From contig CM097885.1 in the NCBI GenBank assembly GCA_044892525.1, positions 28,274,001 to 28,338,000 on the forward strand: a stretch of DNA of 64,000 bases, given 5' to 3'. This document shows positions 1 to 64,000 of this stretch, one piece after another. Each line of letters starts with the position of its first letter. Positions within the stretch are counted from its first letter, which is position 1. The DNA comes from Schmidtea polychroa (Eukaryota). The position numbers and the translations under genes are program-made. The notes beneath the pieces were generated by a model. That model worked only from the letters and a program-made list of their open reading frames with translations, ran no database searches and was not told where the DNA came from.

Positions 1-697
1 ATATTGTTTCAAATAACAAATATGTCCCGGCTTTGCAAAACTAAAGGCATAGCATAAAACTGTGACTCTTTAATATAACCTATATTAACTTAGCTAACAT
101 ATAGGCAATTGCTGTGTTCTGTATATGTAGCTAGATAAGGATTATGATTTAGAGCTAGACACTGTTAGCTATGGCTTGTGTATAATATAGCTAACGCTGA
201 GCTGAATATAAGATACACATTCTACATTTAAGGGCATGTGGACATTCAGCATACCAATTAAGCACACCAAAACAGCATATAAACATTGTGTGTATTTTTG
301 TACACAAGCCATTAACTCTATCCCTTTTGTTACCCGTGATTATTTGAATATGTACAAATCAACACCAGTGAGTGTATGCGCAATTTTATGATGTTAATTA
401 TCTGTGTCATACGAACAAGGTATCTGCTTCTACTCTAAAATGGTTTTAATGACTAATCATAGATTGTTTCAGTTTTTTAAGCAAGGGAAGGACATTTTCT
501 CGTTTACTTTATGTGAAAGAAAATCATTAATTAACAATTTTCTTTCAATCTGGGCATTAATTGATTTCATATTTTATTTTAAATATTTTTAGTTTTACTC
601 AGTTAAAAATCATAAATTTTTATTTATTTACGAAATATTTTTATGAAGAATAATGACAAATTTTCAGTAGAATTTATTAAAAATGAAACAGAAAATA

Positions 698-35614
<34,917 letters not shown>

Positions 35615-36615
35615 TTTTATTCAACAGTTTTAAAATTTAAATATTAATATGTTTTATTATAATTTTTAAATTGGATTGTATAACTGATTTCAATTGTCGT
35701 TTGCATAACAGCATACAATTTAAACAAATTTAAACTGACCTTAAATGGATAATGAAAGTTATGTTTATTTGTTTAGGATTTTGTTTTACAAAAATTTTGA
35801 AAAAGTAAATAATTAATCGAAATTACAACTGTATTTAAAAAAATTAAGTTATGAAATTTTTCTTTCCAGATTTTGTTATTAGGAATATGCAATTATTTTT
35901 TAATAAAACATGATTATTTACTCACATCATGTTTTGTGATTATAATTAATTTAATAACAAGGTATATATTAATTAATGTAAACCATTTATTTAACAGACC
36001 TCGAATTATCTAACTTCAAATTTAGCGGATAAAATATTTTGTCCGTTTTGGTGGGTTACGTGTGGGGAAACTCTTTCCCTTCTCGAAACTTATCTAGCCG
36101 TTACTTTCACTATGTTCGCATCCCCCTAGCAACTGCGTATAACTATTTTATGTGACCTTTAACGCTCGTCCCAAGCGACGTTGGTAATGCAATTTAACGG
36201 GTAGTTGTCAGCAGAAGGTGAGACCTATGGCGAAGACTGCTATTGACCTGATGAGGCTCTGGGTTCACGGCCTACATTAGAAGCTGTCGTGGACTCCTAT
36301 GTTAAAACTTTCATGGGAAACTTGATTCAAAAAATTCAAAAGTGTGAGATTATGGTTAATCCTTTCTGTCGAATTATCTGCAATTTCGCTAGCAAACTAT
36401 ATTTTAGTTATTCATATTACACAGTTATTTATCTGATAAAAATGTCTTGAGTTTATTATTAGATCAAATTCATTTTCAGGTTTCAAGTTATTCTAAGACT
36501 AAATTCTCTTTGTCCTCAAAACGAAAATTTTTTGAATGTTGTAAACTTGGTGAATTGATTTGAATTGATTTGTAATTATGGTTTTATGAGTTTGAAATTG
36601 TTTGAAAAATAAAGG

Positions 36616-37682
36616 TGTTGAGGTCTGTAAATTAAAATTAAAATTTAAATGAAATTTAGGATAATAATTCAAATAGAAAGTAAGCGAAGAAAAAAGACAA
36701 ATAAAAGCGGGATCGTGCTCAGAATCAATAGTAAAGGAAAGTGTGATGGAAACAGTATTAGAAAATGCCAAAAGCAATTACGAAAGGCAAGAATCCGGAA
36801 ATCCGAGAAAAATCAATAAATGGAAAAATCATCGAAATCGAATAGGAAAAACGGGACAGGTATAGATTAGCTAATGGTCAACAAGATGATGATTAGGGAT
36901 TTATCAGAAAATGGTTAGGAAGGGTCGAAACACATTCAAATGTATGAAAACAGAAAACGTTAATTAATTAATTAATTGGCTAATGGAAAACCAGAGCTAA
37001 TGGGAAACCCGAGCCAATGGAGAACCCGAGAGATAAAGGAAACCCGAGCTGGGTAAACAAGAAGAAAAGCAAACAGAAGGAAGATTTGGGCCCATTAGCT
37101 TGACACAATGATTAATGGGAAAAGAGCAAGGTGAAGATAGCGCGCGTAGGAAGACCGGTAGGGCCATTAATTATCTGGATTCGTTGAACCATTATGGGTG
37201 ACAGCCGAAGCAAATACGTGGGAGCAAATGTCAAATGAAAGATTGGCTCGGCAATAACCATTTGTCATCCTGATTTCGAGGAGTATATAAGGAAAGGGAA
37301 AATCAGAGAAAATCGGCATTTTGCCTCAGCTAAGGTTCGAAGAAACAGAGCTTAGGAAAATTCGGAAACGAATTAGGGAAAGTAGGGAAAAGAAGAAATA
37401 GAATTAGAAATACGGAAAGGTGAAAAAGGAATCAAATCAAACAGAAACCGAGGGAAACGTGGGTCAAGAGAATCTAAAGGAATAAAAGGTGAATATTATC
37501 TTTTTGCAAAGCATCAACGCCGAGCGGAGAATCGTACAAACGGAACTTTGATTAGTAATTGTAAAGTGGTGATAATAAATTGTGAACCTGTTGTTTCAAT
37601 ATACGTTGGGTCGTTCATTGTTTTGATTTAAAGAACACTTGGAGTCAGAGGGAACCGACTTAAAGTAATCTAAAACCCAACA
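36616..37682 (+). mobile_element. Solo LTR (Gypsy-like)
   Basis: TGTTG...CAACA ends, 4-bp TSD AAGG, TATA-like GTATATAA (~37284) and AATAAA (~37574). Confidence 0.85.
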
Positions 37683-38944
37683 AAGGGTTTAAATTGTTTC
37701 TATTATTTTGAATAATGGCCATGATTCCAGTTAATGACGAAAATGAACAGGAAAATATTTATCTTTCAAATGAGCCTAATGAATCATTTTCCGAACTTAC
37801 AAAAGATGCAAAAAAGAAACTTGAAGCATATTCTGGATCTCAAATATATCCTTCATTAGAATACGCTACTGTATATGAAAGCTGCAATAACTATGGAATC
37901 TCAACGAATTGACAACGCGTCAAATGCAGTCAAAATTTGTTTGGCAATTTGTCAGAGAAGTCAAAGAAAAGTCGCGCTTTCGGAATCTTTAAAATTAAAA
38001 TAAGAGTGCTGAGTTGTCAGATTTTGCAAAATTCCAAATCAAGTATATCAGAACAAATATGTTCCTTTCGGACAATCAACAGTTATTTATCTGATAAAAA
38101 TGTTTTGAGTTTATTATTAAATCAAATTCATTTTCAGGTTTCAAGTTATTCTAAGACTATAAATTCTCTTTGTCCTCAAAACGAAAAATGGTACATCATT
38201 TTGTTTGATTTTAATATGACTGCCTCATAGTTAAGCAATTTTCCAAATTTAACCTATTGTTTAAATTTATTCAAAGTAATCAAAAATCAAACAAAATCGC
38301 AAAATTAAACAACTCTAATTATAAATTGAAGTAAGCAATATAAATACAAAAAACAAAATATAGACAAATACCAATCATAAAGGTTTAAATCAGTGTTTTG
38401 TCATTTCTTTTGCTTGGCATTCTGATCAGTCCTTAACTCTCTAATCTTTTTTCTCTCGAACTGTCCATGTCTGGGTTTAAACGGCTTCTTGATGACTGAA
38501 GCCATCACCGGGATTCTTGAGATGAGAGGCGCAATAGCCTGGAATAGTTCCATTTATCAAGTAAAACGGCACTCGATCAACTTTTGTGTCCATGTGGATC
38601 TACGCACAATGCTCGAAAGACTTCTGTGCATATTTTCTTATCATTATCTTGAGATCACGAACAACCCCTTGATCCTCAACCGAAAATCAAATCGATCAAA
38701 TGCTTAAATTGTTAGAAACTAATAATAAATGTACTAAAAAATTTATTATTAGTACCTAATTTTCATTTCGAAGCCTATATATTTTTACATTTACAAGTTT
38801 TTATATATTTCTCAATTAATTATGACCTCTCAAAATGAACTATTTATTTCAATTGTCACAATAAAAGTTTTATAATTATTATTATATTACTAACAATTTA
38901 TTTCTCTATATTTTCCTACAAATTCTACATATTTATTCAAGGTT

Positions 38945-39360
38945 AGTAGAGAGAATTGTGCTCCATGAGTCATCGTTTCTTTGTCATTTTTGCACTACCC
39001 CGATGTCTCATCGAGATGACTCATCAAGGTAATTCTATTTTTAGTAACTAGGTCAAGGTCATTCTATTTTAGTAACAAGATGATATGACTCATCGATGGC
39101 TCATCATCTATTTTTAGTAACAAAGACATCTATTTTTAGTAACATTTTGGATTTATTTTTAAAAACATTTTTGATCCGATCATTGATTCGATCACTGATC
39201 CGATAACTCATCGAGGTCATTCAAGAACATATGACTCATCCTTTTTAGAACACAAAGACATTTAAACAAACATATTTAAACAAAGAAATTTAAACAAAGA
39301 CATTTAAACAAATACAATTAAACAAAGACTCATAAAAACAGGACTCCACTAGAACAAAGA
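38945..39360 (+). mobile_element. Truncated end of a Maverick-related non-autonomous element
   Basis: Starts AGTAGAGAG. It carries repeated ATGACTCATC and TTTTTAG(T/A)ACAAAGAC motifs that are the reverse complement of repeats at 49760-49807. No partner end was found. Confidence 0.5.
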
Positions 39361-39396
39361 TGTGATTATTAAACTTTATTATTATTATCAATATTG

Positions 39397-39988
<592 letters not shown>

Positions 39989-41649
39989 TTCGTCAATTTT
40001 TGATGATTTTTTTGAATTTTCTTTCTCCCAAATTTACCAATTTCTCCTCAACATATTAGTTCCCCATCACCCATTTGTTGTTCTGGCTTCTTTAATACAT
40101 TCCTGTTTTGAATTTGTTATTTTACTTTCATTATTCTGGCTTATTTCTGATTTTTCTATTTTTAGATTTTCAAGTTATTAATTTTTTGTTTTAATCGATA
40201 TCTATTTATTTTCATATTTTCGATGTTTTTAATTTAATAATTATTATATTATCTGTTTTCCGTTTATATATATGTTTTCTTTTATTTTATTTCTCTTCCA
40301 ATTTATTTTAATCTAATTAATTTTTTCTCGTACCTTTTTGCTATTTTCCCTTTTCATGATTTGAGTTCTTCTCATTTGTCCTCGTTGTTTCTTCGTTTCA
40401 ATTAAACAAGCGGTTTGTTCTTCCAATTTTTGTCCAACAGTTTGTCAATTTAGATATTGCTATTTTTTAAATGTTTTTAACCAATATTTTTCCAAAGTTA
40501 AATCAACTAATTATTTTTTATTACTAATTCACTGTTATATTTTGTAGATTTGACTTTACGTAGACCATAATTTTAGTTTTCAAAAAGTAAAGTCGAAAAC
40601 CTATACTGTGTACTTATTGCATTATAAGTCCTGAAAATGCCTTCAAAGATTCAATACAACTGACATAAGTAAAAACAAAACTGTTTTTGGAAATGCGTCT
40701 ACGTAAGTAAATACAAGTAAATAAATAAAATATTTGATTTTTTAGTATAAACATTGGTAAAAGGAATAATAATCAGAAGTTAAATCAAATATAATGAAGA
40801 AAATAATAGAAATTGAATTAATATTTCGAATTTCAAACAAAATAGATAATAAATAATTATAAATACCGAGTCGAAAAGAAAGAATACTTCGAACAGTTAA
40901 AGCGTTTATGCAAATTTTTATAACTTGTTGGTAAGTAGAAATTGTCGAGAAATTTCCGAAAAAGTAAAAACTTTGTTTGAATTTATGTTATATTTGTATT
41001 ATTGTATTTATAAAAAGCTTGATTATGAATCAGTAAATACAGTAAAACCTCGATAATTCGAAATTTTTCTCAAAAGATCTGCGGCAATAATAATAATTTA
41101 TTTATAATAACCCGATAAATCGAATTTCAATAATTCGAAGTAATTTTTTATTCCCATTTTTATAATTCGAATATTTCAATAATGTGAAGTAATTTTTTTA
41201 TTTCCATTTTTAGTTCAAATATTTCACCCCAATGAAAAACAAGTCACAAGTGATTTTGATCCAGAAATTCTTAAAAAATACAAGATTTTCATTTTAACTG
41301 AAATATTATTAACATAAAAATCAAAAAAAAATCACTTGAAAATGGTTGTGTCAAAAATTCGTGAATATCATAAAAACATCAATAGTCAATTTTTTAATAA
41401 ATACAATGTCGATTGAAAAGAAATCAAGGGTGAAAATCGAAAGAAGTTCTTATAATATATAGGTGTGAAATTAATTTAATCAATTTAATTTAATCTATTG
41501 TTCTTTATCTTTCATATCGCTTAGGTGATCTTTATTTAAAATTATAAACACATGAAACTATTTTATTGTTAATTAATAATTATAAAGAAAATATAAATAA
41601 TCATATGAAAATTACAAATATGTTATGAAGACTAAATATGGTGTTAAAT

Positions 41650-42401
41650 TTATATTTTAATCAAAGGACATTCCATTAAAGAGCTAAATCGATACTTACG
41701 CATGTTTCTATAAAAATTATCAAAACAAAGAGACACATCATTATTCATACTTTCAATTGTAGAGCTGAAATTATTGATAATATCCGTGGCATTTTGAGGA
41801 CGTAGTCTAATAGTGAAGTATCTATTTTTTAGGCAGGAGAATATTTCTTCGATGGGATTCAATTGCGGGCTATAAGGGGGCAGATAAACATGATCAACAT
41901 TATTGTTTTCAAACCACGTAGCAACCTCTCGTGTCTTGTGAAACTTTAAATTATCCATTAGAATGACATTATCAGGAGAAAAATAGCCTAAATTTTTACA
42001 TTCTATCAAAAACTCTAAAAAACAGACTACCATTATATGGACCTTCGACTAATTTAATATACAGAAATTTTTCGTTTGAAATTATCGACAATAAACTAAT
42101 ATTTCTTCCTCTGTTTGTTGGAACAGTTATTGCAGCTGGAGTATTAACTGGGGAATATCCATAATTGGGGACCGTATGCAAATTAAACCCGGTCTCATCC
42201 AGATATAAAATGGCATTATTTCTTATATTTCTGAATTTCAAAGCAAATATTTTTCTTTGCGCAATCAATTCAGGAGATTCTACTTTAATTGGCCTTTTCT
42301 GAAGTCTTTTCCTCGTTAAATTAAGTTTTTTAAAATAGAGAGAAACAGTGGGTTGGCTTATATTAATATTCTCAGTTTCTGAAAAATTAGCAATCCCTGT
42401 T
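41650..42401 (-). pseudogene. Tc1/IS630-family DD34E transposase, catalytic part (interrupted)
   Basis: ILYLDETGFNL ... VILMDNLKFHK ... LPPYSPQLNPIE, with 34 residues between the second D and E. Frameshift near 42020. The N-terminus lies beyond the 14.5 kb insertion. Confidence 0.9.
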
Positions 42402-42744
42402 AGTAGGGAGTTAGTGGCCCGCGGCAGCAATAGGGGGGGGGGGTAAAAAATGTTGCAAACTTTTGATTGCATAACTTTTTCCGTAGACATTTTTTGATTA
42501 CATAATTGTTGCCGTAATGCCCAATGTTTTCTGGGATTTTAAATACAAATTTTTTTTTTTTTTTTTTTTTTTTCAATAAACAAGCCAAGGATAAATATTA
42601 TTTGGGTGGGTCTCCTTGGTCCTGAGAATTTCAATAGAAAAAGGTAGTCTTCAATAAAAAAGCATGGATTTTTCACACTATAGTGAGGGGATCTTCTTGG
42701 TCATGAGAATTTCAATAGAAAAGGTGGTTTACATTAAAAAACGC

Positions 42745-43400
42745 ATAGTAAATTTTTAAAATAAAGTAAATTATGGGTCTAAAATTTAAAAATAAAGTAA
42801 ATGATGGGTCTAAAAATTTAAGTAAATCAAGGTTCAGATTTATTTTTGAAATAAAGTAAATTATGGTCTAAATAAGTAAATTATGGGCTAAGATTTTTCA
42901 ATTAAAGTAAATAATGGTTCTAAAAAATTAAATTACAGTAAATTATGGTCCAAATTTTTAAATTAAAGTAAATTATGGTTCTTAAAAATTAAATTAAAGT
43001 AAATTATGGTTCTTAAAAATTAAATTAAAGTAAATTATGGTCAAAATTTTTGAATTACAGTCCAAAAATTTAAATTAAAGTAAATTATGATCCAAATTTT
43101 TAAATTAAAGTAAATAATGGTTCTAAAAAATTAAATTAAAGTAAATAATGGTCCAAATATTTTAAATTACAGTAAATAATGGTTCTAAAAATTAAATTAC
43201 AGTAAATAATGGTCAAAAATTTTAAAATTAAAGTAAATTATGGTTCTAAAAATTAAATTAAAGTTAATTAAGGTCCAAATTTTAAAATTAAATAATCAAT
43301 GGTAAAAAAAAATTTAAATTAAAGTTAAATAAGTAAATTAAAGTAATAATTTTTAAATAAGTAAATTAAAGTAATGTAATAAGTAAATTAAAGTAAGATT
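42745..43400. repeat. Subterminal ~30-bp tandem repeat array, left arm (mirror ~55940-56590)
   Basis: Degenerate unit AAATTAAAGTAAATTATGGT(T/C)C(T/A)AAA.. repeated many times. Confidence 0.85.
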
Positions 43401-43582
43401 TTTAAATTTATTAACAAAAATAGAAGGTGTTTGAGAATTGAAATTTTTTAATGGAAATTTTAATGAATTATTTTTTAAGTAATTTTTAATAGAAATTTTT
43501 ATGAATAATTTTCAATGGTAATTTTTAATGGAAATTTTAATAGAATAATTTTTAAGATAATTTTTAATGAAAATTTTTATGA

Positions 43583-43668
<86 letters not shown>

Positions 43669-43855
43669 TAATATTAATAATATATCAACCAAATACTATA
43701 CAACACATAAAAAATTAACTAAACACATAAAAATAACTAGACACATAACAAAACATATAAACATTAACTAAACACATAAAAATGAACTAGACACATAACA
43801 AACATAAAAATTTACCAAATAACAAATGTAAAGATATAAAATTTATTCAATAAAA

Positions 43856-46800
43856 TTAGTCCTCATCGGACAAAATAACGTCATCGATATCGATGTCATC
43901 TTCTCCAAAATCTTCATTTAATTCTTCCTCATCTTCTCCATCATTTTCTCCAACATTTTCTGAAACATTTTCTGCAACAATTTCTCCAACATTTTCTCCA
44001 ATATTTAATTCACTTAATCTTACATGCCCATATGCAAGACTAGTATTTTGCCCCACCCAAACCCTTTTGTCATCTTTGTTAGTTAGTGCTATTTTTGTGT
44101 TTTTAATTGTAAAAATTTGATGATTTTTGCTTGTTATTTTAGTCTGAGGAACCGAAAAAATCTGGTTAGTGTTATAACAATCCAGGTATGACTGATGTTT
44201 TATGTCACTACCTTTCAATGTTACACCTTTAGCCTTTTTTGTTTCCTCATCACCCAACAAGCTATAACATTTAGGTCTAAGAAAAACCCACTCCTTATAT
44301 TTAAGACCTTTATTCTCGTCTTTGAACTTTCCAATGACTGAATCAAGGTTCTTACTATATAAGGAATGACAACTATTGTAATTGGAAGTATCCAATAAAT
44401 TATCTCGAACCATTGCAGGTAAAAGAACCTCAAGTTTGCAGTTAATGACTTCGAGGAAAAAAGAATCTGTATCACCTGCAACGATATTAATTTTACAATT
44501 AAACTCATTGCGAAATGATTCCAGATCCTTATATTGCAATTCATACATTCTAAGTTTAGATAGATCAAGTACAGATTGACCAATGTAACTCGGTCTATCT
44601 AAACATATAGAATCGGAATTCAATAGTGCTGCAATTAAATTATCTGCTATTTTAATAGATTTTTTAAAAGTCGGTTTTGACGAATATTTAACTAATTTAC
44701 CGGCAGTTGTACAAAGACGAAGATTCATTCTTCTCTTTAAATTTTCAACTGTTTTGCCGTATAAACTATTATTTAGCAATTTATAATAATTTTTATCTAA
44801 GCTATTTACGCTTTTTGATCTTAATTCGGTATTTGTATCTATATATTTTTTAAAAATTGGTGATTGCTTAAATCTTACACCCCTATTTACACGTGTTACT
44901 TTAACACCAAGTTCCAAATATAATTTTAATAATCTCCAATGAATAACATAATTAGATTTTGGAAGATGAGTTAATAATAATTTTTCAACCTTAGACCCAG
45001 CAGGTTTCATTTTTTCAGCAGCTACAGGGAAATCATCCAACTTATCATGAAGCTCAGAAGGAATTACAAGATCAACTTCAAGTGTGTATCCATAAGACAA
45101 AGATTCAAGATTTAAATTCCTACATTCATCCATTATTTTATCAAATCCATCAAGAACCCAACAAAATTCGCCACAAGGTAATGATTGACTTAAAGCCCAG
45201 CCATAAAGATTATTAATATCTATATATAGTAACTCAGTGTTCTCGTCGGTTTTTACGTAATGCTTATTCACAAAAGTAAGACCGCCTCTTATTCCACCCT
45301 CATAAAAGCTAAACATTTCGTTTTCAGTTATGAGTTCAATTGGTTCATTTAAAGACATTAATGCAGAAGACCAAGACATGCCTGGAATTCCGAAATAATT
45401 CAATGGTTCCAATCTATTGTGAGCAATGGATTTCAACCGAAACTGATGAAAGAAATCAGCCAAAAGAAAACAATCAAGTTTTAGGTAGATCATCATATAA
45501 TCTAATAAAGTTACGCAATTAGTTTCTACCCAAATCTCCTGAGCTTTTTCATACTCAAGCTCAGTGACACCCTCCCAGATTGGTGGTAATTCATAAGTAG
45601 TTTGGAGAATATCTAAAGAAGTGGCGAAATTATAAGGGAAGATTCCTTTTTCACTTACTATGGTGCCAGAAAAAGCAGAATTAGTAAAAGGCAAAGAATT
45701 CAAAGTTTTGACTGCTTTAGCCAAAGAATCATTGACAAATTGATACGAATCAATGAATCTTAGGCTAATTTTACCTAAATGAGCAATCAAAGATATAAAT
45801 TTTTCCGTAGTTATTGGGATGCACCCTAAATTCCAATTTTTAAATTTATTTAATCCATATTTAAGTATATGGTGCATATCGTATCCCTTCAAGTTGTGAA
45901 ATACGATAGGCAAAATTTTATTTATTTTCCTATTTACGTTACATGTGCTACAAGCTGCACCCAAGTATTTCCCCGTAAAATGATCGTGATCTCTAACAGG
46001 ATCGACGATAGATTTCATACAAAGATAACAAACAGATGCACTAACAAATTGACGTTGTTCAATTTTTGTTAATTTCATCATAGGTTTCCTACCCATTTTA
46101 TAATAAAAAGGAAGAACCTTATTTAATGCTATATCCTCTATAGCACTTAAAAAACTCTCGACGCAATCTAAACCTATGAACTGCTGATAAGATTTAGACC
46201 CGTCAAAGTTATTTACAAGTAAAAGACCAGCAGATATTGGCATGTGTCGTTGGAAATGATCATTATCAGAAGGTAAAATAGCCTCAAAATCTGCATAAAC
46301 TACAAAAGGAGGAGTTACTGTTTTCGACCAGTCAGTAAACTGTAATAATTTATTTTGAGGGAAGGTGTAAAGAGTTGTTCCTAATTGATTACGTTTACAT
46401 AATATTTCATGTTTTTCTAGTGCGTGTTTATTATTAAACCCATTCAAACACCGATGGTACCATAATGAACGTATGCGTGTAGGACAACTAGTGTTGATAT
46501 GACAATTCATTAACTTATTTAAATTACTTATAGCAACGTAATGGAAATTGTTTCCTTTATTTAATAATAGTAAATTAATTACAGTTCCATTTAAAACTTT
46601 GGAACGATGTATAATATCTAAATGTGGGTGTTTTAATACGTAATTATCTATTAATTGTTTGTTATTGTCATAAGAAAAAACGTTAATTATTAAGCCTGGA
46701 TTTTTGGCCTCGAATTTTCTAATATCTTTTAATTTCATGGGTAAGTCCAATGGATTATATATTAATTCAGATAAATTATAACTGGATGTCCTATTTCTAG

Positions 46801-47437
46801 CATAACTACTAACCTCATCATATTTTAAAATAGCTAAAATGCTATATAAAAAACATGAATCATCGGTGTTTTTTATATTAATTAAACAATATTTATTTTT
46901 TAGATAAGTAGGTGTTTCAATGAAACTCCTACCACTTAATCTACTTAGCCTACTTATTTTTGTTATGGTGAAATGTATTTCAGTGATATTTTTTATATTC
47001 CAACTGCTTCCTAACTCAGTAATATTAGTAATTTTCTCATTTAATTCCTTAATGCCTTCATCAAAAAATGATGCAGTTAAAGGCTTTGCATAATTTGAGA
47101 TATTATTAACCTTTATTTCCCCGTCTTTTTCAAATTCGATTGTTATTCCGAATTGAATTTTGACGGAGCCTAATTCGTTAATAATATCTCGTAATTTTTT
47201 TATTAGTTGTTCAGGAAATATTATTTCTTTTATATTTAAGTCGCTTGTATTTAAGCTTAATATTTGATGGGTACCTCTTAGATCTTTTTGTATTATTGGA
47301 ACATTTCCACCTATTTGTATTATATTTAATCCATCCCAAGAGTCAAGGGAAATATTATCTAATCCAACCTGGGATTCAACAACCAATCCATCATGGGATT
47401 CGACAACCAATCCATCATTGGATTCCACAAAAGGCAA
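43856..47437 (-). CDS. polB: Protein-primed family B DNA polymerase (Polinton/Maverick pPolB), left copy
   Basis: Exonuclease motifs VYADFE, FHNLKGYD, YLKLD. Polymerase motifs YIDINNLYG, KLLNNSLYGK, AGDTDS. Endonuclease VII-like insert CYLC..DHDHFTGKYLGAACSTCN. The listed start is TTG, so the true start is probably upstream. Confidence 0.93.
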   Translation of the reverse strand: MPFVESNDGLVVESHDGLVVESQVGLDNISLDSWDGLNIIQIGGNVPIIQKDLRGTHQILSLNTSDLNIKEIIFPEQLIKKLRDIINELGSVKIQFGITIEFEKDGEIKVNNISNYAKPLTASFFDEGIKELNEKITNITELGSSWNIKNITEIHFTITKISRLSRLSGRSFIETPTYLKNKYCLINIKNTDDSCFLYSILAILKYDEVSSYARNRTSSYNLSELIYNPLDLPMKLKDIRKFEAKNPGLIINVFSYDNNKQLIDNYVLKHPHLDIIHRSKVLNGTVINLLLLNKGNNFHYVAISNLNKLMNCHINTSCPTRIRSLWYHRCLNGFNNKHALEKHEILCKRNQLGTTLYTFPQNKLLQFTDWSKTVTPPFVVYADFEAILPSDNDHFQRHMPISAGLLLVNNFDGSKSYQQFIGLDCVESFLSAIEDIALNKVLPFYYKMGRKPMMKLTKIEQRQFVSASVCYLCMKSIVDPVRDHDHFTGKYLGAACSTCNVNRKINKILPIVFHNLKGYDMHHILKYGLNKFKNWNLGCIPITTEKFISLIAHLGKISLRFIDSYQFVNDSLAKAVKTLNSLPFTNSAFSGTIVSEKGIFPYNFATSLDILQTTYELPPIWEGVTELEYEKAQEIWVETNCVTLLDYMMIYLKLDCFLLADFFHQFRLKSIAHNRLEPLNYFGIPGMSWSSALMSLNEPIELITENEMFSFYEGGIRGGLTFVNKHYVKTDENTELLYIDINNLYGWALSQSLPCGEFCWVLDGFDKIMDECRNLNLESLSYGYTLEVDLVIPSELHDKLDDFPVAAEKMKPAGSKVEKLLLTHLPKSNYVIHWRLLKLYLELGVKVTRVNRGVRFKQSPIFKKYIDTNTELRSKSVNSLDKNYYKLLNNSLYGKTVENLKRRMNLRLCTTAGKLVKYSSKPTFKKSIKIADNLIAALLNSDSICLDRPSYIGQSVLDLSKLRMYELQYKDLESFRNEFNCKINIVAGDTDSFFLEVINCKLEVLLPAMVRDNLLDTSNYNSCHSLYSKNLDSVIGKFKDENKGLKYKEWVFLRPKCYSLLGDEETKKAKGVTLKGSDIKHQSYLDCYNTNQIFSVPQTKITSKNHQIFTIKNTKIALTNKDDKRVWVGQNTSLAYGHVRLSELNIGENVGEIVAENVSENVGENDGEDEEELNEDFGEDDIDIDDVILSDED

Positions 47438-47479
47438 TCCGACCTGGGATTCAAAAGAAGAAGTATCTAATTTAATTTT

Positions 47480-48197
47480 TTAATTTTTATTATTTTTTTC
47501 TATAGTTGAGGGTCTTTTAAAAACACTATCTTTTTTAAAATTAAACCTATCTAAATGATTTTTATGTTTATTATAAAAAACGCTATATGTTACGGGGTCA
47601 CTAGTCTTACATACGGGACATATAAAATAAGTTTTATTATAATATTTTTTCGTATAATAATTCTCCATTATAGAATGGCAATTATTATCATGTTCTTTCG
47701 ATGAACAATAATTTGGGTAAAGTATACCTATAAAATAAAAATTTAATAAAAAAAATATAATTTAAATGAAATATTTTAGTAAATGTTTACGCAAAAATTT
47801 GCAAATTATTATTATTTTACAAATTTTATTTACTAAAAAATAAAAATTTACTAAATTAAAAATATTAACATTTACTTAAATAAAAAATTATATTAAATTT
47901 CCTTTAAATTATAAAAAGTAATCAATACTTACATTGTAAATTTTCATTTCGATTTATTGACACATTGACATAATTTTTTTCTTTATTCGTATTACCTAAA
48001 TTATTAATTAATTAAATCAATAAATTAAAAATTATGTTTACTTTTTCTTTTCAAATTTCCTTTAATCTTAGATTTTAAATTGTCTTCATTAATATTATCT
48101 AAATTAATTAATAAATTAATTAATAAATAAATTAAAATTTACCAAATTTCTGAATTTTTTCTCGGACATTCATAACGTTTTCTATTAAAGAATTCAT
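47480..48197 (-). CDS. 4-exon leader ORF (140 aa, C2H2-like Zn finger), left copy
   Basis: Mirror of 51173-51890: exons 48197-48143, 48098-48042, 47995-47933, 47727-47480. Confidence 0.7.
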
Positions 48198-48699
48198 TTT
48201 TAAAGGTTAACTATTTGTTAAATGTGACTAATGATTGATTATTGTTTATAGATTATTATTGTTTATAGATTATTATTGTTCATAGGAACAAATTCTAACC
48301 AATCAAAATCAAGGAAGGGTAGGAAAAATTAATTTATTTTAAAACACATTTTGACGCTAAAGTTGACTTATTTAACATTTTCATAATAATTTAATAAAAA
48401 TAATGTGATGAACACACAAAGTAATATCATTTTTCATCAAATTGCAAAACAGTAATAACGTTTTCATAAAATTGTAACAAAGTAATAACATATTTCAGAT
48501 AAATTTTCAACAGTTGTAAAATATTTATCAAATTGTAACTAAAATAATAAAAATATTGCAACAAAGTAATAAAATAATAATGGTAATTAAGACAAATCAA
48601 TACATTATTTCGAAGACGGACAACAAATTAAAAAGAATATTGTAACTAAAATAATAAAAATATTGCAACAAAGTAATAAAATAATACAACATTTTAAAC

Positions 48700-49180
48700 T
48701 CTAGATTAATCCATTTTATAGAAAATTAAATTTTATCTATATAATATATGAATAAATATCCAAGGAAATTACGTTAACGTATAATAAATACAAATTTATC
48801 GTAAAAACATGTGTGTATTACACACAAAACAAGATACATAATTTCTAATCAATCCATTTTATAGAAAATTAAATTTTATCTATATATTATATGAATAAAA
48901 TCCTAAGAAAATTACGTTAACTGTATGAAAAATACAAATTTATCATAAAAACATGTGTGTATTACACACAACATACGAGACATAATTTTTAATCAAGCTA
49001 TTTTATAGAAAATTAAATTTTATCTATATAATATATGAATAAAAATCCAAGAAAATTACGTTAACCGCGCGAAAAACTACAAATTTATTGTAAAAACATG
49101 TGTGCATTACACACAAAGCATCAAACTGAAATTGTAATTGCGCCATGTTGTAGAGAATTAAATTCTGCCTATACATGGTT
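48700..49180. repeat. ~144-bp tandem repeat (3+ copies), left arm (mirror ~50190-50670)
   Basis: Units begin ~48711, 48854, 48998 and partially 49142. Full units contain GTTAAC and TGTGTG(T/C)ATTACACACA dyads. Confidence 0.85.
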
Positions 49181-49231
49181 ACACTTAAATCTCGATCAGA
49201 CATGTGAAAAGAGACATAAAAGATAAAAAAC

Positions 49232-50138
49232 AGTAGAGTAGTATGATGTGGGCCCGCCCGGCCAGGAGCCCGCTCGGCCACATATACCCCCTCCCCCCCG
49301 TGTGTAAAATAATGTTAATAATAATATTTATATATCAGTATATAGATTTTGCACTGGGCTTTAAAATAAGTGTTTGATTAATAAATTCGGATGATGGAAA
49401 CATTACTTTTGGGAAGAAAAAAAGTAGGTCACCGCTGGACCAATTAATTTAAAAAAATTACGTAATAGTTCTAAAAATATTAGGCATCGTTCTAAAAATA
49501 TTAGGCATTGATTACGTAATAGTTCTAAAAATATTAGGCATCGTTCTAAAAATATTTGGCATCGTTCTAAAATTATGACGTAATCGTTCTAAAAATATTT
49601 GGCATCGTTCTAAAAGTATGATGTAATCATTCTAAAAATAATAGACATCGTTCTAAAAATATTTGGCATCATTCTAAAATATTAGACATCATTCTAAAAA
49701 TATTAGGCATCGTTCTAAAAATATTTGGCATCATTCTAAAATATTAGACATCATTCTAAAAATGTGATGAGTCATTGTCTTTGTTCTAAAAATGTGATGA
49801 GTCATCGTATGATAAAAATCTATATCTCATTAGAAAGTTCTTGCACAGAGCTTTAAAATAAGCTATCGATCAATATAATATGTTGGCGGGAACAATAATT
49901 TTTGGGATGAAAAAAAGTAGGTCCCCGCTGGATCACTTAATTTAAAAAAAATTACGTAATAGTTCTAAAAATATTAGGCATCGTTCTAAAAATATTAGTC
50001 ATTGATTACGTAATAGTTCTAAAAATATTAGGCATCGTTCTAAAAAAAAAAAATAAAATTTTTTCCCGGGGGGGGGGAGGGGGTATATGTGATCTGGAGG
50101 GGACATGGCCGGGAGGGGACACATCATACTACTCTACT
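49232..50138. mobile_element. Central 907-bp mini-element with Maverick-like termini (palindrome pivot)
   Basis: AGTAGAGTAGTATGATGTG ... CACATCATACTACTCTACT. Imperfect GC-rich TIRs extend to ~49299/50068. The interior has a duplicated ~230-bp block and 21-bp repeats. Confidence 0.65.
49455..49807. repeat. ~21-bp tandem array CATCGTTCTAAAAATATTAGG
   Basis: Head-to-tail degenerate units with interspersed TTACGTAA and TGAGTCA motifs. A second short block lies at 49950-50045. Confidence 0.9.
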
Positions 50139-51059
50139 GTTTTTTATCTTTTATGTCTCTTTTCACATGTCTGATCGAGATTTAAGTGTAACCATGTATA
50201 GGCAGAATTTAATTCTCTACAACATGGCGCAATTACAATTTCAGTTTGATGCTTTGTGTGTAATGCACACATGTTTTTACAATAAATTTGTAGTTTTTCG
50301 CGCGGTTAACGTAATTTTCTTGGATTTTTATTCATATATTATATAGATAAAATTTAATTTTCTATAAAATAGCTTGATTAAAAATTATGTCTCGTATGTT
50401 GTGTGTAATACACACATGTTTTTATGATAAATTTGTATTTTTCATACAGTTAACGTAATTTTCTTAGGATTTTATTCATATAATATATAGATAAAATTTA
50501 ATTTTCTATAAAATGGATTGATTAGAAATTATGTATCTTGTTTTGTGTGTAATACACACATGTTTTTACGATAAATTTGTATTTATTATACGTTAACGTA
50601 ATTTCCTTGGATATTTATTCATATATTATATAGATAAAATTTAATTTTCTATAAAATGGATTAATCTAGAGTTTAAAATGTTGTATTATTTTATTACTTT
50701 GTTGCAATATTTTTATTATTTTAGTTACAATATTCTTTTTAATTTGTTGTCCGTCTTCGAAATAATGTATTGATTTGTCTTAATTACCATTATTATTTTA
50801 TTACTTTGTTGCAATATTTTTATTATTTTAGTTACAATTTGATAAATATTTTACAACTGTTGAAAATTTATCTGAAATATGTTATTACTTTGTTACAATT
50901 TTATGAAAACGTTATTACTGTTTTGCAATTTGATGAAAAATGATATTACTTTGTGTGTTCATCACATTATTTTTATTAAATTATTATGAAAATGTTAAAT
51001 AAGTCAACTTTAGCGTCAAAATGTGTTTTAAAATAAATTAATTTTTCCTACCCTTCCTT

Positions 51060-51172
51060 GATTTTGATTGGTTAGAATTTGTTCCTATGAACAATAATAA
51101 TCTATAAACAATAATAATCTATAAACAATAATCAATCATTAGTCACATTTAACAAATAGTTAACCTTTAAAA
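51060..51172 (+). promoter_or_regulatory. Candidate promoter of the leader/pPolB transcript (mirror 48198-48310)
   Basis: Reverse CCAAT (GATTGG), three AAACAATAAT repeats and an initiator-like TCATTAGTC ~35 nt before ATG 51173. AATAAA at 55523 lies just after the pPolB stop. Confidence 0.35.
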
Positions 51173-51890
51173 ATGAATTCTTTAATAGAAAACGTTATGA
51201 ATGTCCGAGAAAAAATTCAGAAATTTGGTAAATTTTAATTTATTTATTAATTAATTTATTAATTAATTTAGATAATATTAATGAAGACAATTTAAAATCT
51301 AAGATTAAAGGAAATTTGAAAAGAAAAAGTAAACATAATTTTTAATTTATTGATTTAATTAATTAATAATTTAGGTAATACGAATAAAGAAAAAAATTAT
51401 GTCAATGTGTCAATAAATCGAAATGAAAATTTACAATGTAAGTATTGATTACTTTTTATAATTTAAAGGAAATTTAATATAATTTTTTATTTAAGTAAAT
51501 GTTAATATTTTTAATTTAGTAAATTTTTATTTTTTAGTAAATAAAATTTGTAAAATAATAATAATTTGCAAATTTTTGCGTAAACATTTACTAAAATATT
51601 TCATTTAAATTATATTTTTTTTATTAAATTTTTATTTTATAGGTATACTTTACCCAAATTATTGTTCATCGAAAGAACATGATAATAATTGCCATTCTAT
51701 AATGGAGAATTATTATACGAAAAAATATTATAATAAAACTTATTTTATATGTCCCGTATGTAAGACTAGTGACCCCGTAACATATAGCGTTTTTTATAAT
51801 AAACATAAAAATCATTTAGATAGGTTTAATTTTAAAAAAGATAGTGTTTTTAAAAGACCCTCAACTATAGAAAAAAATAATAAAAATTAA
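51173..51890 (+). CDS. 4-exon leader ORF (140 aa, C2H2-like Zn finger), right copy
   Basis: Exons 51173-51227, 51272-51328, 51375-51437, 51643-51890. Three GT-AG phase-1 introns (44, 46, 205 nt) give an open frame MNSLIENVMNVREKIQKFDNINEDNLK...CPVCKTSDPVTYSVFYNKHKNH...KRPSTIEKNNKN*. Confidence 0.7.
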
Positions 51891-51932
51891 AAAATTAAAT
51901 TAGATACTTCTTCTTTTGAATCCCAGGTCGGA

Positions 51933-54900
51933 TTGCCTTTTGTGGAATCCAATGATGGATTGGTTGTCGAATCCCATGATGGATTGGTTGTTGAATCCCA
52001 GGTTGGATTAGATAATATTTCCCTTGACTCTTGGGATGGATTAAATATAATACAAATAGGTGGAAATGTTCCAATAATACAAAAAGATCTAAGAGGTACC
52101 CATCAAATATTAAGCTTAAATACAAGCGACTTAAATATAAAAGAAATAATATTTCCTGAACAACTAATAAAAAAATTACGAGATATTATTAACGAATTAG
52201 GCTCCGTCAAAATTCAATTCGGAATAACAATCGAATTTGAAAAAGACGGGGAAATAAAGGTTAATAATATCTCAAATTATGCAAAGCCTTTAACTGCATC
52301 ATTTTTTGATGAAGGCATTAAGGAATTAAATGAGAAAATTACTAATATTACTGAGTTAGGAAGCAGTTGGAATATAAAAAATATCACTGAAATACATTTC
52401 ACCATAACAAAAATAAGTAGGCTAAGTAGATTAAGTGGTAGGAGTTTCATTGAAACACCTACTTATCTAAAAAATAAATATTGTTTAATTAATATAAAAA
52501 ACACCGATGATTCATGTTTTTTATATAGCATTTTAGCTATTTTAAAATATGATGAGGTTAGTAGTTATGCTAGAAATAGGACATCCAGTTATAATTTATC
52601 TGAATTAATATATAATCCATTGGACTTACCCATGAAATTAAAAGATATTAGAAAATTCGAGGCCAAAAATCCAGGCTTAATAATTAACGTTTTTTCTTAT
52701 GACAATAACAAACAATTAATAGATAATTACGTATTAAAACACCCACATTTAGATATTATACATCGTTCCAAAGTTTTAAATGGAACTGTAATTAATTTAC
52801 TATTATTAAATAAAGGAAACAATTTCCATTACGTTGCTATAAGTAATTTAAATAAGTTAATGAATTGTCATATCAACACTAGTTGTCCTACACGCATACG
52901 TTCATTATGGTACCATCGGTGTTTGAATGGGTTTAATAATAAACACGCACTAGAAAAACATGAAATATTATGTAAACGTAATCAATTAGGAACAACTCTT
53001 TACACCTTCCCTCAAAATAAATTATTACAGTTTACTGACTGGTCGAAAACAGTAACTCCTCCTTTTGTAGTTTATGCAGATTTTGAGGCTATTTTACCTT
53101 CTGATAATGATCATTTCCAACGACACATGCCAATATCTGCTGGTCTTTTACTTGTAAATAACTTTGACGGGTCTAAATCTTATCAGCAGTTCATAGGTTT
53201 AGATTGCGTCGAGAGTTTTTTAAGTGCTATAGAGGATATAGCATTAAATAAGGTTCTTCCTTTTTATTATAAAATGGGTAGGAAACCTATGATGAAATTA
53301 ACAAAAATTGAACAACGTCAATTTGTTAGTGCATCTGTTTGTTATCTTTGTATGAAATCTATCGTCGATCCTGTTAGAGATCACGATCATTTTACGGGGA
53401 AATACTTGGGTGCAGCTTGTAGCACATGTAACGTAAATAGGAAAATAAATAAAATTTTGCCTATCGTATTTCACAACTTGAAGGGATACGATATGCACCA
53501 TATACTTAAATATGGATTAAATAAATTTAAAAATTGGAATTTAGGGTGCATCCCAATAACTACGGAAAAATTTATATCTTTGATTGCTCATTTAGGTAAA
53601 ATTAGCCTAAGATTCATTGATTCGTATCAATTTGTCAATGATTCTTTGGCTAAAGCAGTCAAAACTTTGAATTCTTTGCCTTTTACTAATTCTGCTTTTT
53701 CTGGCACCATAGTAAGTGAAAAAGGAATCTTCCCTTATAATTTCGCCACTTCTTTAGATATTCTCCAAACTACTTATGAATTACCACCAATCTGGGAGGG
53801 TGTCACTGAGCTTGAGTATGAAAAAGCTCAGGAGATTTGGGTAGAAACTAATTGCGTAACTTTATTAGATTATATGATGATCTACCTAAAACTTGATTGT
53901 TTTCTTTTGGCTGATTTCTTTCATCAGTTTCGGTTGAAATCCATTGCTCACAATAGATTGGAACCATTGAATTATTTCGGAATTCCAGGCATGTCTTGGT
54001 CTTCTGCATTAATGTCTTTAAATGAACCAATTGAACTCATAACTGAAAACGAAATGTTTAGCTTTTATGAGGGTGGAATAAGAGGCGGTCTTACTTTTGT
54101 GAATAAGCATTACGTAAAAACCGACGAGAACACTGAGTTACTATATATAGATATTAATAATCTTTATGGCTGGGCTTTAAGTCAATCATTACCTTGTGGC
54201 GAATTTTGTTGGGTTCTTGATGGATTTGATAAAATAATGGATGAATGTAGGAATTTAAATCTTGAATCTTTGTCTTATGGATACACACTTGAAGTTGATC
54301 TTGTAATTCCTTCTGAGCTTCATGATAAGTTGGATGATTTCCCTGTAGCTGCTGAAAAAATGAAACCTGCTGGGTCTAAGGTTGAAAAATTATTATTAAC
54401 TCATCTTCCAAAATCTAATTATGTTATTCATTGGAGATTATTAAAATTATATTTGGAACTTGGTGTTAAAGTAACACGTGTAAATAGGGGTGTAAGATTT
54501 AAGCAATCACCAATTTTTAAAAAATATATAGATACAAATACCGAATTAAGATCAAAAAGCGTAAATAGCTTAGATAAAAATTATTATAAATTGCTAAATA
54601 ATAGTTTATACGGCAAAACAGTTGAAAATTTAAAGAGAAGAATGAATCTTCGTCTTTGTACAACTGCCGGTAAATTAGTTAAATATTCGTCAAAACCGAC
54701 TTTTAAAAAATCTATTAAAATAGCAGATAATTTAATTGCAGCACTATTGAATTCCGATTCTATATGTTTAGATAGACCGAGTTACATTGGTCAATCTGTA
54801 CTTGATCTATCTAAACTTAGAATGTATGAATTGCAATATAAGGATCTGGAATCATTTCGCAATGAGTTTAATTGTAAAATTAATATCGTTGCAGGTGATA

Positions 54901-55514
54901 CAGATTCTTTTTTCCTCGAAGTCATTAACTGCAAACTTGAGGTTCTTTTACCTGCAATGGTTCGAGATAATTTATTGGATACTTCCAATTACAATAGTTG
55001 TCATTCCTTATATAGTAAGAACCTTGATTCAGTCATTGGAAAGTTCAAAGACGAGAATAAAGGTCTTAAATATAAGGAGTGGGTTTTTCTTAGACCTAAA
55101 TGTTATAGCTTGTTGGGTGATGAGGAAACAAAAAAGGCTAAAGGTGTAACATTGAAAGGTAGTGACATAAAACATCAGTCATACCTGGATTGTTATAACA
55201 CTAACCAGATTTTTTCGGTTCCTCAGACTAAAATAACAAGCAAAAATCATCAAATTTTTACAATTAAAAACACAAAAATAGCACTAACTAACAAAGATGA
55301 CAAAAGGGTTTGGGTGGGGCAAAATACTAGTCTTGCATATGGGCATGTAAGATTAAGTGAATTAAATATTGGAGAAAATGTTGGAGAAATTGTTGCAGAA
55401 AATGTTTCAGAAAATGTTGGAGAAAATGATGGAGAAGATGAGGAAGAATTAAATGAAGATTTTGGAGAAGATGACATCGATATCGATGACGTTATTTTGT
55501 CCGATGAGGACTAA
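51933..55514 (+). CDS. polB: Protein-primed family B DNA polymerase (Polinton/Maverick pPolB), right copy
   Basis: Translation identical to 43856-47437 with the same motifs. The frame is open back to 51891. Confidence 0.93.
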   Translation: MPFVESNDGLVVESHDGLVVESQVGLDNISLDSWDGLNIIQIGGNVPIIQKDLRGTHQILSLNTSDLNIKEIIFPEQLIKKLRDIINELGSVKIQFGITIEFEKDGEIKVNNISNYAKPLTASFFDEGIKELNEKITNITELGSSWNIKNITEIHFTITKISRLSRLSGRSFIETPTYLKNKYCLINIKNTDDSCFLYSILAILKYDEVSSYARNRTSSYNLSELIYNPLDLPMKLKDIRKFEAKNPGLIINVFSYDNNKQLIDNYVLKHPHLDIIHRSKVLNGTVINLLLLNKGNNFHYVAISNLNKLMNCHINTSCPTRIRSLWYHRCLNGFNNKHALEKHEILCKRNQLGTTLYTFPQNKLLQFTDWSKTVTPPFVVYADFEAILPSDNDHFQRHMPISAGLLLVNNFDGSKSYQQFIGLDCVESFLSAIEDIALNKVLPFYYKMGRKPMMKLTKIEQRQFVSASVCYLCMKSIVDPVRDHDHFTGKYLGAACSTCNVNRKINKILPIVFHNLKGYDMHHILKYGLNKFKNWNLGCIPITTEKFISLIAHLGKISLRFIDSYQFVNDSLAKAVKTLNSLPFTNSAFSGTIVSEKGIFPYNFATSLDILQTTYELPPIWEGVTELEYEKAQEIWVETNCVTLLDYMMIYLKLDCFLLADFFHQFRLKSIAHNRLEPLNYFGIPGMSWSSALMSLNEPIELITENEMFSFYEGGIRGGLTFVNKHYVKTDENTELLYIDINNLYGWALSQSLPCGEFCWVLDGFDKIMDECRNLNLESLSYGYTLEVDLVIPSELHDKLDDFPVAAEKMKPAGSKVEKLLLTHLPKSNYVIHWRLLKLYLELGVKVTRVNRGVRFKQSPIFKKYIDTNTELRSKSVNSLDKNYYKLLNNSLYGKTVENLKRRMNLRLCTTAGKLVKYSSKPTFKKSIKIADNLIAALLNSDSICLDRPSYIGQSVLDLSKLRMYELQYKDLESFRNEFNCKINIVAGDTDSFFLEVINCKLEVLLPAMVRDNLLDTSNYNSCHSLYSKNLDSVIGKFKDENKGLKYKEWVFLRPKCYSLLGDEETKKAKGVTLKGSDIKHQSYLDCYNTNQIFSVPQTKITSKNHQIFTIKNTKIALTNKDDKRVWVGQNTSLAYGHVRLSELNIGENVGEIVAENVSENVGENDGEDEEELNEDFGEDDIDIDDVILSDED

Positions 55515-55701
55515 TTTTATTGAATAAATTTTATATCTTTACATTTGTTATTTGGTAAATTTTTATGTTTGTTATGTGTCTAGTTCATTTTTATGTGTTT
55601 AGTTAATGTTTATATGTTTTGTTATGTGTCTAGTTATTTTTATGTGTTTAGTTAATTTTTTATGTGTTGTATAGTATTTGGTTGATATATTATTAATATT
55701 A

Positions 55702-55754
<53 letters not shown>

Positions 55755-56934
55755 TCATAAAAATTTTCATTAAAAATTATCTTAAAAATTATTCTATTAA
55801 AATTTCCATTAAAAATTACCATTGAAAATTATTCATAAAAATTTCTATTAAAAATTACTTAAAAAATAATTCATTAAAATTTCCATTAAAAAATTTCAAT
55901 TCTCAAACACCTTCTATTTTTGTTAATAAATTTAAAAATCTTACTTTAATTTACTTATTACATTACTTTAATTTACTTATTTAAAAATTATTACTTTAAT
56001 TTACTTATTTAACTTTAATTTAAACTTTTTTTTACCATTGATTATTTAATTTTAAAATTTGGACCTTAATTAACTTTAATTTAATTTTTAGAACCATAAT
56101 TTACTTTAATTTTAAAATTTTTGACCATTATTTACTGTAATTTAATTTTTAGAACCATTATTTACTGTAATTTAAAATATTTGGACCATTATTTACTTTA
56201 ATTTAATTTTTTAGAACCATTATTTACTTTAATTTAAAAATTTGGATCATAATTTACTTTAATTTAAATTTTTGGACTGTAATTCAAAAATTTTGACCAT
56301 AATTTACTTTAATTTAATTTTTAAGAACCATAATTTACTTTAATTTAATTTTTAAGAACCATAATTTACTTTAATTTAAAAATTTGGACCATAATTTACT
56401 GTAATTTAATTTTTTAGAACCATTATTTACTTTAATTGAAAAATCTTAGCCCATAATTTACTTATTTAGACCATAATTTACTTTATTTCAAAAATAAATC
56501 TGAACCTTGATTTACTTAAATTTTTAGACCCATCATTTACTTTATTTTTAAATTTTAGACCCATAATTTACTTTATTTTAAAAATTTACTATGCGTTTTT
56601 TAATGTAAACCACCTTTTCTATTGAAATTCTCATGACCAAGAAGATCCCCTCACTATAGTGTGAAAAATCCATGCTTTTTTATTGAAGACTACCTTTTTC
56701 TATTGAAATTCTCAGGACCAAGGAGACCCATCCAAATAATATTTATCCTTGGCTTGTTTATTGAAAAAAAAAAAAAAAAAAAAAAATTTGTATTTAAAAT
56801 CCCAGAAAACATTGGGCATTACGGCAACAATTATGTAATCAAAAAATGGCTACGGAAAAAGTTATGCAATCAAAAGTTTGCAACATTTTTTACCCCCCCC
56901 CCCTATTGCTGCCGCGGGCCACTAACTCCCTACT

Positions 56935-57271
56935 CCTGTTTGGTTAAAGGAATTATCGTGTTGAATGCATTTCCCAACCTTAAGAAATTTTTCTCTAATG
57001 CCAAGAGCTGCTCTTCCAGGTTTCTTGAACTGAATATTTTTTATAAGATCTTCATCGTCAGCCTGTTCAATTTTAGTTAGCCATTTATATTAAGACTTAT
57101 TCGAAATCTTCAACACTCTCGCCATTTTTGCGATGTCGTCACCTTCAGACTTCATATCCTTCAAAAGTTCAAGAATTTTTTGCGTGATTATATTCTTCTT
57201 TTCCTGGGATTATTTGATTGTTCTTCTAAGCCGAGGATATTCGTAAATGCATTTTTGTGTTCAGGACTCAT
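56935..57271 (-). pseudogene. Tc1/IS630 transposase N-terminal HTH part (other half of 41650-42401)
   Basis: MSPEHKNAF.../KNIITQKILELLKDMKSEGDDIAKMARVLKISNKS*YKWL...KKPGR...HDNSFNQTG joins in frame to IANFSETENINISQPTVS once the insertion and one TSD copy are removed. Confidence 0.85.
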
Positions 57272-59959
57272 GTGCTCTTTATGATTTTTCTTTATAATGA
57301 TTAATAAATTCTTTATATTGATTAATAAATTCTTTATAATTATTAATAACCCTGTAATTGAAAGGTATATCATGAAGTTACTAATGAAAGCACAAAATTT
57401 AATAAAATAACCTATAATAATTTATAATTATAATTAATATGAATATTTTTAATAATTAATTTATTGATGTATTTTCGCGATTAATTTACAAATTAATTTA
57501 TTAAATATTTATTAAATGTTAATTGGTTTTTTAAAAATCCTTTTTATAATTGAGTCCTCAGAAATTTATTGTGATATTTAATTAAGCATTCTTGAAGCGA
57601 ATTCACTAGAGGCATGATATTGGAAAATAATTTTCAGGTTTCCATATATCTTGCAGTCTGAATTTTATATTTTATGTAGGTGTGAAATTAATTTTATCTG
57701 TTTGCAATTAAAAAAGCATTTCATAAAACATTTTGTGAATTTGAACAGTTTTTTTATTTCTAGAAATAATATTAATAAAATAATTTATAATTTTGATAAA
57801 ACACGAAAAAGAAAATAAAAAATAATTAATCCAATTAAATGCTGTATGTTTAGAAATGTCCGATATTTGAGAATGGTTTTCCTAATTGAAATTTTAAATT
57901 CTTTCGATTTTTAGATATATTTTTCCAGATTCTTTGCCATTTTCAGAAACTATTTAAAAGTTTTTAAGTGTTTGAGGAAAAAGGAACTCGATATATGTTT
58001 TTTGGAAATATCTCTTGAAGATAGAATCTCCCATACGTTTATTTTCAAGAAAAAATATATGATTGCTTCTCAAATTGTGATATTCGAAGATTACATTTAA
58101 AGGAACTTCGATGGACGCTTGAGATAGAGAAGATTCAGCGAGGAGAAATAACAGGTCAGCTATCATTGATTCGGGTAATGTTATATGAGGTTATTGGTAG
58201 TGATCTTTTTGGTTTATGTATAAAATGGTTAATAATTTATCTGATGATTGGTAACATTTGGTGATTGGTAACATTTCTTAACGAAATAAAAAATTAATTA
58301 ATTTAAGAAAGATATTTGGTGTTTTTATATTTAATGTTGATAATACAATTGTCAATCTTAGTGATATAGATCTTAATTCTGATGAAATTAATGTTCTGAA
58401 GTTCAGACCTAAACATGGTATTAGACATCGTATTAATGACCATTGGTTTATGCATTATAAGAACTTTTTTCCAATTTCACCACTGATTTTTTTCCATTGA
58501 ATTTATTATAATGAGCTTGAAGACTATAAATCAGTAATATATCGATGTTTTTGATATTCACGAATTTTCGGCACTGCCAGCAAACTTTGGTCCCAACCTC
58601 TGAGGATTAGCACACAACATTAGCATTTAATTAAAAAATATAGGCTACCATTATTCGGCTTTTCAATTTTATTAGTAACAGTTACTATTGAAATAAATAT
58701 AGTAGATTTGAATTGTATTTTTTTTACTTTTGTTAAAATTTGGTTTTATCATTTTGAAATATTTAATAAAAATATTCTTTAAATTTTGTTTATTACATTT
58801 ATTAAAAATTTTACTTGAAGAGTTTTTTTGATTTTTTCAATAAATGTTGCTTGGTGGTGTCTAATAATGTTTTTCTTAAAGAAGGGGATCGCAGTCCAAA
58901 AAAGTTTGCGCATCACTGGACTAGGAGACGAGGCCCGAAGAGAATCTAGTTGAAAGGCCGTGCATGGAGGAAATTCTATATGGAATCCTGAAATCAGGTA
59001 TTTTAAATCAATGAGCCGAATCAAACAAATGAGCTCCAAGCTTGGAAGGAAGAACAAATGGCAGGTGAATCTTGCCGGGATAGGGAGAAAACAAAGCTAC
59101 CAGATATATTTACTGACTTGTCATAATCCAATATGAATATGCCTCTTTCTAAATAAATGTAATATGAAAGCAATAGCCTTAGTTTCTTTTGTTTATCAAG
59201 TTTTTATTAGTAAATTTTAAGTAAAACTTTAATAAAACATGTTTCTGTTTAATTTTTTTTGTACTGTATGTTGAGGAATTAGAACGATGAATCAACAGAA
59301 TGTTGTGATGTATAGAGAATGAATAACAAGATATAAGAAGAGGAGAGGGGAAAAACACTAACCGACTACTCAGGAATTGACATTTACAATTTTGTTGCAA
59401 ATAAATATCGAAATTTTGAATAATCAAACTTAAGTCAGTTTGTTGCCTCGGTAAGATATTGTAAATTATTGTTAATTTAAGAGGAACGTAGGGCCGAGAA
59501 ACTCTTAGCAAATTTGCATTTATTATCTAGGAAAGGGTAGAATTCAAACGAAAATAAAACGGAATCAAATTGCCAATAAACATTTAAATCATAATATCAA
59601 AGGATATAAAAGCTTTCCTTAAATATTCTTATTAAATTTTTAAACATTTAAACAATTAAATATTTTAAATTAACTCTAAACTATATTTTAAATTTAACCA
59701 GCATTTAGATCAAATGTCAGAATTAAATATGAATCGGCTTCAATAAAATTGTTAGAATATTATAAAAATTGTTTTAATATTGATAAATTGTTGAGAAATA
59801 TTTTTTTGAATAAACTTGTGAAAAATTTGAATTCCAATAATTATGAAAATTAATGATGAAAATGAATACGATATTATCGCGATTAACAATCTACATAAAC
59901 TGAGGAGTACCGTTTGGAAATAAGGCTACTCAAGAGTAAGATTCAACAACTAGAAACAG

Positions 59960-60180
59960 AGGAATACCAAGCATCGATATAATTCGAATGCCTTATCGTG
60001 TGATAATAAAATATATTATTTGTGAAACCGAAATCACTGATTCTTAATTTTGATTGGCAAATATAATTAATATGGACTAAAAAATACGGATATAGACCTT
60101 TTTTTACGGACCCATTCGAATACTTGCCGATCATAATGAATTTCTCCATTGGACACATTACAAATGTTGTTCACTCAAAG
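59960..60180 (-). mobile_element. Highly degenerate LINE reverse-transcriptase remnant
   Basis: CVQWRNS / SNGSVKKGLYPYFLVHINY..KLRISDFG loosely resembles the NGVxQGxxLSPxLFxxYI motif. Weak evidence. Confidence 0.3.
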
Positions 60181-61818
60181 GATGTCGAGTGGTAACGAAA
60201 AGTAAAATTTCGGTTACCTATAATCCACCAACATCAAGGTCATGATAATTTTTAGGGATCATTTATGCTGATTTGAGGTGAGTTAAGGGTAGAAAAGGAA
60301 ATAAGGATGGTTTAAAAGTCAAATTATAGGGATAAGATTGTCCATGACTCATTAAAGGGTCGAAATGTTTGAGGGATTAAAAGAATGGTTTAAGTTTTAA
60401 ATAAAAGGCCAAGCTGATGAATTCGCACCGACAGGCTAGGTTTAGTACTTATTCTTGACTACTATGATGTCCGTGTCTTTTTTGACCCTACTTTTATCTT
60501 TTTACTTCGATTTATATTTTTAACTCAATTTATCTTATCCCGACTTATCTTATCTGTAAAAATGAAAATATTTATAGAATCAAATAATTAATGAAATTAA
60601 TGAGTCATCTAGTTGCTTTACACACTACCATTATAGATGATATTATTCTACAAAACCCAATATAGTTTCTCAGAACAAATCGTTAAAATAAATAAATATG
60701 CTGAATAAATTCAATTTGGATATTACACAAATAATAAAATCCAGAATTTTTGCTAAAAATGCGAAAAATCTTTGTTTGCATGAACTGTCTCAACTATACA
60801 AAATTATGATTTTCATGAGGTTATGAATATCAAAATAAGTAGGAAATATAATTTATTATTTTTTTGTATTAAATTTTAAAAAAATTTTAATTTTAATTTT
60901 ACATTGAAGAATCATAAAAATTATGAATATAAACACTTTCATCGTTTATGGGACAAACCGGTTATTTTTGTTCGCCTGGGAAAAATATTTTAACATTAAC
61001 TGACAGTATTTCTAAAGCTAAATAATATAAAATTTTCAGCCTTATACTTATGATATTGAAAATCAAAATAGAAAAGATAACCGCCATTCAGATATGTCAA
61101 AATCCAAAGGTTGTCAAAACTATGGATTAATTTTCTTTAAAATACCTTGTAGATGTTATACACAGTGAATGATAAAAGTACGGTGACCAAAAGTACGACT
61201 TAGAGAAATAAATAGAGCTTAATGATTGTCCTGGAGGCGGAAATATTATTAAAAAAACTATAAAATTTTCTCTGAATATTTTGTTTTCTTATATCAAATG
61301 TATTTGTCGCGGAAATTGTCATAAATTTTAACATTTTATTCCAATTTACCAGTAACTAGAATCAGTAAATATACATAATGAAAGACCATCACAAGTCTGG
61401 TCTTTTGAATATTGTTGGATTTATACTAATGCCGACTTTGTTTAGTTTCCTTAAGTTGCAGGGAAAGTTCTGTTATATAAATCTTTATGATAATATTAGA
61501 CATGCCTTTTCATCTTTCGAACACGGCTACCTTTTGTTGAGATATCAATCACTTATAAATAATAATGACAATGATTAAAAGATTTATTCATTTAAATTCA
61601 AATTTTACAAACCAAATTAATTTAACTAAAAAACTACACTGATTAATGTTCTCAAATAGTATTATCCAAGCTCGGTTCTGTATTGTATGCTTCAGTTCTC
61701 TTTCCTAGATTATGAGACCGAGAAACTTAAAAGATTTCAATAGCTTGATTGAAAAATGTGACAGAATTCATTCCGAAATTACCTGTCAATTAGTTTTATG
61801 CAACAATATGTTTGACAA

Positions 61819-61967
<149 letters not shown>

Positions 61968-62185
61968 AATTCCTTTGACAATTTTAATTGCTCATACATA
62001 TTTAATAATAATAATAATAAGGTTCAAAAAAATAGAAACAACAATTTCAATTTATTTATAAAAAATTGTCTTCCTTCTCTGCGGAAATATTAAATTCTCA
62101 ACAATATTTGTCAATTTTAATTTAAATTCTACTACAGACTTGTAAATTCAGTGTGATATAATTTTGGAATAATTTGATTAAATTA

Positions 62186-62279
<94 letters not shown>

Positions 62280-63170
62280 TTAAATTAAGATAAATAAATA
62301 AATTCTGCAATTAAATCTATCTTAAAAGAAATTTTATTCAAAATGATTGATTGGAATTTTCGTGTCGATTGTAATTCAGATATCTTATTAAAAGTGTCAT
62401 GAGATTATTAAAATTAAATATAATCAATCCTTGTTTATAATGGAAAATATAAAATTTCAAATAAATAAAATGTAAAAAATAACAAAATCCATAAAAACCA
62501 AATTAGAAATGCAATAATCAAATCTTATAATTTGACAATATGTTCAATCAAGTTAAACAAAAAATTCAATCATTTTACAATCACTGTCAAATTAATTTTC
62601 AATTAATTTTGGGCAATACCAATTTTATTTTAAATTGTATATAATTTAACCGATATTAAGAATATCGTTCTATAATTTAATATTATAAGAACTTTTTATT
62701 AAATTTCACCACTGATTTCTTTTCAATTGACATTGTATTTATTAAAACTCTTGACTATGAATCAGTAAATATATCGATATTTTTTTGATATTCACGAATT
62801 TTCGGCACTGCCTTTTCAAGTGATTTTGATCCAAGTTTTTTAATAAATACTATAATTTAATATTTAAATTTTTATTTGCTAAAGTACAAAATGATAAAAT
62901 TATTATTATTTTGAAAAATGATTTATTTAATTAATATTATTCTAGATTACTATTTTTCGTTTAAACTCTGTCACAACATTTAGCATTTGCCAATAGTTAG
63001 GCTTCTCACTTCTACGGTTTTTCTCGAGCTCACCTTGTGACTTGAATAGGTGAATGTGAGTTCCTAAATTTACTTTTAAAGGATCTCTATTCTATGGCTC
63101 ATTTCTCAGTAATATCAATGATTCATATTAATATCAATTAATTTTCATTTTCATCAATGTATTGTGATAT

Positions 63171-63894
63171 TGTTGGGGTTAGCACAAAAACCAAAAATAT
63201 TTATATATAAAAGGAAAGCATAACAAATAATGGTAAAATCAATAAAAGTGAAAAATTAGTTAAAACTTACTAAAAATCAAATATTTAACGGGGTTATCGG
63301 GTATGGTTGAACGCTAAATTGATAGACGAGTTTAGAAATTATAATGAAAATTTAATAAAGTGTTCACAAGGGAAAGTTAATGCGGAAAAACAAATTAATT
63401 AAAATGAATTAATCTGTAATGGAAAGACGAGCCCATTGGAAACACGAAAACGGAAAGAAACCCGATGCGCAGTAAGACCCGATAGATCAGATAAGAGAGG
63501 GAATATTTCGAGCCACAATCTAGGATAAACAAATTAAAACAAATTAATTACCAAGGATTCCCGGGAAATAATTAATTGAAATTCTGTAGATAATTGCCCT
63601 CTCAGAAACAGTATAAAAAGAGAGCTCAGAAACAGAAAAACCACCATTTGGTCGATGAAAAAAAAGAGAAGCTCAGAAATCAGGCGATCAATGATAAGAA
63701 AAGAAATCTAGTAATTCAAAAAAAATTTAATACTCGTACCAGAAAAGGTGATTGAGCGAAAAATGCAAATAATGACAACTTGTAATTTATTTGAAATTGA
63801 ATAAAATTATTCTGTATTGGGTTTCGACTTATTTGTTTGAATAAGAACACGATGAGTCAGAGAGAGAACCGACTTTTAAAAATATAACCCAACA
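63171..63894 (+). mobile_element. Solo LTR (Gypsy-like)
   Basis: TGTTGGG...CCCAACA ends, 4-bp TSD ATAT, TATAAAA and AATAAA. A second copy lies at 6059-6676. Confidence 0.88.
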
Positions 63895-64000
63895 ATATTA
63901 ACCAATTGTCGATAGGAATTTTGTCTCGATCAAGCTCTCATGTTCAATCAAAATCGAATCCCAACAAAACAACTTTTATTCAAACAAAAATTGACTACAA

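Follow-up and report, generated by a model that had tools for sequence, protein, structure and literature searches.

A fully palindromic, polymerase-only Polinton derivative in Schmidtea polychroa that is probably mobilised in trans

The locus described here raises the question of how a Polinton carrying only polymerase genes, in two mirror-image copies, came to stand in a genome as a single insertion. Canonical Polintons are described as elements of 13-25 kb with terminal inverted repeats (TIRs) of 100-1500 bp (10.1101/2023.08.22.554363). Within the 64,000-nucleotide stretch of Schmidtea polychroa DNA that we analysed (the window), an element of 14.53 kb begins with the AGTAG terminus AGTAGGGAGTTAGTGGCCCGCGGC, closes with the CTACT terminus CCACTAACTCCCTACT, and is bracketed by the 6-bp target site duplication (TSD) CCTGTT, at 42396-42401 on the left and, by flank comparison, at 56935-56940 on the right (both on the plus strand). 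Self-BLAST of the window aligned the left arm (42402-49299) with the right arm (50071-56934, read from 56934 to 50071) as a single inverted match of 6,900 columns and 99.3% identity; beyond the central 80 bases, three substitutions, one 1-base gap and one change in the length of an AAT run are all that separate the arms. The original prediction, made from the sequence alone, had two inverted arms of ~6.85 kb, AGTAG/CTACT ends with an exact TSD, and a TIR that is effectively the whole genome. All of this holds, with arms of ~6.9 kb that make up 13.76 kb of the total. The element resembles canonical Polintons in its AG...CT ends, in a TSD within their 5-8 bp range, in its protein-primed family B polymerase (pPolB), in its subterminal 31/61-bp tandem repeats (42749-43332 and, by repeat analysis, 56005-56588) and in its length. 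It differs from them in an inverted repeat of ~6.9 kb, well outside the canonical range, in having two polymerase genes and a captured centre, and in lacking integrase, ATPase, protease and capsid genes.

The target of the insertion is a transposase gene assigned to Pfam DDE_3 (IS630/Tc1-type), which is not part of the element. On the minus strand, the upstream 49 codons of the interrupted frame lie at 56941-57087 and its downstream part at 41650-42401, and removal of the element together with one TSD leaves a frame that is open for 184 codons over the junction (49 before it and 135 after), as had been predicted. Further along (41650-42048) this transposase copy goes on in another frame, and the copy was therefore itself broken. 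The empty site, in which 42395 is joined to 56935 with a single CCTGTT, is found in three public runs (X1, X5 and X8) of three studies. The single TSD pair, the rejoined target frame and the empty site bear out the earlier claim that the element integrated as a unit.

The polymerase is the only product encoded by frames of more than 200 aa in the element. The pPolB frames of the two arms (43856-47479, minus; 51891-55514, plus) have the same DNA sequence and both face outwards, as originally read, but the 1193-aa ORF covers only a portion of a gene that is predicted to be spliced. In the right arm, TATAAAC boxes at 51103 and 51120 are followed by three predicted leader mini-exons of 55, 57 and 63 nt, all in phase 1 (51173-51227, 51272-51328 and 51375-51437, plus), and by the main exon (51643-55514, plus), whose frame is shut 81 codons past the acceptor. 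The left arm mirrors these coordinates, with two TATAAAC boxes (48250 and 48267) upstream of the predicted leader mini-exons (48143-48197, 48042-48098 and 47933-47995, minus) and a main exon at 43856-47727 (minus) that has its predicted acceptor at 47727 and its break near 47480. Splicing of the leader was not visible in contigs from runs presumed to be RNA, and none of the runs listed was an RNA run carrying the element. With its polymerase broken near the N-terminus in both arms, the window copy does not support the self-replicating "minimal replicon" first envisaged.

The long open frame at 51891-55514 contains vOTU-like Cys/His motifs, an exonuclease, an HNH-like insert and polymerase motifs. 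The motifs D..CFLYS and FHY are both present and presumably hold the vOTU catalytic Cys and His; residues 45-165 form a folded alpha/beta domain in the predicted structure. That model (pLDDT 82) has phi29 polymerase as its top solved match (E 2.8e-19), and a sequence search of the PDB gave no match. Close homologues bear PF03175, which a Pfam search did not find in the window protein itself, and the top viral matches are bidnavirus-like and adintovirus PolB. The domain scheme of 10.1101/2024.03.18.585575 has a Polinton pPolB to which a terminal protein and a vOTU are fused. The element carries the protein-primed family B polymerase typical of Polintons.

The predicted absence of the other Polinton genes was upheld by tblastn: 13 queries (integrase, ATPase, protease, capsid and TBP proteins), taken from three Polinton families resident in the same genome, all failed to match the element, while control loci were matched. 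Specifically, the element has no match to RVE integrase (family A or C queries), packaging ATPase, protease, or the major and minor capsid proteins. Since the element is without an integrase, we infer that it borrows one in trans.

The genome contains three integrase-type or capsid-bearing Polinton families, A, B and C, all with AGTAG ends. Copies of family C (L128, L130 and L131) carry protease, capsid-like, integrase, A32 ATPase and TBP genes beside a polymerase that is 95.6-98.7% identical (aa) to that of the palindrome. The outer 5.3 kb of the element resembles the polymerase end of this family, and the subterminal repeats are common to both (those of the left arm are 77-82% identical to the family C TIR in L130 and L131). 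Close sequence and similar termini thus tie the element to an autonomous family of the same genome. The originally proposed check for an autonomous Polinton with the same termini thus turns up a complete parent, though without strict identity of the ends: the family C terminus AGTAGGTAGATAGTAGC, taken from one copy, is similar but not identical to the palindrome terminus AGTAGGGAGTTAGTGG. The family C capsid marker has 307 matches genome-wide, and 16 of the 37 single polymerase matches have this marker 4-8 kb upstream. Other candidates for parent or autonomous copy were rejected. The polymerase of family A (L033 and L034, with Pfam DJR capsid, rve integrase and A32 ATPase) is 28% identical, that of family B (L125 and L126) is 57-63% identical, making B a sister instead, a 26-kb end pair at C1:97.9 Mb encloses a nested family A-type Polinton, and the 13.3-kb class, from the one copy examined (L031), is likewise a polymerase palindrome.

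Between the polymerase genes lies a gene-less palindromic module (48336-51034, outer boundary approximate) from a repeat family whose members are also found apart from polymerase: in the first 67 Mb of C1, 41 of its 55 matches lie away from the listed polymerase matches. It holds 144-bp repeats (48711-49117 and 50253-50670) and an inner unit (49232-50138) with imperfect inverted, Polinton-type ends AGTAGAGTAGTATGATG...CATCATACTACTCTACT, 21-bp repeats and a direct repeat. The flanks of the inner unit, AAAAAC/GTTTTT, are an inverted rather than a direct duplication, and within it lies the asymmetric, unpaired 0.77-kb loop (49300-50070). Inner-unit matches fall within polymerase pairs in 19 of 25 cases. 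The centre folds into a closed stem in a prediction made without a shuffle control, and the element has no match to Rfam families. The centre is a captured gene-less Polinton-type module, a nested element rather than a plain loop. The exact inner terminus is found in only 12 of 31 polymerase pairs and the centre of another copy (L129) differs from that of the window copy, so there may have been several origins, some of them not seeded by the module.

The palindrome is not a one-off rearrangement. Its terminus occurs 243 + 246 times in the genome (control, 0), and the first 100 listed ends include 43 end pairs, of which 42 span 6.9-15.0 kb. As anticipated, other loci carry the palindrome with different TSDs: in all 12 pairs with both ends in hand, the 6-bp duplications match within the pair and differ between pairs, and both the central module and an identical deletion junction recur at unrelated loci. 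The palindrome thus inserts as a unit with 6-bp duplications, and its many independent insertions, made without an integrase of its own, are those of a non-autonomous derivative. The copy number is roughly 200-400.

The two arms are homogenised copy by copy. A median of 1.5 substitutions separates the arms of one copy, versus 13 between copies, and 20 alleles are private to both arms of one copy, with no allele shared solely by two arms that belong to different copies. The arms of L031 are 99.8% identical to each other versus 97.9% to the window copy, the corresponding values for L032 being 99.9% versus 93.6-95.1%, and an identical deletion or frame break can be present in both arms of a copy. 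The two arms within a copy resemble each other more than they resemble other copies, and so their symmetry is renewed. L032 also has a deletion on one side only. A count of 131 differences for L029/L030 was an alignment-edge effect (5 in 6,224 by BLAST).

Taken together, these findings make it probable that the element is a non-autonomous, fully palindromic snap-back derivative of family C that is now a mobile family of its own, mobilised in trans. By sequence comparison, it is an inverted duplicate of the polymerase-side end of family C around a captured gene-less module. The module would have landed directly upstream of the polymerase promoter in a family C copy; during protein-primed strand-displacement replication the displaced strand may have folded back on the inverted arms of the module, and the polymerase half would then have been copied over the capsid/integrase half. 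Later rounds could pass through a panhandle with a stem that spans almost the full genome, copying changes from arm to arm, with the family C integrase acting in trans, as would the polymerase and capsid where needed; mobilisation would then depend on enzymes borrowed from the parent. The fold-back architecture of the original prediction recurs as a near-complete palindrome at many loci, there being 31 divergent and no convergent pairs on C1 among the first 100 polymerase matches. Against this reading, no read or contig compared from the public runs crosses the entire element, and an extrachromosomal form was not encountered. We know of no experimental demonstration of Polinton replication or movement; the hundreds of very young copies offer a record of replication in which changes pass from arm to arm between insertions, and the nested inverted repeat seems to have determined where the strand folded back, matching what the panhandle model predicts. 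For adenovirus and PRD1, PMC11886824 discusses models in which panhandles form and homology is restored; it cites Wang et al. 1991 and describes direct proof of panhandles as still missing. Those systems share with the element protein-primed replication and a displaced strand able to pair through inverted repeats and so restore homology, but their stem is the short terminal repeat of a free virus, whereas the stem of the element would be ~95% of its genome and the product integrates. Snap-back or copy-back defective viral genomes, as defined for RNA viruses in PMC13506859, are non-coding. Like them, the element is palindromic over almost its full length, stems from one end of its parent and lacks some parental functions; unlike them, it is DNA, carries one gene twice, integrates with TSDs and is inherited in hundreds of copies. 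The family can thus be seen as a heritable, integrated DNA counterpart of these genomes.

A clearly less probable reading, though the strongest of the rivals, is that the polymerase palindromes are a selected satellite or incipient segment, kept for their polymerase and complemented by capsid/integrase palindromes in a two-part genome. Mirror images of the capsid/integrase half do exist, and are rarer than those of the polymerase half. Capsid marker pairs with symmetric TBP pairs are found at C1:67.85, C1:216.08 and C2:2.39 Mb, with a capsid-mirror spacing at the first and last of 4,543 bp versus 5,567 in a canonical copy; L132 has a 4.4-kb stretch that is 99.4% self-complementary around a 55-nt loop; and capsid-side fold-backs with different break points are present (MCP spacing 4,073, 1,500 and 2,869). 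Capsid-half mirrors also lie at C1:174.75 and C1:67.74 Mb. Against such a genome, the ends and TSDs of the capsid-half mirrors were not found (at C1:67.85 Mb the left probe, L133, had no match), and about 300 canonical copies remain. The state of the polymerase gene bears on both sides. The leader and a 1289-codon open frame are kept in 20 of 30 arms, which were chosen by best protein match and are therefore not a fair sample; the frame is shut early in 7 of them, from four insertions (the window copy and three others), and the leader is absent in 3 and in L031. Other spreading lineages are without both leader and acceptor, and lineages with a broken or leaderless polymerase have still inserted at several sites. 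Between palindrome lineages dN/dS is 0.10-0.17, but it is the same against the canonical copy, and selection in the palindromes cannot be separated in this way from selection in the parent; the differences are also unevenly spread along the gene, as recombination with canonical copies would leave them. We favour a polymerase gene that is mostly a passenger, perhaps helpful and not needed in cis, and the intact arms and low dN/dS leave room for one that is useful in cis. Bidnaviruses and the Drosophila Vesanto virus are described in 10.1101/2020.10.16.342956 as carrying the polymerase on its own inverted-repeat-bounded segment, with other functions elsewhere. A separate polymerase unit bounded by inverted repeats and a related polymerase fold are common to them and the element, but theirs are non-integrating, packaged segments of 3.3-5.8 kb with short inverted ends and one gene copy each, whereas the element is a double-stranded palindrome integrated with TSDs. 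That we see a Polinton splitting into two mobile, mutually dependent mirror-image segments, a fossil of the origin of multipartite viruses of this kind, is slightly less probable still; with the capsid/integrase mirror forms, the way in which segmented pPolB viruses arose becomes open to test.

We regard it as improbable that the palindromes are immobile, each having formed in place when the ends of a canonical Polinton underwent gene conversion or break-induced copying with one another. Formation in place would likewise yield one TSD pair per locus and near-identical arms, and the differing break points of the capsid-side fold-backs and the variable centres are in keeping with it. It does not readily account for the shared centre and deletion junction at unrelated loci with different TSDs; moreover, the module flank lies within 6 kb of none of 16 canonical copies, and the exact family C capsid marker is in none of the 43 end pairs of the palindrome terminus type.

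It is very unlikely that the structure is an assembly artefact, whether of collapsed repeats or of long reads that are fold-back chimeras. Chimeric reads can yield near-perfect hairpins of the kind seen in L132, and the public-run sequences compared included no spanning read or contig. An artefact would not explain the direct 6-bp duplications that flank all 12 loci, the asymmetric loop, arm-specific substitutions and one-sided L032 deletion, or the empty site in three studies, and words from the centre and arm junctions are present at 0.80-0.99 in four runs from a single study, the source sample possibly among them. That two truncated Polintons came to lie head to head by chance, in a genome crowded with Polintons in which nesting occurs (L127), is effectively refuted by the single TSD pair that encloses the entire unit at each of the 12 loci, by the exclusively divergent pairs and by the partner arm being the nearest sequence to each arm.

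We found no description of a palindromic, polymerase-only Polinton family in the literature, in a search that did not take in Repbase and the founding papers. Among 90 viral and metagenome loci none had polymerase on both strands, which is uninformative because only 22 were at least 8 kb long and short-read contigs would collapse palindromes. Ten C. elegans loci with pPolB and a TIR and no integrase are reported in 10.1101/2024.01.15.575659; the passages on these loci describe neither palindromes nor a mobile family, and the stem 'palindrom' does not occur in its main text. Screens in which every core gene is required, like that of 10.1101/2023.08.22.554363, and short-read assemblies would miss such elements, which may therefore have been overlooked elsewhere. 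Beyond the original prediction, our analysis adds the captured centre, the predicted spliced polymerase gene broken in both arms, and the rarer mirrors of the capsid/integrase half. Gene-less, non-autonomous Polinton derivatives, such as that at 10378-12193 in the window, differ from the palindrome in having no polymerase and share with it AG-type ends, a 6-bp TSD and the lack of an integrase. Judged by marker counts, the palindrome family is about as numerous as its parent.

The element at 42402-56934 is one inverted repeat of 6,900 alignment columns, in which 42402-49299 and 50071-56934 are 99.3% identical by self-comparison of the window, and its polymerase frames, 43856-47479 on the minus strand and 51891-55514 on the plus strand, are identical in DNA sequence. 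The inverted arms, the AGTAG/CTACT termini and the CCTGTT duplication on either flank are thus as described in the original prediction. The insertion target is a DDE_3 transposase whose frame, as also proposed there, reads open across the reconstructed empty site, and an empty site with the six shared letters is found in contigs of public sequencing runs from three studies (X1, X5 and X8). Because the interrupted transposase is a repeat, these contigs may derive from other transposase copies; whichever copy they represent, they carry a single CCTGTT prior to insertion. A panel of 13 proteins, covering integrase, ATPase, protease, capsid, penton-like and TBP, gave no match in the element or in three other polymerase palindromes (L031, L032 and L129) and did match the control loci, upholding the absence of integrase, packaging ATPase, protease and capsids stated in the original prediction. 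The element does not belong among the autonomous Polintons.

The genome (781 Mb, AT-rich; the window lies on sequence C1 of assembly G000) holds 243 forward and 246 reverse matches to a 24-mer of the terminus, compared with 0 for the control, and 1,244 matches to a polymerase 24-mer. Pairing the first 100 listed ends joins 86 of them into 43 end pairs, 42 of which span 6.9-15.0 kb (mostly 13-14.7 kb), and all 12 pairs with both ends fetched have their own matching 6-bp duplication, as expected of independent insertions at different target sites. The first 100 exact polymerase matches on C1 comprise 38 singles and 31 pairs, every one of the pairs in divergent and none in convergent orientation; extrapolation from that stretch gives an estimate, rather than a count, of about 200-400 palindromes genome-wide. 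At C1:197686511-197714929 the ends are ordered plus, plus, minus, minus with spacings of 7,272 and 7,263, which looks like a palindrome nested in the centre of another, and at C1:97.90-97.93 Mb (L127) palindrome ends 26 kb apart enclose a Polinton of the type of family A, one of three resident families.

The parent is family C, recognized at C1:6.71 Mb, where a single polymerase match sits in a canonical Polinton encoding a protease, a capsid-like protein, two penton-like proteins, integrase, A32 ATPase and TBP (capsid and penton labels are by likeness and position, with no Pfam match). In the one fetched copy from which family C features were read, the polymerase has one stop and is 95.6-98.7% identical to that of the palindrome, and subterminal repeats are common to both. 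The integrase-bearing family C is an autonomous relative; the terminus of the fetched copy, AGTAGGTAGATAGTAGC, resembles that of the palindrome without matching it exactly. The family C capsid marker (307 genome matches) lies 4-8 kb upstream in 16 of 37 single polymerase matches and inside none of the 43 palindrome end pairs among the first 100 listed ends. Families A and B are excluded as sources, with polymerases 28% and 57-63% identical, respectively. In the family C locus L128 the integrase (6674-7834) has a weak chromodomain match and is interrupted by a short segment resembling a GT-AG intron, and at C1:213.93-213.95 Mb four family C TBP markers stand in tandem at ~4.0 kb spacing. A 589-codon frame at L125:1148-2917, a putative hAT-like transposase, interrupts a family B polymerase.

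The centre holds an inner unit (49232-50138) that has Polinton-type ends of its own. The hexamers beside it, AAAAAC and GTTTTT, form an inverted rather than a direct pair, and arm mismatches start 19 bases within the unit. Its terminus occurs in exact form in 12 of the 31 polymerase pairs, and 19 of 25 matches on the first 67 Mb of C1 lie inside such pairs. The sequence immediately outside the unit has 1,350 genome matches; of the 55 in that same 67-Mb stretch, polymerase pairs enclose 12, another 2 are close to singles and the other 41 are elsewhere, often as short inverted pairs, and within 6 kb of 16 canonical copies there is none. A gene-less palindromic module, from ~48336 to 51034, thus occupies the expected start of the parent's capsid half, and the centre is a captured element. 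Some motifs of the module recur in a 1,816-bp element of Polinton type, likewise gene-less, at 10378-12193 (duplication CAGGGA, ends TGTAGGG.../...CCCTACT). L129 (C1:319400-327400) is an older polymerase palindrome, 91-95% identical to the window copy. Its terminus is a variant, and 31-bp repeats of the subterminal type replace the module at its centre. Since the module is missing from some palindromes, they are likely to have arisen more than once.

In a comparison of 12 elements, the median number of substitutions per 6.5 kb is 1.5 between the two arms of a copy and 13 between copies. Twenty private alleles are in both arms of one copy and 20 in a single arm, with none private to two arms of different copies. 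The nearest arm is its own partner in 20 of 24 cases and tied in 2; the remaining 2 (L029/L030) are an alignment-edge artefact, with 5 mismatches by BLAST. More distant copies agree: identity between the two arms is 99.8% in L031 and 99.9% in L032, whereas identity to the window is 97.9% and 93.6-95.1%, respectively, and deletions and frame breaks are mirrored in both arms. Symmetry is therefore renewed copy by copy. Changes confined to a single arm show that the integrated arms are not homogenised continuously, and we infer that homogenisation takes place during mobilisation.

The fold of the protein identifies it as a protein-primed B polymerase, with its best solved match in phi29 polymerase and its best viral matches in bidnavirus-like and adintovirus enzymes. 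Three phase 1 leader exons are predicted upstream of the main exon, where two TATAAAC boxes also lie. Among 30 fetched arms, a sample biased by selection for protein similarity, a 1,289-codon frame runs from the acceptor in 20, the frame closes 78-81 codons past it in 7 (four insertions, the window copy included), and leader and acceptor are missing in 3, as in L031. The polymerase would thus be dispensable in cis, and the minimal replicon originally proposed is, in the sense of self-replication, not supported for the window copy, whose frame closes early.

We consider the element to be a real, mobile and unusual non-autonomous Polinton that would work like an integrated snap-back defective genome. 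Beyond the observed structure, spread, parent, centre and arm homogenisation, a displaced strand would have folded back on the captured module, the capsid half would then have been overwritten, propagation would proceed via a panhandle spanning nearly the whole element, and integrase would be provided in trans; taken jointly, these steps are probably correct. That the palindromes are instead a selected satellite or incipient segment is rather unlikely: dN/dS between lineages is 0.10-0.17, a value that, being equal against the canonical copy and accompanied by patchy differences, does not establish selection within the palindromes themselves. Rearrangement in place, which could yield the symmetry of a single locus, is improbable, the same centre being found at unrelated loci with different target duplications, and an artefact, to which near-perfect hairpins might be prone, is very improbable given the empty-site contigs and the 6-bp duplications at all 12 loci. 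Two elements inserted head to head is scarcely credible for an inverted repeat bounded by one duplication.

Mirror images of the capsid half also occur. At C1:67.84-67.86 (67.85; L132, L134), C1:216.07-216.08 (216.08) and C2:2.39 Mb, inverted pairs of family C capsid markers are accompanied by symmetric pairs of TBP markers. Two of these loci have a shortened spacing in common, and C1:67.73-67.74 and 174.75 Mb may be further cases. L132 is a near-perfect hairpin, its perfect arms of 2,168 bp enclosing a 55-nt loop that falls within an uncharacterised frame of 328 codons. The ends and target duplications of these mirrors were looked for and not found, and an assembly artefact is harder to dismiss in their case than for the polymerase palindromes. 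The polymerase half is far more widespread, with 31 pairs per 100 listed matches versus 4 for the capsid. In family A, capsid genes form an inverted pair 13.3 kb apart at C1:165.72-165.73 Mb (L033), the left half of which carries a polymerase and a truncated integrase.

The architecture is undescribed in the full-text literature searched, a scope outside which Repbase and Kapitonov and Jurka 2006 fall; non-autonomous Polintons are reportedly mentioned there, so a prior entry is possible. Excerpts of further sources describe ten C. elegans loci with pPolB and a TIR without integrase (10.1101/2024.01.15.575659), the targeting of Polintons by piRNAs in a planarian (PMC8532177), the definition of snap-back genomes (PMC13506859), a panhandle model (PMC11886824), Vesanto virus (10.1101/2020.10.16.342956), the defining features of Polintons (10.1101/2023.08.22.554363) and a pPolB domain scheme (10.1101/2024.03.18.585575). 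On a metagenome contig, a dual-specificity phosphatase gene (L053:2926-3267) adjoins a related polymerase.

Follow-up and report, generated by a model that had tools for sequence, protein, structure and literature searches.

Palindromes in Tetrahymena rDNA and in Streptomyces linear plasmids form by fold-back priming at short inverted repeats, and panhandle repair of the inverted terminal repeats (ITRs) is a feature of adenovirus. For the replication and excision of Maverick elements there are, to our knowledge, models (panhandle, protein priming) but hardly any observations.

Intact Mavericks are defined by core open reading frames, terminal inverted repeats (TIRs) and target site duplications (TSDs) of 6 bp, according to two descriptions (PMC8097293; PMC6431247). 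In C. elegans, a protein-primed family B polymerase (pPolB) is found with a TIR and without an integrase at 10 loci; the accessible text of that report does not mention palindromes (PMC11414722). In fold-back priming at short inverted repeats, a 3′ end pairs with such a repeat nearby and is extended to a long palindrome, with the spacer left uncopied (PMC10622511). Searches of an open-access library gave no description of palindromic, pPolB-only Mavericks with captured ends.

The 64,000-nt stretch of Schmidtea polychroa DNA analysed here (the window) contains a palindromic, pPolB-only element, termed P1. The centre of P1 appears to be a captured end of a helper Maverick that faces a short inverted copy, and it may well act as a reusable fold-back primer for the second arm; the probability of this reading is put at about 0.55.

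P1 and related palindromic elements

The features of P1 outside its centre, in window positions, are the following.

42402..56934, no strand: the whole P1 element, a 14,533-bp palindromic, pPolB-only Maverick derivative
42396..42401, plus strand: left 6-bp TSD, CCTGTT
56935..56940, plus strand: right 6-bp TSD, CCTGTT
42402..49236, plus strand: left arm, from the outer P1 terminus AGTAGGGAGTTAGTGG to the junction ...AAAAACAGTAG
50134..56934, minus strand: right arm, inverted copy of the left arm; its start is the exact prediction of fold-back extension from 50133
43856..46738, minus strand: protein-primed PolB frame of the left arm, 960 aa from the first ATG and 1207 codons from stop to stop
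52632..55514, plus strand: protein-primed PolB frame of the right arm (PF03175, E 4e-31)
48336..49236, plus strand: inner arm module with 144-bp repeats, ending in AAAAACAGTAG and mirrored at 50134–51034

The arms (6.9 kb) display 99.3% identity and each has one PolB frame, both pointing outward. The PF03175 match is found on the 960-aa frame and identifies it as a protein-primed family B polymerase; a longer copy of the P1 polymerase gives PF02945 only, below the cut-off. The P1 polymerase shows a 60% identity to that of family A, an autonomous Maverick family described below.

As a whole, P1 displays Maverick features, i.e. TIRs with AG/AGT-type ends and a 6-bp TSD. The window copy has no open reading frame for a retroviral-like integrase. 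P1 is a non-autonomous Maverick derivative and not a full member, since its ends, TSD and polymerase are of the Maverick type and no match to integrase, ATPase or capsid is found.

An in-frame stop codon is present upstream, in the 5′ part of the PolB frame, in both arms of the window copy. It recurs in several further copies, in some of them in a single arm; other copies have open frames of 1270 aa. The insertion site of the window copy is a remnant of a Tc1/mariner-type DDE_3 transposase (window 41650–42401 and 56935–57240), and the left flank encodes a DDE_3 remnant.

Searches of the window's own genome (781 Mb) show that P1 is a multi-copy family. The P1 outer terminus is found 187 times on the plus strand and 185 times on the minus strand, with one further outer variant outside this count. 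The inner 19-mer is found 157 and 148 times, and its reversed control 0 and 0 times. Among 13 P1 stretches examined (lengths 6.9–14.6 kb), 12 have both ends.

A second palindromic family, P2, has an outer terminus of its own (140 plus, 141 minus) and a polymerase that is 54% identical to the P1 polymerase. Despite the different polymerase and outer end, the inner arm module at 48336–49236 is common to P2 with 96–97% identity, and the P2 centre is of the same kind as the P1 centre. With respect to an origin of the module in free Mavericks, only a motif of ~60–80 bp at its outer edge was matched.

All 22 P elements tested match the family-A polymerase, and none of the 22 matches the integrase, ATPase or capsid-like proteins of family A. 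No autonomous element with P1 or P2 ends and its own integrase or capsid genes was present among the unpaired ends and long pairs that were fetched. In a protein homologue search the best matches are 59% identical and are mostly unnamed metagenome proteins.

Every P2 copy examined has several frame shifts in the N-terminal third of its polymerase match (L096–L099). A third palindromic arrangement (L208, C1:15.071–15.078 Mb) has arms with an A-like polymerase (82–88% protein identity) and a C-like centre, with the AAAAACAGTAG junction on one side. At the P2 copy at C1:68871–95576 (L171, L101, L102, L172) the host flanks are mirrored over ~4.4 kb, and the locus also holds a partial duplicate of a P2 end. 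At C1:197686511–197714929 (L173, L174) a P1 locus is mirrored twice, and one and the same flank adjoins each of its four outer termini. It represents either a chromosomal inverted amplification or an assembly problem.

Long inverted repeats are difficult to assemble, and host flanks are mirrored at two loci (C1:0.07 Mb and C1:197.7 Mb), so the palindrome and its centre could be read as artefacts of assembly or of fold-back in the library. This is extremely improbable; it is effectively refuted by the direct 6-bp TSDs, which are found in 11 of the 12 two-ended P1 copies and in 9 P2 copies of the 10 that could be scored (11 tried). In addition, the elements are at many distinct sites, the spacer is non-palindromic, centre types are common to copies, and public runs from two studies with the same organism label contain at least half of the words of the stretch; there was no RNA run among those listed.

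The centre and its unequal termini

A DNA search with the centre also matched elements of 12–16 kb whose outer TIRs correspond to centre positions 219–902. Two of the four that were fetched are autonomous Mavericks, termed family A. The autonomous family-A element is ~16 kb in length, with TIRs of ~1.1 kb and a 6-bp TSD (CAACAT in one). It encodes an integrase (rve + chromo), an A32-like ATPase (Pox_A32), a TBP-like protein and a polymerase of 1335–1376 aa. Integrase, ATPase, pPolB, TIRs and TSD place family A with the Mavericks/Polintons; the capsid is represented by a DJR-like protein that is a feature-search lead only, its recognition being under the 2300 mark of that search. At least 102 near-identical capsid-like genes are present (102 scored of 5013; the search was saturated). 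No cysteine protease was seen among the family-A open reading frames. The TBP-like protein has a chain length of 154 aa (PF00352, E 5e-15; L055:7379–7840).

Family C (L204, C1:11.31–11.32 Mb) has a capsid-like protein that is 98% identical to that of family A, but its polymerase is only 59% identical and its terminus is also different. On these identities, terminus and polymerase seem to move as a pair on the background of a structural module that the two families have in common. The window itself contains a 1.8-kb non-autonomous family-C Maverick at 10378–12193 (TSD CAGGGA), and its terminus is of the type found in the C-type centres of P2. A third family, D, has a polymerase 27% identical to that of A. 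At the start of the family-D TIR is a 245-bp unit with inverted termini of 24 bp, and these termini are as long as the short end of C-type centres.

The first-pass annotation of the window had described a second, inward-facing pair of Maverick-like termini at the inner ends of the P1 arms. The letters are present as described, and these are real Maverick ends, of family A. The boundaries assigned to them require a correction: AGTAGAGTAGTATGATGTG starts at 49232 (plus strand) and 50138 (minus strand), but the inner ends proper lie at 49237 and 50133, since autonomous family-A elements and the one-armed elements described below end exactly there. Thus the first AGTAG is part of the mirrored arm, and the family-A terminus starts AGTAGTA. 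The centre contains these features.

49237..49299, plus strand: short inner end, a 63-bp inverted copy of an A-type Maverick terminus and the putative fold-back landing site
49300..49322, plus strand: 23-bp linker, absent from sampled free Mavericks and used as a centre-specific marker
49323..49552, minus strand: older A-type TIR fragment (TIR positions 86–317, 86–87% identical), in the orientation of the long end and overlapping it
49450..50133, minus strand: long inner end (family-A TIR positions 1–715, 91–93%), the integration end in one-armed elements

The order is thus short end (63 bp), 23-bp linker, older reversed TIR fragment, and A TIR from 715 to 1. The ends are unequal: one has 63 bp with 11 mismatches, the other ~700 bp of TIR. 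The first ~65 bp of the window long end match both termini of one autonomous A element without a difference (C2:151.42–151.44 Mb), and this identity includes the 28 nt of the long end that had been noted as diverged.

Several details given earlier for this region are borne out by the sequence. The two arms diverge over 28 nt (11 mismatches at 49251–49278), after which CACATATACCCCCTCCCCCCC matches again, to 49299/50071. The flanks AAAAAC and GTTTTT are inverted, and there is no direct TSD at the centre. The end of arm identity 19 nt inside the termini is correct for the window copy; it is not a fixed boundary across copies. Among 55 copies, 7, 11, 14, 17–22, 28 or 34 nt precede the first inner mismatch (14 is commonest, 24 copies), and 3 of the 55 show no inner mismatch within 56 nt. 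A flip-flop relation of the two 28-nt pieces was rejected by eye; they are not reverse complements.

The TIR repeats (window 49237–50133, and the A and C TIRs) are rich in the words TTACGT, TGACGT and TGACTCA, which we take to be bZIP-like sites. Raw counts of TTACGT are 9 in the 897-bp centre and 0 in the outer 1.4 kb of P1.

Sixty-five distinct centres were compared: 47 are A-type (227–2097 bp) and 18 are C-type (269–731 bp). C-type centres have both ends from autonomous family C, at the identical AAAAACAGTAG junction. They display the design of the A-type, with a 24-bp short end, a linker and a reversed TIR, and are seen in P2 only.

The centre had been interpreted as a nested, non-autonomous mini-element of which free-standing copies should exist. 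This does not agree with the unequal ends, and neither a free copy nor a parent continuing past the junction was found. The DNA search, the terminus patterns and the linker marker gave no free copy with a 6-bp direct TSD; as far as these searches go, the first half of the outcome named in advance as refuting the interpretation has thus been observed. In the DNA search 40 of 3628 candidates were scored. An arm flank is present at all 50 loci examined for free copies of the centre; among the 19 best other full-length DNA matches there is no free centre, and all have arm flanks. A direct repeat of 3–10 bp at boundaries of the 49232/50138 type was seen at none of 43 paired loci. The linker marker is found at 322 places in the genome, and the arm junction precedes it in 100 of the 100 matches listed (48 checked by list, 34 and 18 by fetched sequence). 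No terminus pair under 5 kb was found among the first 100 free A-type ends listed. Only five termini of the window type lack a preceding C, and these are three P centres and two ends of larger A-type elements.

Of 497 upstream flank motifs, 479 lead directly into the inner end; three of the 18 exceptions were listed (C1, up to 199 Mb), and these are two deletions and one nested insertion. The junction is followed by a non-A base in one element, a point variant. These exact-match patterns and partial lists revealed no parent continuing past the junction, although a diverged parent could be missed by them. The long end of the centre does have the terminus of an autonomous partner family, A.

These results bear on a second explanation, that of one founding event. 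As in the first-pass annotation, an A-type element, small or later deleted, would have entered a parental Maverick behind ...AAAAACAGTAG, and a strand with its end at the far side of that element would have given the palindrome by a single fold-back; variation in the loop would represent conversion from A TIRs, and one-armed elements would be by-products. The exact geometry of the fold-back is in accordance with this, and free symmetric family-C mini-Mavericks do exist (675 bp; 3.2 kb with TSD CTGGCA; the 1.8-kb element in the window). There is also an A-type element whose end sits behind an AGTAG target at C1:30.94 Mb, which shows that the extra AGTAG can be target sequence. A single event is nevertheless unlikely. 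Besides the lack of a free centre and of a parent in the searches above, the ends are unequal, the linker is absent from the sampled free elements, and a C-type centre at the identical junction (18 of 65 centres) needs further events. Moreover, the donor sequence in 11 of 55 copies stops only 7 nt short of the end, and little homology is left there for a two-sided conversion. A nested insertion may have been the very first, ancient event.

One-armed elements, and the proposed renewal of the long end and fold-back priming

The two ends of the centre differ in their relation to free Mavericks. In 73 A-type centres, the first 45 nt of each end were compared with 23 sampled versions of the free end. 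On the long side, 23 are exact and 43 are within 2 mismatches of a sampled free A end; on the short side, 0 are exact and 0 within 2, with at least 4 mismatches from every sampled free end. The same centres show 39 distinct versions of the long end versus 16 of the short end. Four classes of A-subfamily TIR are found on the long side, each of them also among free ends, and for 46 of 56 long ends a free end gave a better score than a centre of another class did (the 10 misses are one class poorly split by the motif used). Thus the long end is a current TIR end of family A (or of family C).

The arms display a different pattern. In 55 copies the arm-to-arm mismatch is 2% outside the junction (123 of 5500 positions) and 24% at inner positions 8–45 (507 of 2090); at inner positions 1–7, which were part of the pattern used to pick copies, it is 0 of 385. 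A mismatch is already present at inner position 8 in 11 of the 55, and it could be inherited rather than renewed. Over 3644 columns in 13 copies, the median number of arm differences is 2 within a copy versus 61 between copies. Private variants are found in both arms in 153 cases and in one arm in 27, of which one diverged copy supplies 132 and 8, respectively; without that copy the numbers are 21 and 19. The arms are copied from each other. This copying extends into the centre, as displayed by the 3 of 55 copies that are identical over 56 nt and by a re-centred copy (L192).

In a third explanation, the palindrome would predate its centre and would have been made by generic template switching; a helper would then have landed in one arm, arm-to-arm repair would have mirrored the junction and 24–63 bp of the helper end, and deletions would have removed the rest, so that the centre would be a scar with no role in priming. 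A snapshot of such a process may be the P1 copy at C1:97900478–97926647 (L085–L087), which hosts a nested 14.6-kb family-D Maverick (TSD TCCCCG) and has a mirror copy of the first ~970 bp of this Maverick at the corresponding site of the other arm. Re-centred copies such as L192 exist, as do foldbacks without inner ends: giant foldbacks with A ends lack inner termini in all three checked, so palindromes here do not need inner ends. There are also P copies without a centre that retain TSDs (L071, L079, L112), but these look like secondary deletions. What this explanation leaves unaccounted for is that the long end tracks the A subfamilies while the paired short end stays at least 4 mismatches off, and that a large majority of copies keep both ends. 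It is improbable as a replacement for fold-back priming; within the fold-back explanation, the same process may be the true origin of the short end. Copying into the centre, together with the mirrored ~970 bp of family D, does indicate that panhandle repair could keep the arms alike without priming.

Elements with a single arm provide further evidence. Their layout is P1 outer end, arm, short end, linker and captured A end, and they stop at the equivalent of 50133. Three of 18 one-sided candidate loci have an exact 6-bp TSD (chance 8e-4 per locus).

C1:228994659–229002352: one-armed element, TSD CGGTGT, 98.6% identical to window 42402–50133
C1:55901588–55911765: one-armed element, TSD AATATT
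C3:15505593–15513999: one-armed element, TSD TTGTGG

The long ends of the three are three different variants. In a fourth candidate (C1:136.58 Mb) the A end adjoins host DNA, but the P end is damaged and there is no TSD; the other one-sided candidates proved to be full copies, or copies with deletions or truncations. Among 8 one-sided P2 loci, none is a one-armed element that has a TSD and a family-C end. The exact 6-bp TSDs of the one-armed elements show that the inner end works as a transposon integration end.

The first-pass annotation had proposed that a single strand ending at the inner terminus forms a panhandle and is extended by a strand-displacing pPolB. Pairing and extension are indeed predicted, and one-armed elements exist; what changes is the nature of the primer, which would be a recurrently captured helper end. 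In the predicted structure, a strand that ends at 50133 pairs from 49237 on, with 14 perfect terminal pairs, a mismatched stretch and a 21-bp clamp (minimum free energy and centroid structures agree; z −8, 20 shuffles). Extension from 50133 on this fold reproduces exactly the 30 nt to the right of 50133. The one-armed elements with TSDs and this base-for-base prediction of the second arm make fold-back chemistry a plausible route to giant palindromes, in the form of recurrent capture of helper ends.

The captured end as a fold-back primer suggests a cycle, for which we infer the half-to-full direction, pPolB as the polymerase and the source of the integrase. Within the TIR repeats of the loop, one crossover or one template switch would join a P arm to a fresh helper end and give a one-armed molecule; alternatively, the inner end of a full palindrome would be used directly. 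The one-armed strand could integrate as it is or fold back. In the latter case, 50133 would fold onto 49237, and the strand-displacing pPolB would copy the arm out to the P terminus. The palindromic product would then integrate with its two P ends by an integrase borrowed from A or C. Through repeated cycles the long end would be renewed and the arms would stay identical, and the short end would remain frozen.

The one-armed elements may instead be products only, the inner end being used at excision, as the sequence gives no direction. The junction common to A-type and C-type centres appears to have no account under the fold-back cycle.

A broader proposal, which is tentative and somewhat doubtful, is that P1 and P2 are polymerase-only satellite replicons selected to carry the end of the current helper, which is swapped as helper subfamilies turn over. 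The end would serve both as palindrome primer and as a licence for the helper machinery, and the elements would cycle between a one-armed form with hybrid ends and a two-armed form. If so, P1 and P2 would keep their own origin and pPolB, and the licence might consist of integrase loading, of packaging, or of bZIP-like TIR enhancer sites that drive the divergent polymerase genes.

Significance and comparison with known systems

The genome may be regarded as a store of frozen intermediates of Maverick replication and excision. One-armed elements with mixed ends and exact TSDs show that one integration reaction accepts the ends of two families, and that a terminus in an internal position can function as an end. 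The fold-back reading would offer a concrete route, open to counting, for the formation of giant palindromic Maverick derivatives and for their remaining perfect. The centres appear to record a repeated exchange of ends between satellite and helpers, and end swapping and mosaicism in a virus-like lineage thus become testable.

P1 and P2 resemble Mavericks/Polintons, as characterized in PMC8097293 and PMC6431247, in their AGT-type termini, 6-bp TSD, protein-primed PolB and TIRs. They differ in that the “TIRs” are whole arms of 6–7 kb with two copies of the polymerase, and in that P1 and P2 do not match the helper integrase, ATPase and capsid-like proteins. In addition, the loop contains the end of a foreign family, which is usable as one integration end.

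In the fold-back priming set out in PMC10622511, the priming end is a break. In the P elements it is a transposon terminus, and the polymerase is presumed to be pPolB. The product is also different, being a mobile, multi-copy element, and the event seems to be recurrent.

Snapback genomes of AAV (PMC10924063) are helper-dependent, rearranged products of strand displacement that contain an end and whose ends are mutually corrected, and the subgenomic molecules of phi29, which form by template switching (PMC4974454), are likewise end-containing, rearranged strand-displacement products. Unlike these, the P elements keep their own origin and polymerase, have the helper end in an internal position, and integrate with TSDs in hundreds of copies.

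For endogenous virophages and PLVs, a preprint proposes hairpin priming at the ends of Polinton-like elements (bioRxiv 10.64898/2026.07.28.741278). The palindromes described there are 52 nt in length, are situated at the outer ends and are mostly in elements without pPolB, whereas in the P elements the inverted pair occupies the centre, with arms of kilobase length.

Follow-up and report, generated by a model that had tools for sequence, protein, structure and literature searches.

A palindromic Polinton derivative in Schmidtea polychroa with a likely dead copy of a polymerase gene predicted to contain short introns

The element and its polymerase genes

The window, the whole 64,000-nt stretch of Schmidtea polychroa DNA analysed here, contains a palindromic element of 14,533 bp at 42402-56934 with two arms of ~6.9 kb each. 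Its inverted-repeat tips read AGTAGGG...CCCTACT and the 6-bp duplication CCTGTT flanks it on both sides; terminal inverted repeats starting with AG or AGT and a 6-bp target-site duplication are both Polinton traits. The element sits inside a decayed Tc1/mariner-like transposase gene with a DDE_3 match (41650-42401 and 56941-57300, minus strand). Removing it together with one CCTGTT leaves a continuous Tc1/mariner-like frame, and since the empty site restores the host transposase frame, we regard it as a true insertion. Repeats excluded, the only ORFs of at least 150 aa inside the element are two frames of a protein-primed family B polymerase (pPolB). No RVE integrase, packaging ATPase, protease or capsid ORF, the core set of Polintons, was found inside the element, and because these genes are absent we class it as a non-autonomous Polinton derivative and not as a complete Polinton. 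A search of a viral-contig collection returned no relative. The features discussed below are as follows.

42396..42401, no strand: left copy of the 6-bp target-site duplication, CCTGTT
42402..56934, no strand: palindromic polymerase-only Polinton derivative with AGT...ACT ends and arms of ~6.9 kb
43856..48197, minus strand: second, identical leader and pPolB gene in the left arm, with its stop at 47480-47482
49300..50070, no strand: non-palindromic centre of 771 nt with an internal direct duplication
51104..51126, plus strand: two promoter-like ATAAAC boxes, 69 and 52 nt before ATG 51173
51173..51227, plus strand: predicted exon 1, with the start ATG
51228..51271, plus strand: predicted intron 1, 44 nt, phase 1, GC 5%, T 57%
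51272..51328, plus strand: predicted exon 2; 51300, the one listed site where other copies differ, is a third codon position
51329..51374, plus strand: predicted intron 2, 46 nt, phase 1; the other copies' indel at 51352 lies inside
51375..51437, plus strand: predicted exon 3, whose last base opens the codon of the first leader Cys; difference 51391 is at a third position
51438..51642, plus strand: predicted intron 3, 205 nt, phase 1, or two shorter introns around a micro-exon; indels 51452 and 51614 lie inside
51643..51887, plus strand: coding leader, from alignments and a relative's leader model, with C-x6-C-x4-H-x3-C, CxxC-x12-H-x2-H and, after these, the opening half of a basic NLS-like stretch
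51888..51890, plus strand: TAA nonsense codon, rare among family copies in the contig comparison
51891..55514, plus strand: rest of pPolB, with a predicted terminal-protein domain, vOTU (DDSCFLY, FHY), an Endonuclease_7-like insert, and exonuclease and polymerase motifs
56935..56940, no strand: right copy of the target-site duplication, CCTGTT

The two arms are identical over 43616-49250, with no difference in 5.6 kb. Their inner ends differ by 11 substitutions and the outer 1.2 kb by three substitutions and two repeat lengths, all of these outer differences falling in 42402-43615 and 55755-56934. The boundary between the outer 1.2 kb and the identical 5.6 kb that follows may mark the original length of the inverted repeat, and assembly polishing could account for part of the arm identity. 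Non-coding parts of the arms hold tandem arrays of ~144 bp and ~31 bp (48636-49211, 50149-50724, 42750-43325 and 56012-56587).

Read from ATG 51173, predicted exons of 55, 57, 63 and 248 nt encode a leader of 140 aa that ends at TAA 51888-51890. The pPolB ORF of 1207 codons follows directly and in the same frame, and leader and pPolB together, with an X at the stop, amount to 1348 aa. Our recomputed coordinates bear out the original prediction, made from the sequence alone, of three phase-1 GT-AG introns of 44, 46 and 205 nt that build a 140-aa ORF with CPVC-x12-H-x2-H, of a stop lying in the pPolB frame of a ~1348-aa protein, and of the same stop at 47480-47482 in the left arm, where the arms are identical. 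It had also given the pPolB ORF as free of ATG for ~230 codons; the first Met is codon 248, from which a frame of 960 codons runs.

We applied the domain scheme of PMC11161782 to pPolB, placing the vOTU Cys motif at ORF residues 206-212. The window protein shows 44-60% identity to each of 12 database proteins, eight of which carry a precomputed PF03175 assignment; these matches and the motifs identify it as a protein-primed family B polymerase. Scanned directly against Pfam, it matched only Endonuclease_7 and Arif-1, both below cut-off.

The stop codon between leader and polymerase

Contigs from four of 24 listed sequencing runs (X2, X5, X11 and X14) were aligned to 50900-53900. Three of the runs cover position 51888, and in these 99-100% of the summed depth shows a base other than that of the window: 3977.7 of 4005.2 in X2 (3 contigs), 70794.7 of 71541.8 in X5 (21 contigs) and 40.5 of 40.5 in X11 (2 contigs); X14, with 12 of 30 bins, does not reach the site. 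Summed contig depth is not copy number, so these figures do not establish that a single copy carries the stop. One X2 contig spanning 51753-51928 departs from the window at only two letters, and near-identical copies without the stop thus exist. Among the best 40 of 336 differing sites, 38 are coding under the intron model and 23 of those 38 are third positions (p 0.0005), an excess to be expected where a family is under selection. The window copy has a further rare change, at 52912, that affects a residue identical in all ten aligned relatives and points to decay of this copy.

The leader motif occurs in nine of 71 metagenome loci, and the stop is absent from all nine. In six of them the leader runs on for 768-1295 codons without a stop; in L029, L030 and L035 it joins pPolB via short introns. 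The proteins P0001, P0002, P0009 and P0011 likewise have the CxxC..H..H motif in frame with the polymerase, and in P0001 an equally spaced counterpart of the basic stretch around the X can be read by eye. We conclude that TAA 51888-51890 is very probably an ordinary nonsense lesion, present in one or a few copies, and not a readthrough switch. Of the two explanations put forward in the original prediction, a nonsense mutation that predates the duplication and leaves both polymerase copies dead is therefore the one supported: other copies lack the stop, and relatives have a single open frame. Its alternative, in which programmed readthrough or reinitiation limits polymerase output, is not supported, given those same copies and the relatives with leader and pPolB in one frame.

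Readthrough has in its favour that the frame beyond the stop keeps all catalytic motifs and that the stop stands in both arms. Viral polymerase genes expressed in this way (MuLV gag-pol, alphavirus nsP3-nsP4, TMV replicase) keep their stop across isolates and set it in a leaky context, such contexts being TGA-C and TAG-CAR-YYA. The window gene resembles them in that one frame holds a short upstream protein and then a polymerase, parted by a single stop; unlike theirs, its stop is rare among copies and reads TAA-A, with AAA as the following codon, which is not leaky. A sense codon at this position in other copies had been named beforehand among the observations that would refute readthrough; at least 99% of the depth in three runs has another base there, and the stop is absent from all nine loci with the leader motif. 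Its presence in both arms is explained by their full identity over 5.6 kb. We consider programmed readthrough extremely improbable, and give just as little credence to reinitiation, or a start downstream of the stop, as the source of a working polymerase. The 960-codon frame after the codon-248 ATG does hold the exonuclease and polymerase motifs, but this start would leave out the vOTU Cys motif as well as the region that matches, by position, the terminal-protein domain, which is needed for priming (PMC11161782).

A fourth intron that removes the stop would leave the polymerase intact and the base at 51888 neutral. In-frame donor and acceptor pairs for it are present (51844-51903 or 51760-51903 in phase 1; donors 51756, 51777, 51789 or 51846 to 51926 in phase 0), and three loci (L029, L030 and L035) have introns between leader and core. 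The spliced aligner took the 60-nt 51844-51903 in preference to a stop penalty, a choice that we attribute to that penalty. Set against this, the composition of the six candidates (T 0.28-0.36, A 0.44-0.55) departs from that of the 14 introns predicted in the family (T 0.46-0.58, A 0.25-0.44), the stretch that would be skipped has an equally spaced coding counterpart in P0001, and the longer options would remove the conserved CxxC..H..H motif. A fourth intron is accordingly improbable, if slightly less so than either readthrough or reinitiation.

Predicted introns and the leader

The original prediction of a spliced leader with a zinc-finger motif, and of an intron-containing pPolB as notable in itself, is supported by homology, by a promoter-like box and by introns in relatives, and we consider the three predicted introns likely to be real. 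They have GT-AG ends and a T-rich body (T 0.50-0.57), as expected of U2 introns. Relatives' proteins open with C-x5/6-C-x4/5-H-x3/7-C, the first Cys being present in nine of nine relative rows. In the window this Cys is formed only by joining 51437 to 51643, and ahead of it the frame, if left unspliced, offers no Met. Splicing of intron 3 would restore the conserved protein; the protein test applies to intron 3 only. Under family-like intron filters, every one of the eight open models of 51100-51642 includes introns 1 and 2 and takes 51438 as a donor. In six of the eight, intron 3 is broken in two by a micro-exon, which leaves its exact form less certain, and the spliced aligner, run on the window, split intron 3 differently from the three-intron model. 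Dinucleotide shuffles yielded any model in 51 of 500 cases, a model with the Cys in 24, and at least three introns together with the junction Cys in none; because shuffling erases the contrast in composition between exon and intron, this is a lenient control. An ATAAAC box lies 33-51 nt before six of ten relative starts (background, 0.075 per 120 nt).

The stop could also be a nonsense mutation in an unspliced gene that begins at ATG 51702, the introns being chance features of AT-rich DNA. P0001, P0002 and P0009 do begin at a Met aligned with 51702. Nothing in the relatives corresponds to exons 1-3; their proteins begin 2-7 residues ahead of the first Cys. None of the 15 contig joints compared (of 25) matches one of the three introns; in that comparison 51231-51275 was skipped as a repeat, 51102-51606 was thinly covered and the RNA status of the runs was presumed. 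The three protein starts, however, probably reflect gene calling that is blind to introns, and the conserved motif begins before that Met in the nine loci for which there is DNA. Of the four motif ligands in the window, three have their codons 5' of 51702, and the first is created only by splicing. The ATAAAC boxes precede 51173, and the 120 nt before 51702 contain none; nor did any of the 500 shuffles reproduce the intron structure with its Cys. We therefore judge an unspliced start unlikely, while giving it more weight than the alternatives above, and prefer the three-intron gene. All three listed indels of other copies in 51173-51642 fall inside introns, although this is weak (p about 0.25). 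One X5 contig has a changed donor G in intron 1.

Introns in relatives were predicted from DNA only, with a phase-blind spliced aligner and a profile built without the window, over the 71 metagenome loci. The aligner placed 14 introns in seven loci, 13 of them in six close loci and one in the distant L055; the intron-bearing close loci are partly near-identical and not all independent. Four loci (L010, L013, L017 and L020) have two introns at shared sites within conserved sequence. Lengths are 42-53 nt. L029 has five further introns of 42-46 nt, in phases 1, 0, 0, 0 and 0. We had considered a rule that all introns of the clade are phase 1, as are 13 of 13 in the close loci, and dropped it given these phases and an intron in the protease gene that looks phase 2 by eye; phase 1 is common, not a rule. 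The apparent protease-gene intron is short and follows the first codon and two bases in L005 (~4990-5030), L012 (~4420-4465) and L008 (~5600-5645). Further short, AT-rich GT-AG segments lie upstream of the pPolB core in L012 (1-380) and L019 (1-470).

A polymerase-core tree of 37 rows (selected loci, a subset of the 71, and proteins) puts intron-bearing genes on three branches: the window's clade, L029, and a group of L010, L013, L017, L020, L030, L035, L012 and L019. Intron-free genes with leader and core (L003, L004, L005, L008, L015 and L016) are interspersed with these branches, which suggests that introns were repeatedly gained or lost among relatives, in either direction. Introns in pPolB on three branches would also suggest that a virus-like element is expressed in the nucleus in dependence on the spliceosome, and that its introns are still turning over.

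The leader of L003 was modelled, with moderate confidence, as helix, hairpin, helix (pLDDT 78.5). The leader matches no Pfam family at curated cut-off and no PDB sequence, and Foldseek returned no match in PDB or BFVD; a query with the N-terminal 200 residues, run against 673 candidates, gave no match at E up to 0.001. From the motifs, we infer that the leader may bind zinc and that the basic stretch may serve as an NLS. A free-standing second copy of the leader domain occurs in L008 (52-735), just upstream of the leader-bearing pPolB gene.

Possible origin and relation to known elements

Taken together, the window gene is likely a dead copy of a Polinton polymerase gene with introns. Intact members of the family would be transcribed from a point shortly downstream of the ATAAAC boxes, and the host spliceosome would remove three short introns from the transcript. 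The single product of ~1350 aa would begin with two predicted zinc-binding motifs and a basic NLS-like stretch, followed by terminal protein, vOTU, exonuclease and polymerase. With the nonsense change gained by the window copy, translation would end at codon 141, so that neither arm would yield polymerase. The stop would stand in both arms through copying, the inner 5.6 kb of one arm having most likely been taken from the other, as indicated by the confinement of all three outer substitutions to the outer 1.2 kb. This may have happened by copy-back while the element replicated as a hairpin or panhandle, or by conversion at a later time. As the element has no integrase gene, it would have been inserted in trans by a complete Polinton. 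Linear replicons can give rise to copy-back or hairpin deletion derivatives, of which a derivative of the kalilo plasmid is reportedly an example. The element is alike in that one end of a protein-primed linear element is duplicated as a giant inverted repeat, and differs in being chromosomally integrated with a target duplication. A palindrome with identical inner arms and slightly differing outer ends would be a record of how these elements may replicate.

The element shares pPolB, AGT inverted repeats and a 6-bp duplication with animal Polintons or Mavericks, also treated as polintoviruses and adintoviruses (PMC8097293, PMC8502044). It differs from them in having no integrase, ATPase, protease or capsid ORF and in repeats grown to 6.9 kb that enclose pPolB. 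Intact vertebrate Mavericks are described as intronless, and 96% of vertebrate Maverick loci as decayed by stops and frameshifts (PMC8097293). For a decayed Polinton copy a stop is nothing out of the ordinary; the unusual part would be the short host-type introns, three predicted in the window gene, in contrast to the intronless vertebrate elements, and others of 42-53 nt predicted from DNA in its relatives. With the TP-vOTU-pPolB polyprotein of polintons (PMC11161782) and the HNH-bearing pPolB2 of nematode and oomycete Polintons (PMC10748475), the window protein has in common vOTU Cys and His, exonuclease and polymerase motifs and an Endonuclease_7-like insert. It differs from them in an extra leader of ~80 aa with two predicted zinc motifs before the terminal-protein region; the word 'zinc' is absent from the main text of PMC11161782.

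Introner insertions are on record within dinoflagellate eupolintoviral elements (PMC12166617). In a planarian, knockdown of PIWI de-represses Polintons (PMC8532177). Our literature search, for which sources were available in part and with Repbase annotations and supplements outside its scope, found no spliceosomal introns in Polinton pPolB, no Polinton readthrough and no palindromic polymerase-only copies, which does not establish their absence from print. In the parts available, spliceosomal introns in Polinton pPolB are not described in PMC6431247, PMC12166617, PMC8502044, PMC10748475, PMC8532177, PMC10175614, PMC11296320, PMC11071296 or PMC12220804.

On balance, and with somewhat more confidence for than against, we favour the existence of an animal Polinton clade that expresses pPolB, and likely its protease too, from genes with very short spliceosomal introns gained and lost by lineage, that places an undescribed leader with twin zinc motifs before the terminal-protein domain, and that forms integrated, palindromic, polymerase-only satellites by copy-back. 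If so, ORF-based surveys would truncate or miss such polymerases, with ORF callers cutting off the N-terminus. Judged from sequence, the introns and the undescribed leader would be a modest novelty, and the palindromic polymerase-only form would also be new.

Two close relatives, L005 and L012, have matches to an rve integrase and an A32-type ATPase (Pox_A32), and L029 has a weak Peptidase_C5 match; the putative capsid ORFs of relatives have no Pfam match. L005 (11336-11779, minus strand) and L012 (10324-10764, minus strand) also encode a short TBP-family protein (PF00352, E 5e-18 and 2e-17), and the L005 Polinton contig has at its end a ubiquitin-conjugating (E2) gene (13477-13974, plus strand; UQ_con E 2e-12). 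Elsewhere in the window, a decayed fragment at 3381-3644 (plus strand) resembles the Hsp90 N-terminal domain. A second Polinton-type element, ~1.8 kb long and gene-less, lies at 10378-12192 with short inverted ends and the 6-bp duplication CAGGGA. It has two blocks in common with the large element, one promoter-like (10926-11008 with 50966-51045) and one from the centre (11369-11504 with 49308-49442).
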